Source: a virus (Duplodnaviria; Heunggongvirae; Uroviricota; Caudoviricetes). From it: a DNA stretch of 16,401 nucleotides. A program made the translations under genes and the position numbers. The DNA is taken from IMG/VR virus record IMGVR_UViG_3300029450_000074; one strand, written 5' to 3'. Below are positions 1 through 16,401 of this stretch, piece after piece; positions within the stretch are counted from its first letter, which is position 1, and the number at the start of each line of letters is the position of its first letter. The notes under the pieces were generated by a model, which searched no databases, was not told the origin of the DNA, and worked only from the letters and a program-made list of their open reading frames with translations.

Positions 1-594
1 TTTCACCGCACCCGGAGTGGTTTCACCGCCCGTGGTGGTGCTGCCCATGACGTGATCCGGTGCATCCTCACGGATTTTCTGCAGCCAGCCTTTGTTCACA
101 TCCTGCAGCAGCGGGTTTTCACTACGGTTGGAGGTTTTCGCACGCTTCACGCCGTTAAAGCCGATCATGATGCGGTCCAGTGCCTGACGTTTCACGATGG
201 CGTCACGGATACGCACCTGGAAATCCTGAAACTTCGCCCACAGATCCAGCTTCGCGTAGGTCAGCACCGTGTCAAAGTTGGTCTGCTCGCATTTGTATTC
301 CACATCGACCATCAGCGTCGGATCGACAGGTTCACGCTCTTTCGCGGTGGTGTCAGTGGTTCCGGCAATGGTGCTGCCAACACCCAGCCCCAGCAGCTGA
401 CCGGACTGCTCAGTCACTGGCGTGACGTTAATCAGCGTCAGGAAAGCGGCGGACTGCTGGATCTGGTCTTCCAGCGTCTGCTGCACAGACGGCTCTACAG
501 TGAACTTGCTGGACAGTTCTTCAACTGCCACACCGTTCAGACGTGCCAGTTGCTGCAGGTAAGCGTTAAAAGCAAAGCGGGTATTCTTCTTCAT
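1..594 (-). CDS. N: Major capsid protein, P2 gpN family (partial; gene 3' end lies beyond window start)
   Basis: Minus-strand ATG at 592-594 with GGAG about 9 nt upstream; translation MKKNTRFAFNAYLQQLARLNGVAVEELSSKFTVEPSVQQ... stays open to position 1. Position directly downstream of the scaffold gene matches P2 head-gene order. Family assigned from memory of gpN, not a search. Confidence 0.8.
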   Translation of the reverse strand, partial: MKKNTRFAFNAYLQQLARLNGVAVEELSSKFTVEPSVQQTLEDQIQQSAAFLTLINVTPVTEQSGQLLGLGVGSTIAGTTDTTAKEREPVDPTLMVDVEYKCEQTNFDTVLTYAKLDLWAKFQDFQVRIRDAIVKRQALDRIMIGFNGVKRAKTSNRSENPLLQDVNKGWLQKIREDAPDHVMGSTTTGGETTPGAVK

Positions 595-609
595 CAGGTT
601 TGTGCTCCA

Positions 610-1443
610 TCAGCAATTGGTCAGAGTATCAGCGGGGGCGTTACCGCCTGTTGCACGCTGGCGGTAGTCCTGTCGGCTGTCTTCATGACTCAGCTTATTC
701 ACCAGTTCGTTAAAGGCGGTCTGCTGTGCCTGCAGGGCAGTCTCCAGCTCAGACAGACGTTCTTCCTGCTCAGACAGGGATTTTTCGGTGCGTGCGCTCA
801 GGTTCTGCTGCTCAGTGGCGACCAGCTCCACGGCCTTATGCACATCAGAGAACCGGGCGTCATCGGACTGCTCTTTTTTGGTAAACAGCGCCGTGACGCG
901 GGCAAACAGGGACGGTTTGTCGTCCTGGACTTCTTCCAGTTCGATCACCGTTTCCTCTGCGGCGGTAAAGAGATTGGCGGGATTCTGCTTGCGGTTTGCC
1001 AGCGGGTTATGGGCTGCACTGGCGCTGAATGTCAGCATTTCCGTACCCAGACTGGCAGGATCATCAGTGGCAGCCAGGCCAACCAGGTAGGCTTTGCCCG
1101 TATCAGCGAACTTCGGGCTGACTTCCATAGAGGTGAATAATTTCTGGCCTTTTTTCACCAGTTCCACCAAGGACTCCGTTGGCTCAACGTCGGCATACAG
1201 TGCCATCTTGCCTGCCAGCGGACCTTCCGTGATTTCTTCAGCAAACAGCGCCGTCACCTTGCCGTAGCGGTTAAAGGTGCTGTCTGGAAGATAAGACTTG
1301 ATGTGCTCAAGGTTAATCAGCGCGGTGTACACCGCCGGATTGTAGCTGGCTGCCATCTGTTCCAGCCATTCACGCTGGATTTCGCGTCCGTCGGTAGTGG
1401 CACCTTCCACCCCGATGCGAAAACGCTTTGCTTTCACTGTCAT
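610..1443 (-). CDS. O: Capsid scaffolding protein, P2 gpO family
   Basis: 277-aa ORF MTVKAKRFRIGVEGATTDGREIQREWLEQMAASYNP...; GGAG about 10 nt upstream of the ATG at 1443; stop at 610-612 sits just before the N start. Size and N-terminus fit gpO. Confidence 0.85.
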   Translation of the reverse strand: MTVKAKRFRIGVEGATTDGREIQREWLEQMAASYNPAVYTALINLEHIKSYLPDSTFNRYGKVTALFAEEITEGPLAGKMALYADVEPTESLVELVKKGQKLFTSMEVSPKFADTGKAYLVGLAATDDPASLGTEMLTFSASAAHNPLANRKQNPANLFTAAEETVIELEEVQDDKPSLFARVTALFTKKEQSDDARFSDVHKAVELVATEQQNLSARTEKSLSEQEERLSELETALQAQQTAFNELVNKLSHEDSRQDYRQRATGGNAPADTLTNC

Positions 1444-1585
1444 GAGCCGTGCTCCGTTAGAAAAAACTTACTGGAGCCTTATGGTTGCGGTGATGGGGGC
1501 AGTGAAACAATGCGCGGTATTTGTACCGACAACCACACAAACCGCAGGCGGGGAAAGCCTTCATTCAAGGCTGTAGGTTTGTGCC
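1444..1585. promoter_or_regulatory. Divergent O/P intergenic region with a TGT-N12-ACA dyad (1521-1538), candidate late-activator (Ogr/B-type) site
   Basis: The 142-bp gap between divergent head operons is where P2 late promoters lie. Exact TGT accgacaaccac ACA at 1521-1538; spacing to the O start fits a centre near -55 for a leftward promoter. No -10/-35 mapped. Confidence 0.3.
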
Positions 1586-3352
1586 ATGAACACCACACTG
1601 ACACCCGCAGATCTCGATCCCCGTCGGCAGGCCATGCTGCTGTACTTTCAGGGATACCGCGTAGCCCGCATTGCTGAAATGCTGGGCGAGAAAGTTGCAA
1701 CCGTTCACAGCTGGAAAAAACGCGACAAGTGGGGTGACTATGGGCCGCTGGATCAGATGCAGCTCACCACCGCCGCACGCTACTGCCAGCTCATTATGAA
1801 GGAGCACAAAGAAGGGAAAGATTTCAAAGAGATTGACCTGCTGGCGCGCCAGTCTGAGCGCCACGCGCGGATCGGCAAGTTTAACAATGGCGGCAACGAA
1901 TCCGACTTAAACCCTAACGTCGCCAACCGCAACAAAGGCCCACGCCGTCAGCCGGAAAAGAATGTTTTCACCGATGAGCAGATTGAGAAGCTGGAAGAAA
2001 TCTTCCATTCCTCCATGTTCAACTACCAGCGCCACTGGTGGGAAGCCGGAAAAACCAACCGCATCCGCAACCTGCTGAAGTCACGCCAGATCGGCGCGAC
2101 CTTCTATTTTGCCCGTGAAGCCCTGATTGACGCCCTGCTTACCGGACGCAACCAGATTTTCCTTTCTGCCAGTAAGGCTCAGGCCCACGTCTTTAAACAA
2201 TACATCATCGACTTCGCCAAAGAAGTCGAGGTGGAGCTAAAAGGCGATCCGATGGTGCTTCCTAATGGGGCCACGCTTTACTTCCTCGGCACCAATGCCC
2301 GCACGGCCCAGAGTTATCACGGCAACCTGTATCTGGATGAATATTTCTGGATACCGAAATTCCAGGAGCTGCGCAAAGTGGCTTCCGGGATGGCTATTCA
2401 CAAGAAATGGCGACAAACCTATTTTTCCACGCCATCCAGCCTGACCCACAGTGCTTATCCGTTCTGGTCCGGTGCGCTGTTCAACCGTGGACGCAACAAA
2501 GCTGACAAGGTGGACATCGACCTGTCCCACAGCAATCTGGCCCCCGGCCTGCTGTGCGCAGACGGGCAATACCGCCAGATAGTCACCGTGGAAGATGCGG
2601 TGCGCGGCGGCTGCAACCTGTTCGACCTTGACCAGTTGCGCATGGAGTACAGCCCGGACGAATACCAGAACCTGCTGATGTGCGAGTTTGTGGACGATCT
2701 CGCGTCCGTGTTTCCGCTCAGCGAGCTGCAGGCGTGCATGGTGGACAGCTGGGAAGTCTGGACCGACTTTCATGCACTGGCCCTTCGCCCGTTTGGCTGG
2801 CGCGAAGTATGGATCGGTTATGACCCGGCAAAAGGTACGCAGAACGGCGACAGTGCCGGATGCGTGGTGGTGGCACCGCCAGCCGTGCCGGGCGGTAAGT
2901 TTCGCATTCTTGAGCGTCACCAGTGGCGCGGGATGGACTTCCGCGCCCAGGCTGACGCCATCAAAAAACTGACCGAACAGTACAACGTGACCTATATCGG
3001 CATCGACTCAACTGGGGTCGGCCACGGGGTTTACGAGAACGTGAAAGCGTTCTTTCCTGCCGTCCGGGAGTTTGTCTACAACCCCAATGTTAAAAACGCC
3101 CTGGTACTCAAGGCCTACGACATTATCAGCCACCGCCGTCTGGAGTTTGACGCCGGACACACCGACATAGCGCAGTCATTCATGGCAATCCGTCGCGCCA
3201 CCACCGCCAGCGGCAACCGCCCGACCTATGAAGCCAGCCGCAGCGAAGAAGCCAGTCACGCCGATCTGGCCTGGGCAACAATGCACGCACTGTTTAACGA
3301 ACCGCTGCAGGGCGAGTCCGCCAATACCAGCAATATTGTGGAGATTTTTTGA
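1586..3352 (+). CDS. P: Terminase ATPase (large) subunit, P2 gpP family
   Basis: 588-aa ORF starting at ATG 1586, diverging from O and immediately followed by the portal gene with a TGATG stop/start overlap; length fits gpP (about 590 aa). Confidence 0.85.
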   Translation: MNTTLTPADLDPRRQAMLLYFQGYRVARIAEMLGEKVATVHSWKKRDKWGDYGPLDQMQLTTAARYCQLIMKEHKEGKDFKEIDLLARQSERHARIGKFNNGGNESDLNPNVANRNKGPRRQPEKNVFTDEQIEKLEEIFHSSMFNYQRHWWEAGKTNRIRNLLKSRQIGATFYFAREALIDALLTGRNQIFLSASKAQAHVFKQYIIDFAKEVEVELKGDPMVLPNGATLYFLGTNARTAQSYHGNLYLDEYFWIPKFQELRKVASGMAIHKKWRQTYFSTPSSLTHSAYPFWSGALFNRGRNKADKVDIDLSHSNLAPGLLCADGQYRQIVTVEDAVRGGCNLFDLDQLRMEYSPDEYQNLLMCEFVDDLASVFPLSELQACMVDSWEVWTDFHALALRPFGWREVWIGYDPAKGTQNGDSAGCVVVAPPAVPGGKFRILERHQWRGMDFRAQADAIKKLTEQYNVTYIGIDSTGVGHGVYENVKAFFPAVREFVYNPNVKNALVLKAYDIISHRRLEFDAGHTDIAQSFMAIRRATTASGNRPTYEASRSEEASHADLAWATMHALFNEPLQGESANTSNIVEIF

Positions 3353-4386
3353 TGGGAAAGAGTAAGAAGAACCGCGCTTCGGCGACGAAACAGATCCAGC
3401 TTAAAAGTCAAACTACAGCCGAAGCATTCAGCTTCGGCGATCCCGTTCCTGTTCTGGACCGCCGAGAACTGCTGGACTATGTGGAATGCGTACAGACAGA
3501 TCGCTGGTATGAGCCGCCAGTAAGCTTTGACGGACTGGCGCGCACCTTCCGCGCTGCCGTGCATCACAGTTCACCAATTGCGGTGAAATGCAACATACTG
3601 ACCAGTACCTACATCCCTCACCCGCTGCTCAGCCAGCAGGCTTTTTCACGTTTTGTGCAGGACTATCTGGTATTTGGTAACGCCTATCTGGAGAAACGCA
3701 CGAACCGCTTCGGTGAAGTTATCGCCCTTGAGCCTGCTCTGGCAAAATATACCCGACGCGGGTTAGACCTGGATACCTACTGGTTTGTGCAATACGGTAT
3801 GACAACCCAGCCGTATCAGTTCACGAAAGGCAGCATTTTTCATCTGATGGAACCGGATATTAATCAGGAGATCTACGGCCTGCCCGGCTATCTTTCTGCC
3901 ATCCCATCCGCTTTGCTCAACGAGTCCGCCACGCTGTTCCGCCGGAAGTATTACATTAACGGTAGTCATGCAGGCTTCATCATGTACATGACCGATGCCG
4001 CGCAGAACCAGGAGGATGTGAACAACCTCCGCAATGCGATGAAAAGCGCCAAAGGACCGGGTAACTTCCGCAACCTGTTTATGTACTCGCCTAACGGCAA
4101 AAAGGATGGGCTTCAGATCATTCCTCTGTCAGAAGTCGCGGCGAAGGATGAGTTTCTAAACATCAAGAACGTGAGCCGGGATGACATGATGGCGGCGCAT
4201 CGTGTGCCACCGCAAATGATGGGGATTATGCCTAATAATGTTGGGGGATTTGGGGATGTGGAGAAGGCCAGCCGCGTATTCGTTCGTAATGAACTTATTC
4301 CGCTTCAGAGACGCTTTGAGGAGCTTAATAAATGGCTGGATAAAAACGCGATAGGGTTCACAAATTACGAATTATCGCTAGATTAG
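3352..4386 (+). CDS. Q: Portal (capsid portal/vertex) protein, P2 gpQ family
   Basis: ATG at 3352 overlaps the P stop (TGATG); GGAG 8 nt upstream; 344 aa as expected for gpQ. The ORF track start at 3349 is a TTG. Confidence 0.85.
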   Translation: MGKSKKNRASATKQIQLKSQTTAEAFSFGDPVPVLDRRELLDYVECVQTDRWYEPPVSFDGLARTFRAAVHHSSPIAVKCNILTSTYIPHPLLSQQAFSRFVQDYLVFGNAYLEKRTNRFGEVIALEPALAKYTRRGLDLDTYWFVQYGMTTQPYQFTKGSIFHLMEPDINQEIYGLPGYLSAIPSALLNESATLFRRKYYINGSHAGFIMYMTDAAQNQEDVNNLRNAMKSAKGPGNFRNLFMYSPNGKKDGLQIIPLSEVAAKDEFLNIKNVSRDDMMAAHRVPPQMMGIMPNNVGGFGDVEKASRVFVRNELIPLQRRFEELNKWLDKNAIGFTNYELSLD

Positions 4387-4395
4387 CTTCCCAAC

Positions 4396-4427
4396 AGCCG
4401 CAGAATTGCGGCTTTTCTTTTTTTGTT
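4396..4427 (+). terminator. Rho-independent terminator after Q
   Basis: Perfect 7-bp stem AGCCGCA (4396-4402) / TGCGGCT (4407-4413) with a GAAT loop, followed by the T-run tttctttttttg. Confidence 0.6.
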
Positions 4428-4446
4428 ATCGTGATATGTTTGATAC

Positions 4447-5097
4447 ATGGACATCACACTGAATCTAAAAATGAAAAAGGATAAAGCATTAGAATTTTAC
4501 GAAAAACTTTATTTCTCAGAAATTGAGAATAAAGACAAGATACATACTCGCGCTCAAGCCGAATTCGGATTAGTTGTCATTACCGCAACTATACTCACTT
4601 ATCTCGCCAAAAACACATCTTATGAATCCCACCCAAGGCTAGCTTGCCTAGTATTTTTATGTACCGCAATTTCATTTGGCTTAGTTCTTGTATCATCAAT
4701 TCTGTTGAAACAAGTCATATGGGGAAATGAATTTAAGTATTGCCCTGCACCTAAAGCATTGCATGATTATCACATAGATCTGATTAGTTACGAAGTGAAA
4801 TATAAAAAATATTGCGATGACAATGGACTTACATACGATGAAAGTTATAACCCTGATAATAAACTTTGGGAGTTTATTCATCAAGAAATCAGAGAGTGTG
4901 CTAGCTGGAACAGTAATATCAATGAGGAACGTTCCAGTAAACTATTTGAGTCAACAAAGTATCTTGTCTGGTCATGGATTCCAATTATCGCAGCAGTAGT
5001 CATATTTCTTTTAGCTGATTTAGATGCAGCATCACCGCGGAAAAATAACGCCCCTAACTATTTGATAATACCTATTGAAAATGTCAGGAGAACTTAA
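4447..5097 (+). CDS. Hypothetical membrane protein (about 3 predicted TM helices), AT-rich accessory gene
   Basis: 216-aa ORF in visibly AT-rich DNA. Hydrophobic segments FGLVVITATILTYLA, LACLVFLCTAISFGLVLVSSILL and LVWSWIPIIAAVVIFLLADL flank a soluble Cys-containing segment of about 85 aa. No clear SD at the 4447 ATG. No family recognised. Confidence 0.5.
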   Translation: MDITLNLKMKKDKALEFYEKLYFSEIENKDKIHTRAQAEFGLVVITATILTYLAKNTSYESHPRLACLVFLCTAISFGLVLVSSILLKQVIWGNEFKYCPAPKALHDYHIDLISYEVKYKKYCDDNGLTYDESYNPDNKLWEFIHQEIRECASWNSNINEERSSKLFESTKYLVWSWIPIIAAVVIFLLADLDAASPRKNNAPNYLIIPIENVRRT

Positions 5098-5234
5098 TGA
5101 CCAAACCGTTACCGCCACCACCTCCTCGGCCTACTCCACCCGCAAGAAGGATCGTTATTGAAGATGATTCAAAAGCAAGGCAACTACGAAGAGACAGAAA
5201 GGACGATAAAAATGACCGAACACAAAAATCCTAA
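5097..5234 (+). CDS. Polyproline micro-ORF 1 (45 aa): MTKPLPPPPPRPTPPARRIVIEDDSKARQLRRDRKDDKNDRTQKS
   Basis: ATG overlaps the stop of the membrane-protein gene (TAATG at 5095-5099); AGGAG at 5086-5090, 6 nt upstream. Hand-translated; below the ORF-track length cutoff. Confidence 0.35.
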   Translation: MTKPLPPPPPRPTPPARRIVIEDDSKARQLRRDRKDDKNDRTQKS

Positions 5235-5349
5235 AAAAAATGAAGCACCACCACCACCACCACCACCTAAACCGCCAATCACTCGGTTAGTTAGAGAAAG
5301 CTATGGCAATGATCCAAAAAATAGGAAAAATAAAGATGAGCAAAAATGA
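5212..5349 (+). CDS. Polyproline micro-ORF 2 (45 aa): MTEHKNPKKNEAPPPPPPPKPPITRLVRESYGNDPKNRKNKDEQK
   Basis: Internal ATG of track ORF 5158-5349; starts 23 nt before the micro-ORF 1 stop in the +1 frame; AAGGA-like SD about 8 nt upstream; reads through an A8 run at 5233-5240. Confidence 0.35.
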   Translation: MTEHKNPKKNEAPPPPPPPKPPITRLVRESYGNDPKNRKNKDEQK

Positions 5350-5443
5350 GAAATCTAATTTACCGCCGCCGCCACCACCCAGCAAGCCGCCTACCCGCCA
5401 AGTATTCGATCACGATGATACGAAGAAGAAATCAAAAAGATAA
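5336..5443 (+). CDS. Polyproline micro-ORF 3 (35 aa): MSKNEKSNLPPPPPPSKPPTRQVFDHDDTKKKSKR
   Basis: ATG at 5336 overlaps the end of micro-ORF 2 by 14 nt, again shifted +1; AGGA about 10 nt upstream. Hand-translated. Confidence 0.3.
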   Translation: MSKNEKSNLPPPPPPSKPPTRQVFDHDDTKKKSKR

Positions 5444-5476
5444 GTAGGTTAAGAAAGTCATACAGGTTATATATTC

Positions 5477-5520
5477 GAAGCGCCTAGTAACATTCTGCTA
5501 GGCGCTTCTTATTGTATTCA
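5477..5520 (+). terminator. Strong stem-loop, probable terminator closing the membrane-protein/micro-ORF unit
   Basis: Perfect 11-bp stem GAAGCGCCTAG (5477-5487) / CTAGGCGCTTC (5498-5508), 10-nt loop, then a T-rich tract ttattgtattcatttt. Confidence 0.5.
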
Positions 5521-5595
5521 TTTTCCCTGACAGCCTCAAGCTAATAACACTCGAAGATCGTCAAAAATTTATTGTACATAACCCTATTGCGCGCG

Positions 5596-5616
5596 CTCGT
5601 ATCCCCGCCACGCCTG
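5596..5616 (-). other. cos-like cohesive-end motif (P2/186-type), candidate packaging site
   Basis: Minus strand reads GGCGTGGCGGGGATACGAGCGCGCGC. The first 13 nt match the start of the 186/P2 19-nt cohesive end as I recall it (GGCG[T/A]GGCGGGGAAAGCA...), followed by a GCGCGC block as in P2. Position between Q and the replication side, and orientation pointing toward Q, fit the P2 left end. Match is from memory. Confidence 0.35.
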
Positions 5617-5637
5617 CCCGCTTTATGTAGTGGTTTT

Positions 5638-5737
5638 CATGCACCTGCATGTTCTACGTAAAAGCCCGCTAGTTCTGGCGAGCCTTAGCAAAAACGATCC
5701 TTAAACGATCATGCGATTTCATGCAGCATAGTCATGC
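5638..5737. repeat. Cluster of four TCATGC(A) direct repeats next to the cos-like motif
   Basis: TCATGC at 5638-5643, 5709-5714, 5719-5724 and 5732-5737, the last three spaced 10 and 13 nt apart. Confidence 0.3.
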
Positions 5738-5936
5738 ACTGTCTAAGAGAAGTGAAAGTCCGTATCTGAATGACCACTTGAAAAACGAAACATACAGACT
5801 TACAAAGATGAAGCTCTACTGTGAGCGAGGAACATACATAGTTGCTCTGTAATAGCCAAATTTTAAGCAGGAAATCTCTTTTTTATGACAAAACTATAAA
5901 GAAAAACAGACCGTTTCATCGCTCGATGAAAATATA

Positions 5937-7550
5937 CTACAATACTTTTCTCTCGATGGTATTTTTAATGGTCAACATATCTTTAGGAATACTTTTTTTC
6001 CCCTCTATACGTATGGTAAACACAAAAAGAATAACGGCTGATCTCACAATTTTCATGAGTTGTAAGAGCTGTTTCTCAAACTTTTCTTTCTCAATAAACC
6101 TCACCTCATCAAAAAATCCATAAGAATTATATAAATCAACTAACATGTCTTTCTCATGAATAACTAACAGTTTATGTTCTAAATCATTCCTCCATTCTTT
6201 AAAAAAAGCAAGCTCACCATTTTTATCATTCAAATCCATAGCAATACTAAACAAACCCAGCAATCCTTTATTATTTATTTTATTTATTTTAAGCTTTCTT
6301 TTTTCATCACTAATCCGCCAGAAGTTATGAAAGTATATATGTCCTCTATCTGGTTTTAAATCAAATAATTGACACAGAGCAACTGCTATTTTATCCAAGA
6401 TACCAAAGCAAGCTCTAAATGCAACCCTTAACTTCTCAACATTTTCATACAATATTTCTCCATTATACAATTCAGAATAACATACCTCCGAATCCTCATC
6501 AAAAAACTCACTATCAACCTTATATTCAAAAAACATTTTTCGTGCTAAGGAATACTCAGCTTTAAGTCTATTTAACACCATTTCCATTGGCACTATAAAA
6601 TCACCAAATACACCTTCCTCGGTGGTCGCAATAGTTATATTATCTTTAGATGACGCATAACAATTGCAATATAGCGAATGATCAGACAACATTAGATTAT
6701 TATCTATACAAAACCTCTGGTAGTTTGATAAAGTATCATACTCCTCCTGCGTGAGCCTTTCATCTGTACTTATATCCTCTATGCCATATACACATGATTC
6801 ACTCAATATACTTTCGTTGTGCTTTATTTTTCTTTGAAGAGTAACCTTCCATGAAGGAAAACATTTCCCTGACTTTATTGCACACTCATAACCTCGAATA
6901 ACTTCTTTAATCATTTTATATGTATATGTTGTAGATAATTCATTAAGCAATTCTAATGCCTCAGATCTGTTTACCCACGCCTGAGGAATTGAGTTATCAA
7001 TAGATATTGCTTGTTCATAATAATCCATTGATTCAGATATACGATATTGTTTTTTTAATACATTAGCTAGATTAACTATTAAATCAGGGGGCACCCATCC
7101 ATCTTCTTGTGAAAGTTTAAACGCTTTCCAGTAATTATTTTTTACATCATTCAGCTTAATGAAACTATCAATATCTGCATTGTCATTAGGATCAAAATCA
7201 AGAACTGCGCTCATTCCATTTGCCAAGTTATAGTAATATAAGGATTCTTTCATTATAGTCAGAAATTCATTTTTATTGTTTATAAAGATATTTAAGCCTT
7301 CCTCCGCTATATTTTTTACATTACTAAAACTTCCGATATCAATAAGATTTCCGGCCAAATTAGATAATATAATTATTCTATTTTCTTTGATTGTATTTAT
7401 CTCATCGATACCGTTAAGAATATCCTTTACATTTTTATAGGCAGAATCAAATGAACCTGCATTAATAAGATCATCTACGAACCCCATTTTTGAAACAACA
7501 TAGTTGATATCCNNNNNNNNNNNNNNNNNNNNNNAAGCTAATAATACCAA
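5937..7550 (-). CDS. Hypothetical 537-aa protein, AT-rich cargo gene; candidate anti-phage/abortive-infection protein with a C-terminal HEPN-like R-x4-H motif
   Basis: Long minus-strand ORF in strongly AT-rich DNA between cos and the tum/A module. C-terminal WRNDLEHKLLVIH contains R-N-D-L-E-H (codons verified at 6174-6191). No Walker A seen. N-terminus uncertain: track start is a TTG at 7550, an N-run (7513-7534) lies in the first codons, and the first ATG after it is at 7487. Confidence 0.6.
   Translation of the reverse strand: MVLLAXXXXXXXXDINYVVSKMGFVDDLINAGSFDSAYKNVKDILNGIDEINTIKENRIIILSNLAGNLIDIGSFSNVKNIAEEGLNIFINNKNEFLTIMKESLYYYNLANGMSAVLDFDPNDNADIDSFIKLNDVKNNYWKAFKLSQEDGWVPPDLIVNLANVLKKQYRISESMDYYEQAISIDNSIPQAWVNRSEALELLNELSTTYTYKMIKEVIRGYECAIKSGKCFPSWKVTLQRKIKHNESILSESCVYGIEDISTDERLTQEEYDTLSNYQRFCIDNNLMLSDHSLYCNCYASSKDNITIATTEEGVFGDFIVPMEMVLNRLKAEYSLARKMFFEYKVDSEFFDEDSEVCYSELYNGEILYENVEKLRVAFRACFGILDKIAVALCQLFDLKPDRGHIYFHNFWRISDEKRKLKINKINNKGLLGLFSIAMDLNDKNGELAFFKEWRNDLEHKLLVIHEKDMLVDLYNSYGFFDEVRFIEKEKFEKQLLQLMKIVRSAVILFVFTIRIEGKKSIPKDMLTIKNTIERKVL
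7513..7534. other. N-run (22 nt) inside the 5' end of the 537-aa cargo ORF
   Basis: Literal n characters in the sequence. Confidence 1.
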
Positions 7551-7603
7551 TCATTATATGGATGAGATCAATATAGAACATGCCATCTCCGGCAAAAATC
7601 GTA

Positions 7604-7774
7604 CTACATCAGACCAGTGCCCTTCAAATAATATAAATTGAACTTAGATACTTCTGCTTCAACCAGTGTGTTAAATCCATCGCTTGAACTCAGAACAAAA
7701 AGCGGACGATCACTTATCAAAATGGCCGTCCACCTAACGCCTCGTTTCACTCGTTGCCCAAAATAGTCCCCCAT
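7604..7774 (-). CDS. Small hypothetical ORF (56 aa) downstream of the DinI-like gene
   Basis: ATG at 7772-7774 preceded by AAGAGGA about 10 nt upstream; could be a distal gene of the tum operon. No recognisable motif. Confidence 0.25.
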   Translation of the reverse strand: MGDYFGQRVKRGVRWTAILISDRPLFVLSSSDGFNTLVEAEVSKFNLYYLKGTGLM

Positions 7775-7804
7775 CAGAATGAATCCTCTTGGGGGCAACG
7801 TTTC

Positions 7805-8038
7805 TTAATGCAGCCAGCTGTCGTCTTCCCACACCTTCTGCATAATTTTCATCACTTGCTTCCTTTCTTCGTCCAGTTGCAGTCCGGTCAGTTCCACACC
7901 GTTAGAGCTACCTTTGCGAATGCGAATTACCGTTTTGGGATACAGGGGGCGCAGATTGCGGTAAAGCTCGGATTCAAGGGCGTCCAGGGTAGACTGGCTA
8001 ATCTTCTGCTCTTTATCGATCATTATTTCAATGCGCAT
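7805..8038 (-). CDS. DinI-like protein (Tum-type antirepressor C-terminal domain / DinI family)
   Basis: 77-aa product MRIEIMIDKEQKISQSTLDALESELYRNLRPLYPKTVIRIRKGSSNGVELTGLQLDEERKQVMKIMQKVWEDDSWLH resembles E. coli DinI as I recall it (MRIEV...DALAGEL...ETWESADDW). ATG at 8036-8038 with GAGGTG 6 nt upstream; a TGA at 8114-8116 blocks the longer track ORF. Confidence 0.6.
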   Translation of the reverse strand: MRIEIMIDKEQKISQSTLDALESELYRNLRPLYPKTVIRIRKGSSNGVELTGLQLDEERKQVMKIMQKVWEDDSWLH

Positions 8039-8048
8039 AAAAGTCACC

Positions 8049-8240
8049 TCAGCTGATGACATCCATTGAGCGGTTGTATTCGTGGGTTCTGATTTTTGCC
8101 ATGAGTTCATCTGTCAGTTCAGNNNNNNNNNNCTGCAGGGCCAGCCCCTTCTCTTCATCACTACACTCACTAGCCGCTACAAGCTTAAGAAAAAAATCAA
8201 TGCGCTGGAGCTTCAAAGACTCCAAAAAATAGTCCTGCAT
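8049..8240 (-). CDS. Small ORF preceding the DinI-like gene (possible N-terminal part of a Tum-like protein); interrupted by N-run 8123-8132
   Basis: ATG at 8238-8240 with a strong AGGAGG SD; sits about 45 nt downstream of a LexA box. Combined length with the DinI-like ORF is about 145 aa; 186 Tum is about 146 aa (from memory). Confidence 0.4.
   Translation of the reverse strand: MQDYFLESLKLQRIDFFLKLVAASECSDEEKGLALQXXXXELTDELMAKIRTHEYNRSMDVIS
8123..8132. other. N-run (10 nt) inside the tum-like small ORF
   Basis: Literal n characters in the sequence. Confidence 1.
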
Positions 8241-8281
8241 CTTTCCTCCTATGACACCACAAGCAATACTGTACGCATAAC

Positions 8282-8301
8282 CACTGTTTATATTTACAGT
8301 A
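8282..8301 (-). promoter_or_regulatory. LexA (SOS) operator upstream of the tum-like operon
   Basis: cACTGTtTATATtTACAGTA with CTGT-N8-ACAG at 8284-8299, a close match to the LexA box consensus TACTGTATATATATACAGTA. Flanked by AT-rich promoter-like sequence; -10/-35 not resolved. Confidence 0.6.
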
Positions 8302-8393
8302 TATAATAATCTTACTGATGTAAAACGTTTTTTTACGTTCATCAGCCTGATATACCTGGTATTATTAAGAGCACGAATTGTTAACCCGCGTAA

Positions 8394-10771
8394 TTAATAC
8401 AGGTTCCGCCACTTATCATCTTCCTGCAAACGCTGGTTCCGATAGAAAATACGCAGGCCTGCTCCTGACGGAATGCTGCCGCCGCGAAGGAGTAAATCGA
8501 CCTCTTTCTCGCTGCCATCAAATCCTCTGGACTTCAGTTCATAGACGAGCTGCTGTCGCTGATGATCTGTAATTCGCTGTTTGTAGTCTCTACGCCGTTT
8601 CGGTTTCACCAGGCGTAACCTTGCAGCCAGTTCCCGGCGCTCTTTTTTGTTCATATTGTGCAGGTAATCGTGCAATTCCTTGTCATCCATGCGGGTGATA
8701 TCCGTTCTGGTATCCCCATCAGCTGATTTGTCTTTCCCTTGTTGGTACAAATTTTCAGCAAGGGGACAGTTATTGCCACGAGTCCAAGGGGCGCAAGCGC
8801 CCTGATCGGCTGCCGCCTCCTGAACGTCAACGGCCTTACGAACCATTTTCCACTTCACTGCATGAGTGCAGATCTTGCCCTCTGCAATGGGTGACCAGAT
8901 GCCATAAATACGAATACCGTGATCGCCATAGGCGGTTGGCTCTTCGTTGATTTCATAAGCGGTTCTGATGAGGTGATATTTGCGGGGAACCAGTACGCCG
9001 CCCTGCTTCATGATGTAGGTGGCAAAACAACCAGCATCAGCAGCAGCCAGAATGGCATCAAGACGCGGGTTATCCAGTACCGGCGCACCTGCTTTTTTGT
9101 CACCCTGTTGCCTTGCCGCCTGACCAGCCAGCAAGCGAAGTTCACGGTAAGCCTGACGTCCCGGAATACCAAAGAAGCGGAATTGCTGAACACGATGCAG
9201 AGACGCCCAGGCATTAACGTATTCAGCGTTATCACGCAGGGATTTACCCGTTTCCTTGCTGATCTCGCCAGCCAGACCACGCCCGTCAATGTTCTTACTG
9301 ATGTATTTCGCGATGTAGCTTGTCGGCGTTCCTTTGCGCGGGTTTATCAGCTCAGATTTAAAGCGTGGACCAGTGTTATTACCCAGTTCCTCGCGGTCTT
9401 CACGGATGGCAAACTTACGCAACAATGCAGTAATGGCGCGGCGGTCTTTTTTGCGCATGAAACACAACAGGTGCCAGTGAACTGTACCGTCATGATGCGG
9501 CTCAGCCACCCGCACGCCATACCAGCGCAACTCGGCTTTGTGCATCGCCTTACGAAATGCAGCAAACATGCCGACCAGATAATCGCTGCTTTGTCTTACC
9601 GTCGCATTTGTCCAGGTTGGGTTTGGTCTGCCGTTATTGAGCGTGGAATGGAAACGTGACGGACAGGTAATGGTGTAGAAAACGGCGCAGTCACCGCGCA
9701 TTTCCGCGATAAGCTCCAGACCTTTAACACAGGCCATCATCTCATTGCGGCGGTGCGCCGGGTTGCTGCTGCTGGCGTTTACCACGTCTTCCATNNNNNN
9801 NNNNNNNNNNNNNCCTCTTCGTTCACCAGTTCATGAGAACGGAAAAACTCCAGTGACTTGCGGCGCTGCTCACGTTTATGCATCACGGCTTCATAGCTGA
9901 CATAGGGAGATGCTTTTTTGCTGACCAGGCAGACAGCACGCAACTGCTCTTCCCGCCATTCGCAACGCATCTTCCATAATTTCCGGTACCACCAGTCAGC
10001 GCACAACATACGCGCCAGCGAACCCGGAATGAGTTCATAGGGCACGGGTTTACGGCGGTTTCTTTTCCGGCGGAGTTGCTCAAACGCAGGCGGGATGACA
10101 TCCAGACGCAGGGTTTCCGCTGCCACCTTTTCCCATGTCTTGCGGATTTCTTCTGGCTTAACGTCATCGGTGACATACAAATCGCCACAAGCTGCATCAA
10201 GGCACATGCTCATATGCGCAGCTACCAGGGTGGACAGGCGTTTCACCTGATCCTGACTCATTTCAGGCAGGATCAGCAGGCCGTCCAGCCCTACATGGCT
10301 TGCCATAAAGCGAAAAGAAGTGGATAGCTGACAGTCGCGTACATGCTCCAGCCGTTCCAGACATGGCTTAATCGTCTCACGCAAATAGCGGGAATAAGCC
10401 TTTGGCCTGCCCAGGCTGCTGAAGTATTCAATACGTTGCATCAGTGGCTTGCTGATATGGGAAGGCTGGGCATTGACGTCCGCCAGAATGACCATATCTG
10501 GATTAAAACGCTGCTGCTCATGCGCCAGCTTTGCCCGACTAATGAGCTTATCCTGCTCCATTTCGCGCTGGACAGGATCACGGGATTCATTAAAGAAATA
10601 ACGCTCCCAGACCTGATCACTCAGTGCCTCGCGGCGCAGCTGTTCCTGCTCGTTATCGGCAGCGTACAGAGCGATCAGGTTTGAAAGCGCAGAAACTGAA
10701 GATTGCTCTTCTGTCTCTACGTAAGGATTGATTGCTTTTTTCTCAGCATTCCAGGAATAGCTGTAGTTCAT
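8394..10771 (-). CDS. A: Replication initiation protein, P2 gpA family (HUH rolling-circle endonuclease); reading frame interrupted at N-run 9795-9813
   Basis: Two adjacent minus-strand track ORFs (9779-10822 and 8394-9794). The downstream part carries HUH motif [10 protein letters not shown] and tandem-tyrosine motif YIAKYISK. Likely start is ATG 10771 (GGAGA SD) rather than the TTG at 10822. The two parts are in different frames across the 19-nt N-run. Confidence 0.75.
9795..9813. other. N-run (19 nt) inside replication gene A
   Basis: Literal n characters in the sequence. Confidence 1.
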
Positions 10772-10849
10772 TACGCAATCTCCAGTTCGAGCTGTGAAGG
10801 CTGCAAACCATTCGACAGCCAATCAGAAACTGAAGGTGGGCGAACAGCT

Positions 10850-11608
10850 TCAATTGCACCTTTTAAAATTGCGCAACGGTTTTTCAGAATGACAGCTTTC
10901 AGCTCCTTTTCCGTCANNNNNNNNNNNNNNNNNNNNNTCAGCCTCCTGAATAGCCCGCGTCAGCTCAGGATATTTGCTATTAAATTTGGGGACATTGCAG
11001 GCAAGATTTGTACTGTCGGCAGTCGCCAGTGGGTAATTTCCCAACACACGACCGTCAAGCATGCGCAAACCATGAACAGCTGTTTTGAAATTGTGTCGGC
11101 AATAAATTGCTTCAAAAGCGTCCTGCATACGACGATGCCAGTGCGCAGTTCTGATAGCCGCATATTCACCAGACGATCCAAAGCAGACACGAGGCCATTC
11201 ACGACATAGCTCGATAAGCCGATCGATTGACTCGTGCAGATGCCAGACGGGAGTTGCCTTCCCGTAGAACATTTTCGGAACTTCGTTTATCAGGGCATCA
11301 TTGTCACGTTCACCTCCGTCCACAACATCAGGAATGACAAAAAAAGCGACCTTAGGATGGTGGTAATAGTTCAGGAGCCATTTATAAAAATCACTCCAGT
11401 TAATTTTTAGCCCACGCACCCATGCAGAAAATGCGCCGTTATCAATGCCGACGACCTGAGCGTGCTGAATGGACGCCGCAATCTGATCTGGTCGTACATA
11501 GGAGACGAAAGCGCCAGCTCCGCTCACCGCAATACGATGAACGTCGCCAGCACTTCCCCAGACAGGCGTCCCATGGAAATGATGAATTCCGTGGTGCATT
11601 TCTTTCAC
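10850..11608 (-). CDS. Hypothetical 252-aa protein translationally coupled to the Dam methyltransferase; family unassigned
   Basis: Start (GTG 11606-11608 or ATG 11597-11599) overlaps or abuts the Dam stop (TGA 11605-11607). Motifs GIDNGAFSAW and VIPDVVDGG have a weak, unverified resemblance to TGT/DpdA-type signatures; no zinc-binding Cys cluster. N-run 10917-10937 lies near the C-terminus. Confidence 0.45.
   Translation of the reverse strand: MKEMHHGIHHFHGTPVWGSAGDVHRIAVSGAGAFVSYVRPDQIAASIQHAQVVGIDNGAFSAWVRGLKINWSDFYKWLLNYYHHPKVAFFVIPDVVDGGERDNDALINEVPKMFYGKATPVWHLHESIDRLIELCREWPRVCFGSSGEYAAIRTAHWHRRMQDAFEAIYCRHNFKTAVHGLRMLDGRVLGNYPLATADSTNLACNVPKFNSKYPELTRAIQEAXXXXXXXXDGKGAESCHSEKPLRNFKRCN
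10917..10937. other. N-run (21 nt) inside the Dam-coupled 252-aa ORF
   Basis: Literal n characters in the sequence. Confidence 1.
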
Positions 11609-12459
11609 ACTTGCACCCCGAAAATAACAGTAGAGTCACGTCCCCTACTAAAATCGGCACTAAACCAATTAGCAGATTTAGTGGCAATCATCTCTGTTGC
11701 AAATTTTCCCTCCCCCGCTGCAACGCCGATGCTGCGTTTCGCCCTGATGTAGTGGTGAGTGAAATTACGATAAAGGGACCGGGTCAAAGACGTGTTACTG
11801 TTAGAAACAATGACCGGATGTCCTTCTGATGACCGATGTTCAAGAATGGATGCCAGGTGATACTGATCATCTTCAGTGAAACCATCAGTGTGATAGCCGG
11901 AAAACGTACCGTCATAAGGCGGATCGCAATACACCACATCCCCCACCTTCAACATCGCCAGCGTTTCATCAAAGCTGGCGCAGATAAACGTTGCCCGCTG
12001 GGCTTTCTCTGCAAATGCGCGAATTTCTTTTTCAGGGAAATACGGATTTTTATAATTACCGTAGGGAATGTTGAAATGCCCGCTCTTGTTATAGCGACAT
12101 AAACCACGGTAACCGTGACGATTGAGATACAGGAAATATACCGCTTTCATGAAATCAGTAATTTCAGTGGAGTAATTAAACTCCTGCCTTATGTTGTAAT
12201 AAGCCACCTCCCTGTTTGCTTCCTCAAATAAAGCTCTGGCACGAGATATAAACGCCTCACAATCAGCAGCAACCTTTTTATAGAGGTTGATTAAATCAGG
12301 ATTAATATCCGCAACAAGATAGCTGGGGTAATCCGTCTCCATCATCACTGCACAGGAACCCGCGAAAGGTTCAACCAGTCGCGGGCCAGCAGGAAGATGC
12401 TTTTTCAGTTCGGACATTATGGCGGTTTTATTTCCTGCCCATTTCAGGATGGTGCTCAT
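11605..12459 (-). CDS. DNA adenine methyltransferase (Dam / D12-class N6-adenine MTase)
   Basis: N-terminus [23 protein letters not shown] resembles the Dam N-terminus; AdoMet motif EPFAGSCAV and catalytic DPPY ([10 protein letters not shown]) present. ATG at 12457-12459 with GGAGGT 6 nt upstream, overlapping the upstream zinc-finger gene stop. Confidence 0.85.
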
Positions 12460-12683
12460 ACAGCACCTCCGTTGTAATGTTTGCCTTTCAGCTCTGCGAT
12501 TTCCTGACAGGTAATGCAAAGCTGCACACCCGGAATGGCACGGCGGCGTGCTGGCGGAATTGGCGCTTCACACTCAACGCAAAGCACGCGGGACACGCCC
12601 GGCGTTTTGGCACGGGCAGCACGGATATGGCGTTGGCGTTCTTCTTCAACGCGCTGCTGTACGAGATCCATTGCATCAGCCAT
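12456..12683 (-). CDS. TraR/DksA-family C4 zinc-finger protein (P2 orf82-like)
   Basis: 75-aa ORF with CVEC...CITC (CxxC-N17-CxxC); ATG at 12681-12683 overlaps the upstream ORF stop. Confidence 0.7.
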   Translation of the reverse strand: MADAMDLVQQRVEEERQRHIRAARAKTPGVSRVLCVECEAPIPPARRRAIPGVQLCITCQEIAELKGKHYNGGAV

Positions 12684-12916
12684 CAGTGGATCTCCTGCGC
12701 TTCGTTCTGGATTGCTTCAGCAGTCACACGCAGCAGTTCTGCCGCTTCGACGTGGTTTAGCTGGCGGGAGGTGATATGACACGCCAGGCTATCGAGGCGA
12801 GCAGCCATTGCTTCAGCCCTTGCCCGGCGTTCTTCCAGACGAGCCTCTGTCAGTAAAAGATTAAGACCTGCATCATCCGGTCCGGTTTTGGTCGTGAGGG
12901 TTTCAATATTACGCAT
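12683..12916 (-). CDS. Small hypothetical early protein (P2 orf81-like position)
   Basis: 77-aa ORF from ATG 12914-12916 (track start was a TTG 2 codons upstream); AGGAG 8 nt upstream; stop overlaps the next gene start. Confidence 0.5.
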   Translation of the reverse strand: MRNIETLTTKTGPDDAGLNLLLTEARLEERRARAEAMAARLDSLACHITSRQLNHVEAAELLRVTAEAIQNEAQEIH

Positions 12917-12983
12917 AAGCAATTCTCCTGAATTTAGATAAAGGGATGCCCGGCGGGTTTACGCCATTAATTTCATTAGTTGG

Positions 12984-13325
12984 TTAATTCGGCATGGTTA
13001 GCCGTCTGGGAAATAAGCTCACCACTGCACGAAAATGATTCATTGCTTTAATCAACTCCCGCTTTTCGTCAGTGGTCAGCTCATTAATGCTGATGCTATG
13101 ACGTTCAGCTGGAATTTTTGCCATAAAGAATATGGCAGCCAGTGCCCGTTTATTTTGTTCATTATTGATATCCCGAGGATCACGCATATCTTTAATAAAC
13201 CGCTCAAGCTCTGACTCAATATTCAAACCAAAAACTTTCGCCCTTAACTCCGCAATATGATTAAGTCCATTCAGGCGTTCACCGGGTCTTAATGGAACAG
13301 TCGCCGCAGCGCCTTCAATAGCCAT
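12984..13325 (-). CDS. Hypothetical early protein (113 aa)
   Basis: ATG at 13323-13325 with GGGGGA SD; same strand and operon context as the early genes; no motif recognised. Confidence 0.5.
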   Translation of the reverse strand: MAIEGAAATVPLRPGERLNGLNHIAELRAKVFGLNIESELERFIKDMRDPRDINNEQNKRALAAIFFMAKIPAERHSISINELTTDEKRELIKAMNHFRAVVSLFPRRLTMPN

Positions 13326-13489
13326 TTGTTCCCCCGTTTTTTCGTAGATAGTTCTGCCAGCAATTCATCTTGTGAACGGCACGGATGCCAGCGTTTACCA
13401 TCCTCACCCATGATCCAGCCGTGACCGTAGTGCATTGCCGGACTTTGTTTTACCAGCAGCGATGCAAATGATGGTTCTTTCGTCAGCAT
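13289..13489 (-). CDS. Small hypothetical protein (66 aa) directly downstream of CII
   Basis: ATG at 13487-13489 with GAGGTG SD that overlaps the CII stop codon; overlaps the next ORF by 37 nt. Confidence 0.4.
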   Translation of the reverse strand: MLTKEPSFASLLVKQSPAMHYGHGWIMGEDGKRWHPCRSQDELLAELSTKKRGNKWLLKALRRLFH

Positions 13490-13496
13490 AAGCACC

Positions 13497-14006
13497 TCAC
13501 AGCAAACCGAATGAAGCACCGAGGCCAGTCACGGTATCAACTGCACTCGCCATCGCAGGATTAGCCTGTAAACGGGCCTGCAATGAAACAGCAGCCAGCG
13601 CCATCAGTCGTGTAACAGAGTTAATGCTGCTGATCGCATCACGACGGCCTGCACTGGTTTTTACATCGCCAGAAACCGCACCTGCCGCGACACGCCCTAT
13701 CTCTGCAGTTGCACTCATGACGTAATGCGGCAGTTTCTCTTTTGCCACCTCATTAATCGGTACACATGGCAGGCAGTGAATCTGTGCCAGAAAGCCATCT
13801 ACCAGCGTTGAATCTTCAGTAAGATCGGTAAGCAACCAGATTTCTGGTGCGGTTAATAAATGAGGTTGAGCTGGGTTCAGCTTGTTCCGCAGAATCTGCA
13901 CATTCATGCCTGCACGTTCTGCCAGTTGCACTAGGTTGTGGCGCAATGCGAATGCACGACAGGCTTCATCAAAATGTGGATGTTTGGAAACTTGGTAATC
14001 AAACAT
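13497..14006 (-). CDS. cII: Phage regulatory protein CII (186 CII-like)
   Basis: 169 aa from ATG 14004-14006; N-terminus [24 protein letters not shown] matches what I recall of 186 CII (169 aa); second gene of the lytic operon. Confidence 0.7.
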
Positions 14007-14038
14007 GGTCAATGCCTCTGATGTATTTCAGAATCGAA

Positions 14039-14260
14039 CTAATTAAGGTTTAGATTGCATTCTGAAAGCGCATCAACGGTCATGGCTGCTATGTTGATCA
14101 TCACTTTTTCACGTTTTTTATCTTTGCGCAGACGGTGACGGATAAGGCGTCCGTCAGCCAACATGTCATTGATGGTATCGATGGACAGCCCTGTCAGCTC
14201 GCTATAGCGTTCAATAGTCACATGAGGCGTGGTAAGAGTGATTGAAATGTTAGGTCTCAT
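14039..14260 (-). CDS. Apl/Cox-like small HTH regulator (excisionase/lytic-operon repressor position)
   Basis: 73-aa first gene of the leftward operon diverging from the repressor gene; HTH-like segment [25 protein letters not shown]. Confidence 0.55.
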
Positions 14261-14385
14261 GATGCAACATTCCTCGTTTAATGATGATTAATCAGGACGA
14301 ATACGGATCGTTTGTATTTTGTGAACACCATAAACATACGATCGCACAGTGAAATCGTCAAGATAAAAGTTCACTTGGAGTGACC
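14261..14385. promoter_or_regulatory. Lysogeny/lysis switch region; candidate leftward lytic promoter
   Basis: On the minus strand: -35 TTGACG (plus 14356-14361), 17-nt spacer, -10 TATGTT (plus 14333-14338), reading toward the Apl-like gene. A rightward repressor promoter was not confidently located. Confidence 0.35.
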
Positions 14386-14955
14386 ATGAATTTGGAGAAA
14401 GGCGGACGAGGCGCTATAGAGCGCATGGTAGAAGCTTATGGATTCAAAACTCGACAGGCGTTGTGCGATCATTTAGGAATCTCTAAAAGTACACTCGCCA
14501 CACGCTACATGCGTGACTCATTCCCAGCAGAATGGGTAATCCAGTGCGCCCTTGAAACGGGCACCTCGCTTAATTGGCTCACAACCGGACATGGTTCAAA
14601 GCAAACTTCAGGTAATACAAATACTATGGAAGTTGCTAAATATGTATTATCTGATGGTGCCTTGCGTGAAGACGGTTTTTATATTTTTGATAAGGGATTT
14701 CTACCCTCTACGTTTAAAAAACCTTTTGTCATCACAGATAACAATTCTGAATTTATTTGTGATAAAGAATTTGATGATATACGTGACGGTAAATGGGTAA
14801 TAAGTATTGATGGCGAAATAACAATCCGCGACATTACTCGTTTACCCGGTGGAAGAATCTTCGTTGAAGGTGGAAACAGAGCCTTCGAGTGCAAGATAGA
14901 AGATGTTGAAATAATTGGGAAAATTATAAGTTTAACAATTAAGTACGTTAGGTAA
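14386..14955 (+). CDS. cI: CI-type immunity repressor (186 CI-like, N-terminal HTH)
   Basis: 189 aa from ATG 14386 (GGAG 5 nt upstream; track start 14380 is a GTG). HTH TRQALCDHLGISKSTLATRYMRD. Size fits 186 CI (about 192 aa), not P2 C (99 aa). Confidence 0.7.
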   Translation: MNLEKGGRGAIERMVEAYGFKTRQALCDHLGISKSTLATRYMRDSFPAEWVIQCALETGTSLNWLTTGHGSKQTSGNTNTMEVAKYVLSDGALREDGFYIFDKGFLPSTFKKPFVITDNNSEFICDKEFDDIRDGKWVISIDGEITIRDITRLPGGRIFVEGGNRAFECKIEDVEIIGKIISLTIKYVR

Positions 14956-14970
14956 TACCGGGAGGAAACT

Positions 14971-15162
14971 ATGCTTGGTAAGGTATTTTTTGTGGTTTTA
15001 TCATGCTCTTTGTTATTAAACCCACTAACTACCTATGCTAAAAATTATCCTTGTTCTGGGAAAAAGGGAGGTGTCTCTCACTGTACCTCCGATGGAAAGT
15101 TCGTTTGCAATGATGGAACTATTAGTAAATCAAAAAAAATCTGTACTAAAAACTCGCGATAA
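14971..15162 (+). CDS. Small secreted cysteine-rich peptide (signal peptide plus about 40-aa mature peptide with 4 Cys)
   Basis: Strong SD GGGAGG before ATG 14971; N-terminal [23 protein letters not shown] looks like a Sec signal peptide; mature part [40 protein letters not shown] is basic with 4 cysteines. AT-rich insert between cI and int. Confidence 0.5.
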
Positions 15163-15348
15163 ATTTTGCTTTTATATCTGCGCCTAATATAACAATGAGC
15201 CGCAGGCTAACCGCAAAAGTCACATACTCATATAGCAAAAAATAGCCAACTTCATTATGGCTTCAGTGAGATGTATGGTCGCAGGATTTCATACATTGAC
15301 ACTGGTTATATATACAGCAAAAATGCTCTCTATTGGAGGGCATTTTTT

Positions 15349-16401
15349 ATGGCAGTACGAAAACTCACCACAGGAAAATGGCTTTGCGAATGTTACCCCG
15401 CCGGACGTAGTGGGCGTCGTGTGCGTAAACAATTCGCCACCAAAGGCGAAGCTCTGGCTTTTGAGCGCCATACGATGGAAGAAACCGAAGCAAAGCCCTG
15501 GCTGGGAGAATCAGTGGATCGTCGAACACTGAAAGACGTGGTTGAGCTATGGTTCAAACTACATGGTAAATCTCTAACCGCTGGGCAGCATGTCTATGAT
15601 AAATTGCTGTTGATGGTTGACGCTCTGGGCAATCCCCTTGCAACCGATCTCACCTCTAAAATGTTTGCCCACTATCGAGATAAACGCCTGACAGGTGAGA
15701 TCTACTTCAGCGAGAAATGGAAGAAAGGAGCAAGCCCGGTCACCATTAACCTGGAGCAAAGCTATCTAAGTAGTGTTTTTAGCGAACTATCCCGCCTGGG
15801 CGAATGGTCGTATCCAAACCCACTGGAGAACATGCGAAAATTCACCATCGCAGAAAAAGAGATGGCATGGCTTACCCATGAGCAGATTGTTGAACTGCTG
15901 GCTGATTGCAAACGTCAGGACCCAATTCTGGCACTGGTAGTCAAGATATGCTTAAGCACAGGCGCACGCTGGCGAGAAGCAATAAACCTTACCCGATCAC
16001 AGGTGACTAAATACCGAATTACCTTTGTAAGAACGAAGGGGAAGAAAAACAGAAGCATCCCTATCAGTAAAGAGCTTTATGAAGAGATCATGGCGCTTGA
16101 TGGGTTTAATTTCTTCACAGACTGCTATTTTCAATTTTTATCCGTGATGGAAAAAACGTCAATCGTGCTCCCTCGCGGTCAACTGACACACGTTCTGCGC
16201 CATACGTTTGCGGCGCATTTCATGATGTCGGGTGGAAATATCCTTGCTTTGCAAAAAATCCTCGGACATCACGATATAAAAATGACTATGCGTTACGCTC
16301 ATCTGGCACCGGATCATCTGGAAACGGCGCTCCGTTTCAATCCTCTGGCAACGCTGCCAAGTGGCGACAAAGTGGCGGCAGCGGTTGGCATTACCCCGTA
16401 A
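15349..16401 (+). CDS. int: Tyrosine integrase (P2/186 Int family)
   Basis: ATG 15349 with GGAGGG SD; catalytic residues in GARWREA (Arg), HVLRHTF (His-x-x-Arg) and MTMRYAHL (Tyr). Stop codon TAA is the last 3 bases of the window. Confidence 0.9.
   Translation: MAVRKLTTGKWLCECYPAGRSGRRVRKQFATKGEALAFERHTMEETEAKPWLGESVDRRTLKDVVELWFKLHGKSLTAGQHVYDKLLLMVDALGNPLATDLTSKMFAHYRDKRLTGEIYFSEKWKKGASPVTINLEQSYLSSVFSELSRLGEWSYPNPLENMRKFTIAEKEMAWLTHEQIVELLADCKRQDPILALVVKICLSTGARWREAINLTRSQVTKYRITFVRTKGKKNRSIPISKELYEEIMALDGFNFFTDCYFQFLSVMEKTSIVLPRGQLTHVLRHTFAAHFMMSGGNILALQKILGHHDIKMTMRYAHLAPDHLETALRFNPLATLPSGDKVAAAVGITP

Follow-up and report, generated by a model that had tools for sequence, protein, structure and literature searches.

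The window analysed here, a stretch of 16,401 nucleotides from a virus of the class Caudoviricetes (IMG/VR record IMGVR_UViG_3300029450_000074), carries a cos site embedded in AT-rich DNA on both sides. This arrangement raises the question of whether the AT-rich interval is a single island or two distinct cargo segments, and what such cargo might do for the prophage. The base composition is far from uniform: GC content falls from 0.546 in the P and Q genes to 0.378 at 4423-5580, rises to 0.512 in the cos block at 5581-5740, falls again to 0.324 at 5741-7794 and returns to 0.506 between DinI and gpA, differences that, given the block lengths of 1.2 and 2.1 kb, far exceed sampling noise. The sharp drop that the first-pass annotation placed after the Q terminator, at about 4430, indeed begins right past the stem at 4396-4413 and its T-run. 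The recovery that it put near 7600 is real but located at about 7650-7800, with homology to relatives back at 7795, and the GC-rich patch in which it saw cos is present but extends over 5581-5740 rather than 5560-5640. In alignments, no homology to L036, L011, L002, L006, L089 or L090 is found from the end of Q to 5581-5590, and on the other side, homology to L001, L002, L006 and L036 ends at 5739-5740 and restarts at 7795. The interval thus comprises a Q-side cargo bay (4423..5580, plus strand, 1158 bp) and an A-side cargo bay (5741..7794, minus strand, 2054 bp); within the former, the higher GC content of positions 5097-5443 (0.44) is due solely to proline codons (CCN).

The anchors identify the locus. 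On the left is the portal gene Q (3349..4386, plus strand; Pfam Phage_portal, 3.1e-18), 93% identical to Escherichia P2-like portals, followed by a rho-independent terminator detected by a terminator scan (4396..4422, plus strand), which occupies the same place as tQ in the P2 annotation and tW in that of 186. On the A side, the conserved genes begin with a DinI-like gene (7805..8038, minus strand; Pfam DinI, 1.3e-22; RefSeq homologues of 234 nt), and the right anchor is the replication gene A (8394..10822, minus strand), with Phage_GPA matched in each of two halves. The split of this open reading frame comes from an N mask at 9795-9813, with 19 N in place of 14 nt in relatives, which rules out a frameshifted gpA or a defective prophage. 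Between these anchors, next to a P2-type cos site, the content varies among otherwise similar phages. Positions 4423-7794 correspond to the variable defence hotspot already described between gpA and gpQ in P2-like phages, which is established biology, not a new finding. In the first-pass annotation, the Q-side block was considered distinct from the known old/tin hotspot; this is not supported, because the published definition takes in the full stretch from gpA to the portal gene gpQ, and so covers the Q side (PMC9122126; bioRxiv 10.1101/2024.10.15.618418; PMC13586616).

The putative cohesive-end core at 5596..5614 (minus strand) is the 19-mer GGCGTGGCGGGGATACGAG, which resembles, flanks included, the annotated P2 cosL (14/19 identical bases by our own count) and 186 cos (15/19); the flanks GCGCGC and AAGCGGGC / GGTGCAT.AAAACC are common to the window cos and the joined P2 ends. 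This likeness suggests terminase cleavage at 5596-5614, which would leave 5' cohesive ends of 19 nt. The core is part of a conserved block (5581..5740) that is 88-95% identical to relatives with other cargo and carries repeats of CATGCA/TGCATG as well as a stem-loop (5660-5683). Conservation reaches only about 8 bp beyond the 19-mer toward Q and about 125 bp toward gene A; across the loci of 59 relatives, in which the block is conserved, column conservation is at background outside 5588-5739.

The cargo blocks on the two sides of this conserved block assort independently among relatives, so that the earlier claim of two separate blocks flanking cos is borne out. The comparison with P2, 186 and related prophages that had been proposed as a check shows that the Q-side block is absent from P2 and 186, and both blocks from L036. 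The A-side HEPN gene is found with six different Q-side cargos; at 98.5% identity, it is paired on the Q side with an AAA ATPase, a 120-aa protein, DUF262 plus IS2, AIPR or PIN. Conversely, no fewer than three A-side cargos accompany the Q-side cassette (L001 and L102 hold other A-side cargo). Among 5426 complete E. coli genomes, the Q-side bay occurs in only 6 (99.7% identity) and the A-side bay in 11 (98.5% identity), with no overlap between the two sets. Where both anchors are available (n=51), cargo is present on both sides in 22 loci, on the Q side only in 19, on the A side only in 6, and on neither side in 4. Q-side cargo, scored as present when the Q stop codon and cos lie over 700 bp apart, is the commoner state (48 of the 59 species-level relatives), in a sample picked by similarity to the window portal, so that the 81% figure may not extend to all P2-like phages. 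The Q-side bays of relatives often hold recognised defence genes, including PD-T4-9/CmdTAC, AriA, Old, TIR, bSEFIR, AbiLi and PtuA.

These patterns bear on two alternative accounts of the interval. The blocks are adjacent and similarly AT-rich, as would be expected of a single island acquired in one event with cos included by chance; however, they occur apart, each with several different partners, and the intervening cos block is a conserved core common to cargo-free relatives. Moreover, the window itself appears to be a recombinant. Positions 1-5739 are 98.6% identical to L001 and positions 5590-9145 are 98.5% identical to L089; the two matches overlap solely in the cos block, which makes the window a mosaic of L001-like and L089-like parents with a probable crossover inside that block. 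We therefore regard the single-island account as very improbable. Even less credible is the notion that low GC reflects a local mutational or structural constraint near the packaging site rather than foreign cargo: cos is flanked by AT-rich DNA in many relatives, but these flanks are unrelated to one another, code for different proteins, and are missing from the Q side of P2 and 186 and from both sides of L036.

The breakpoints suggest recombination at the cos block, and in the most probable scenario this conserved 160-bp block divides the hotspot into two independently exchanged cargo bays. P2-like elements resident in the same cell, and occasionally P4-like ones, would swap bays through homologous recombination at the conserved anchors Q/tQ, the cos block and DinI/gpA, so that crossovers could take place at the cos block, midway within the hotspot. 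Each bay is probably a self-contained transcription unit, both reading toward cos. By geometry, two blocks that flank cos belong to opposite termini of the linear DNA in the capsid, and a terminase cut at 5596-5614 would place the bays accordingly in the virion. The involvement of satellites is illustrated by two P4-like remnants (L091 and L093), where the Q-side cassette is flanked by int and psu, immediately next to cos, and forms, together with a 5'-truncated portal pseudogene (Q residues 58-343), a single block of 2.2 kb with 73% identity to window positions 3520-5740. The portal pseudogene points to capture from a P2-like phage. The combination of truncated portal, cassette and cos is direct evidence, at the sequence level, that a satellite has acquired cargo from a P2-like helper, in contrast to a recent survey that reports no mutual exchange of recognised defence systems between P2 and P4 (PMC13586616).

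The A-side bay encodes a protein of about 525 aa with weak TPR matches and an LA2681-type HEPN domain (5937..7534, minus strand; Pfam HEPN_LA2681, 1.9e-38). The start codon, in MDINYVV, is hidden within an N mask at 7513-7534, and the unmasked homologue WP_000354145 is 525 aa long. The match to PF18733 scores 132.3 bits against a cut-off of 27 and covers profile positions 9-204 of 204; the Rx4-6H motif is present as RNDLEH (Rx4H), residues 442-447 of the unmasked homologue, and is identical in the window. The LA2681-like family belongs to the HEPN superfamily described by Anantharaman et al. 2013 (PMC3710099), as cited in PMC9122126. The HEPN protein would be an RNase effector of abortive infection, a predicted activity, with the TPR part as the sensor. 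Table S5 of Rousset et al. lists the arrangements 'HEPN_LA2681 + AAA_15/21' or '+ KAP_NTPase' (PMC9122126), and the published text searched holds no report of a test of the HEPN gene. In L089, however, at least the AAA partner sits across cos from the HEPN gene, and this location, together with the six different partners, implies that HEPN_LA2681 is most likely a stand-alone, single-gene module. Extraction of the entire gpQ-to-gpA interval thus carries a risk of guilt by association, joining genes that are neither co-transcribed nor co-inherited, HEPN_LA2681 + AAA_15/21 being a case in point. Some of the published multi-gene 'systems' from the P2 hotspot may be unrelated neighbours across cos, a putative crossover point shared with P4 satellites.

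The Q-side bay is occupied by a cassette of unusual architecture, a membrane protein followed by three polyproline micro-proteins. It starts with a candidate extended -10 promoter, TGATATGTT (4432..4440, plus strand), the core of which, TG.TATGTT, is invariant in 7/7 cassette loci despite diverged flanks, suggestive of promoter function, and it ends with a terminator (5477..5518, plus strand) that consists, in the terminator scan, of a 13-bp stem at 5477-5508 and a T-rich tail. The 208-aa membrane protein is encoded at 4471..5097 (plus strand), in a reading frame open from 4447, with the conserved start at M9 in an alignment of 16 sequences. Its stop codon overlaps the ATG of pepA (5097..5234; TAATG), which is followed by pepB (5212..5349) and pepC (5336..5443), all on the plus strand and coding for 45, 45 and 35 aa, respectively. 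These tiny genes are real, as judged from their evolution: each is kept in 8 loci while reading frames change and identity of the membrane protein goes down to 53%, dN/dS is 0.09-0.4 for pepA (close pairs), 0.17-0.36 for pepB and 0.08-0.29 for pepC, and ribosome-binding sites are visible. The residues after the proline run are conserved as RR(I/V)VIEDD and R.(A/V)FDHDD, the latter, in pepC, within ...PPxR.(A/V)FDHDD.KKK. Family scans of the three window peptides against Pfam, NCBIfam and PADLOC yielded nothing usable.

Several interpretations of the micro-proteins were discarded. Programmed frameshifting that would join them does not fit, given that the frame relations differ by locus and every reading frame has its own start and Shine-Dalgarno sequence; in L092, pepB and pepC are fused in frame. 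A spanin (Rz/Rz1-like) reading fails because none of the three has a hydrophobic N terminus, signal peptide, lipobox or any cysteine. The PRPTPP of the window pepA, which we take to resemble pyrrhocoricin, is not conserved, being PPPTPP, PPPKPP or KPPVPP in homologues, which discounts a proline-rich antimicrobial peptide with a conserved ribosome-binding core of the oncocin/pyrrhocoricin type. A further alternative is that the polyproline frames work as ribosome-stalling leaders, or amount to no more than CCN-rich DNA, and in this way adjust the expression of the membrane gene or the stability of its mRNA. Runs of 6-12 prolines are strong EF-P-dependent ribosome stall sites, and the frames are tightly coupled to the upstream gene through the TAATG overlap; against this, they lie downstream, not upstream, of the gene to be regulated, the post-proline residues are conserved at the low dN/dS given above, L094 keeps the frames although the consecutive prolines are broken, and in most of the distant relatives, the motif is built into the membrane protein, onto which it docks in a high-confidence prediction. 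We consider such a regulatory role rather improbable.

The membrane protein family spans 957 cluster representatives in a profile search. The window protein matches phrog_36961 of PHROGs (4.8e-22; annotated as function unknown) and no PADLOC, Pfam or NCBIfam model, and fold searches return only generic helical bundles. Its AF2 model (pLDDT 82.5) has four long helices and three hydrophobic segments. The majority of distant relatives carry the proline-rich module in cis, as part of the membrane protein, and the same proline-rich ...R-h-h-E/D motif is C-terminal in 58 of the 79 long-form relatives. The AF2 model of one fused form reaches pLDDT 96 on the proline run and has only two strands, 88-90 (the conserved GNxY) and 261-263 (RRI). 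With three membrane helices, the fused tail would exit on the side opposite the predicted docking site unless an amphipathic fourth helix crosses the membrane too.

In the proposed mechanism, the membrane protein would be a membrane-damaging effector, the core of which is bound and controlled by the proline-rich module: usually its own C-terminal tail, but in the window three separate micro-proteins that would act in trans. The trans peptides hold 6-12 consecutive prolines, so their supply would depend on EF-P and ongoing translation, and a phage-induced translation block would accordingly release the effector. That the cassette represents a new, widespread defence or toxin-antitoxin-like system, with a polyproline...R-h-h-E/D peptide gating the effector via docking to the GNxY strand, is a tentative proposal. 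Another possibility, and one that we likewise entertain without considering it probable, is that the cassette serves a different prophage membrane function, such as superinfection exclusion at DNA entry, an accessory role in lysis timing, or lysogenic conversion of the envelope. This is a small membrane protein without an enzymatic partner or a match to any defence model, and a 35%-identical relative is encoded beside baseplate gene V of a different P2-like phage, a site of mixed-function cargo; yet, relatives weakly resemble the PycTM, SLATT and 2TM suicide effectors, and neither a signal sequence nor a lipoprotein sequence is present in the micro-proteins. Small and easily cloned, the cassette is a concrete candidate for a novel mechanism of defence or of the toxin-antitoxin kind.

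Both bays most likely protect the lysogen against other phages, to judge from the HEPN domain, the effector-like character of the membrane protein and the known defence genes that relatives carry in these bays, and we consider it highly probable, overall, that the locus is the known hotspot, with two independently exchanged bays that are split by cos and are both probably anti-phage. The published accounts of the P2 hotspot treat, in their accessible text, the interval as one locus and do not distinguish the cos sides (PMC9122126; 10.1101/2024.10.15.618418; PMC13586616); relative to that text, the division of the gpA-gpQ hotspot by cos into two independently recombining bays is a refinement.

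How does this locus compare with known systems? Bacterial gasdermins contain a short inhibitory C-terminal peptide, and, by analogy with these and with toxin-antitoxin pairs, the window family has a short C-terminal segment predicted to fold back on a putatively membrane-active core; unlike in gasdermins, the segment is, in the window subfamily, made as a separate small gene product, the cassette has no associated protease, and there is no sequence or fold relationship. The SLATT, PycTM and CBASS 2TM effectors are likewise small helical membrane proteins of defence loci, and about one fifth of the relatives match their models weakly: among 114 relatives, PADLOC gives 15 member-hits to PycTM (best 2.8e-6), 4 to RTasSLATT and 6 to the 2TM effector, with no match to Pfam SLATT. 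Unlike those systems, the cassette has no adjacent cyclase, SMODS or RT gene; the window membrane protein has no neighbours other than the three micro-ORFs, Q and cos, and thus no nucleotide-signal or RT partner. To our knowledge, neither a third hydrophobic helix nor a proline-rich partner module is found in these families. The literature search revealed no described system, polyproline or SLATT-plus-proline, that matches the cassette, and the RefSeq accessions of its proteins are absent from the supplementary tables of Rousset et al. The psu-int hotspot of P4 satellites (Rousset et al. 2022) holds, in the remnants described above, the same cassette, also cos-adjacent, and differs by the truncated portal pseudogene. 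The closest counterpart is the cos-proximal gpA-gpQ (old/tin) hotspot of P2 (Rousset et al. 2022; PMC9122126), which has the same anchors, the portal gene Q on one side and a DinI/orf91-type gene with gpA on the other, and is similarly located next to cos, AT-rich, highly variable and rich in defence genes. In P2 itself, however, old and tin, which make up the entire cargo, are both A-side genes, and the gap between Q and cos is only 186 bp, whereas in the window, both sides are filled.

The window comes from a P2-like (Peduoviridae) prophage, oriented opposite to the P2 map, whose nearest complete relative, a prophage of E. coli WS0115A, matches it at 98.6% identity across positions 1-5739. 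The scaffold gene O (610-1443, minus strand), the terminase gene P (1586-3352, plus strand) and the portal gene Q (3349-4386, plus strand) are followed, past cos, by a DinI-like gene (7805-8038, minus strand), a small ORF (8049-8342) and the replication gene A (8394-10822, minus strand), beyond which lie a Dam methylase gene and a 186-type CII/CI lysogeny module. The small ORF, which matches phrog_698 (function unknown; 6.8e-31) and whose counterpart in relatives carries the annotation of a conserved hypothetical protein of 62 aa, is conserved backbone, not cargo. The N runs at 7513-7534, 8123-8132, 9795-9813 and 10917-10937 are masks that do not preserve true length (19 N against 14 nt in relatives for 9795-9813), and the appearance of gpA as two ORFs is a false split produced by such a mask. 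A further AT-rich patch (14550-15300, GC 0.35-0.37) spans the 3' portion of the CI repressor gene (14380-14955) together with a 63-aa ORF (14971-15162) that has no Pfam match, and is directly followed by a 376-aa ORF that runs past the window end.

The region between Q and A is the established P2 defence hotspot. The account of this hotspot in Rousset et al. 2022 (PMC9122126) includes all genes between gpQ and gpA, adjacent to cos, with 1650 arrangements in 18,150 loci, and the corresponding passages of Egorov et al. 2024 (10.1101/2024.10.15.618418) and of a 2026 NAR survey (PMC13586616) use the same definition. The first-pass annotation had set the Q side of cos apart from the hotspot, a view that mirrors the P2 reference genome only; the published definition already covers that side.

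Within the hotspot, two cargo bays can be delimited. As the same annotation had claimed, base composition drops sharply after the Q terminator (stem 4396-4413 followed by a T-run), with GC falling from 0.546 in P and Q to 0.378 in 4423-5580, directly 3' of the terminator; the segment that holds cos (5581-5740) is GC-richer (0.512), and a second AT-rich block beyond it (5741-7794) has a GC of 0.324, compared with 0.506 from DinI to A. With four relatives that carry different cargo or none (L036, L011, L002 and L006), the window shares homology only in Q, in 5581-5740, and from 7795 on. Across 59 species-level P2-like loci anchored on the cos core, conservation per column is 0.8-0.99 over approximately 5588-5739 and at background (0.34-0.39) immediately beyond. 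The Q-side bay thus spans 4423-5580 and the A-side bay 5741-7794.

The cos core (5596-5614; minus-strand reading GGCGTGGCGGGGATACGAG) can be aligned with the cohesive ends annotated in P2 (GGCGAGGCGGGGAAAGCAC) and 186 (GGCGTGGCGGGGAAAGCAT), and the alignment with the joined P2 ends extends to the flanks GCGCGC and AAGCGGGC / GGTGCAT.AAAACC. The distance from the portal stop to cos is 1210 bp in the window, versus 186 bp in P2 and 195 bp in 186. Given where column conservation ends, the cos block is asymmetric: it reaches about 8 bp beyond the 19-mer toward Q and about 125 bp beyond it toward A. Within the stretch toward A (5615-5740) lie CATGCA/TGCATG repeats at 5638, 5646, 5720 and 5733 and a conserved stem-loop (5660-5683), which we infer to be terminase-binding and terminator elements. 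This distribution suggests that terminase recognition is located almost wholly on the right-end side of cos.

The proposal of two separate cargo blocks, one on each side of cos, is borne out by the different partners with which each is found. Among 5426 complete E. coli genomes, the A-side sequence of the window is present in 11 (98.5% identity) and the Q-side sequence in 6 (99.7% identity), and no genome in this set contains both. The same A-side HEPN gene faces an AAA ATPase (L089), a 120-aa protein (L090), DUF262 with IS2 (L099), an AIPR protein (L100), a PIN protein (L101) or, in the window, the membrane cassette; conversely, in the related loci L001 and L102, the cassette lies opposite other A-side genes. 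Judged by its matches, the window itself is a mosaic, with L001 as the match for 1-5739 (98.6%) and L089 as the match for 5590-9145 (98.5%); since these matches overlap only within the cos block, the crossover most likely occurred there. The bays are, then, independent. In two E. coli prophages, L099 (1665-2893) and L102 (5599-6827), IS2 has inserted into a hotspot bay, in one case the Q-side bay and in the other the A-side bay.

Q-side cargo is widespread among relatives. In a prevalence sample of 59 loci, each with an exact match to the cos core and each from a different species, picked by portal similarity, the distance from the Q stop to cos exceeds 700 bp in 48 (median 1685 bp), and 9 have the short P2-like gap; where both anchors are present (51 loci), cargo is found on both sides in 22, on the Q side only in 19, on the A side only in 6 and on neither in 4. 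In a scan of 82 ORFs, each 90 aa or longer, that occupy the Q-side bays of 44 loci, PADLOC matches include PD-T4-9 (CmdTAC), bSEFIR, AbiLi, AriA, ATPase-Toprim, PtuA, Old and PD-T7-4, and Pfam matches include TIR_2, AAA_15/21, KAP_NTPase and SEFIR. In other species (L006-L068), 79 of 82 Q-side bay ORFs read away from cos and converge with Q at its terminator tQ, whereas the window cassette has the opposite, minority orientation.

The A-side bay holds a single gene, encoding a HEPN_LA2681 protein (5937 to approximately 7515, minus strand; Pfam), the start codon of which is masked by the N run 7513-7534; the unmasked homologue has 525 aa and begins with MDINYVV. A candidate -10 element, TATAAT, lies on the minus strand at 7558-7553. 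The Pfam match spans the whole model (1.9e-38), the Rx4H motif is RNDLEH, and the N-terminal half shows weak TPR matches; the protein probably combines a TPR sensor with a HEPN RNase and could act on its own in abortive infection. The arrangements in Table S5 of PMC9122126 include 'HEPN_LA2681 + AAA_15/AAA_21' and 'HEPN_LA2681 + KAP_NTPase'. In L089 (2426-6375), the HEPN and AAA genes are on opposite sides of cos (L089 4457-4475), and the former published pair may represent two unrelated single-gene modules, not one system.

The Q-side cassette is a new, uncharacterised combination of a membrane protein with polyproline micro-proteins, and literature searches found no paper on such a system. 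A TG.TATGTT element (4432-4440), kept in 7/7 cassette loci although the sequence around it has diverged, is consistent with an extended -10 promoter and would make ATG 4471 the start codon of the membrane gene. The 208-aa protein is predicted by AF2 (pLDDT 82.5) to form four long helices and contains three hydrophobic segments. Its stop codon overlaps the pepA ATG (TAATG), and pepB (5212-5349) and pepC (5336-5443) each overlap the preceding ORF slightly; the three pep ORFs are in different frames, each with a Shine-Dalgarno sequence, and a terminator with a 13-bp stem follows (5477-5508). Three proline-rich ORFs are present in 8/8 loci with a membrane-protein homologue (53-100% identity), although their frame relations vary, with a pepB-pepC fusion in one locus (L092). 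Their dN/dS of 0.08-0.4 in the closer pairs, with dS near saturation, argues that pepA-C are real genes. The peptides share a short polar N terminus, 6-12 prolines, (K/T)PPxxR, 2-3 hydrophobic residues, and then acidic and basic residues (for example, RRIVIEDD and RQVFDHDDTKKK).

The membrane-protein family extends well beyond this cassette, with 17 close clusters in a word-indexed search and 957 representatives (E <= 1e-3) in a full profile search. Among the best 149 of these 957, 79 are at least 240 aa long, and in 58 of the 79 long forms a variable helical linker leads into a C-terminal proline-rich tail that shares the ...R-h-h-E/D motif. Hence, the proline-rich module usually belongs to the membrane protein itself, and it has been split off and triplicated in the window subfamily. 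In another P2-like phage, a 35%-identical short form adjoins the baseplate/spike gene V, at an orf30-type site (L095, 3603-4343; L096, 1603-2401), and is likewise followed by proline-rich micro-ORFs, so that this type of cassette uses more than one phage hotspot.

In the AF2 model of a fused member, P0042 (58-sequence alignment; pLDDT 85.9, pTM 0.73), the proline-run block 251-260 has a pLDDT of 96, and there are just two beta strands, one (88-90) in a conserved GNxY motif past the second membrane helix and the other (261-263) formed by the RRI that follows the proline run. We read this model as the proline-rich module docking on the core of the membrane protein. With a simple three-helix topology, the fused tail would lie on the wrong membrane face unless the amphipathic linker helix also spans the bilayer. 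A tentative mechanism, in its specific form rather unlikely to be correct, is that of a gated membrane effector: the membrane protein would damage membranes, and binding of the proline-rich peptide would restrain, or switch, it. As the cassette peptides are separate, short and presumably hard to translate, infection that cuts translation capacity would deplete them and free the effector. Family members show scattered weak PADLOC matches to PycTM, RT-associated SLATT and CBASS 2TM effectors; Pfam yielded no family match among them, and structure searches were uninformative.

The cassette also occurs in two P4-like satellite remnants (L091 and L093, with int, Psu and Pox_D5), between the integrase/DUF8370 region and psu, beside cos, that is, in the P4 hotspot. 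There, unbroken 73% homology to window 3520-5740 (L091, 4050-6160; L093, 4049-6159) includes a 5'-truncated, disrupted portal gene (Q residues 58-343), tQ, the cassette and cos. In Pantoea stewartii (L086, 3057-6081), tRNA-Met directly precedes a Q remnant (residues 144-345), followed by the cassette, DUF1493/DUF8209 genes, cos and an Ogr/Delta gene; this island may be either a P2 remnant or a satellite. On sequence grounds, the block from truncated Q to cos must have originated in a P2-like phage, the exchanged segment ending at cos on one side, and its presence in L091 and L093 is evidence of transfer from such phages to satellites.

Set against the known hotspot, two features are new. One is that cargo on the Q side predominates in this clade; the other is the explicit division into two bays, with the cos block serving as the point of crossover. 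The hotspot passages of PMC9122126, 10.1101/2024.10.15.618418 and PMC13586616 do not separate the two sides of cos. According to PMC13586616, P2 and P4 exchange no recognised defences with each other; the cassette, which is unannotated, appears to be an exception.

Follow-up and report, generated by a model that had tools for sequence, protein, structure and literature searches.

A rare portal-side cassette of P2-like prophages encodes a membrane protein and three proline-rich micro-proteins and is probably an undescribed anti-phage module

The DNA analysed here, a stretch of 16,401 nucleotides that we call the window, is a P2-like (Peduoviridae-type) prophage. Downstream of its terminase and portal genes lies a cassette of four genes, which is followed by the core of the cohesive-end site, cos, and, across cos, by genes of the opposite strand. 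A DinI-like gene is also present in the window. The features are as follows:

1586-3352, plus strand: terminase gene P
3349-4386, plus strand: portal gene Q, with a match to Pfam Phage_portal
4396-4413, plus strand: Rho-independent terminator-like hairpin (7-bp stem, 5 GC pairs) with a T-run, ending the P-Q late operon
4414-5508: the cassette, between Q and the cos core
4432-4440, plus strand: extended -10 promoter-like element, TGaTATGTT
4447-5097, plus strand: membrane-protein gene, 216 aa as listed, probably 208 aa from the ATG at 4471
5097-5234, plus strand: micro-ORF m1, 45 aa (MTKPLPPPPPRPTPPARRIVIEDDSK...), its start overlapping the stop of the membrane-protein gene (TAATG)
5212-5349, plus strand: micro-ORF m2, 45 aa (MTEHKNPKKNEAPPPPPPPKPPITRLVRESYGNDP...), with a 23-nt overlap with m1
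5336-5443, plus strand: micro-ORF m3, 35 aa (MSKNEKSNLPPPPPPSKPPTRQVFDHDDTKKKSKR), with a 14-nt overlap with m2
5477-5508, plus strand: strong terminator-like hairpin (13-bp stem, 7 GC pairs) closing the four-gene cassette
5596-5614, no strand assigned: cos core, the end of the Q-side cargo slot
5937-7550, minus strand: AT-rich gene for a HEPN_LA2681 and TPR protein
from 8394, minus strand: replication gene A (gpA)

The cos core was placed by aligning the window to P2 cosL (reverse complement) and to the cos annotated in phage Cartapus. The latter is one of the other P2-like phages with cargo between Q and cos, in its case a DUF4145 protein. Since the core maps to 5596-5614, the Q-to-cos interval is 1,209 bp in the window versus 167 bp in P2, where cosL occupies positions 1-19, tQ 160-181 and the Q stop is at 187. 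The GC content of the cassette is 0.33-0.37, compared with 0.52-0.58 in the structural genes. A previous interpretation of this DNA, made from the letters alone and referred to below as the sequence-only reading, had assumed little coding sequence between Q and cos in P2 and had taken the roughly 1.2 kb found here, with its AT-rich DNA, for an insertion. In P2 there is indeed almost nothing in this interval, and the excess length, the composition and the rarity of the cassette, described below, all agree with that view.

The hairpin at 4396-4413 lies directly 3′ of the portal stop at 4386 and is the counterpart of P2 tQ, in the same position; it is kept upstream of the cassette in related loci. 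Thus, the membrane-protein gene was rightly described as lying directly after the Q terminator. Between the hairpin and the gene, the element TGaTATGTT was missed by a consensus promoter scan; its TG-n-TATG part is invariant, or nearly so, across nine diverged loci (alignment A5). We regard it as probably the cassette's own promoter, and an extended -10 at 4432-4440 would place the transcript start near 4447. At the other end, the Enterobacter locus (L005) has an equivalent hairpin and T-run after m3. The best explanation of this arrangement is a four-gene accessory unit that comprises its own promoter, a 208-aa membrane protein, three translationally coupled micro-proteins and a terminator.

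The 216-aa open reading frame at 4447-5097 is longer than anything obtained from 2,000 dinucleotide-preserving shuffles of positions 4414-5510, for which the longest ORF had a mean of 63 aa and never exceeded 172 aa. The second in-frame ATG, at 4471, is the start in most homologs and in RefSeq, and it is probably the true start, giving a protein of 208 aa; this start was missed by the sequence-only reading. The pN/pS values of the gene are 0.18-0.42, with synonymous change saturated. Three hydrophobic segments are found at residues ~41-56, 63-88 and 172-190, and a hydrophilic, soluble loop of ~83 aa between the second and third of these helices contains Cys99, Cys123 and Cys151, of which Cys151 is the sole loop cysteine conserved in the wide family. 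Both the three hydrophobic helices and the Cys-containing loop had been correctly recognized in the sequence-only reading. The AlphaFold2 model of the window protein is all-helical (mean pLDDT 82.5), with helices at residues 3-56, 63-92, 102-125 and 136-189. The layout begins with an N-terminal helix and the TM1-TM2 hairpin; a soluble helical domain comes next, and then the third hydrophobic helix and a conserved tail, DLDAASPRK...YLIIPIENVRRT.

When the positive-inside rule was applied to 55 homologs, the net charge was +3.6 for the side with the N-terminal helix and the central domain and -0.8 for the side with loop 1 and the C-tail. The former side is therefore predicted to be cytoplasmic and the latter to be external (N-in/C-out). 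It follows that the proline-rich tails fused to the protein in distant homologs, described below, would be periplasmic. However, free micro-proteins without a signal peptide must be cytoplasmic, which conflicts with fused tails on the outside. Either helix 3 is not membrane-spanning in the resting state, or the positive-inside rule misleads for this family, or the free and the fused motifs act in different compartments.

The three micro-ORFs have a common design. Each one encodes a run of 5-7 prolines (PPPPP in m1, PPPPPPP in m2 and PPPPPP in m3, with up to 12 consecutive prolines in homologs), followed by an R-x-hydrophobic-x-acidic motif and then by a charged tail. The TAA stop of the membrane-protein gene (5095-5097) donates its last A to the ATG of m1 at 5097, so that the TAATG overlap noticed earlier is exact. 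An AGGAG ribosome-binding (Shine-Dalgarno, SD) sequence lies ~8 nt upstream of m1; indeed, each micro-ORF has an SD-like sequence, and the membrane-protein gene has none. In RefSeq, m2 appears as a longer, 61-aa form that starts at 5164. The pN/pS values are 0.27-0.83 for m1, 0.37-0.92 for m2 and 0.15-0.42 for m3, with synonymous differences near saturation (pS 0.45-1.08). Since non-synonymous differences are far fewer than the nearly saturated synonymous ones, m1-m3 and the membrane-protein gene are protein-coding genes; as judged from these substitution patterns, the four members of the cassette are all real and evolve under purifying selection. The poly-glycine ORFs of the opposite strand mirror the CCN runs. 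A stretch of m1, PRPTPPARRI, resembles insect proline-rich antimicrobial peptides such as pyrrhocoricin; kinship with these peptides was considered and dropped, as the stretch is not conserved among m1 orthologs.

Micro-ORFs lie beside every membrane-protein gene recovered by the scan, in 24 of 25 related enterobacterial loci whose membrane proteins are 51-100% identical. Most loci contain all three; m2 and m3 are fused in three of them (L006-8), one has two micro-ORFs (L026), and in two others (L025 and L027) only m1 was detected in the scan. The start/stop overlaps are kept across the loci as TAATG, TGATG or, with a GTG start, TAGTG, and an SD-like AGGAG or AAGGA is conserved 6-10 nt upstream of each micro-ORF. 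In one locus (L015), m2 was seen directly to differ by a single proline. Neither m1 nor m3 occurs with its exact sequence in a collection of ~15 billion predicted proteins, in which m2 is present only as its longer form, in a cluster with members of 58-64 aa.

The partnership between the membrane protein and the proline-rich motif extends well beyond these close relatives. A profile search of 1.84 billion cluster representatives gave 957 at E≤1e-3 and 271 at E≤1e-10, and the family ranges from Enterobacterales to Campylobacterota. No relative was found in Pfam, NCBIfam or the PDB, and phrog_36961, a family without function annotation, is the only library family matched by the window protein (E=5.5e-22, residues 9-199). 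A scan of species-representative genomes gave a single locus. Many homologs are 250-310 aa long. Among the 64 whose tail extends at least 40 aa beyond the conserved DLDxSSPRK motif, a Pro-rich tract lies close to the C-terminus in 47, usually ahead of the R-x-hydrophobic-x-[ED] motif of the micro-ORFs; examples are PPPPPPQAPARPIARVFNDE, PERPSVRISLED and PEPRDIIESE. In other members, the motif is encoded separately: three loci have one overlapping micro-ORF downstream (L014, L030 and L031), another has a 58-aa Pro-rich ORF upstream of the membrane-protein gene (L036), and in one the fused tail is accompanied by an extra free micro-ORF of 34 aa (L035). These arrangements indicate that the Pro-rich motif is an obligate partner of the membrane-protein family, placed downstream, upstream or, by fusion, as the C-terminal tail. 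The split and fused versions constitute sequence evidence of the Rosetta-stone type for a functional partnership between the peptide motif and the membrane protein. In the AlphaFold2 model of a fused homolog, the core has a pLDDT above 90 and the tail is disordered and undocked on the core. The proposal that the membrane protein acts with the micro-ORFs, already made in the sequence-only reading, is thus strongly supported: the genes are conserved together, translationally coupled and under purifying selection, and distant homologs show them fused.

What kind of protein is it? The window protein matched no PADLOC model. Among 151 family representatives, the weak PADLOC matches were mostly to membrane-effector models: PycTM (18), the CBASS "Effector 2TM" (6), the RT-associated SLATT (5) and CARF_2TM (1). 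The best of them was that of representative P0042 to PycTM, with E=2.8e-6 over profile positions 35-157 of 160, and the best match to the RTasSLATT model among the same 151 members, also weak, had E=7.3e-5; the weak matches to effector models include near full-length ones, with E values from 2.8e-6 to 1e-2. Hydropathy and AlphaFold2 agree on the presence of an N-terminal TM hairpin and a helical region, to which a third hydrophobic helix is added. On the other hand, a scan of 55 members (A2), with ten of them taken up to E=10, gave no match to any Pfam SLATT family, and the family profile had no significant hhalign score against one neighbouring DUF4231 protein (probability 0.9%). Because of these two results, we treat a SLATT/PycTM-like effector as the closest resemblance of the protein, with membership of the superfamily not established. 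Fold searches returned generic helical bundles only. No generator or sensor of a nucleotide signal (cyclase, SMODS, RT or cNMP-binding domain) was found in the cassette or the family, and a word-indexed protein search found no family members with SLATT or cNMP domains.

The cassette is a rare insertion. At megablast sensitivity, it occurs in six of 5,426 complete E. coli genomes, whereas a similar portal gene is found in 1,244 of these genomes, at 1,286 places, so that ~99.5% of the related E. coli P2-like prophages are without the cassette. The cassette DNA of the window is 99.7-99.8% identical to that in six complete E. coli chromosomes, and no copy was found by blastn or tblastn in 50,697 GenBank phage records. 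In all 25 related loci, wherever upstream sequence is available, the cassette comes directly after the portal gene or a remnant of it. The copies of Pantoea (L002) and Enterobacter (L005) were at one point candidates for insertion in other hotspots, and this was rejected since tblastn identified portal remnants immediately upstream of them. Thus, every close relative recovered (at least 51% identity) with available upstream sequence lies directly after a portal gene or remnant. Downstream of the cassette, the core CCCCGCC[AT]CGCC is present in 23 of the 25 loci, the other two stopping short of the place where it would be expected; other cargo lies between the cassette and cos in four locus types.

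The cassette also moves independently of its surroundings. E. coli WS0115A has the same cassette with different genes across cos, and therefore the cassette is independent of the window's HEPN-TPR gene; the cargo across cos likewise differs among sibling prophages (L001). In one locus (L029), portal identity is 93%, against only 51% for the membrane protein. Since the identities of portal and cassette are uncoupled, alleles have been exchanged between backbones. The carrier of the cassette is a sub-lineage of P2-like prophages, and its place is the portal-side part of the gpA-gpQ/cos hotspot.

The interval between gpA and gpQ, including cos, is an experimentally supported anti-phage hotspot of P2-like phages (PMC9122126; PMC13586616), and the cassette lies within it, between Q and gpA and adjoining cos. 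That the interval had already been described as a defence hotspot was missed by the sequence-only reading. In siblings with the L001-type gene set, SieB is the last gene of the gpA-gpQ locus (supplementary file 6 of PMC9122126), and from the gene order we read its position as the same portal-side slot. The more distant family members are found in various settings. One of them (L010) faces the portal gene of a P2-like prophage in convergent orientation, one adjoins tail gene D (gpD; L011), and one is between tail genes V and S (L031), a slot that in P2 holds the non-essential orf30. In Pseudomonas, a family member adjoins the gene for a 1,355-aa KAP NTPase; in a Campylobacterota MAG, genes for a ThsB-like TIR protein and a caspase follow a member; and another member belongs to an operon in which it overlaps an AbiH gene, with HepT/MNT next to it. 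Further distant members are in variable regions near RT-Cas1/Cas2 or IS110.

From its position and content, the cassette is probably an undescribed anti-phage module, acting by cell suicide or by exclusion. The suggestion of a membrane effector or a superinfection-exclusion factor, as the sequence-only reading phrased it, is plausible but unproven; the hotspot context and the weak similarity of family members to PycTM, 2TM and SLATT models form its basis. Between these two, we tentatively favor, with confidence slightly short of even, a membrane-damaging abortive-infection effector that would be restrained by the peptides or the tail, which would also sense infection. The membrane protein would be a SLATT/PycTM-like inner-membrane effector able to permeabilize or depolarize the membrane, with the Pro-rich peptides or the fused tail holding it inactive and serving as the sensor. 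On infection by another phage, the peptides would be titrated by a phage or host partner. Alternatively, they may run out, as their proline runs would need EF-P and be hard to translate and the peptides are probably short-lived. The effector would then fire and the infection would be aborted, so that the lysogen population is protected.

Several observations are consistent with the effector model. They include the location of the cargo in an experimentally supported hotspot, its rarity and its foreign composition, the conservation of the cassette as a unit and of the partnership in distant homologs, the weak resemblance of family members to membrane-effector models, and the distant members that lie near AbiH, ThsB-TIR/caspase or KAP NTPase genes or in other P2 cargo slots. 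In addition, an SD-like sequence on each micro-ORF and none on the membrane-protein gene is the pattern expected of a dangerous protein with an abundant regulator. Against the model count the lack of a PADLOC match for the window protein and of any Pfam SLATT match, together with the non-significant hhalign result. Nor is there a signal-generating enzyme such as a cyclase or RT, unlike in the known SLATT/PycTM systems. The topology conflict and the disordered, undocked tail in the AlphaFold2 model also weigh against it. As to the trigger, the fused versions argue against a simple supply of labile antitoxin. It is known that three or more consecutive prolines stall ribosomes unless EF-P acts (PMC4176338), and such stalling without EF-P would tie the supply of the peptides to translation capacity. 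It is tempting to go further and to suppose that the polyproline tract itself is a sensor of translation state (EF-P, proline-tRNA), whose perturbation by a phage would lead to loss or change of the peptides and to the release of a SLATT-like pore; the cassette would then be the founding example of an undescribed defence class. We consider this improbable.

A different way of defending the lysogen would be superinfection exclusion without cell death, in which the inner-membrane protein and its Pro-rich tail or peptides block genome entry, as SieA, T4 Imm and HK97 gp15 do. The product is, in fact, a small prophage-encoded inner-membrane protein without an enzymatic domain, SieB occupies in related prophages what we read as the same slot, and the C-out prediction would put a fused tail in the periplasm, where a rigid polyproline spacer with a strand-forming motif could contact the entry apparatus or a receptor. 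However, the free micro-proteins are highly charged and without signal peptides and so cannot reach the periplasm. There is no Pfam match to SieB or other exclusion families (for SieB, none at E≤10 in scans of the window protein and nine homologs), and the AbiH, TIR/caspase and HepT neighbours, like the PycTM/SLATT-type similarity, point to abortive effectors, so that we judge exclusion unlikely. A compact, translationally coupled operon of a membrane protein and small, probably abundant partner peptides would also suit a toxin-antitoxin-like addiction or stress module, in which a membrane toxin and peptide antitoxins stabilize the prophage or the cos-proximal region with no role against other phages; TA genes do occur in neighbouring cargo positions (TacA-like in L003, HepT/MNT in L036). 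Nevertheless, the common fused, single-polypeptide versions fit classical differential-stability addiction poorly, the family clusters in phage cargo slots and in defence neighbourhoods, and many TA modules at sites of this kind are anti-phage in their own right. We rate this possibility low, below exclusion.

The position of the gene immediately 3′ of the portal gene, in the same orientation and next to cos, and its three hydrophobic helices, as in class I holins, could suggest an accessory role in the phage's own lytic cycle, be it in lysis timing (holin/antiholin-like), packaging or a portal-associated function. This is very improbable, as a conserved terminator separates the gene from Q, it has its own conserved -10 element, and it is absent from P2 and from ~99.5% of the related E. 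coli P2-like prophages. Moreover, the lysis cassette is complete and elsewhere (holin, lysozyme and LysB/LysC are annotated in a near-identical prophage), distant homologs are found outside phages, and a protein of 208 aa with an 83-aa soluble domain is unlike holins. The gene is, then, not one that most P2-like phages share for structural or lysis purposes, and its predicted TM helices are present. Finally, long PPPPPP tracts are classical ligands of eukaryotic domains, and E. coli, Salmonella and Klebsiella of human and food origin carry the cassette; the peptides might on these grounds be taken for a lysogenic-conversion factor directed at a eukaryotic host, mimicking SH3/EVH1/profilin ligands in the way of the prophage-encoded EspF/TccP. 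This we find scarcely credible. The peptides are without a secretion signal, their partner is always a bacterial inner-membrane protein, to which they are sometimes fused, and homologous cassettes are also known from plant-associated Pantoea and from Cedecea, Vibrio gazogenes, a Campylobacterota MAG and environmental metagenomes.

How does the proposed effector cassette compare with known systems? The cargo of the P2 gpA-gpQ hotspot includes old, tin, PARIS and retrons (Rousset et al. 2022, PMC9122126). Like such cargo, the cassette lies between Q and A by cos, is AT-rich, varies among similar prophages and has its own probable promoter and a terminator. Unlike P2 old and tin, which are on the A side of cos, it is on the portal side, and, unlike known hotspot cargo, the window copy matches no known or candidate defence model. 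With the SLATT-type effectors (PycTM, CBASS 2TM, DRT SLATT) it shares an N-terminal helix, a TM hairpin, a helical region and the habit of residing in defence neighbourhoods. It differs from them in its third hydrophobic helix, in the absence of a cyclic-nucleotide-binding domain and of a cyclase, SMODS or RT partner, and in having a proline-rich peptide or tail as its partner.

In fused or split toxin-antitoxin defence modules, of which CapRel SJ46 is an example, the antitoxin part senses the phage. The present family resembles these in that the regulatory element would be either a C-terminal extension of the effector or separate small proteins; there is no relation of sequence or fold, and here the putative effector is a membrane protein and the putative partner a disordered, Pro-rich short linear motif. 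SieB of P22/lambda, SieA of P22, T4 Imm and HK97 gp15 are, like the cassette product, small prophage inner-membrane proteins at a cargo slot; they differ from it in that no sequence similarity was detected, and none of them is known to need polyproline micro-proteins. Holins, which have about 70-150 aa and are encoded in the lysis cassette beside the endolysin, differ from this 208-aa protein encoded away from the lysis genes. A literature search gave nothing relevant on proline-rich partners of prophage membrane proteins, on SLATT combined with proline or under the RefSeq accession. Thus, while cargo in the Q-A interval was already known, the pairing of a SLATT-like membrane protein with polyproline micro-proteins is undescribed in the libraries and literature searched.

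If the proposal is correct, the cassette would add to prophage-borne immunity a compact module in which a membrane effector is controlled by proline-rich proteins of 35-45 aa, from a family of which some 950 cluster representatives are currently without annotation. The absence of m1 and m3 from a collection of 15 billion proteins means that functional micro-genes can escape annotation even in a well-studied hotspot. The split, fused and reordered arrangements provide a genetic handle on how a short linear motif may gate a membrane effector, and they would let EF-P-dependent polyproline translation be examined as a sensor of infection.

The membrane-protein gene of the cassette (4447-5097, +) and the first of the proline-rich micro-ORFs, m1 (5097-5234), share more than an overlap, since the Shine–Dalgarno sequence of m1 lies within the upstream gene. 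The features of the window that bear on this and on the neighbouring DNA are as follows.

Features flanking and overlapping the cassette
5084-5088, AGGAG Shine–Dalgarno sequence of m1, inside the membrane-gene coding sequence
5184-5282, minus strand, poly-glycine ORF
5287-5385, minus strand, poly-glycine ORF
5937-7550, minus strand, HEPN-TPR gene (537 aa) of very high AT content (GC about 0.30), located on the A side of cos
7513-7534, 8123-8132, 9795-9813 and 10917-10937, interruptions of the window sequence by N runs (four, totalling 72 bases)

The AGGAG motif is formed by the two arginine codons (AGG AGA) of the conserved C-terminal ...NVRRT of the membrane protein. Therefore, part of the conservation of this terminus may be due to the m1 ribosome-binding site rather than to the protein itself.

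Of the four genes of the cassette, RefSeq annotates only two, the membrane gene and m2, the latter in a longer form of 61 aa (5164-5349), and the exact sequences of m1 and m3 (5336-5443) were not found among about 15 billion predicted proteins. The m2 proline run (5245-5270) has seven prolines, versus six in the near-identical prophage L015 (7766-7900; coordinates following a locus handle are those of that locus), and annotated m2 forms range from 58 to 64 aa. These length differences suggest slippage in the CCN repeats. The polyproline CCN runs are mirrored by the two poly-glycine ORFs, which we rejected as genes and regard as artefacts of strand symmetry.

Across cos, the HEPN-TPR protein comprises a TPR region and, at its C-terminus, a HEPN domain of the LA2681-like type (Pfam, E=1.9e-38). 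The gene has no NCBIfam match, and PADLOC assigns it to no system; it is thus a probable defence candidate in its own right, consisting of a single gene. Its position is occupied by unrelated genes in the sibling prophage of E. coli WS0115A. The N runs appear as runs of X in the HEPN-TPR protein, and they split the replication gene gpA, which is consequently listed as two ORFs (8394-9794 and 9779-10822).

Related prophages carry further cargo. Between the cassette and cos, L004 (7096-9923) has PIN_12 and HTH/M78 peptidase genes, and L006 (7312-10155) has a GAPS4-type PDDEXK protein and two genes of no known function, so that the portal-side slot can house several systems. On the A side, past the cos core, L003 (7669-8626) bears a TacA-like/GNAT-like pair. 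The Pro-rich micro-ORF of a distant family member, seen in L036 (2170-3895) and L037 (1338-3063), lies upstream of it, and the stop codon of this member and the start of an AbiH-family gene overlap. Immediately upstream are HepT/MNT genes, together with a weak Zeta-toxin-like match. This arrangement may represent a composite abortive-infection operon.

In the decayed P2-like prophages of Pantoea stewartii (L002, 5139-5852) and Enterobacter pseudoroggenkampii (L005, 5050-5906), the cassette persists beside a portal-gene remnant, truncated or frameshifted. It seems that the cargo is retained as the phage decays away.

Follow-up and report, generated by a model that had tools for sequence, protein, structure and literature searches.

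A widespread two-part module of a membrane protein and polyproline microproteins, carried with three tandem overlapping micro-ORFs by a P2-like prophage

We analysed a 16,401-nucleotide stretch of viral DNA (IMG/VR record IMGVR_UViG_3300029450_000074; hereafter the window) from a P2-like prophage, in which a membrane-protein gene and three micro-ORFs, all on the plus strand, are inserted between the portal gene Q and cos. The left edge of this cassette is a hairpin with a T-run (plus strand, 4396..4421; a 7-bp stem with 5 GC pairs followed by TTTCTTTTTT), a terminator that ends the terminase-portal (P-Q) late operon, the portal ORF itself ending at 4386. An extended -10-like promoter element, TGATATGTT (plus strand, 4431..4439), lies about 30 nt before the start of the membrane-protein gene; its TGnTATGTT columns are invariant in an alignment of 7 relatives, the distant locus L012 included, and it may act as the promoter of the cassette. 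The membrane-protein gene (4471..5097) encodes a protein of 208 aa that carries an N-terminal FYEKLYF signature and has three hydrophobic helices; the frame is open from an ATG at 4447 and the conserved start is 4471. No same-strand gene follows the micro-ORFs; instead, an intrinsic-terminator-like hairpin (plus strand, 5477..5518; a 13-bp stem with a T-rich tail) forms the right end of the cassette. The right boundary of the insertion is a cos-proximal segment common to P2-like phages (5583..5740), which among the matches listed is 92-95% identical to Escherichia and Klebsiella P2-like phages (85 records match overall). The GC content is about 35-43% in the cassette region and about 52-62% in the upstream terminase and portal genes. 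In P2-like phages cos is located between gpA and gpQ, the insertion site adjoins the P2 defence hotspot, and Table S5 of the same study (Rousset 2022, PMC9122126) lists this type of locus as no more than 'hypothetical'. The module is independent of the content beyond cos.

The three micro-ORFs lie at 5097..5234, 5212..5349 and 5336..5443, which confirms the tandem, overlapping arrangement, stepping +1 in frame, of the original prediction (start coordinates modulo 3 are 0, 1 and 2). ORF1 (45 aa) starts MTKPLPPPPPRPTPPARRIVIEDD and contains PPPPPRPTPP followed by RRIVIEDDSK, ORF2 (45 aa) contains APPPPPPPKPPITRLVRES and reads PPPPPPPKPP and then TRLVRES, and ORF3 (35 aa) contains LPPPPPPSKPPTRQVFDHDD with PPPPPPSKPP followed by TRQVFDHDD; the proline runs begin at codons 6, 13 and 10, respectively. 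The stop codon of the membrane-protein gene and the start of ORF1 share 1 nt as TAATG, whereas ORF1 and ORF2 overlap by 23 nt and ORF2 and ORF3 by 14 nt. Each ATG is preceded at 6-9 nt by a Shine-Dalgarno-like element: AGGAG for ORF1 (plus strand, 5086..5090), formed by two adjacent Arg codons (AGG AGA) shortly before the membrane-protein gene ends, AAGGA for ORF2 (5199-5203) and AGGA for ORF3 (5323-5326). In 10 of the 10 relatives listed, AGGAGA (or CGGAGA, AGGACA) and the 1-nt stop/start overlap precede ORF1. Runs of five CCN codons are confined to the three micro-ORFs in the whole window, with 6 overlapping matches against 0.03 expected, and none of 200 shuffles contained at least 6. All three peptides carry a net charge of +5 or +6, lack Cys, and contain only 4-8 hydrophobic residues each, with no hydrophobic stretch at the N-terminus or elsewhere. 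The DNA likeness among the three units (60-73%) is limited to the proline codons; the three peptides are paralogues of one another.

ORF1 and ORF3 are unannotated, and a search of a 15-billion-protein collection for their exact products gave no match. PGAP annotates ORF2 as a 61-aa form from an ATG at 5164, which is not conserved while the ATG at 5212 is, and the annotated start is probably wrong. Thus two of the three genes are missed and the third is probably mis-started, illustrating that overlapping genes below 50 codons escape annotation even in E. coli prophages. ORF2 variants in the protein database differ solely in the length of the proline run (4-11 Pro); the 479-aa 'representative' of the ORF2 protein cluster is an unrelated protein and a clustering artefact. 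The micro-ORF peptides had no significant match in PADLOC (PADLOC-DB v2), Pfam or NCBIfam, effector domains such as SLATT and S_4TM included. The membrane protein matched phrog_36961 only, with no significant match in Pfam, NCBIfam or PADLOC; weak matches in the searches with the membrane protein and the peptides, to PhoLip_ATPase_C, CR_prot_dom_plant, PRIMA1 and tolA_full, were rejected as compositional. In our literature search we found nothing relevant on polyproline microproteins, whether paired with a membrane protein or encoded in prophages, and 'The Cryptic Bacterial Microproteome' mentions neither proline nor prophages.

In its organization the cassette resembles phage 'moron' cassettes, with a promoter-like element and a terminator, a variable stretch of a temperate phage genome as its location and a GC content lower than that of the terminase and portal genes; the TAATG overlap and a Shine-Dalgarno element inside the upstream gene are likewise known from overlapping moron genes. 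Nevertheless, three successive paralogous genes of 35-45 aa with 5-7 consecutive prolines set it apart, as does its occurrence outside phages.

The micro-ORFs led us to a large membrane-protein family without a database model, comprising 1,862 representatives at 50% identity (E<=1e-10), and the profile search recovered the window protein together with 184 homologues. Distant homologues (25-35% identity) bear PPPPPPPPPTRLIKEGVEIVKP as their own C-terminal tail, while in other homologues the matching polyproline segment is a downstream micro-ORF. At least one polyproline unit was present at 57 of 58 informative non-redundant loci, as an in-frame tail, as separate micro-ORFs or as both, and over about 90 loci, in-frame runs of five or more Pro numbered 125 on the strand of the membrane-protein gene and 0 on the opposite strand. 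This shows a nearly obligate link between the microproteins and the membrane protein, and the family shows repeated switches between fused and split forms. The 108 unique microproteins (median 40 aa) share the motif M-[STA]-[KND]-x-K ... P(5-12) ... R-x-[VI]-[KR]-[EGD]; a Shine-Dalgarno-like element precedes 95 of them, the proline run starts 3-21 codons after the ATG, and Arg followed by x-[VI]-[KR]-[EGD] comes after the run in 107 of 108. Of 22 genes with an in-frame tail, 20 contain an internal ATG located 6-14 codons upstream of the run, and a Shine-Dalgarno-like element precedes 19 of these 20 ATGs compared with a background of 10.6%; a nested in-frame microprotein gene is probable in the fused form as well.

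We defined the module by a membrane homologue directly upstream on the same strand and by a micro-ORF of 28-52 aa with an ATG, a Shine-Dalgarno-like element, at least 5 consecutive Pro beginning 3-21 codons downstream of the start, and, no more than 12 residues beyond these prolines, an Arg with x-[VI]-[KR]-[EGD] behind it. All of these features are found at the window locus: the upstream membrane homologue, the signals, length and proline run of the micro-ORFs, and the post-run Arg motif, to which ORF2 (TRLVRES) conforms exactly while ORF1 (RRIVIEDD) and ORF3 (TRQVFDHDD) deviate at the K/R position only. The module is not confined to phages: distant bacteria carry it in their chromosomes, in integrative conjugative elements and in defence islands. 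A membrane protein with 1-3 polyproline microproteins is a widespread, previously undescribed two-part module, carried here as cargo of a P2-like prophage.

Selection on the micro-ORFs was studied in relatives of the cassette. Wherever the upstream membrane protein was 51-93% identical, all three micro-ORFs were kept, each with an ATG and a Shine-Dalgarno-like element; such an arrangement in every relative examined is far beyond chance. Orthologues of ORF1 were found in 11 relatives. Pooled over all codons of each peptide, pN/pS in the own frame was 0.49 for ORF1, 0.53 for ORF2 and 0.34 for ORF3, the most conserved of the three, and the orthologues contained 0 stops. Other frames gave 0.87-1.85 with stops; the antisense frame sharing the wobble position was the exception (0.48-0.62), again with stops. 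ORF1, ORF2 and ORF3 form three distinct, conserved orthologous groups, and the DH(D/G)D-type motif after the Arg of ORF3 is found again in distant single micro-ORFs (L111, L029, L030). The pattern of substitutions shows the micro-ORF frames to be coding. Together with the start signals of each unit, the purifying selection bears out the first of the readings offered in the original prediction, that of three coupled peptides. The proline run itself is not immutable: some relatives, L028 among them, have PQPPQPP or TPTPPTPP instead of pure proline, and the selected feature may therefore be the structure of the proline segment and not stalling.

The AF2 model of a homologue (P0034; pLDDT 82) contains helices at residues 5-26, 29-47, 56-83, 94-108 and 114-171 and a disordered tail, and a fold search with it gave no match at E<0.001 in PDB or BFVD. 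The N-terminal helix is aromatic and conserved (LYEKLYFHE). K+R is 2.9 in the N-terminal flank versus 0.7 in loop 1, which indicates an N-in orientation, and the flank after TM3 is also K/R-rich (2.9). With three helices and N-in, an in-frame tail would be periplasmic; the K/R-rich flank after TM3 leaves this topology ambiguous. A conserved disulfide was considered as a further clue and rejected, since Cys residues are not conserved across the family.

Membrane proteins followed by proline-rich segments and small proline-rich phage proteins are both known. TonB and TolA likewise have a membrane anchor followed by a proline-rich rod (P0034 matches tolA_full weakly, E=0.027, through composition), but here there is neither a TonB/TolA C-terminal domain nor an ExbBD or TolQR partner. 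The Rz1/LysC o-spanins are also small proline-rich products of overlapping frames in temperate phages; the peptides described here, in contrast, have no Cys, lipobox or signal peptide, have contiguous and not scattered prolines, and are encoded outside the lysis cassette, between portal gene Q and cos, downstream of a membrane-protein gene of another family and not embedded in an i-spanin gene. A further parallel is offered by bacterial gasdermins, membrane effectors that a short C-terminal peptide keeps inactive (bioRxiv 10.1101/2021.06.07.447441). As in gasdermins and in membrane toxins with small-protein antitoxins or regulators, a membrane protein comes together with a short C-terminal segment, here either in cis as an in-frame tail or in trans as a micro-ORF, and the setting includes defence islands, with caspase-like proteases adjoining two loci. 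Nevertheless, the integral helical membrane protein lacks a gasdermin fold and has no significant PDB or BFVD match, and a protease neighbour is present at only 2 of about 90 loci, within its own complete type IV Thoeris system.

It is the gene neighbourhood that suggests a role in defence. The neighbour in the window is HEPN_LA2681; at other loci we found type IV Thoeris TIR and caspase genes (twice), S_4TM, an OLD-like ATPase-TOPRIM, restriction-modification methylases and PIN_12, and CBASS-type genes also adjoin some relatives. A functional link to the caspase and TIR genes was rejected: they occur at two loci only, making up a complete type IV Thoeris system there, and the other about 90 loci lack them, so we treat them as co-located in a defence island. 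With the cassette beside the cos-proximal defence hotspot of P2 and its relatives near defence genes, the module is a candidate for a new anti-phage or exclusion function, and the cassette is small and clonable.

We consider it probable that the micro-ORFs are separate, translationally coupled paralogous polyproline genes, the detached and triplicated counterpart of the tail or micro-ORF found elsewhere in the membrane-protein family, a relationship absent from the original prediction. Ribosomes ending the upstream gene would re-initiate at the next start or expose it. The peptides may act on the membrane protein, as tails supplied in trans or as regulators, although the tail is disordered in the AF2 model, and with the in-frame tail predicted to be periplasmic and the separate peptides lacking a signal sequence, the two may not share a site of action. 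Three or more consecutive prolines stall ribosomes and require EF-P (PMC11388002, PMC8129111). In comparison with EF-P-dependent proteins of the CadC type, the runs are much longer here (5-12), lie a few codons from the start and belong to microproteins. The supply of the peptides would therefore depend strongly on EF-P and on translation capacity, the synthesis of the membrane domain being free of that dependence, and the cistrons should offer a natural test bed for the uses of polyproline and EF-P. The module could then be conflict or defence cargo in which the peptides restrain or tune a membrane effector. A more specific version of this idea, which we find rather unlikely, sees the polyproline run as a fuse for translation capacity: the membrane domain would always be made, the restraining tail or peptides only when EF-P carries the ribosome through 5-12 prolines. 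Infection or stress that hits elongation would deplete the peptides or leave the in-frame tail unfinished, and the freed membrane effector would stop the cell; genes with an in-frame tail would add the nested microprotein from their internal start.

Translation itself could also be the function, the micro-ORFs acting in cis as stalling cistrons and tuning, through EF-P-dependent pauses, the stability of the mRNA or the output of the membrane-protein gene. Stalls near the start are the most effective in blocking further initiation; here the proline run is in all cases 3-21 codons from the ATG, and the ORFs overlap each other and the end of the membrane-protein gene, all of which would suit such a role. 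We nevertheless hold it to be improbable, since the post-run motif in 107 of 108 microproteins and the orthologue-specific C-terminal motifs (FDHDD) consist of residues not yet made when the ribosome pauses on the prolines. Moreover, pN/pS is below 1 over the whole peptide, all codons pooled, and what comes next is a terminator and not a same-strand gene.

Far less probable is that the peptides are intracellular toxins of the ribosome in the manner of proline-rich antimicrobial peptides, shutting down translation, for example that of an infecting phage. The peptides are basic and proline-rich, and ORF1 contains the hexapeptide PRPTPP, which we take to be present also in pyrrhocoricin. The likeness of the first peptide to antimicrobial peptides that had been suggested comes down to this hexapeptide, and its Arg is not conserved, orthologues having Q, P or K instead (PQPTPP, PPPTPP or PPKPP). 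In the family signature the prolines form an uninterrupted run, after which comes R-x-V-K/R-E/G/D, and, unlike in oncocin, pyrrhocoricin, Bac7 and apidaecin, there are no conserved PRP/RPP repeats with spaced arginines and no signal peptide. The obligate link to a membrane protein and the frequent in-frame fusion with it are also a poor fit to a free ribosome inhibitor.

The original prediction also proposed a single protein of roughly 115 aa arising from two +1 slippage events, or a decayed repeat. A programmed +1 frameshift or transcriptional slippage at A-runs, yielding such a proline-rich protein or a long-tailed membrane protein, could draw on two A-runs of the window, A8 (5233-5240) where ORF1 meets ORF2 and A5 (5342-5346) where ORF2 meets ORF3, each with a step of +1, and on the first polyproline unit being in frame with the membrane protein in distant homologues. 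Yet only the window and a relative of 93% identity (L006) have the A8 run, which there encodes Lys-Lys of ORF2; it is absent from L018, L007, L009, L013, L011, L012 and L025; junctions without it read, for instance, ccTAAagcacc (L018), aaaaTAAacc (L007), aagTAAtcag (L013) and ATGActg (L011). The frame steps are +1,+1 in the clade of the window and in L012, +2,+1 in L011 and L023, and 0,+1 in L028, while the units of L025 do not overlap; the overlaps measure 23, 20, 17, 14, 8, 4 and -5 nt, the last being a 5-nt gap. This shows that the frame relation between units can vary freely. Each of the units has an ATG of its own (GTG in one case), preceded at 6-11 nt by a Shine-Dalgarno-like element, and a merged three-unit ORF, the single uninterrupted gene that would have pointed to an artefact, was found in no relative. 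The offset frames and A-runs of this one sequence recall dnaX, prfB and the phage tail chaperone G/GT, but neither a slippery site nor the offset is conserved, and the downstream frames have initiation signals of their own. Given these variable steps and overlaps and the non-conserved A8 run, we regard fusion by frameshifting or slippage as practically ruled out, and decay likewise, the orthologues being free of stops with pN/pS below 1 in three distinct groups.

Least credible of all is that this strand is non-coding, as a decayed repeat or a (CCN)n DNA element near cos, or that antisense ORFs for hydrophobic poly-glycine peptides (minus strand, 5184-5282 and 5287-5385) are the real genes: they are open in several relatives and the wobble-sharing frame has the low pN/pS given above, but K/E/P-rich codons are expected to leave the opposite frame open, antisense stops occur in some relatives (4-12 per set) with starts that are not conserved, conservation is seen in the ATGs and Shine-Dalgarno-like elements of the sense strand, longer proteins have in-frame tails homologous to the sense reading, the units are alike as DNA in proline codons only, and an Rfam search of the region gave no match.

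Finally, a megablast search with the cassette gave no match in the phage collection, a scan of one genome per species found a single distant locus (L010), and the cassette is present in only 6 complete E. coli genomes. Because the 6 copies are at least 99% identical, they are uninformative for selection; their sole indel is a 3-nt CCA deletion in ORF2, shared by L002 and L003.

The window is an E. coli prophage of P2-like type, with the capsid, terminase and portal genes in its left part and the replication endonuclease, the Dam methylase and other early genes in its right part. Behind the portal gene Q, whose end is at 4386, come a hairpin terminator (4396-4413) and then a low-GC island, which contains a gene for a membrane protein with three hydrophobic helices and three polyproline micro-ORFs. 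The longest ORF of the membrane gene starts at 4447 (216 aa); this start is not kept in relatives, where the conserved one is 4471, giving a 208-aa product that ends at 5097. ORF1 (5097-5234), ORF2 (5212-5349) and ORF3 (5336-5443), of 45, 45 and 35 aa, each encode a polyproline core and a charged tail. The membrane gene and ORF1-ORF3 are four successive cistrons with stop/start overlaps, and the +1 frame step between successive micro-ORFs, with overlaps of 23 and 14 nt, is exactly as originally predicted. A terminator with a 13-bp stem (5477-5508) lies 3' of ORF3, ahead of a cos-proximal segment conserved across P2-like phages (5583-5740). Upstream of the conserved start, and directly abutting the T-run of the portal terminator, the element TGATATGTT (4431-4439) looks like an extended -10 promoter; none of its TGnTATGTT columns varies among seven relatives, one of which is the distant locus L012 (53% protein identity). 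Together with the terminator after ORF3, this putative promoter would turn the cassette, which sits as an insertion between Q and cos, into a self-contained unit of promoter, genes and terminator. The four runs of masked or unknown bases (7513-7534, 8123-8132, 9795-9813 and 10917-10937) all lie outside the cassette.

No clear Shine-Dalgarno (SD) element precedes the membrane-gene ATG at 4471. The conserved ATGs of the micro-ORFs each have their own SD-like element (AGGAG, AAGGA and AGGA), that of ORF1 being formed by the Arg-Arg codons AGG AGA close to the end of the membrane gene. In all relatives the stop of that gene and the start of ORF1 overlap, reading TAATG, TGATG or TAGTG. Databases list ORF2 as a "hypothetical" protein of 58-64 aa, called by PGAP from an upstream ATG (5164) that relatives do not keep, the conserved start being 5212. 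ORF1 and ORF3 were not annotated by PGAP in the two genomes inspected, E. coli strains WS0115A and 639, and their exact sequences were absent from a collection of 15 billion proteins.

Several lines of evidence show that the micro-ORFs are coding. At least five consecutive CCN codons occur in six overlapping matches in the 16.4-kb window, all within ORF1-ORF3, against 0.03 expected. Relatives were gathered via the membrane protein from IMG/VR contigs, assemblies encoding database homologues and a metagenome scan; in every one with a 51-93% identical membrane protein (L006, L018, L007, L009, L013, L022, L028, L011/L023, L012, L025 and L024/L026), proline-rich micro-ORFs, mostly three, follow the membrane gene. 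Pooled Nei-Gojobori proportions gave pN/pS of 0.49, 0.53 and 0.34 in the frames of ORF1, ORF2 and ORF3, without a stop in any sequence, while the shifted and antisense frames gave 0.87-1.85 with stops present. The exception, the antisense frame that shares the wobble position (0.48-0.62, stops present), is the expected mirror effect. Minus-strand ORFs for poly-glycine and hydrophobic peptides (5184-5282 and 5287-5385) are open here and in several relatives; because they contain stops in other relatives and lack conserved starts, we regard them as arising incidentally from the K/E/P richness of the sense codons. A single indel separates near-identical E. coli copies, namely one CCA codon of the ORF2 proline run (a (CCA)n tract at 5248-5268); one CCA is missing from an E. 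coli genome (L002) and an IMG/VR viral contig (L003). ORF2 products from E. coli, Salmonella and Klebsiella records that are identical elsewhere carry 4-11 consecutive prolines. The tract behaves like an in-frame microsatellite, and the length of the proline rod may therefore be a trait that varies rapidly.

The original prediction left open whether the region encodes three coupled peptides, one protein made by two +1 slippage or frameshift events, or a decayed repeat. The A8 (5233-5240) and A5 (5342-5346) runs invoked for slippage are indeed present; the A8 run is limited to the window and the relative L006, and represents Lys-Lys codons of ORF2. Across relatives the overlaps are 23/14, 20/14, 17/14, 8/8 or 4/8 nt, or a 5-nt gap, and the frame steps are +1,+1, +2,+1 or 0,+1, the last leaving two units in one frame with a stop codon between them. 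The junctions are thus not conserved like a recoding site, which argues for three coupled genes rather than one frameshifted or slipped gene; a slippery site, a fixed frame and the lack of an own start were each tested for and not found. Nor did any locus carry units fused into a single ORF, the uninterrupted gene of related prophages that would make the frame steps an artefact. Decay is contradicted by the absence of stops and by three distinct and conserved orthologous groups, with the signatures ...PP.RR.V.EDDSK (ORF1), ...PP..R[LM]V[RQ]ES/GS (ORF2) and ...PP.R..FDHDD.KK (ORF3), so that the triplication is old and nothing has decayed. By sequence comparison the frameshift and decay readings are therefore excluded and ORF1-ORF3 are three coupled genes, each with its own ATG and SD-like element and under purifying selection. 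A proposed likeness to proline-rich antimicrobial peptides was not borne out, the motif being unconserved and a secretion signal absent, and an Rz1/LysC spanin was rejected for want of a lipobox and for its wrong location.

The three coupled genes have a counterpart almost throughout the membrane-protein family. A profile search with the membrane protein yielded 184 homologues, and 1,862 representatives of 50%-identity clusters scored at E<=1e-10 when the profile was run against every representative; Pfam, NCBIfam and PADLOC hold no model for it, phrog_36961 being the sole match. Most of the distant homologues have about 240 aa instead of 208, and the additional 30-40 residues form a tail, e.g. 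...KPVDVKGIIMTDKKPEPPKEVSPPPPPPPPPPTRLIKEGVEIVKPQQEKKDGK, with the layout of the micro-ORFs: M-T-D/E-K-K, a proline run, R-x-[VI]-[KR]-[EGD] and a charged end. The E. coli protein ends exactly where this tail begins (YLIIPIENVRRT aligned to EVVIVKPVDVKG). In a locus of Campylobacterota (L010), with a 25% identical membrane protein, a single micro-ORF, MSNNDETPATPKESPPPPPPRHRRGYVKPPKKK, overlaps the membrane-gene stop as ATGA. A census with tolerant criteria of non-redundant distant loci, 58 of them informative, found an in-frame tail in 21 (19 with one separate micro-ORF in addition), one separate micro-ORF in 26, two in eight and three or four in two; the one locus without a polyproline unit (L097) has a truncated membrane ORF. 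Over about 90 loci, 125 in-frame runs of at least five prolines lie on the membrane-gene strand versus none on the opposite strand. The 108 unique microproteins have a median of 40 aa, and their proline run, most commonly of 8-10 residues, begins a median of 8 codons after the ATG; 95 of them have an SD-like element and 107 the Arg motif. Furthermore, 20 of 22 non-redundant genes with an in-frame tail have an ATG 6-14 codons ahead of the run, preceded in 19 of 20 by an SD-like element (up to AAGGAGG; background 10.6% of codons). The tail is thus probably also made alone, from a nested in-frame microprotein gene in the 3' end of the membrane gene. A strong SD with an internal ATG ahead of the tail was seen among L035-L074 (e.g. 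L050, L060 and L065) and at other loci. ORF1-ORF3 are thus the split-off and triplicated version of an element that accompanies nearly all members of the membrane-protein family.

As to function, we infer that coupled initiation would yield microproteins that work on the membrane protein in the manner of detachable tails. They could be a rigid polyproline rod displaying the R-x-V-K/R-E/G/D motif, or a segment with an inhibitory or regulatory effect. A ribosome stall reduces output most when it lies near the start codon. Without the action of EF-P, bacterial ribosomes stall at three or more prolines in a row (PMC11388002, PMC8129111). Supply of the microproteins, unlike that of the membrane domain, would hinge on efficient elongation through the proline run, and three copies would raise and buffer it. 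In L028, PQPPQPP or TPTPPTPP replace pure runs in two of three units; such impure runs suggest that polyproline-type structure may matter as much as stalling. An AF2 model of the homologue P0034 gave a confident helical membrane domain (pLDDT 82), a disordered tail and no interface, and the predicted disorder fits a linear-motif or rod function. With three helices, the protein has its N-terminus on one side of the membrane and its C-terminus on the other. Its K+R values in the N-flank and loop 1 (2.9 and 0.7) point to an N-in orientation, but the flank after helix 3 is K/R-rich as well (2.9), which makes the predicted topology ambiguous. The microproteins of the window are basic and hydrophilic, without Cys or signal peptide, and in free form must be cytoplasmic, a side that in-frame tails may or may not share. 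Conservation in the family is highest in an N-terminal helix rich in aromatic residues, L-[YF]-E-K-L-Y-F-H-E-I-E (P0001/P0034; 4495-4530 region of the window). Since known polyproline-binding domains use aromatic surfaces, this helix is a candidate docking site for the microproteins.

The cassette resembles the translationally coupled small genes of phage accessory cassettes and possibly membrane effectors under the control of a short C-terminal peptide or small partner protein. Literature searches covering 8 million papers brought up nothing on a polyproline microprotein and membrane-protein module, which appears to be undescribed. The module is compact, occurs widely and has no database model; it also gives direct experimental access to the question of why bacteria retain extreme polyproline tracts. 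By its general kind, the find belongs with small-protein partners of membrane proteins within mobile-element cargo. The gpA-gpQ interval adjoining cos is a P2 defence hotspot, and Table S5 of that study lists loci with the ORF2 product (WP_061090207) only as "hypothetical" (Rousset et al. 2022, PMC9122126). The cassette itself proved not to be a member of a modelled defence system. Cargo beyond cos varies independently of it: two hypothetical genes in WS0115A, nothing in 639 and, in the window, a minus-strand gene (5937-7550) whose 537-aa product combines a TPR region with a HEPN_LA2681 domain at the C-terminus (E=1.9e-38), its N-terminal part broken by one masked run. HEPN_LA2681 recurs in the hotspot table with various partners (AAA_15/21, KAP_NTPase) (Rousset 2022, PMC9122126); here it stands alone.

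In other genomes the membrane gene often stands alone on mobile elements, such as a Methylovorus prophage-like region and a Geomonas TrwC/integrase element. At L010 and L040 a ThsB-type TIR and a Peptidase_C14 caspase, a type IV Thoeris pair, adjoin the module (2900-4274 and 1125-2491, respectively), with 49% identical caspases and different gene orders. Other loci have S_4TM, an AAA_15 plus OLD-TOPRIM protein, an Eco57I-type methylase or PIN_12 as neighbours, and all these neighbourhoods suggest, by association only, a possible conflict or defence role. The type IV Thoeris caspase is reported to be arginine-specific, and the near-invariant Arg right after the microprotein proline run may be a coincidence. 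L040-L043 are one locus repeated four times at a spacing of exactly 24,878 bp on contig JGI24728J21555_1000036 (95,348 bp), most simply a concatemeric assembly of a circular element of about 24.9 kb, the cargo of which comprises the type IV Thoeris TIR and caspase, the membrane gene with an in-frame tail, a micro-ORF and a C-5 DNA methylase.

Follow-up and report, generated by a model that had tools for sequence, protein, structure and literature searches.

The window, a 16,401-nucleotide stretch of DNA from a virus of the Caudoviricetes, carries an AT-rich gene that is horizontally acquired cargo at the cos-proximal hotspot of P2-like phages. By the measure of profile searches, its product is a textbook, direct member of the LA2681 HEPN family (PF18733), in which a TPR-like domain is joined to a predicted RNase. 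We lean toward reading the gene as a self-contained abortive-infection candidate, with sensor and RNase in a single polypeptide, carried as cargo by a P2-like prophage.

An intact cargo gene at the P2 hotspot

Anti-phage systems are abundant at the gpA-gpQ cos-proximal hotspot of P2, although only 3 of 8 additional P2 systems that were cloned proved active; the cargo of the hotspot is not all defensive, since partition systems and a cytolethal distending toxin are also found there (Rousset et al. 2022). The original prediction had placed the gene at this hotspot, between a cos-like site and the tum/A module, and the landmarks of the window bear this out:

5596-5614, minus strand: P2-type cos-like site that marks the hotspot, reading GGCGTGGCGGGGATACGAG on this strand versus GGCGAGGCGGGGAAAGCAC in the annotated P2 cosR
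5835-7675, no strand: minimal cargo segment specific to the HEPN gene, defined by blastn; G+C 31%
5937-7550, minus strand: ORF as listed, 537 aa from a TTG start (ORF list and translation)
5937-7514, minus strand: real coding sequence of the TPR-like plus LA2681-HEPN protein, 525 aa and a TAG stop
7513-7534, no strand: masked run of Ns; it conceals the ribosome-binding site, which is AAAGAGGA in the E. coli homolog, along with bases 1 and 2 of the start codon
7805-8038, minus strand: DinI-like (Tum-type) gene, the conserved neighbor on the A side (Pfam DinI, E=1.3e-22; NCBI annotation of homologous loci)
8394-10822, minus strand: replication endonuclease gene A (ORF list; annotated as replication endonuclease in homologous loci)

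Gene A is split into two ORFs by a masked run at 9795-9813. We delimited the cargo by blastn against three comparison loci: L016, with an empty site; L017, with an RNase A-like toxin and its immunity gene; and L018, which is Fels-2. Measured against the empty-site prophage, the insert extends from 5740 to 7794. The flanks, from ~5587 onward, are conserved among P2-like phages (blastn). Within the resulting cargo segment of ~1.8 to 2.0 kb, which lies between cos and the DinI-like and A genes, the HEPN gene is the only credible gene. At this position other P2-like prophages have nothing, or they carry either old/tin or the RNase A-like toxin and immunity gene; the gene is indeed variable-hotspot cargo, as had been proposed. 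Its G+C content is 30.6%, versus 52.3% for gene A and 54.6% for P+Q, in keeping with the earlier description of a long AT-rich ORF amid phage genes of normal composition. We considered a 64-aa ORF upstream (7604-7798) as a partner or antitoxin and rejected it: it has no family match, is unannotated in homologous loci, and is partly common to prophages that carry other cargo.

The ORF is genuine and intact. It had been described as 537 aa long; the minus-strand ORF is present, but its length and start had to be revised. An unmasked E. coli locus, 98% identical, reads AGTTTAAAGAGGATTGAATG across the N-run, a sequence that holds two in-frame stops, a Shine-Dalgarno sequence, and an ATG. Hence, the first 12 codons of the 537-aa reading are an artifact of read-through across the mask, and the real coding sequence runs from the ATG whose A and T lie within the masked run. 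The protein then begins MDINYVVSK. NCBI annotation of the same E. coli locus starts the gene at this ATG, and the protein P0001, also 525 aa, is 99% identical to the window protein. A consensus scan for a sigma-70 promoter upstream of the start gave no match.

A TPR-like domain joined to an LA2681-type HEPN domain

The protein divides into two domains and a linker:

6792-7514, minus strand: residues 1-241, N-terminal all-helical TPR-like domain (Pfam, PDB profile search, AF2 model, Foldseek)
6597-6791, minus strand: residues 242-306, linker with the motif S-x-H-x2-Y-C-x-C-x5-D (LSDHSLYCNCYASSKD) (alignment, model)
5994-6596, minus strand: residues 307-507, LA2681-type HEPN domain, predicted metal-independent RNase effector
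6174-6191, minus strand: predicted catalytic motif R442-N-D-L-E-H447 (WRNDLEHKLLVIH); R454 and H459 in the numbering of the 537-aa ORF

The C-terminal half had been called HEPN-like from an R-x4-H motif near the C terminus, and the call held up. PF18733 (HEPN_LA2681) matches with E=1.7e-38 (132.5 bits, versus a gathering cutoff of 27) over model positions 9-204 of 204, and the RNxxEH signature is intact. Across 42 full-length homologs, which span Enterobacteriaceae to Pseudomonas, Vibrio, and Polaromonas and go down to 36% identity, the R, N, E, and H of RNDLEH never vary. This is the sole conserved Rx4-6H of the protein, and a polar residue follows the R, as is asked of HEPN motifs. In the AF2 model, the motif lies at the C-terminal end of a helix that comes just before the last long helix and may correspond to HEPN helix 3, the penultimate core helix; HEPN domains are described as a four-helix up-and-down core in which the motif closes helix 3. 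No solved structure related to the HEPN domain was found: the family profile gave no sequence match to solved HEPN chains in the PDB, and Foldseek with the predicted structure gave no significant HEPN match. The lack of a Walker A motif was confirmed as well, with the pattern [AG]x4GK[ST] absent from the protein.

For the N-terminal domain, Pfam TPR matches on the single sequence cluster at about residues 145-175 and are all below threshold (best 19.5 bits), while precomputed Pfam TPR matches are present on some homologs. The family profile searched against the PDB matches TPR proteins with E-values, summed over repeats, down to 7.5e-18. The AF2 model (pLDDT 86.6) places 11 helices in this domain, and the top Foldseek matches of the full model are TPR proteins. 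Distant homologs share 32% identity with the protein in the N-terminal domain and 50% in the HEPN domain, a contrast that would be expected of a sensor and its effector. We propose that the TPR-like domain, as the more variable half, is the sensor or regulatory domain.

The linker lies outside the Pfam HEPN model and is modeled confidently, with little regular secondary structure. Its invariant columns are S276, H278, Y281, C282, C284, and D290 (alignment A1, 524-aa numbering).

Residues 483-501 form a hydrophobic stretch (Kyte-Doolittle 1.96) that corresponds to the invariant last core helix of the modeled HEPN bundle (pLDDT ~94). We considered a transmembrane helix here; in the model, the stretch is probably buried rather than membrane spanning. 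The 2022 table entry for the protein (see below) carries the note "1 TM."

The protein belongs to a named family and has been listed before

The original prediction could not place the protein in a named family and called it undescribed. Neither statement holds. The PF18733 match assigns it to the LA2681 family, and its close E. coli homologs bear that family name in NCBI pipeline annotation. The family was defined computationally in 2013, with the entry "Fused to TPR" (or in an operon with a TPR protein) in Table 1 of the classification (Anantharaman et al. 2013, PMC3710099). The same fusion is seen here in the PDB profile and Foldseek matches to TPR proteins, the single-sequence Pfam matches being sub-threshold. 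Nothing separates the window protein from the family, and a search with the whole protein returned 240 cluster representatives at E<=1e-30.

The locus, too, has been cataloged. System #100, "HEPN_LA2681/RNPP_C," in Table S5B of Rousset et al. 2022 is the same protein (MDINYVVSKMGFVDD...) at the same locus; the table counts it 33 times in 18,150 E. coli P2 loci and comments "Likely a RNAse." System #100 was not among the systems cloned in that study. DefensePredictor, a machine-learning study of 2026, includes an E. coli LA2681-family protein among its predicted novel defense genes. The window protein matches no system listed as phage protective in part 1 of its Table S6, and the string "LA2681" is absent from Table S6. 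In the literature that we searched, no experiment on an LA2681-family protein turned up, and full-text searches yielded only the 2013 classification. Public catalogs and machine-learning prediction lists already include the candidate, so the discovery value of the window is modest.

The gene is rare and patchy in E. coli, and its homologs are always lone genes

The HEPN gene was found in 11 of 5,426 complete E. coli genomes, with a patchy distribution. We inspected 11 homolog contexts. In every one the gene stands alone with no conserved partner, and it is alone in the cargo segment of the window; the description of a single-gene unit therefore stands. Synteny between genera is absent. A 74%-identical homolog adjoins the integrase of a P4-like satellite. 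An 81%-identical homolog in a lambdoid prophage adjoins the Q antiterminator, near a PIN/PhD toxin-antitoxin pair. Among distant homologs, one lies on an ICE among AbiE, Fic, and ArdA, and others lie by Mrr-type and Cap4-type nuclease genes or by integrases. Residence in a hotspot, defense island, or mobile element is thus seen, with 4 of the 11 contexts being ordinary chromosome that shows no defense or mobile genes except one resolvase gene.

Relation to known defense systems

Could the protein be a diverged version of a described system? No system model of PADLOC-DB 2.0 matches it; the only hits were a generic TPR model (E=3e-4) and Csx1/Csm6 (E=0.038). Searches of NCBIfam and PHROGs gave no meaningful match for the HEPN protein and no defense model. 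The original prediction had held that the protein is neither OLD nor Tin, and we agree. Comparison with P2 Old gave a BLASTP E-value of 3.3, and the protein has no Pfam match to an ATPase or TOPRIM domain, in addition to lacking Walker A. The best BLASTP match to P2 Tin (E=0.047 over 51 residues) comes from a single pairwise comparison and is not meaningful. What the HEPN gene shares with old/tin is the A-cos hotspot and the logic of lysogenic conversion, without sequence similarity. The orientation differs as well: the HEPN gene is transcribed in the direction of A and P2 old-tin from the cos side toward A.

Two HEPN candidates of Rousset et al., pFR83 ("HEPN-TPR," P4) and pFR103 ("Putative HEPN," P2), are unrelated to the window protein (BLASTP E>2). 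Both were cloned without a phenotype (Rousset et al. 2022).

HepS of prophage Gifsy-1 is a solo HEPN protein with no antitoxin. Resting HepS is inactive; a structural protein of the phage, from the tail tip, switches it on, and it then cuts tRNAs in their anticodon loops (Sargen et al. 2026, PMC13043305). Given a Salmonella homolog in a lambdoid prophage, we suspected that the window protein might be HepS itself. It is not: HepS has fewer than 250 aa, its motif is R100-H105, and it has no repeat domain or other extra domains, whereas the window protein has 525 aa, a 240-aa TPR-like domain, and a HEPN domain of another family. Like HepS, however, the window protein is a HEPN protein encoded by one prophage gene that has no antitoxin partner, and by this analogy HepS is the best model for how it may work.

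ApeA, AbiD/AbiF/AbiJ/AbiU2, and DS-11 (the CBS-HEPN protein of DefensePredictor) likewise unite a HEPN RNase and a sensor or regulatory domain in one polypeptide, and they reside in defense islands and mobile elements. The window protein differs from them in that its regulatory domain is TPR-like, rather than CBS or the ApeA N-terminal domain, and the PADLOC models do not match it.

A proposed mechanism and its alternatives

We infer that an anti-phage role for the HEPN gene is plausible. In the mechanism that we propose, the protein would be produced from the prophage in a resting, auto-inhibited state. By analogy with the systems above, the variable TPR-like domain would bind a phage-made protein or another infection cue, and binding may rearrange or oligomerize the protein so that two HEPN motifs build a composite, metal-independent RNase site. 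The target of this site would be essential RNA; again by analogy, the anticodon loops of tRNAs or other RNAs of translation are the likeliest choice. Translation would halt, the infecting phage would fail, and the clonal hosts of the prophage would be protected.

A more tentative extension, to which we give clearly less weight, is that LA2681 TPR-HEPN proteins are a widespread type of NTPase-less, single-protein immune receptor. The TPR-like domain would recognize a conserved phage protein directly and assemble the RNase site allosterically, and the invariant linker motif SxHxxYCxC...D might bind a metal or act as a second element, catalytic or regulatory, unlike anything in other HEPN families. 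If the window protein is active, the LA2681 HEPN family would gain its first assigned function; the family comprises ~240 clusters at 50% identity in Proteobacteria and metagenomes. Its compact design of TPR sensor and HEPN effector, without a STAND ATPase, would join the known single-protein immune sensors. Activity would also fill one P2 hotspot so far lacking a recognizable defense system, as do 19% of P2 genomes according to a 2026 survey.

Could the protein instead be an active HEPN RNase that works on behalf of the mobile element and not to exclude other phages, as a fused toxin or addiction module that penalizes loss of the element, a weapon against competing satellites or plasmids, or a means of tuning host or phage RNA at induction? 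The gene travels on a P2-like phage, a P4-like satellite, a lambdoid prophage, and an ICE, and it often adjoins toxin-antitoxin pairs (AbiE, Fic/HTH, Gp49/HTH_37, PIN/PhD). HEPN domains are common toxin modules, and non-defense cargo occurs at the P2 hotspot. However, no antitoxin-like partner is conserved in the 11 contexts, a role directed purely against satellites or helpers fits poorly with the presence of the gene in P2-like phage and P4-like satellite alike, and the fast-evolving TPR-like domain suits ligand sensing better than simple addiction. We regard an element-serving RNase as unlikely. Quite improbable, in our estimate, is a non-catalytic or housekeeping-type protein, a TPR scaffold or RNA-binding protein riding in variable regions, whose HEPN-like domain would bind RNA or nucleotides without cutting them. 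In its favor, certain HEPN families bind without catalysis, the neighbors of several homologs are ordinary metabolic or replication genes, and Foldseek gave no significant HEPN match. Non-catalytic HEPN domains, however, characteristically lose Rx4-6H, whereas here the four motif residues are invariant over deep divergence. A gene that is rare, patchy, AT-skewed relative to the phage, and non-syntenic between genera is typical of accessory conflict genes and argues against a housekeeping role.

Finally, the HEPN gene might be one component of a two-part system with the other cargo across cos, a protein with two transmembrane segments (4447-5097) and proline-rich small ORFs. Each cargo block is AT-rich, and the two lie on either side of cos in the window; as systems #96 and #100, they also have an identical count, 33, in Table S5B of Rousset et al. 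Against this, the blocks lie on opposite strands with cos and a strong terminator between them, and homologs in other genera have no such two-transmembrane neighbor. Of the 11 complete E. coli genomes with the HEPN gene, none has the window flank at 5400-5580, and ECONIH5 has another gene after the portal gene. Conversely, E. coli strain 639 has the two-transmembrane cargo (99% identical) while its HEPN site is empty. The two blocks therefore assort independently, and we rejected the two-gene system, which we consider very improbable.

Location and extent of the HEPN gene

The window is a P2-like (Peduoviridae) prophage whose orientation is reversed relative to the P2 map. Its landmarks are:

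1586-3352, terminase P
3349-4386, portal Q
5596-5614, cos-like site; minus-strand sequence GGCGTGGCGGGGATACGAG, against GGCGAGGCGGGGAAAGCAC for annotated P2 cosR
5937-7514 (-), HEPN gene
7805-8038, DinI-like gene, beyond the HEPN gene
between the DinI-like gene and gene A, a small conserved ORF
8394-10822, replication gene A, with early and immunity genes beyond
7513-7534, 8123-8132, 9795-9813 and 10917-10937, four masked runs of N

The run at 9795-9813 makes replication gene A look like two ORFs.

The original prediction had described an ORF in AT-rich DNA at 5937-7550 (-). We found this ORF, and the gene's DNA is 30.6% G+C compared with 52-55% in A, P and Q. The start, however, was wrong: the N-run at 7513-7534 masks the ribosome-binding site and start codon and lengthens the ORF by 12 codons. 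In the unmasked locus of E. coli ECONIH5 (98% identical), two in-frame stops are followed by AAAGAGGA, a short spacer and the ATG opening MDINYVVSK. Hence, the real gene is 5937-7514 and encodes 525 aa, the length of nearly all full-length homologs. In the run at ~5993-5999 (GGGGAAAAAAAGT), the window has A7 but the ECONIH5 homolog (L001, ~6425) A6; the resulting frameshift in the homolog swaps the last 19 residues for 7, giving 513 aa instead of 525. The C-terminus conserved across genera is the window version, not that of ECONIH5.

We set the cargo borders by comparison to three P2-like prophages. The empty site in E. coli strain 639 puts the insert at 5740-7794, and a prophage carrying an RNase A-like toxin and immunity gene puts the part specific to the HEPN gene at 5835-7675. 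Fels-2 has a different gene again at this position, and P2 has old and tin. The gene is hotspot cargo, as predicted, and is indeed neither Old nor Tin. It is the sole credible gene of the segment. We rejected an upstream 64-aa ORF (7604-7798) as a partner gene: it has no family match, is unannotated in all homologous loci and is partly common to prophages with other cargo.

The HEPN gene points the same way as DinI and A, toward cos. In P2 (L026, 2185-4927), by contrast, old-tin transcription runs from a promoter near cos toward A. We found no consensus sigma-70 promoter 5' of the HEPN gene, so expression may occur by read-through from the early operon.

Domains and conserved motifs

Residues ~309-504 match the Pfam family PF18733, "LA2681-like HEPN" (E = 1.7e-38; 132.5 bits, with the gathering score at 27). 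The sole conserved Rx4-6H of the protein is RNDLEH (R442 to H447, numbered R454 and H459 in the original prediction), whose R, N, E and H are invariant in an alignment of 42 homologs, down to 36% identity. These matches bear out the HEPN domain of the original prediction, and, as it had stated, no Walker A motif was found in the protein. According to a survey of HEPN proteins (Anantharaman et al. 2013, PMC3710099), R is typically followed by N, D or H and the motif ends helix 3; here N follows R, and in the models the motif appears to take that position.

Pfam gave weak single-sequence TPR matches at about residues 145-175, and a 42-homolog profile searched against PDB matched TPR proteins exclusively. 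The AlphaFold2 whole-protein model (pLDDT 86.6, pTM 0.89) is all helices except one small hairpin, with TPR proteins as its neighbours in PDB. Foldseek returned no significant match with a separate model of residues 245-524 (pLDDT 85), for which unrelated helix bundles reached equally high scores. Hence, the predicted HEPN assignment leans mainly on the sequence profile and motif; the fold evidence agrees, unspecifically.

The linker that joins the TPR-like domain to the HEPN domain has an invariant motif, which falls outside the Pfam model:

6645-6689 (-), S-x-H-x2-Y-C-x-C-x5-D, residues 276-290 in 524-aa numbering

With the invariant C368, this motif could form a putative metal-binding or extra catalytic element. 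The N-terminal domain diverges more, with 32% identity to distant homologs compared with 50% for the HEPN domain.

Distribution

The gene occurs in 11 of 5,426 complete E. coli genomes. All 11 carriers have the window's neighbours by annotation: a DinI-like gene, a hypothetical protein and a replication endonuclease. Many genera have full-length homologs (~525 aa), at 74-85% identity in Enterobacter, Yersinia, Salmonella, Erwinia and Cronobacter, at 57% in Pantoea, and at ~40% in Pseudomonas, Vibrio, Cellvibrio, Parazoarcus and Polaromonas. Among the 1.84 billion searched, 240 cluster representatives scored E≤1e-30. The homolog was a lone gene in each of the 11 neighbourhoods examined, as expected of the single-gene module predicted, and its neighbours differed each time. 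Four of these contexts were ordinary chromosome. Others included:

Cronobacter (L024, L025), gene at 6001-7578, 74% identical: P4-like satellite, next to the integrase, with an Ogr/Delta gene on the other side
Salmonella enterica (L019), gene at 6001-7578, 81% identical: adjoins the Q antiterminator gene in a lambdoid prophage, within a few kb of a PhD/PIN toxin-antitoxin pair
Cellvibrio: ICE carrying AbiE, Fic, a Gp49/HTH pair and ArdA
Vibrio: adjoins Mrr-type and Cap4-type nuclease genes
Pseudomonas: adjoins a PAAR-Ntox44 toxin and an integrase
Yersinia and Pantoea: integrases nearby, with an AbiE pair in one locus

From the satellite homolog, we infer that P2-like helper phages and their satellites exchange the gene. 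An unannotated 451-aa gene follows it there.

Prior description

The original prediction had called the gene a candidate undescribed module that it could not place in a named family. Neither point survived. Anantharaman et al. 2013 (PMC3710099) list the LA2681 family (PF18733) in their Table 1. In E. coli, Rousset et al. 2022 surveyed this very locus (gpA-gpQ, proximal to cos) and termed it an anti-phage hotspot; their Table S5B lists the protein encoded here, beginning MDINYVVSKMGFVDD, as system #100, "HEPN_LA2681/RNPP_C", with 33 occurrences and the remarks "1 TM" and "Likely a RNAse". The first remark is probably explained by hydrophobic residues 483-501 (nt ~6012-6068, LLQLMKIVRSAVILFVFTI, Kyte-Doolittle 1.96), which the model confidently places as the last helix of the HEPN bundle. 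System #100 is absent from the clones of that study, and the two HEPN candidates cloned there without phenotype have no sequence kinship to the protein of this gene. The DefensePredictor study includes an E. coli LA2681-family protein among its predicted novel defence genes. In part 1 of its Table S6, no phage-protective system corresponds to the protein studied here, and the string "LA2681" occurs nowhere in that table. A full-text search on LA2681, PF18733 and TPR-HEPN returned the 2013 survey alone, and we found no experimental test of the family in the searched literature. We conclude that the family is already named and catalogued, with one member flagged by machine learning, and that the gene is not new at the level of description.

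Possible function

This known anti-phage hotspot carries, as single-gene cargo, an intact protein with TPR-like and HEPN parts and a catalytic-type motif that is invariant. The protein is likely an RNase, and we hypothesize a defence function: by analogy, the gene is somewhat more probably an anti-phage abortive-infection gene than not. The TPR-like domain would keep the RNase off until an infection-specific ligand is bound; two HEPN motifs would then pair into an active site that would cleave translation RNAs. This scheme is drawn from HEPN RNases generally and from HepS particularly, a solo prophage HEPN protein that is inactive at rest, responds to the tail-tip protein of a siphophage by becoming active and cleaves tRNA anticodon loops, aborting infection (Sargen et al. 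2026, PMC13043305).

Might the protein serve the mobile element instead, as a toxin or competition factor? We consider this unlikely. Still less probable is a non-catalytic binder, against which the invariance of the motif speaks. A two-part system with the two-TM cargo across cos is very improbable, since the two assort independently. As a candidate abortive-infection gene, the HEPN gene is a sensible, low-cost experimental target that would hold little surprise for specialists.

A second cargo block across cos

A further block of AT-rich cargo, at 38% G+C, lies between portal gene Q and cos:

4447-5443 (+), second block
5477-5508, terminator-like hairpin

The block encodes a protein of 216 aa that is predicted to have membrane helices. 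It matched nothing in Pfam or PADLOC and is system #96 ("2 TM", 33 occurrences) in Table S5B of Rousset et al. 2022. After its gene come three small successive ORFs (45, 63 and 46 aa), all encoding 5-7 prolines in a row and then a basic tail. E. coli strain 639 carries this block, 99% identical, without the HEPN gene.

Follow-up and report, generated by a model that had tools for sequence, protein, structure and literature searches.

Modules in which LexA controls the expression of a prophage antirepressor have been described before, in accounts that include Lemire et al. The database record of phage 186 carries an SOS-dependent promoter, p95, with a LexA site, and annotates tum as 'expression repressed by LexA; inhibits CI DNA binding'; the same record lists shorter, DinI-only products, which 'modulate SOS induction'. 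For 186 Tum, binding to CI and the consequent block of DNA binding have been shown. The initial annotation of the DNA analysed here had named a LexA-repressed Tum as the antirepressor of 186, and the record agrees with it. In Fels-2 and PSP3, tum is split in two by a stop codon, and the upstream half is the antirepressor (PMC3121763); the PSP3 record names the two parts tumA ('similar to 5' end 186 tum; UV induction of prophage') and tumB.

Expression and deletion data are available for two close relatives. For Fels-2 in Salmonella, STM2727 is reported to increase 5.5- to 14.8-fold with the mutagen MX, and STM2726-2727-2728 is scored as a responsive operon (PMC2225428); the title of Bunny et al. 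2002 attributes to Fels-2 the lethality of lexA null mutations in LT2. For DuoHS, a prophage of E. coli HS, ECHS_RS04495 is named tum in the Phollow supplement (PMC12055606), and Extended Data Fig. 1 of the same paper reports that a markerless in-frame deletion of this gene abolishes both lysis and virions after mitomycin C, as does a non-cleavable lexA(Ind-) allele. The tum deletion, as described there, may also act via the translation of the downstream DinI-like gene. A comparable operon make-up is found in Gifsy-1/2/3, where dinI-gfoA/gftA, repressed by LexA, codes for a DinI homologue and a small antirepressor of a non-cleavable repressor (PMC3121763): here the gene order is reversed, with dinI first, and both the antirepressors and their targets are of the lambdoid type, the comparison concerning the composition of the operon. 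Non-polar deletions of the Gifsy dinI genes had no clear effect (PMC3121763). Module, mechanism and split form are thus already established, in one case for a gene nearly identical to the one described below.

The window, that is, the whole stretch of 16,401 nucleotides of viral DNA analysed here, is classified by its matches and gene order as a Fels-2-like prophage of the P2 family. Over a 721-nt region, DNA identity is 95–97% to members of the P2 family (Peduoviridae), both phages and prophages, from Salmonella (Fels-2), Klebsiella and E. coli, and prophages matching the whole window are present in 1354 of 5426 complete E. coli genomes. Genes are found on both strands of the window; their order, with coordinates decreasing as the minus strand is followed, is int, a small ORF, CI, an apl/cox-like gene, CII (PF06892), fil, several small genes, a Dam-type methylase, gpA, a further small ORF, a DinI-like ORF, cargo genes, portal and terminase. 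The same order is found in Fels-2, EC100 and the E. coli HS prophage, while the order within the SOS module is shared by 186, PSP3, Fels-2, 813R9, EC100 and DuoHS. A search for a P2-type cos sequence found none, and scanning the whole window for Rfam families and tRNAs gave no hits.

The lysogeny module is of the 186 type, as judged from its repressor. The CI gene (14380..14955, plus strand), whose product is the presumed target of the antirepressor, matches PF07022 (E 2.8e-33) and PF16452 (E 2e-28), is 32% identical to 186 CI (E 8.5e-38), and matches PDB entry 2fjr, the sequence of the 186 CI crystal structure, at E 3.3e-31; the S24 peptidase domain, sought in Pfam as a sign of autocleavage, stayed below threshold. 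By the SOS operon described below, the prophage is placed among the SOS-inducible 186/Fels-2-type members of the P2 family, and not with the non-inducible P2 type.

Directly after the gene of the P2 gpA-type replication endonuclease (stop codon at 8396-8394, on the minus strand, like all features described below) lies what is, with high confidence, the SOS operon of this prophage, composed of a LexA-repressed tum and a DinI-like gene. An induction module of this kind had been proposed in the initial annotation, and the proposal is supported by the identity and deletion phenotype of DuoHS tum, by the induction of the Fels-2 genes and by a DNA identity of about 96% to the latter. The first gene, tum or tumA-type (8049..8240), starts at ATG 8240 and ends at TGA 8051-8049; the second, tumB or DinI-like (7805..8038), starts at ATG 8038, ends at TAA 7807-7805 and codes for 77 aa. 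Its own Shine-Dalgarno sequence, GAGGTGA, overlaps the tum stop. The spacer between the two genes is 10 nt long, rather than the 11 nt first reported, and the combined length, previously put at about 145 aa, is 62 or 63 plus 77, that is 139–140 aa, as compared to the 146 aa of 186 Tum.

Among the known relatives, DuoHS is nearly identical to the window: 61 of 62 Tum residues, 77 of 77 residues of the DinI-like protein (ECHS_RS04500) and 180 of 189 CI residues are the same, as are the gene order after gene A, the sequence of the first LexA box and the offset of the second (both boxes are described below). Differences consist of a T50S substitution, located outside the masked codons, of three bases in the spacer of the second box, and of the downstream cargo genes. 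Fels-2, where the genes are STM2728 and STM2727 (STM2726.1), features the same double box and the same split, with about 96% DNA identity over promoter and both genes. PSP3 likewise carries its two genes separately, following gene A and a LexA box, but differs in its single box, in its 286-aa cI gene (191 aa for the window CI), and in the family of TumA, which is PHROG 1993, compared to 698 for the window ORF. Phage 186 shares a LexA box overlapping the -10 hexamer after gene A, and a 186-type CI; it differs in the single box, in an operon running into orf97, and in its single 146-aa polypeptide, with internal starts generating the DinI-only products.

A fused polypeptide of the 186 type was considered for the window, and is ruled out by the TGA at 8051-8049, followed by the 10-nt spacer and by a separate Shine-Dalgarno sequence and ATG. 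A run of 10 N, at 8123-8132, had left doubts on this point, as the initial annotation allowed either for an artefact of masking or for a genuine pair of proteins. The run falls within the first ORF and does not touch the spacer that separates it from the second. In its place 7 nt, TGGGTTT, corresponding to codons W-V-S, are present in Fels-2, phage 813R9 and E. coli EC100, whose sequences are almost the same as that of the window in the rest of this region; since 10 and 7 differ by 3, the reading frame is kept either way. The length of the mask is in itself uninformative: two further N-runs of the window measure 22 and 21 nt, as compared to 19 and 14 nt in a relative, showing that masks are not faithful in length (a fourth run, for which no comparison was possible, was left out). 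Stop codon of the first ORF, spacer, second Shine-Dalgarno and ATG are all unmasked, and conserved in relatives. The artefact is accordingly ruled out; taken together with the split tum already described (PMC3121763), these sequence features show that the two-gene, tumA/tumB arrangement is genuine.

The small ORF codes for 62 aa in relatives, and for 63 codons as masked. Searches in Pfam, NCBIfam and PDB sequences gave no meaningful match, and direct BLASTP against 186 Tum and PSP3 TumA gave none even at E 100: homology to 186 Tum is therefore distant, and is seen only through profiles. The ORF matches phrog_698 ('unknown function') at E 3.6e-38, and residues 1–70 of 186 Tum match the same family at E 6.7e-6, over the same positions (7–44). 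Both also match phrog_8554 (E 2.4e-8 and 3.3e-12) and phrog_1993, the family of PSP3 TumA (E 0.0022 for the small ORF). When the small-ORF and 186 Tum families are compared by hhalign, the alignment is colinear, 4–43 versus 4–43, with a P of 0.0013 and a probability of 18%. A five-way alignment reveals an invariant Cys and a core of the form [IL]-A-L-x-x-[ILV]-x-[ED]-[ILM]. AlphaFold models the protein as a two-helix hairpin (helices 2–23 and 28–61, pLDDT 89.5), with the conserved Cys in the predicted turn; Foldseek comparison of the model to viral structures returned only non-specific helical-hairpin matches, none at E <=0.001.

The assignment to Tum is based on the PHROG cross-matches, the hhalign result, the motif, the genomic position with its LexA box, and the 61 out of 62 residues shared with DuoHS. 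Taken together, these identify the small ORF as distantly homologous to PSP3 TumA and to the N-terminal half of 186 Tum, the one with antirepressor function. The 62-aa gene may accordingly be named tum (tumA-type antirepressor), which should be useful for annotation. In RefSeq the gene is labelled 'hypothetical protein', and its start is often called wrongly, with an extended reading frame.

The assignment of the second gene is more direct. The DinI-like ORF matches Pfam PF06183 over the whole profile (positions 1–63 of 63) at E 6.6e-23, with 81.3 bits against a cutoff of 24.2, so that this part of the initial reading stands; it also matches positions 71–148 of phrog_189, and its identity amounts to 78% with PSP3 TumB and to 41% with residues 71–145 of 186 Tum. 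Its score for the chromosomal DinI equivalog, NCBIfam NF007893, is 42.7 bits, below the cutoff of 111, indicating a prophage paralogue and not the host dinI. From family membership and from the annotation of 186, the protein would be expected to modulate RecA and the SOS signal.

As a recognised domain is found in the DinI half only, and 186 Tum goes by the name of 'RecA filament binding protein DinI' in databases, one may think of the DinI-like protein as the inducer, the small ORF being an unrelated passenger or a leader peptide. This is very improbable: the gene deleted in DuoHS is the small ORF, the antirepressor activity of PSP3 resides in the upstream gene, and for the truncated, DinI-only products of 186 Tum the annotation gives a modulating role rather than that of an inducer. 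The distribution of the two genes also argues against it. A scan of one genome per species gave 33 loci encoding the small ORF, spread over Escherichia, Citrobacter, Klebsiella, Enterobacter, Serratia, Pantoea, Erwinia, Tatumella and other Enterobacterales. A DinI-like gene follows in 20 of them, in two cases as a damaged copy; the other 13 have no DinI gene, and these, as well as phages of the ESSI-2 type, keep both the LexA box and the small ORF. The DinI gene is dispensable across loci, and the LexA-controlled small ORF is what they all conserve; this marks it as the core effector, and fits with its product being the inducer.

Between the gpA stop and tum, an AU-rich hairpin (8345-8315) is followed by the putative promoter. 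A strict sigma-70 scan called no promoter at the tum operon, and its elements are therefore assigned by analogy with 186. The putative -35 hexamer is TTTACA (8319..8324), preceded by a conserved A-tract and analogous in position to the annotated -35 of p95; in 31 related genome loci this position holds either TTTACA or TTTCAC. The putative -10 hexamer, TACTGT (8296..8301), lies at a distance of 17 nt, within the first LexA box; the geometry is the same as that of p95, where TACTGT, belonging to the LexA box, is annotated as the -10. An alternative -10 may be TATACT, with a spacer of 15 nt. In related loci hexamer and boxes are conserved, while the 17-nt spacer between them has diverged. The Shine-Dalgarno sequence of the small ORF, AGGAGG (8245..8250), is read from the sequence and occurs as AGGAGG or GGAGGG in related loci.

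The first LexA box, box 1, corresponds to the 20-mer TACTGTAAATATAAACAGTG (8282..8301), which matches the E. coli LexA consensus TACTGTATATATATACAGTA at 17 of 20 positions; its core, CTGTAAATATAAACAG (8299-8284), is the only CTGT-N8-ACAG of the window. Box 1 overlaps the -10 deduced above, as in p95, and its core is separated by 43 nt from the ATG at 8240. The initial annotation had reported a box at this place, about 45 nt before a small ORF with a strong Shine-Dalgarno sequence, and both observations are confirmed. LexA sites were rated by the number of mismatches, and by comparison with 200 dinucleotide-preserving shuffles. The bare 16-mer pattern, with an expectation of 0.17, is present at least once in 32 of the 200 shuffles, as might be taken to indicate a chance match in AT-rich intergenic DNA. 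Chance is nevertheless a next to negligible explanation, since sites with three mismatches or less to the consensus are found in none of the 200 shuffles, the double-box pattern described below is likewise found in none, and the box keeps its position in diverged loci and in different phage genera. A LexA box precedes the homologous small ORF in 31 of the 33 genome loci, as it does in 186, PSP3, ESSI-2, Fels-2 and DuoHS; the two loci devoid of it are a contig end and a truncated pseudogene. Repression of the window promoter by LexA is predicted on these grounds, and both the lexA(Ind-) result in DuoHS and the expression data for Fels-2 agree with it.

A candidate second box, box 2, was found immediately downstream: CAGTGGTTATGCGTACAGTA (8267..8286), with core GTGGTTATGCGTACAG at 8284-8269, of the form GTGG-N8-ACAG. 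The two cores, CTGTAAATATAAACAG and GTGGTTATGCGTACAG, overlap by one base pair (G8284) and together cover 8299-8269, forming a 31-bp composite operator, CTGT-N8-ACAG-TGG-N8-ACAG. The composite pattern occurs once in the window. It also occurs once, at the tum promoter, in 19 genome loci and in Fels-2, 813R9, EC100 and DuoHS. By a looser criterion, a second ACAG is present at +15 in 23 of 33 distinct promoters, the right half being (A/G)TACAG. Only a single LexA box is found in 186, PSP3, phages of the ESSI-2 type, and the Pantoea/Erwinia/Tatumella loci.

Similar operators are found outside prophages. A stretch of 40 nt including the operator matches small Col-type plasmids at 87–92% identity, and the matches are located in the promoters of colicin R, of a klebicin-like tRNase bacteriocin and of pesticin. 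The window operator, TATACTGTAAATATAAACAGTGGTTATGCGTACAGTATT, is identical at 35 of 39 positions to those of colicin R (TATACTGTACATAAAACCAGTGGTTATGTGTACAGTATT) and klebicin. According to a published account, two LexA dimers occupy overlapping boxes of the colicin type and keep basal expression very low (PMC2994835). Two differences are seen: the boxes of the colicin, klebicin and pesticin promoters seem to be placed just downstream of a separate -10, whereas in the window box 1 appears to supply it; and the bacteriocin operators control a toxin, while that of the window controls a prophage antirepressor.

On the basis of this likeness it is tentatively suggested, with somewhat less than even confidence, that the tum promoter carries a double LexA operator of the colicin type, kept in about two thirds of Fels-2-like tum promoters, and that the module was perhaps swapped between Col plasmids and prophages. 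By analogy with colicins, LexA would bind box 2 as well, for a total of two dimers. Another reading, where box 1 is the only operator, 8284-8267 a leader or transcription-start element and the colicin likeness without function, is rather unlikely. It is favoured by the poor quality of box 2, which matches the 20-mer consensus at 13 of 20 positions and has GTGG in place of CTGT in its left half; the proximal boxes of colicin operators, however, are individually just as weak (heterology index 9.7–13; PMC2994835 Table 3), and are nonetheless described as part of sites binding two dimers. The same reading draws on the phages and loci with one box, listed above, which work with it or at least carry it; against it stand the 35 of 39 positions shared with the two bacteriocin operators and the exact placement of the (A/G)TACAG right half in most promoters.

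No description of a double operator at tum promoters was found in the searchable literature, which is weak evidence of its being unreported. No new question is opened by the locus as a whole, the double operator representing its only slightly new angle. If box 2 binds LexA, P2-family lineages would set the induction threshold, and the rate of spontaneous induction, by the number of operators; a double operator could explain tight repression and low spontaneous induction. One of the genome loci, L007, shows a 100% protein match to the window, and differs from it in the spacer of box 2.

The following course of events may be proposed. In an undamaged lysogen LexA would sit on the operator, overlapping the -10 region and the start site just downstream of replication gene A, probably as two dimers on the overlapping boxes, and the operon would be silent. 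Upon DNA damage, activated RecA would promote self-cleavage of LexA, and the promoter would fire. The first product, the two-helix Tum, is proposed to bind the 186-type CI of the same prophage, which would no longer occupy its operators, leading to lytic development. The DinI-like second product would be accessory, probably modulating the activity of RecA filaments and the SOS signal, and not acting as inducer. For the window protein, the interaction with CI is predicted from the distant homology to 186 Tum and from the presence of a 186-type CI; likewise, the requirement of the small protein for induction, shown for the 98%-identical gene of DuoHS, is extended to the window copy by analogy.

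Since only 16.4 kb are visible, we infer, rather than observe, the inducibility of the prophage, and a defect may lie in the part outside the window. Under such conditions the operon would still be induced by SOS, and the module could serve as an SOS accessory at the level of the host, or as a trans-acting inducer of other prophages. Precedents exist on both counts: from BTP5, a P2-like Salmonella prophage with tum, no phage could be detected even with mitomycin C (PMC7067206), and cases are on record of antirepressors that act in trans on other prophages (PMC3121763). A defective copy is nevertheless improbable, as all genes seen in the window are intact and collinear with functional relatives, and CI, Tum and DinI are 95–100% identical to those of inducible DuoHS. 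For a prophage of the SOS-inducible type, DNA-damaging antibiotics should trigger the lytic cycle, and with it the spread of the cargo genes.

At the other end of the operon, some 70 nt beyond the stop of the DinI-like gene, a terminator-like hairpin is followed by UUUUUGUU (7694..7734). The hairpin has a predicted energy of -20.3 kcal/mol (z -2.5), and only 1 of 200 shuffled sequences folds as well. A simple terminator scan did not call it, possibly owing to the length and partial pairing of its loop; the one structure that the scan did call was a weak hairpin spanning the tum stop. In position, the hairpin at 7694..7734 corresponds to t95a of 186; folding and analogy together suggest that transcription ends at the hairpin and its U-tract. 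Fels-2 differs at this point: the next gene is a 243-aa ORF (STM2726), placed as orf97 is in 186, while in the window the terminator-like hairpin, and then a HEPN_LA2681/TPR gene, are found in place of STM2726.

The antirepressor gene of the tum operon, a small ORF of 62/63 codons, is not always accompanied by its DinI-like partner. At 13 of the 33 loci encoding it, with one genome scanned per species, the small tum-like ORF and its LexA box are kept while the DinI-like gene is absent downstream (L012, L016, L022, L026, L030-L037 and L039). Two further loci, L021 and L038, retain only a truncated or frameshifted copy of the DinI-like gene. Phages of the ESSI-2 type (L045, L046) likewise feature the LexA box and the small ORF, with no DinI-like gene following the latter. 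Among the listed matches to residues 1-70 of 186 Tum, the antirepressor half of that 146-aa protein, many stand alone as proteins of 63-78 aa, some bearing the name "Tum protein"; the split form, with two separate genes, therefore seems to be common in the 186-type subfamily too.

In many database entries (proteins P0001-P0120) the small ORF is called at a greater length, 78-109 aa. An in-frame upstream ATG at 8342 allows a 97-aa reading in the window (8049-8342, minus strand). The long calls are probably mis-called starts, because this ATG precedes both the promoter and the LexA box. Some sources name the product "levan regulatory protein", for which no basis was seen.

The window contains four N-runs (7513-7534, 8123-8132, 9795-9813 and 10917-10937). 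A relative with 97% identity allowed comparison for three of the four, and in all three the mask differs from the real length (22 versus 19, 10 versus 7 and 21 versus 14 nt); reading frames, therefore, should not be judged from the masks.

Between the stop codon of gpA, the replication endonuclease gene, and the tum promoter lies an AU-rich hairpin (8315-8345, minus strand; -9.5 kcal/mol, z -2.9), with the -35 hexamer located in its 3' arm. The hairpin may act as a weak terminator, insulating tum from early-operon read-through; comparable insulation has been noted for Gifsy prophages (PMC3121763). More distant loci lack a conserved hairpin here but do conserve the A-tract preceding the -35 hexamer.

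The gene that follows the tum operon directly (5937-7550, minus strand; about 525-537 aa) encodes TPR repeats and, by Pfam match, a C-terminal LA2681-type HEPN domain (PF18733, E 1.9e-38); apart from a weak TPR match, PADLOC assigns it to no defence system. In related E. coli prophages other cargo is found alongside this gene (AIPR, retron Ec67 RT, DUF262, AAA ATPase), which suggests that this part of the prophage is a hotspot for variable cargo. Directly after the portal gene, a 216-aa ORF (4447-5097, plus strand) was assigned no family by Pfam and PADLOC searches; E. coli EC100 lacks it, carrying a different gene at the same place.

An orphan Dam-type DNA adenine methyltransferase gene (11605-12519; PADLOC oMTase, E 5.8e-110) is placed between the early genes and gpA, together with a 252-aa ORF that has no annotation (10850-11608); both are on the minus strand. 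The same arrangement is found in EC100; in Fels-2 the methylase gene is immediately upstream of gpA.

Follow-up and report, generated by a model that had tools for sequence, protein, structure and literature searches.

Enzymes of the DpdA type are known from several phage and bacterial systems. The DpdA1 enzymes of the Queuovirinae, found in the Escherichia phages CAjan and 9g, insert preQ0 into DNA; beside dpdA these phages carry folE, queD, queE, queC and a transporter gene, and 25-32% of their guanines are replaced. Deletion of dpdA in CAjan abolished dPreQ0, and E. coli expressing the 9g DpdA alone was found to form dPreQ0 in plasmid DNA from host preQ0 (PMC6884629). The same catalogue contains a DpdA-only (singleton) group, with Salmonella phage SEN1 (YP_009217891) and phages 7-11 (YP_004782407), HK106, SfI, SPN3UB, BTP1 and PEAT2 (Hutinet et al. 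2019, PMC6884629). The DNA of phage 7-11 held only ~50 dADG per million nucleotides and that of Orion, a more distant singleton, had no modification; the authors raised the question of a functional divergence of the singletons (PMC6884629).

Other relatives act in defence. Bacterial DpdA, as described for S. Montevideo (PDB 7UI4), has 413 aa, carries a structural zinc site and the large insertions Ins1-3 and Ins8, needs the DpdB ATPase, and belongs to a restriction-modification system encoded in an 11-gene defence island. Cap10 of type IV CBASS (PDB 9NTN) binds the deazaguanylated N-terminus of the CD-NTase and has the QueC-like Cap9 as its partner in a defence operon. Several DNA-modifying domains in one protein are also a known pattern, as in the multi-domain phage methylases (P1-type Dam-Dcm fusions).

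The locus described here lies in a window of 16,401 nucleotides (the whole stretch of DNA that was analysed) and holds a DpdA-like gene next to a gene for a Dam-family methylase. It resembles the DpdA-only group most closely. The protein is 76% identical to that of SEN1, a P2-like phage in which the gene likewise stands immediately ahead of gene A; to those of 7-11, HK106 and BTP1 it is 35-42% identical. As in that group, preQ0 synthesis genes are lacking and the host has a full queuosine pathway. The two loci differ in the preceding gene, which is Dam here and DUF5405 in SEN1. With Queuovirinae DpdA1 the protein shares ~19% identity, the DxGAFS motif, the conserved His residues, the DS(S/T) nucleophile motif and the absence of a CxCxxC...H zinc site. 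Unlike in CAjan and 9g, no genes for preQ0 synthesis or transport were found in the window, nor in 80 related P2-type loci from IMG/VR, so this phage would depend on host pools and would probably modify far fewer sites.

The defence systems are more remote. The insertions, zinc site and ATPase of bacterial DpdA are all missing, the surroundings are a P2-like lytic operon rather than a defence island, the window has no ORFs for the DpdB ATPase, DpdC or dpdD-K, and the protein gave no PADLOC match. The likeness to Cap10 is confined to the fold and a His/Asp pair, the context here again being a phage lytic operon; neither the window nor related loci contained a CD-NTase with a Gly-rich N-terminal tail, a QueC-like Cap9 or Cap11. 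In relatives of the protein a methylase is joined to a transglycosylase-type domain and not, as in the P1-type fusions, to a second methylase.

Operon layout and extent of the DpdA-like gene

The window is best explained as the early lytic operon of a P2/186-like E. coli prophage, with the minus-strand order pR, apl, cII, fil and other small genes, TraR, Dam, the DpdA-like gene and A. A sigma-70-like site upstream of an apl/cox-like gene (TTGACG-17-TATGTT; 14333..14361, minus strand), found by consensus match only, probably serves as the early lytic promoter for the operon of TraR, Dam, the DpdA-like gene and A. Between this site and gene A, no second promoter-like site was found on the minus strand, and terminator-like sites were no commoner there than in shuffled sequence. 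A role as a prophage defence gene active in the lysogen was considered for the DpdA-like gene and rejected, because it forms part of the repressed lytic operon, without a promoter-like site to drive it separately.

The first of the genes discussed here (12456..12683, minus strand) encodes a TraR/DksA-type C4 zinc-finger protein of 75 aa that matched PF01258 (4.4e-11), TIGR02419 (67.1 bits, cut-off 59.7) and PHROG 54 (1.8e-30). It is followed by the gene for the Dam-family (D12 class) N6-adenine DNA methyltransferase of 284 aa (11605..12459, minus strand), the DpdA-like minimal TGT-fold gene (10771..11608, minus strand) and gene A, coding for the P2-type replication endonuclease (8394..10771, minus strand; 790 aa in the annotation of the unmasked record). 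In nearly all of the 80 P2-type loci, gpA is encoded directly downstream of the DpdA-like gene.

Within the window the DpdA-like gene is broken by a strandless run of 21 N (10917..10937), a masking in which the 21 N replace ~14 real bases; this creates a false frameshift and an apparent ORF of 252 aa ending at 10850. The first-pass annotation took that length and that end for those of the protein, and both have to be corrected. In unmasked E. coli records the protein has 273 aa (ATG 11599) or 276 aa (GTG 11608) and the stop codon is the TAA at 10771-10773, which shares bases with the ATG of gene A; the 252-aa protein was rejected as an artefact of masking. Further runs of N occur at 7513-7534, 8123-8132 and 9795-9813, the last of which artificially divides gene A.

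As read from the sequence, neighbouring genes overlap at every junction of the operon, by ATGA between TraR and Dam, GTGA between Dam and the DpdA-like gene, and TAATG between the latter and gene A. The overlap of the Dam stop codon with the start of its partner (TGA/GTG at 11608) had been noticed from the outset. Lineages at 100, 85, 80 and 79% identity all retain it, with either Dam or TraR as the preceding gene, and for this reason the GTG start is favoured. Since the overlap is also present with TraR upstream, it is a trait of the whole compact operon and not specific to Dam.

Family and active site of the DpdA-like protein

The protein very probably belongs to the phage DpdA-only clade of the TGT superfamily. 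The family is already catalogued: Supplementary Data 1 of PMC6884629 includes the proteins of SEN1 and 7-11 among its DpdA-only phages. The E. coli protein is a new member of this family. It matched PHROG 887 at 5.8e-87; in tblastn it was 76% identical to proteins of SEN1 and SW9, encoded at the corresponding place ahead of gene A, and 35% identical to gp032 of phage 7-11 (94% of the length aligned, 4e-50). When a family profile of 75 sequences was compared with CAjan DpdA, 172 columns were aligned (hhalign probability 98.9%, E 1.6e-17); IDNGAFS was paired with the LDSGAFS of CAjan, and H120, G141, H176 and D195-S196 were paired with their counterparts. Together with five invariant catalytic-type residues and S196, these results bear out the early impression of a TGT/DpdA-like enzyme, which had been drawn from the motifs GIDNGAFSAW and VIPDVVDGG, both located in the ORF opened by GTG 11608.

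Curated models were of little help. Neither the protein nor its 75 relatives matched the TGT family of Pfam (PF01702), the protein had no match in NCBIfam or to the PADLOC DpdA model, and PDB sequences searched with the single protein and two family profiles returned noise only. The validated CAjan DpdA has no Pfam match either and reaches only 1.3e-3 with PADLOC DpdA, from which it follows that the curated TGT/DpdA models do not cover phage DpdA; a phmmer search of the PDB with the CAjan protein also gave no match. No loci related to the Opt-719 homologue were found, and the clade went unmentioned in the literature on P2-like diversity, E. coli HS phages, V. cholerae WASA-1 and defence glycosylases.

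The AF2 model (pLDDT 90.1, pTM 0.86) consists of beta-alpha repeats and presents the TGT-type (beta/alpha)8-barrel fold, and among 32 BFVD matches at E<=1e-3 nearly all that carried a functional name were named queuine tRNA-ribosyltransferase. Foldseek matches in the PDB were weak, intermixed with other TIM barrels, and not decisive. In 75 representatives at 27-59% identity only D53, D91, H120, H176, D195 and S196 were invariant, and all six are predicted to lie at the C-terminal ends of strands. By position, the first five appear to match the catalytic set of TGT-type enzymes. Their counterparts would be D95, D130, H181 and D256 in DpdA (7UI4) and D73, D122, H226 and D248 in Cap10, a mapping made by inspection of order, spacing and strand position rather than by structural superposition. 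The superfamily uses three active-site aspartates, as general acid/base, for base recognition and as nucleophile, and D53, D91 and D195 are present in 75 of 75 sequences; D53 and D195 align with the LDSG and CDSS of CAjan, and the equivalence of D91 is positional, hhalign setting the CAjan Asp three residues further on.

As already remarked in the first-pass annotation, the protein has no Cys zinc cluster: no CxCxxC motif of a CxCx2Cx22H zinc site was found, and neither C201 nor C240 is conserved across the family. Such a site is a defining trait of TGT and of bacterial DpdA, yet CAjan DpdA1 is without it as well, and its absence here is not disqualifying.

Pairing with the Dam methylase

The methylase is a typical phage orphan D12 enzyme. 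It covers profile positions 1-253 of 253 in PF02086 (2e-76, 257.5 bits, cut-off 22) and passes TIGR00571 (318.4 bits, 4.3e-95, cut-off 114.85) and the PADLOC orphan MTase model (6.1e-110), and its translation contains the catalytic YCDPPYDG and the AdoMet-binding EPFAGSCAV; the original call of a Dam-family enzyme from DPPY and FAGSCAV was therefore sound. The cut-off of the chromosomal Dam equivalog NF008152 was not reached (288 vs 441), and no restriction partner was found near the gene. Its target is presumably the adenine in GATC, a motif that occurs 67 times in the window against 61 +/- 7 expected, i.e. with neither avoidance nor enrichment.

It was proposed earlier that Dam and its neighbour form a two-gene DNA-modification module. 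The opposite reading, to which an even chance is given and which concerns the pairing only, is that the two are independent accessories in a variable slot ahead of gene A, the overlap resulting from compaction. Among the 80 P2-type loci, the DpdA-like gene is preceded by Dam in 50, by DUF5405 in 21 (as it is in SEN1) and by TraR in 8. The Dam region was matched in 1240 E. coli genomes, with a query that also held TraR, vs 107 for the DpdA-like gene (~2% of complete genomes), and the overlaps are generic to the operon, as described above. Both genes are intact in, for example, E. coli 13TMH22, RM10466 and D4. In HK106-type and BTP1-type phages a methylase was adjacent in only ~3 of 126 loci, where the query was partly Dam sequence and the few matches mean only that a DNA methylase is nearby.

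Against independence stand Dam adjacency in P2-type lineages at 100, 85, 80 and 74% identity and whole-domain fusions in relatives. The DpdA-like domain is fused to a D12 methylase in two proteins (L097, of 577 aa, and P0272, the latter with a Pfam D12 match of 2.4e-53), which share only 42% identity, and in a third protein (P0274) to a methylase of the unrelated MT-A70 family; catalytic motifs are intact in both halves of the methylase fusions. One example of a QueD(PTPS)::DpdA-like fusion was also seen. T1-like phages have a gene for a Vut_1/YhhQ-like transporter directly ahead of the DpdA-like gene, and so do 12 of 46 HK106-type loci and both loci with a methylase fusion. No DpdA-like::Dam fusion occurred among the isolated phages of the collection, and no description of a fusion between a methylase and a transglycosylase-type domain was found in the literature searched. 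Three other apparent fusions were not regarded as meaningful (P0125, P0273 and P0011), as they look like products of frameshift, deletion or assembly; P0273 is a frameshift fusion of the DpdA-like gene to gene A.

The proposed module is only partly supported: the fusions to D12 and MT-A70 methylases in relatives speak for it, the incomplete co-occurrence and the generic overlap against it. An obligate pair was rejected, since the genes assort independently; the two are best regarded as optional cassettes that repeatedly occur together. Real functional cooperation between the DpdA-like enzyme and Dam is conceivable but somewhat doubtful.

Predicted action and meaning for the family

The reading preferred here, to which a probability of roughly 0.6 is attached, is that the DpdA-like enzyme inserts 7-deazaguanine into DNA. 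Judging from the operon layout, it would be made on induction or infection along with Dam and the replication initiator A. The enzyme would bind phage DNA and flip out a guanine in some sequence context, and Asp91 and His120, by their correspondence to residues of TGT, DpdA and Cap10, may read the edge of the base. The intermediate would then be resolved with a 7-deazaguanine base, either host preQ0 or possibly preQ1, CDG or ADG, which would have to come from the host queuosine pathway because the prophage has no synthesis or transport genes. Dam would separately methylate adenine, presumably in GATC as in its family, and the progeny DNA could carry two chemically distinct marks that may blunt restriction in the next host.

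Several observations count against the insertion mechanism. Substantial DNA modification is not known from any member of the clade, for which the trace of dADG in 7-11 is the only measurement; the protein is without the zinc site, the DNA-binding insertions of bacterial DpdA and a DpdB-like ATPase; and there is no match to a curated model, no preQ0 gene in the window and no conserved pairing with Dam.

Some of these observations would fit a singleton clade that has diverged, keeping the TGT-type base pocket and acting on another target: a protein-linked deazaguanine (Cap10-like, e.g. disarming type IV CBASS), tRNA, or guanine exchange or excision that erases host-type marks. The invariant H176/D195 resembles the H226/D248 pair of Cap10, the singleton phages tested had trace or no modification and their authors raised divergence themselves (PMC6884629), and the missing insertions and zinc site point the same way. 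Such a change of target is nevertheless judged unlikely, as the neighbouring genes include no Cap9/QueC-like gene, CD-NTase or other partner, PADLOC gives no match, the profile homology is to a DNA-modifying DpdA1 that is likewise without the zinc site, and the DNA-methylase fusions suggest DNA as the common substrate; the top rank of Cap10 may only reflect that no other available TGT-fold structure is as compact. That the ORF arose by chance or is what remains of a decayed or inactivated gene, in either case without enzymatic role, might be supposed from its RefSeq label of hypothetical protein, the lack of Pfam and NCBIfam matches, and occasional broken copies (an IS3 insertion in strain H32 and the P0273 frameshift fusion to gene A). 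This is effectively refuted by the conservation pattern: homologues at E<=1e-3 form 1929 clusters at 90% identity and 899 representatives at 50%, the catalytic-type residues are invariant, the fold is confidently predicted, and an intact allele at >=99% identity is carried by 102 E. coli genomes.

A stronger form of cooperation was also considered, in which the DpdA-like enzyme and the adenine methylase would make up a dual-mark system and a single motif (e.g. at the G of GATC) would carry both 7-deazaguanine and m6A. Having neither the DNA-binding insertions nor an ATPase partner, the transglycosylase would on this reading be recruited to DNA by the methylase, or act at or beside the methylase site. 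This is quite improbable; if true, the repeated joining to adenine methylases of two unrelated folds, with a dedicated base-transporter gene just ahead, would mark a previously undescribed three-part phage cassette of VUT, DpdA-like protein and MTase, of which the window would hold a version split into separate genes and without the transporter.

Returning to the DpdA-like protein as a putative 7-deazaguanine-inserting member of the singleton clade, a practical consequence is that existing annotations need revising, both "hypothetical" in RefSeq and "queuine tRNA-ribosyltransferase" in phages, the latter probably being a misnomer. Singleton DpdA genes were the largest group of the 2019 phage catalogue, with 76 of 182 viruses (PMC6884629). 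The methylase fusions and the transporter neighbour in relatives provide concrete hypotheses on substrate and partners, and the presence of an allele in an inducible P2/186-like E. coli prophage makes the function of the family directly testable, as this host offers queuosine-pathway and dam mutants as well as defined restriction and modification-dependent defence systems.

Family membership and active site of the DpdA-like protein

The DpdA-like protein gave no match in Pfam, NCBIfam or PADLOC, nor among PDB sequences, family profiles included. A match to PHROG 887, "queuine tRNA-ribosyltransferase", was found at 5.8e-87. A tblastn comparison gave 76% identity with proteins encoded in the same slot ahead of gene A in two P2-like phages of Salmonella, SEN1 and SW9; identity with the proteins of phages 7-11, HK106, BTP1, SfI and SPN3UB was 35-42%. 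Supplementary Data 1 of Hutinet et al. 2019 (PMC6884629) includes these homologues, SEN1 YP_009217891 and 7-11 YP_004782407 among them, in the class of phages with DpdA but without preQ0 or G+ synthesis genes. The family was thus already catalogued, and the gene is a new member of a catalogued but uncharacterised group.

Out of 1.84 billion cluster representatives searched, 75 diverse sequences sharing 27-59% identity with the query were taken to build a family profile. Comparison of this profile with the experimentally validated DpdA of Escherichia phage CAjan gave an hhalign probability of 98.9% (E 1.6e-17, 172 columns). The AlphaFold2 model is a beta/alpha barrel (pLDDT 90.1, pTM 0.86), for which Foldseek returned 32 matches in BFVD at E ≤ 1e-3, a protein of Vibrio phage nt-1 included; nearly all those with a functional name are annotated as queuine tRNA-ribosyltransferases. 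The Foldseek search against the PDB was not decisive. The loose likeness to TGT/DpdA-type enzymes seen in the first-pass annotation is supported by PHROG, homology to SEN1 and 7-11, profile comparison and fold.

Only six columns are invariant in the 75-sequence alignment, namely D53, D91, H120, H176, D195 and S196, each of which the model puts at the C-terminal end of a strand. In bacterial DpdA, D95 is the general acid/base, D130 and H181 are at the base edge and D256 is the nucleophile (PMC10164549); the counterparts in Cap10 are D73, D122, H226 and D248. By order and spacing, the invariant residues fit these superfamily-defining residues, and the stacking or gate residue Phe99 of DpdA is matched by F57, which lies four positions beyond D53. 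The first reading had also remarked on the lack of a Cys zinc cluster; indeed, the protein has no CxCx2Cx22H motif, and neither of the two Cys in its C-terminal part is conserved. Since the validated CAjan DpdA likewise has neither this motif nor a Pfam match, the absence is no argument against family membership, though the missing cluster sets phage DpdA apart from TGT and bacterial DpdA.

Gene limits, operon and prophage setting

The window contains four N runs (7513-7534, 8123-8132, 9795-9813 and 10917-10937), the lengths of which differ from the real sequence. As a result of a false frameshift, gene A is apparently split into 8394-9794 and 9779-10822. Similarly, the 21 N at 10917-10937 take the place of some 14 real bases; the resulting change of frame apparently truncates the DpdA-like ORF, and the 252 amino acids and the end at 10850 reported earlier are an artefact of this run. 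In the correct frame, the gene (10771-11608, minus strand) runs on to the TAA at 10771-10773, and this stop and the gene A start codon ATG overlap as TAATG. The RefSeq version has 273 amino acids, with ATG 11599 as its start codon. A start at GTG 11608 (276 amino acids) is more likely, judging from the many homologues of 276 amino acids and from the GTGA stop/start overlap; this overlap, here with the Dam TGA, was correctly noticed at first pass and is retained in lineages at 100, 85, 80 and 79% identity. The same overlap is present where TraR replaces Dam as the upstream gene, and the TraR/Dam junction is ATGA, so translational coupling belongs to the operon as a whole. The C-terminal end of the DpdA-like protein (…QLELEIA; 10771-10830, minus) shows unusual conservation in the P2-type homologues. 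Its coding sequence doubles as the GGAG ribosome-binding site and start of gene A, and its conservation may reflect the double constraint.

The window is a portion of a P2/186-like prophage, in which capsid scaffold, terminase and portal genes are followed by a variable cargo region, the early lytic operon (minus strand), and then the cI repressor and integrase. The gene order matches that annotated in the unmasked E. coli chromosome NZ_CP019256.1 (98.9% identical): CII, Fil, DUF5347, DUF2732, TraR/DksA, DNA adenine methylase, hypothetical protein and replication endonuclease. The only minus-strand promoter-like site ahead of gene A is a sigma-70-like site upstream of an apl-like gene, so the DpdA-like gene should share the expression of the lytic genes and be silent in the lysogen.

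Between the portal and DinI-like genes, the cargo region holds a gene for a 537-aa TPR-repeat protein with a C-terminal LA2681-like HEPN domain (5937-7550, minus; PF18733, 1.9e-38), a candidate for anti-phage cargo; in the related prophage of E. coli, its place is taken by a TIR-domain protein. A 216-aa ORF adjoining the portal gene (4447-5097, plus), with no significant match in Pfam and PADLOC, may belong to the same region. Between cI and integrase, the N-terminus of a 63-aa ORF (14971-15162, plus) is hydrophobic and the ORF has several Cys; it is a possible moron for a small secreted protein or lipoprotein. At this position SEN1 carries a DUF2511 gene.

Association with adenine methylases

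The Dam gene (11605-12459, minus) was rightly recognised at first pass: it matches PF02086 over the whole profile (2e-76), TIGR00571 (318 bits, cut-off 115) and the PADLOC orphan methyltransferase (6e-110), and its translation carries FAGSCAV and DPPY. GATC is its presumed target. In the best 80 IMG/VR loci, the DpdA-like gene is consistently followed by gene A and is preceded by Dam (50), DUF5405 (21) or TraR (8). Dam is upstream in one of nine informative loci from species-dereplicated genomes. Among 5426 complete E. coli genomes, the Dam region (query including TraR) was matched in 1240 and the DpdA-like gene in 107 only. The two-gene DNA-modification module proposed earlier is therefore not an obligate pair, but a possible functional link is suggested by three methylase fusions.

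In Rosenbergiella metrosideri JB07 (NZ_JALBCV010000011.1, 3953-5686), a 577-aa protein combines a complete N-terminal DpdA-like domain (63% identity) with a complete C-terminal D12/Dam methylase (PF02086, 4.7e-51), the reverse of the window's gene order; an RdgC gene lies directly upstream. A 575-aa protein, P0272 (loci L101/L102, 6001-7728), also fuses a DpdA-like domain, here of HK106 type, to D12 (2.4e-53), with only 42% identity to the former, and in the 483-aa P0274 (locus L103, 721-2172) the methylase fused to the DpdA-like domain is of the MT-A70 adenine type (3.3e-26). In all three, both halves have intact catalytic motifs. Since the methylase partners belong to two unrelated folds, the fusions point to a common substrate, DNA, and to the two activities being selected together; they are not proof of mechanistic dependence. 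A Vut_1 gene lies directly 5' of the fusion in both retrieved cases (P0272 and P0274). No mention of the fusions or of the VUT/DpdA-like/methylase arrangement was found in the open-access texts searched.

A weak C5-methylase match lies two genes downstream of the fusion in L101. Damaged copies were also observed: P0273 (E. coli, 568 aa) reads through into gene A via a frameshift, P0011 (421 aa, one Logan contig) is an in-frame Dam(1-192)::DpdA-like(45-273) deletion product, and in strain H32 (hit H26) the module is interrupted by an IS3 insertion.

Deazaguanine supply and proposed function

Genes for FolE, QueD, QueE, QueC and VUT/YhhQ are absent from the window and from 80 related P2-type loci, so any deazaguanine base would have to be host-derived. 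The complete queuosine pathway is present in E. coli. When the DpdA of Escherichia phage 9g alone was expressed in E. coli, dPreQ0 entered plasmid DNA (PMC6884629). Relatives of the DpdA-like gene are linked directly to deazaguanine metabolism. In the T1-like phages Tbat1_6, Opt-719 and LHE71, a short Vut_1/YhhQ-like transporter gene (about 158 aa; L003 3525-4001, L089 2019-2495, L088 2516-2995) lies directly 5' of the homologue, and its products are weakly similar to the putative CAjan preQ0 transporter (E about 1e-5 to 1e-6). Such a gene is directly upstream in 12 of 46 HK106-type and 2 of 80 BTP1-type IMG/VR loci. Furthermore, P0203 (L100, 2840-3847; a single 24-kb contig of JGI metagenome 3300041077) fuses a QueD half of the 6-pyruvoyl-tetrahydropterin synthase family to a DpdA-like half without the first strand.

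The main counter-evidence to DNA modification is experimental: in phage 7-11, the only clade member examined, dADG was present at about 50 per million nucleotides, and the question of functional divergence of the singletons was raised by the authors (PMC6884629). A Cap10-like or other non-DNA role is unlikely and has no support in the genomic context. We infer, with a probability of roughly 0.6, that the gene encodes a minimal DNA guanine transglycosylase of the DpdA type, which uses host-made 7-deazaguanine; DNA as substrate, the base, the target motif and any anti-restriction benefit are putative. Made together with Dam and the replication initiator, such an enzyme would give progeny DNA bearing m6A and low-density deazaguanine, which would protect it against restriction.

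What the first reader, a model, noticed from the sequence alone, without database searches (positions are those of the whole stretch)
14971..15162. Small secreted, basic, four-cysteine peptide inserted between repressor and integrase
Seen: a 63-aa ORF with a strong SD, a signal-peptide-like N-terminus and a roughly 40-aa K-rich mature region with 4 Cys, in AT-rich DNA between cI and int. Inference: as a lysogen-expressed moron in the repressor operon it could be a lysogenic-conversion factor such as a toxin-like or exclusion peptide. No family recognised.
Basis: partly seen in the sequence, partly recalled or inferred. Interest (0 to 1): 0.4.

Follow-up and report, generated by a model that had tools for sequence, protein, structure and literature searches.

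The report
Prophage copy of periplasmic mini-protein YdcA
The small ORF is a real gene for an exported, disulfide-rich, very basic 40-residue protein of the already catalogued but functionally unknown YdcA family, carried just after the repressor gene in a common 186-type E. coli prophage, so it is ordinary as a catalogue entry although what it does is still open.

Summary
Window 14971-15162 (+) is a 63-aa ORF with a GGGAGG ribosome-binding site. It has a classical signal peptide (cleavage after T-Y-A23) and a 40-aa mature part with 4 Cys and pI 9.6. It lies 15 nt after cI and 186 nt before int in a 186-type prophage.

"No family recognised" is wrong. The ORF passes NCBIfam NF007463 (116 bits, cut-off 93), matches PHROG 6000 and Pfam PF27300 (YdcA), and RefSeq already labels it "YdcA family protein". 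It is a paralogue of K-12 ydcA, whose function is unknown.

It is under strong purifying selection (mature part pN 0.04 against pS 0.81). It accompanies this cI type in about 633 of 648 E. coli genomes. It holds the same cI-adjacent slot in Yersinia, Hafnia and Haemophilus HP2/S2 prophages. So it is a fixed passenger of the lysogeny operon rather than a recent insertion. The truly variable cargo slot lies just downstream of it.

Function is inferred only. The domain also occurs fused to unrelated secreted nucleases and in tandem arrays, and it resembles the lobes of Legionella Dis2. I read it as a non-enzymatic periplasmic binding module for a polyanion, DNA or envelope, made in lysogens. There is no support for a toxin.

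The parts
14386..14955 (+). cI repressor gene (186/HP1 type), first gene of the lysogenic operon
   Evidence: ORF list. RefSeq annotation 'phage repressor protein CI' at the 99.8% identical locus L001. The near-identical locus L022 hits Pfam Phage_CI_repr and Phage_CI_C.
14960..14965 (+). Shine-Dalgarno sequence GGGAGG, 5 nt upstream of the ATG
   Evidence: Read directly from the sequence.
14971..15162 (+). ydcA-family gene (63 codons plus stop)
   Evidence: ORF. NF007463 116.1 bits against cut-off 93. PHROG 6000, E 4.6e-34. PF27300 on the 97%-identical cluster representative. Mature region pN 0.038 against pS 0.81.
14971..15039 (+). signal-peptide coding part (residues 1-23, [23 protein letters not shown])
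   Evidence: n/h/c regions and a -3/-1 T-x-A site. Position -1 is Ala in all 31 aligned relatives. This part evolves fast (pN 0.446). The cleavage site is predicted, not measured.
15040..15159 (+). mature peptide coding part (40 aa, [40 protein letters not shown])
   Evidence: Near-invariant domain across alpha-, beta- and gamma-proteobacteria with 4 invariant Cys. AF2 domain model has pLDDT 79 and a beta-hairpin core.
15163..15348 (.). 186-bp spacer between ydcA and int; it occupies the position of a variable cargo slot and is empty here
   Evidence: Window 15155-15342 has no counterpart in sister locus L003. There, 1421 bp carrying a KAP NTPase (PADLOC PDC-S20) take its place. No remnant of cargo genes was found.
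15296..15324 (+). promoter-like element upstream of int (TTGACA-17-AAAAAT) overlapping an imperfect palindrome
   Evidence: Promoter scan. The same TTGAC[ACT]...[TA]AAAAT element is conserved in Escherichia, Hafnia and Yersinia loci; the ACTGT-N8-ACAGT palindrome is exact only in the Hafnia and Yersinia loci and imperfect in the window and L003. Function not tested.
15349..16401 (+). tyrosine integrase gene
   Evidence: RefSeq annotation of L001. 94.8% identity to int of the sister prophage.
14039..14260 (-). apl/cox-like gene, transcribed divergently from cI; marks the switch region 14261-14385
   Evidence: ORF. Position and size match 186-type loci. A promoter-like site lies on the - strand at 14361-14333.

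Best explanation
Shown: this is the prophage paralogue of the YdcA family, and the gene is real and under strong constraint.

Inferred from position: it is the second gene of the lysogenic transcript (cI - ydcA - [cargo slot] - int). It would therefore be made continuously in lysogens together with the repressor.

Predicted from sequence and family pattern: the 23-residue signal peptide sends it through Sec, and signal peptidase I cuts after Ala23.

Inferred: in the periplasm the four invariant cysteines form two disulfides. This gives a 4.3-kDa, pI 9.6 knot built round a beta-hairpin.

Most likely mechanism (inferred): it has no catalytic motif and works as a small binding module for a conserved polyanionic ligand. 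My leading candidate for that ligand is DNA present in the periplasm or at the cell surface. The reasons are that the same domain is found as the N-terminal module of several structurally unrelated secreted nucleases and in tandem arrays, and that its conserved GKKGG and SKSKK motifs are strongly basic.

In a lysogen such a protein would act as a lysogenic-conversion factor in the envelope. It might interfere with DNA that enters the periplasm, or otherwise change envelope behaviour. It would not act as a toxin.

Identity, export and operon position are about 0.9 certain. The binding-module reading is about 0.6. DNA as the ligand is about 0.35.
For: Family membership:
- NF007463 116 bits against cut-off 93; PHROG 6000; PF27300; RefSeq label.

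Selection:
- Mature part pN 0.038 / pS 0.81; signal peptide pN 0.446.

Signal peptide:
- Position -1 is Ala in 31/31 and position -3 is small in 31/31. K-12 YdcA is described as periplasmic with a signal sequence (bioRxiv 10.1101/2024.02.12.579971).

Operon:
- A 15-nt gap after cI, a strong SD, and no + strand terminator-like site.

Linkage to cI:
- cI in 648 and ydcA in 633 E. coli genomes. The same slot is used in Hafnia, Yersinia, HP2/S2 and a Pasteurellaceae genome.

Binding-module inference:
- Of 28 longer relatives, 3 carry Endonuclease_NS, 1 SNase, 1 PLDc_2 and 1 Endonuclea_NS_2. One more looks HNH-like by eye. Tandem 2-3x arrays also occur.
- Core-domain net charge averages +4.3, and 82% of domains are +3 or higher.
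- No conserved neighbour across 80 loci, so the protein acts on its own.

Disulfides and periplasmic location:
- The only notable fold and sequence match is Legionella Dis2. Dis2 is a periplasmic, outer-membrane-proximal protein whose two similar lobes are pinned by five disulfides (PMC8486379).
Against: - Nothing here measures expression, export, disulfides or ligand binding.
- Nuclease fusions are equally explained if the domain anchors enzymes in the envelope rather than binding DNA.
- Dis2 sits at the periphery of the T4SS cap, touching lipoproteins DotC, DotD and DotK, not DNA (PMC12716638).
- The only phenotypes for the K-12 paralogue concern organic-acid stress (3-HP sensitivity, acid induction; PMC7642389), not DNA.
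- The nuclease fusions are a minority. Most of the 809 clusters are stand-alone proteins of 54-70 aa. The fusions come from unnamed metagenome proteins.
- Incoming phage DNA is generally thought to be shielded in the periplasm (my own knowledge). That weakens a DNA-interception role in E. coli.
Confidence: 0.4

Rival explanations
1. [quoted passage not shown] The prophage copy would be an extra, constitutively expressed dose of the host YdcA function. That would improve envelope or organic-acid stress tolerance of the lysogen, as a host-fitness conversion gene.
For: - Deleting K-12/W ydcA makes cells sensitive to 300 mM 3-hydroxypropionate, and ydcA is reported as acid-induced through YdcI (PMC7642389).
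- ydcA is up-regulated in persister-forming and delta-pnp cultures.
- The mature parts of the prophage and K-12 proteins are about 72% identical.
- Dis2, the only structural relative, lies next to the outer membrane and contacts lipoproteins DotC/DotD and the OmpA-like DotK.
- One relative is fused to T6SS VasL.
- Envelope anchoring would also explain the nuclease fusions.
Against: - The 3-HP phenotype is a single study and was suppressed by deleting yieP.
- Dis2 similarity is marginal by sequence once the signal peptide is removed (E 0.021).
- This reading does not by itself explain why phages of four genera keep the gene glued to cI.
Confidence: 0.33
2. Superinfection or entry exclusion through protein-protein binding. 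The periplasmic knot would dock on an outer-membrane-proximal machine, such as a phage tail tip or spike, a secretin or a T4SS cap, and block entry of competing phages or plasmids. This is analogous in logic to T4 Sp or to Cor/Llp.
For: - Co-expression with the repressor is the classic place for exclusion genes.
- The slot immediately downstream carries defence-type cargo in sister prophages (KAP NTPase matching PADLOC PDC-S20).
- Dis2 shows that this fold can be a peripheral subunit of an envelope-spanning machine.
- The gene is repeatedly carried by phages and plasmids of Moraxella, Acinetobacter, Haemophilus and Pseudomonas.
Against: - No match to any PADLOC model or to any functionally annotated PHROG.
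- Stand-alone chromosomal copies in many species argue for a general cellular role.
- The extreme conservation of the mature peptide across proteobacterial classes is unusual for an arms-race protein.
Confidence: 0.15
3. Secreted toxin, bacteriocin or defensin-like antimicrobial peptide.
For: It is small, cationic and cysteine-rich with a signal peptide, and it is AT-rich, mobile-element-borne DNA.
Against: - No toxin or bacteriocin family hit.
- No adjacent immunity or export gene, and no conserved partner in 80 loci.
- Sec export in a Gram-negative cell stops in the periplasm (my own knowledge).
- A stand-alone chromosomal paralogue exists in K-12, and its deletion is harmful under stress rather than beneficial.
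Confidence: 0.03
4. Lipoprotein: cleavage by signal peptidase II at the VLSC motif (Cys12), giving an acylated membrane-anchored peptide.
For: Residues 9-12 (V-L-S-C) fit a relaxed lipobox pattern.
Against: - Cys12 leaves only about 7 hydrophobic residues before it, shorter than usual for lipoprotein signals (my own knowledge of the PROSITE rule).
- Only 4 of 31 relatives have any such motif. K-12 YdcA, HP2 and Moraxella proteins have none.
- The A-x-A-type site before the domain is invariant.
Confidence: 0.03
5. Phage-phage or phage-host signalling peptide encoded beside the lysis-lysogeny switch (arbitrium-like logic).
For: It is a small exported peptide gene next to the repressor.
Against: - It is a folded, disulfide-rich domain with many non-phage chromosomal copies and multi-domain fusions.
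- There is no receptor gene nearby, and Sec export alone does not release it from a Gram-negative cell.
Confidence: 0.02

Closest known systems
E. coli K-12 YdcA (b1419, 57 aa)
   Same: Same family and architecture: a signal peptide ending in Ala, then PCSGxKGG(V/I)SHC...[13 protein letters not shown] with four Cys. The mature parts are about 72% identical. It is described as a predicted periplasmic small protein of unknown function.
   Different: It is chromosomal and stand-alone, between rydC and hokB, and is stress-regulated. The window gene is in a prophage lysogeny operon. It falls in a separate NCBIfam equivalog: NF007463 at 116 bits, against NF007462 at 68 bits, which is below that model's cut-off of 118.
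cI-linked YdcA genes of other 186/HP1-type prophages (Escherichia sister type, Hafnia, Yersinia, Haemophilus HP2/S2)
   Same: Same gene in the same slot directly after cI and before int, with a near-identical mature peptide.
   Different: The signal peptides differ almost completely. A cargo gene may follow: KAP NTPase/PDC-S20 in Escherichia, a 347-aa membrane protein in Hafnia, orf1(S) in HP2. The window has none. In HP2 and S2 the ORF is not annotated.
Legionella pneumophila Dis2 (Lpg0823), outer-membrane-cap subunit of the Dot/Icm T4SS (PDB 7MUC/7MUD chain AN)
   Same: It is the only notable structural match. Foldseek probability is 0.77-0.84, TM 0.58-0.63 and 38% identity over 37-39 columns; the next hits are at or below 0.13. 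The shared motif is C(C/S).K.GG(I/V)..C...G..VCN(N/D)G. It is periplasmic and disulfide-pinned.
   Different: Dis2 has two lobes with five disulfides, is less basic in the aligned stretch, and is a stoichiometric part of a T4SS. The sequence link is marginal without the signal peptide (E 0.021). No T4SS genes are near the window gene.
Small envelope proteins made by lysogens or early in infection (lambda Bor/Lom, T5 Llp, phi80/HK022 Cor, T4 Sp/Imm)
   Same: Logic only: a small exported protein made from a prophage that could alter the envelope or exclude other phages (my own knowledge).
   Different: No sequence or profile similarity to any of them was found. Most of those are lipoproteins or membrane proteins, whereas this one is predicted to be soluble in the periplasm.
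PBCV_basic_adap / 'GPRGG' basic cysteine motif domain (PF08789)
   Same: It co-occurs with the YdcA domain in about 105-160-aa relatives (C.C...G..CTGPRGG.YC...G.K.Y). It has a similar C-x-G-x-(K/R)-G-G...C layout.
   Different: The window protein lacks this second module and does not hit PF08789.

Membership tests
YdcA family (NCBIfam NF007463 / PRK10040.1-2; Pfam PF27300; PHROG 6000) | Score above the curated whole-protein cut-off of the family model | tested here: met
   NF007463 gives 116.1 bits against cut-off 93, over residues 5-63 and profile positions 1-58 of 58. PHROG 6000 gives E 4.6e-34.
YdcA family (NCBIfam NF007463 / PRK10040.1-2; Pfam PF27300; PHROG 6000) | Pfam PF27300 domain | tested here: met
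   Indirect. The local Pfam copy lacks the model. The 97%-identical cluster representative P0001 and all close relatives carry precomputed PF27300, named 'YdcA'.
YdcA family (NCBIfam NF007463 / PRK10040.1-2; Pfam PF27300; PHROG 6000) | Signal peptide with an A-x-A-type site, followed by a 35-40-aa domain with four invariant Cys and PCSG.KGG / F.C.DG / S.SKK.C motifs | tested here: met
   Alignments A1 and A3 show P, C, S, GG, C, F, C, G, S, S and C invariant, and position -1 Ala in 31/31.
   Only a relaxed VLSC at residues 9-12. It is present in 4 of 31 relatives and absent from the K-12, HP2 and Moraxella proteins.
Dis2 (Lpg0823) of the Dot/Icm T4SS | Significant sequence similarity | tested here: inconclusive
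   The full-length profile gives E 5.2e-5, but the alignment includes the signal peptide. The domain-only profile gives E 0.021, level with chance LDL-A repeat hits.
Dis2 (Lpg0823) of the Dot/Icm T4SS | Same fold | tested here: inconclusive
   It is the top Foldseek hit with both models: probability 0.77-0.84, TM 0.58-0.63, E 0.16-0.37, rmsd about 4.2 A.
Dis2 (Lpg0823) of the Dot/Icm T4SS | Two-lobed protein with five disulfides that is part of a T4SS | tested here: not met
   The window protein has a single domain with four Cys. There are no T4SS genes in the window or in the related prophage loci.
Known anti-phage defence systems (PADLOC-DB 2.0) | Match to any defence-protein model | tested here: not met
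   0 families for the window protein. By contrast, the KAP NTPase that follows the gene in sister prophages matches PDC-S20 at E 1.3e-171.
Secreted toxins / bacteriocins | Family match, or a linked immunity or export gene | tested here: not met
   No Pfam, NCBIfam or PHROG toxin hit. A census of 143 flanking ORFs in 80 loci shows no recurrent partner except phage cI and int.
Lysogenic-conversion genes (functional class, not a sequence family) | Expressed from the prophage in the lysogen and changes the host phenotype | not testable with these tools
   The operon position argues for expression. No expression or phenotype data were available.

The most novel reading that the evidence does not exclude
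YdcA-type knots are periplasmic DNA-binding modules. The copy hard-wired behind cI in 186/HP1-type prophages would intercept DNA that enters the periplasm, either transforming DNA in naturally competent hosts such as Haemophilus, Moraxella and Acinetobacter, or DNA of competing elements. That would protect the prophage from being recombined out or displaced. This would be a new, non-enzymatic class of lysogen-encoded DNA-entry exclusion. It would also give a function to the orphan E. coli gene ydcA and to Legionella Dis2.
Probability: 0.12. Interest if true: 0.65.

Novelty: already known. Interest (0 to 1): 0.3.

Why it matters
As a sequence object it is already catalogued: a RefSeq 'YdcA family protein' with a dedicated NCBIfam equivalog and a PHROG. 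The finding itself is therefore ordinary.

Three things were not found in the literature searched:
1. The gene is a fixed companion of the 186/HP1-type repressor in several genera, and it is present in about 12% of complete E. coli genomes.
2. The domain recurs at the N-terminus of unrelated secreted nucleases.
3. It resembles the lobes of Dis2, which its authors describe as Legionella-specific and without homologues.

Together these turn an orphan into a testable hypothesis about a periplasmic binding module that temperate phages keep switched on in lysogens.

Tried and rejected
- **Local Pfam scan.** Only a sub-threshold chance hit (GULLO2-like, E 0.068), because the local library lacks PF27300.
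- **Rfam on the whole window.** Nothing.
- **PADLOC.** Nothing for the peptide.
- **Megablast against phage isolates.** Only int-start matches in Klebsiella phages. No sequenced coliphage isolate carries the gene.
- **'ydcA' in plasmid pS88 and in the gonococcal genetic island.** pS88's 'ydcA' is an unrelated gene (a putative DNA methylase) that shares the name. The island's 'ydcA' is named only as a region boundary and I did not check its product. Lead dropped.
- **UniRef label 'Conjugal transfer protein' on the cluster.** No supporting context; treated as mislabelling.
- **lpg1681 family.** A weak hit (E 0.11). I read the paper, but the hit is too weak to use.
- **LDL-receptor class A repeats and a proteinase inhibitor.** They appear at E 0.01-0.25 with the domain profile. 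Judged to be cysteine-pattern chance matches.
- **BFVD fold search.** No meaningful match.
- **Conserved downstream partner.** Moraxella chromosomal and phage copies share a membrane-anchored neighbour, but the HP2, Acinetobacter and E. coli neighbours are unrelated.
- **Remnant of a deleted cargo gene in the 186-bp spacer.** None found.
- **Context in Acinetobacter plasmid p3ABAYE.** An accessory region, not a transfer operon.

Full report
**1. What is there**

The window is the left end of a 186-type (Peduoviridae) prophage of E. coli. On the - strand lie replication gene A, dam, a TraR/DksA-like gene, fil, cII and an apl/cox-like gene (14039-14260). On the + strand lie cI (14386-14955), the ORF in question (14971-15162) and int (15349-16401). 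In a 99.8%-identical RefSeq locus the prophage abuts rcdA/ybjJ.

- It has 63 codons, with GGGAGG five bases before the ATG and 15 nt after the cI stop.
- Its N-terminus has one Lys, a hydrophobic core and T-Y-A at -3 to -1.
- The remaining 40 residues have 8 Lys + 1 Arg against 2 Asp, pI 9.64, and Cys at mature positions 5, 15, 23 and 35.
- GC is about 0.35 here, against 0.43-0.52 in most flanking DNA. The 3' half of cI is as AT-rich.

**2. It is a real gene in a known family**

- It passes the curated cut-off of NCBIfam NF007463 (PRK10040.1-2; 116.1 bits against 93) over the whole model.
- It matches PHROG 6000 at E 4.6e-34.
- Its 97%-identical cluster representative carries Pfam PF27300 'YdcA'. 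The local Pfam copy lacks that model, which is why a direct scan gave only noise.
- RefSeq already calls the identical protein WP_001321204.1 'YdcA family protein'.
- The type member is K-12 YdcA (b1419, 57 aa), between rydC and hokB.

Alignment of 31 relatives shows a freely varying signal peptide that always ends in Ala (with A/S/T/V at -3). It is followed by an almost invariant [30 protein letters not shown].

I compared the window gene with the 72%-identical sister prophage. Synonymous sites are saturated in both halves (pS 0.81). Non-synonymous change is 0.038 in the mature part and 0.446 in the signal peptide. That is the signature of an exported protein whose mature domain is under strong purifying selection.

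The relaxed lipobox VLSC at residues 9-12 is not conserved (4 of 31) and lies too close to the N-terminus. I reject the lipoprotein reading.

**3. How common it is, and how it is embedded**

This cI type occurs in 648 of 5426 complete E. coli genomes. The ydcA-plus-spacer segment occurs in 633 of them, 590 at full length.

Against a sister prophage of another immunity type (L003), apl-cI-ydcA align as one block at 71.7% and int aligns at 94.8%. The 188 bp between them (window 15155-15342) is replaced by 1421 bp carrying a KAP-family NTPase. That NTPase matches the PADLOC candidate defence system PDC-S20 at E 1.3e-171.

The same order, cI - ydcA - [cargo or nothing] - int, is found elsewhere:
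- in Hafnia alvei, where the cargo is a 347-aa membrane protein;
- in Yersinia enterocolitica, alsatica, aldovae and nurmii;
- in a Pasteurellaceae genome (L036);
- in Haemophilus phages HP2 and S2, where a 60-aa ORF starts at the cI stop codon and is not annotated in the records.

The gene is therefore not a recent insertion into the cI-int interval. It is an old companion of the 186/HP1-type repressor, and the exchangeable slot lies immediately after it.

The spacer in the window carries no recognisable remnant of cargo. Its 3' end holds a promoter-like TTGACA-17-AAAAAT overlapping an imperfect palindrome. The promoter-like element is conserved upstream of int in Escherichia, Hafnia and Yersinia, and the ACTGT-N8-ACAGT palindrome is exact only in the Hafnia and Yersinia loci.

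No terminator-like site lies on the + strand between cI, ydcA and int. Co-transcription with cI from the lysogenic promoter is therefore the simplest reading. This is inferred, not shown.

**4. The wider family**

- A profile search of 1.84 billion cluster representatives found 465 clusters (E <= 1e-3).
- The word-indexed search found 809 clusters at 90% identity, nearly all stand-alone proteins of 54-70 aa.
- A scan of one genome per species found relatives in 356 species of alpha-, beta- and gamma-proteobacteria.
- Copies also sit in 20 Moraxella catarrhalis prophages, in Acinetobacter phages and plasmids (including a 3.9-kb mobilisable plasmid with five genes), in a Pseudomonas phage and in Rhizobium plasmids.
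- A census of 143 ORFs flanking the gene in 80 loci found only two recurrent neighbours, phage cI (5) and phage integrase (6). Otherwise there were 72 different families.

So there is no conserved partner, and the protein presumably acts alone.

Twenty-eight longer relatives were scanned. They include tandem arrays of two or three domains, a frequent C-terminal C.C..G..CTGPRGG.YC module (PBCV_basic_adap-like), and N-terminal fusions to secreted nucleases of unrelated folds:
- Endonuclease_NS x3;
- SNase x1;
- PLD-like x1;
- Endonuclea_NS_2 x1;
- one HNH-like by eye;
- one fusion to T6SS VasL.

The core domain carries a mean net charge of +4.3.

**5. Structure**

AlphaFold2 models give a small beta-hairpin-centred knot. 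The full length scores pLDDT 76 and the domain alone scores 79.

Against the PDB, the only hit that stands out with either model is chain AN of 7MUC/7MUD, Legionella Dis2 (Lpg0823). It has probability 0.77-0.84, TM 0.58-0.63 and 38% identity; every other hit is at or below 0.13.

A family profile also finds Dis2 by sequence (E 5.2e-5) and aligns to both of its repeats. With the signal peptide removed the E-value falls to 0.021, level with chance matches to LDL-A repeats. I therefore rate the homology as probable, not proven.

Dis2 is a periplasmic subunit of the Dot/Icm outer-membrane cap. It has two similar lobes pinned by five disulfides, lies next to the outer membrane, and contacts DotC, DotD and DotK. 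It is dispensable for assembly and is described as Legionella-specific without homologues (PMC8486379; PMC12716638).

If the relationship holds, it gives experimental backing for two points: this fold is exported and disulfide-bonded, and it acts as a binding module rather than an enzyme.

**6. What it most likely does**

*Shown:* family membership, selective constraint, position and linkage.

*Predicted:* Sec export, cleavage after Ala23 and two disulfides.

*Inferred:* expression in the lysogen and a binding function.

My leading reading is a periplasmic module that binds a polyanion. DNA is the first candidate because of the repeated nuclease fusions, the tandem arrays and the conserved basic motifs. 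I put confidence at about 0.35 for DNA and about 0.6 for 'binding module' in general.

The main rival, almost as likely, is that the ligand is the outer-membrane-proximal envelope. The prophage copy would then add to the host YdcA function. That reading also explains the nuclease fusions, as anchoring. It fits Dis2 and VasL. It also fits the only phenotypes known for the paralogue, namely 3-HP sensitivity of delta-ydcA and acid induction (PMC7642389), and up-regulation in persister-forming and delta-pnp cultures.

An exclusion role through protein-protein docking is possible. A toxin, a lipoprotein, a signalling peptide or a spurious ORF are all unlikely, for the reasons given under the rival explanations.

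**7. Comparison with the known, and novelty**

The object itself is already known: it is annotated, has its own NCBIfam equivalog and belongs to a PHROG. Its function is unknown, as is that of the whole family. The searched literature says only 'small periplasmic protein of unknown function'.

Its interpretation is partly supported: the gene is in the repressor operon, is exported, and may be a conversion factor. It is wrong on 'no family' and unsupported on 'toxin-like'.

Interest is modest at 0.3. It is a well-conserved orphan that temperate phages keep beside their repressor, now with concrete and testable leads, but nothing here is surprising enough to rank high.

Noticed in passing
window 15155-15342; L003 5198-6529; L013 3747-4790; L010 3612-4376: The interval between ydcA and int is an exchangeable cargo slot in 186/HP1-type prophages. 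It is empty in the window. It holds a KAP NTPase (PADLOC PDC-S20, E 1.3e-171) in a sister E. coli prophage, a 347-aa multi-pass membrane protein in Hafnia, and the secreted orf1(S) in HP2. In Yersinia loci, KAP-like and DUF4917 genes sit just beyond int.
   Followed up: partly
window 15293-15324 (and L003 6553-6590, L013 4815-4855, L015 3710-3745): A conserved promoter-like element (TTGAC[ACT], 17-18 nt, [TA]AAAAT) lies directly upstream of int in the Escherichia, Hafnia and Yersinia prophages. A palindrome ACTGT-N8-ACAGT between the hexamers is exact only in the Hafnia and Yersinia loci and imperfect in the window and L003. It could be a regulated int promoter or operator.
   Followed up: partly
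L010 3420-3602 (Haemophilus phage HP2, record coordinates about 2486-2668; the same in phage S2): A 60-aa YdcA-family ORF ([60 protein letters not shown]) starts at the cI stop codon. It is not annotated in the HP2 and S2 GenBank records.
   Followed up: yes
PDB 7MUC/7MUD chain AN (Legionella Dis2, Lpg0823): Dis2 is described in the literature as Legionella-specific with no structural or sequence relatives. It looks like a tandem pair of YdcA-like domains (profile E 5.2e-5 including the signal peptide, 0.021 without it; Foldseek probability about 0.8).
   Followed up: partly
window 8397-11683 (- strand): Replication gene A appears broken. Residues 339-804 of the intact homologue align in frame -2 (9794-8397) and residues 18-333 in frame -3 (10762-9815). 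About 790 extra bases (10697-11683, with a 252-aa ORF lacking any Pfam hit) replace 195 bp of the reference locus. The prophage may be defective, or the sequence may carry frameshift errors.
   Followed up: partly
window 5937-7550 (- strand), with 4447-5097 (+): A 537-aa protein with a LA2681-like HEPN domain (PF18733, E 1.9e-38) lies in a region downstream of the capsid and terminase genes. Related E. coli prophages carry other cargo in this region (retron Ec67-type RT, PIN-domain protein). It looks like a second defence-type hotspot.
   Followed up: partly
L007 5001-5884; L011 3938-4578: In Moraxella, both the chromosomal and the prophage ydcA copies are followed within 10-15 nt by a membrane-anchored protein. 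These share a conserved N-terminus (TM helix + LETPEQKAEREA) but have different C-termini. This is a genus-specific two-gene cassette.
   Followed up: partly
relatives P0105, P0174, P0156, P0198, P0181, P0205 (metagenomic): The YdcA domain occurs as the N-terminal module of secreted nucleases of at least four unrelated folds (SNase, Endonuclease_NS, PLD-like, HNH-like). It is often paired with a C-terminal CTGPRGG.YC motif module in proteins of about 105-160 aa.
   Followed up: partly
L021 728-904 (Acinetobacter pittii plasmid pApiMCR53a, 3916 bp): A 3.9-kb mobilisable plasmid with only five annotated genes devotes one of them to a YdcA-family protein. This suggests the gene pays its way on minimal mobile elements.
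   Followed up: no
window 14997-15006 (residues 9-12, VLSC): There is a relaxed lipobox-like motif inside the signal peptide. It is not conserved in the family and is probably fortuitous.
   Followed up: yes
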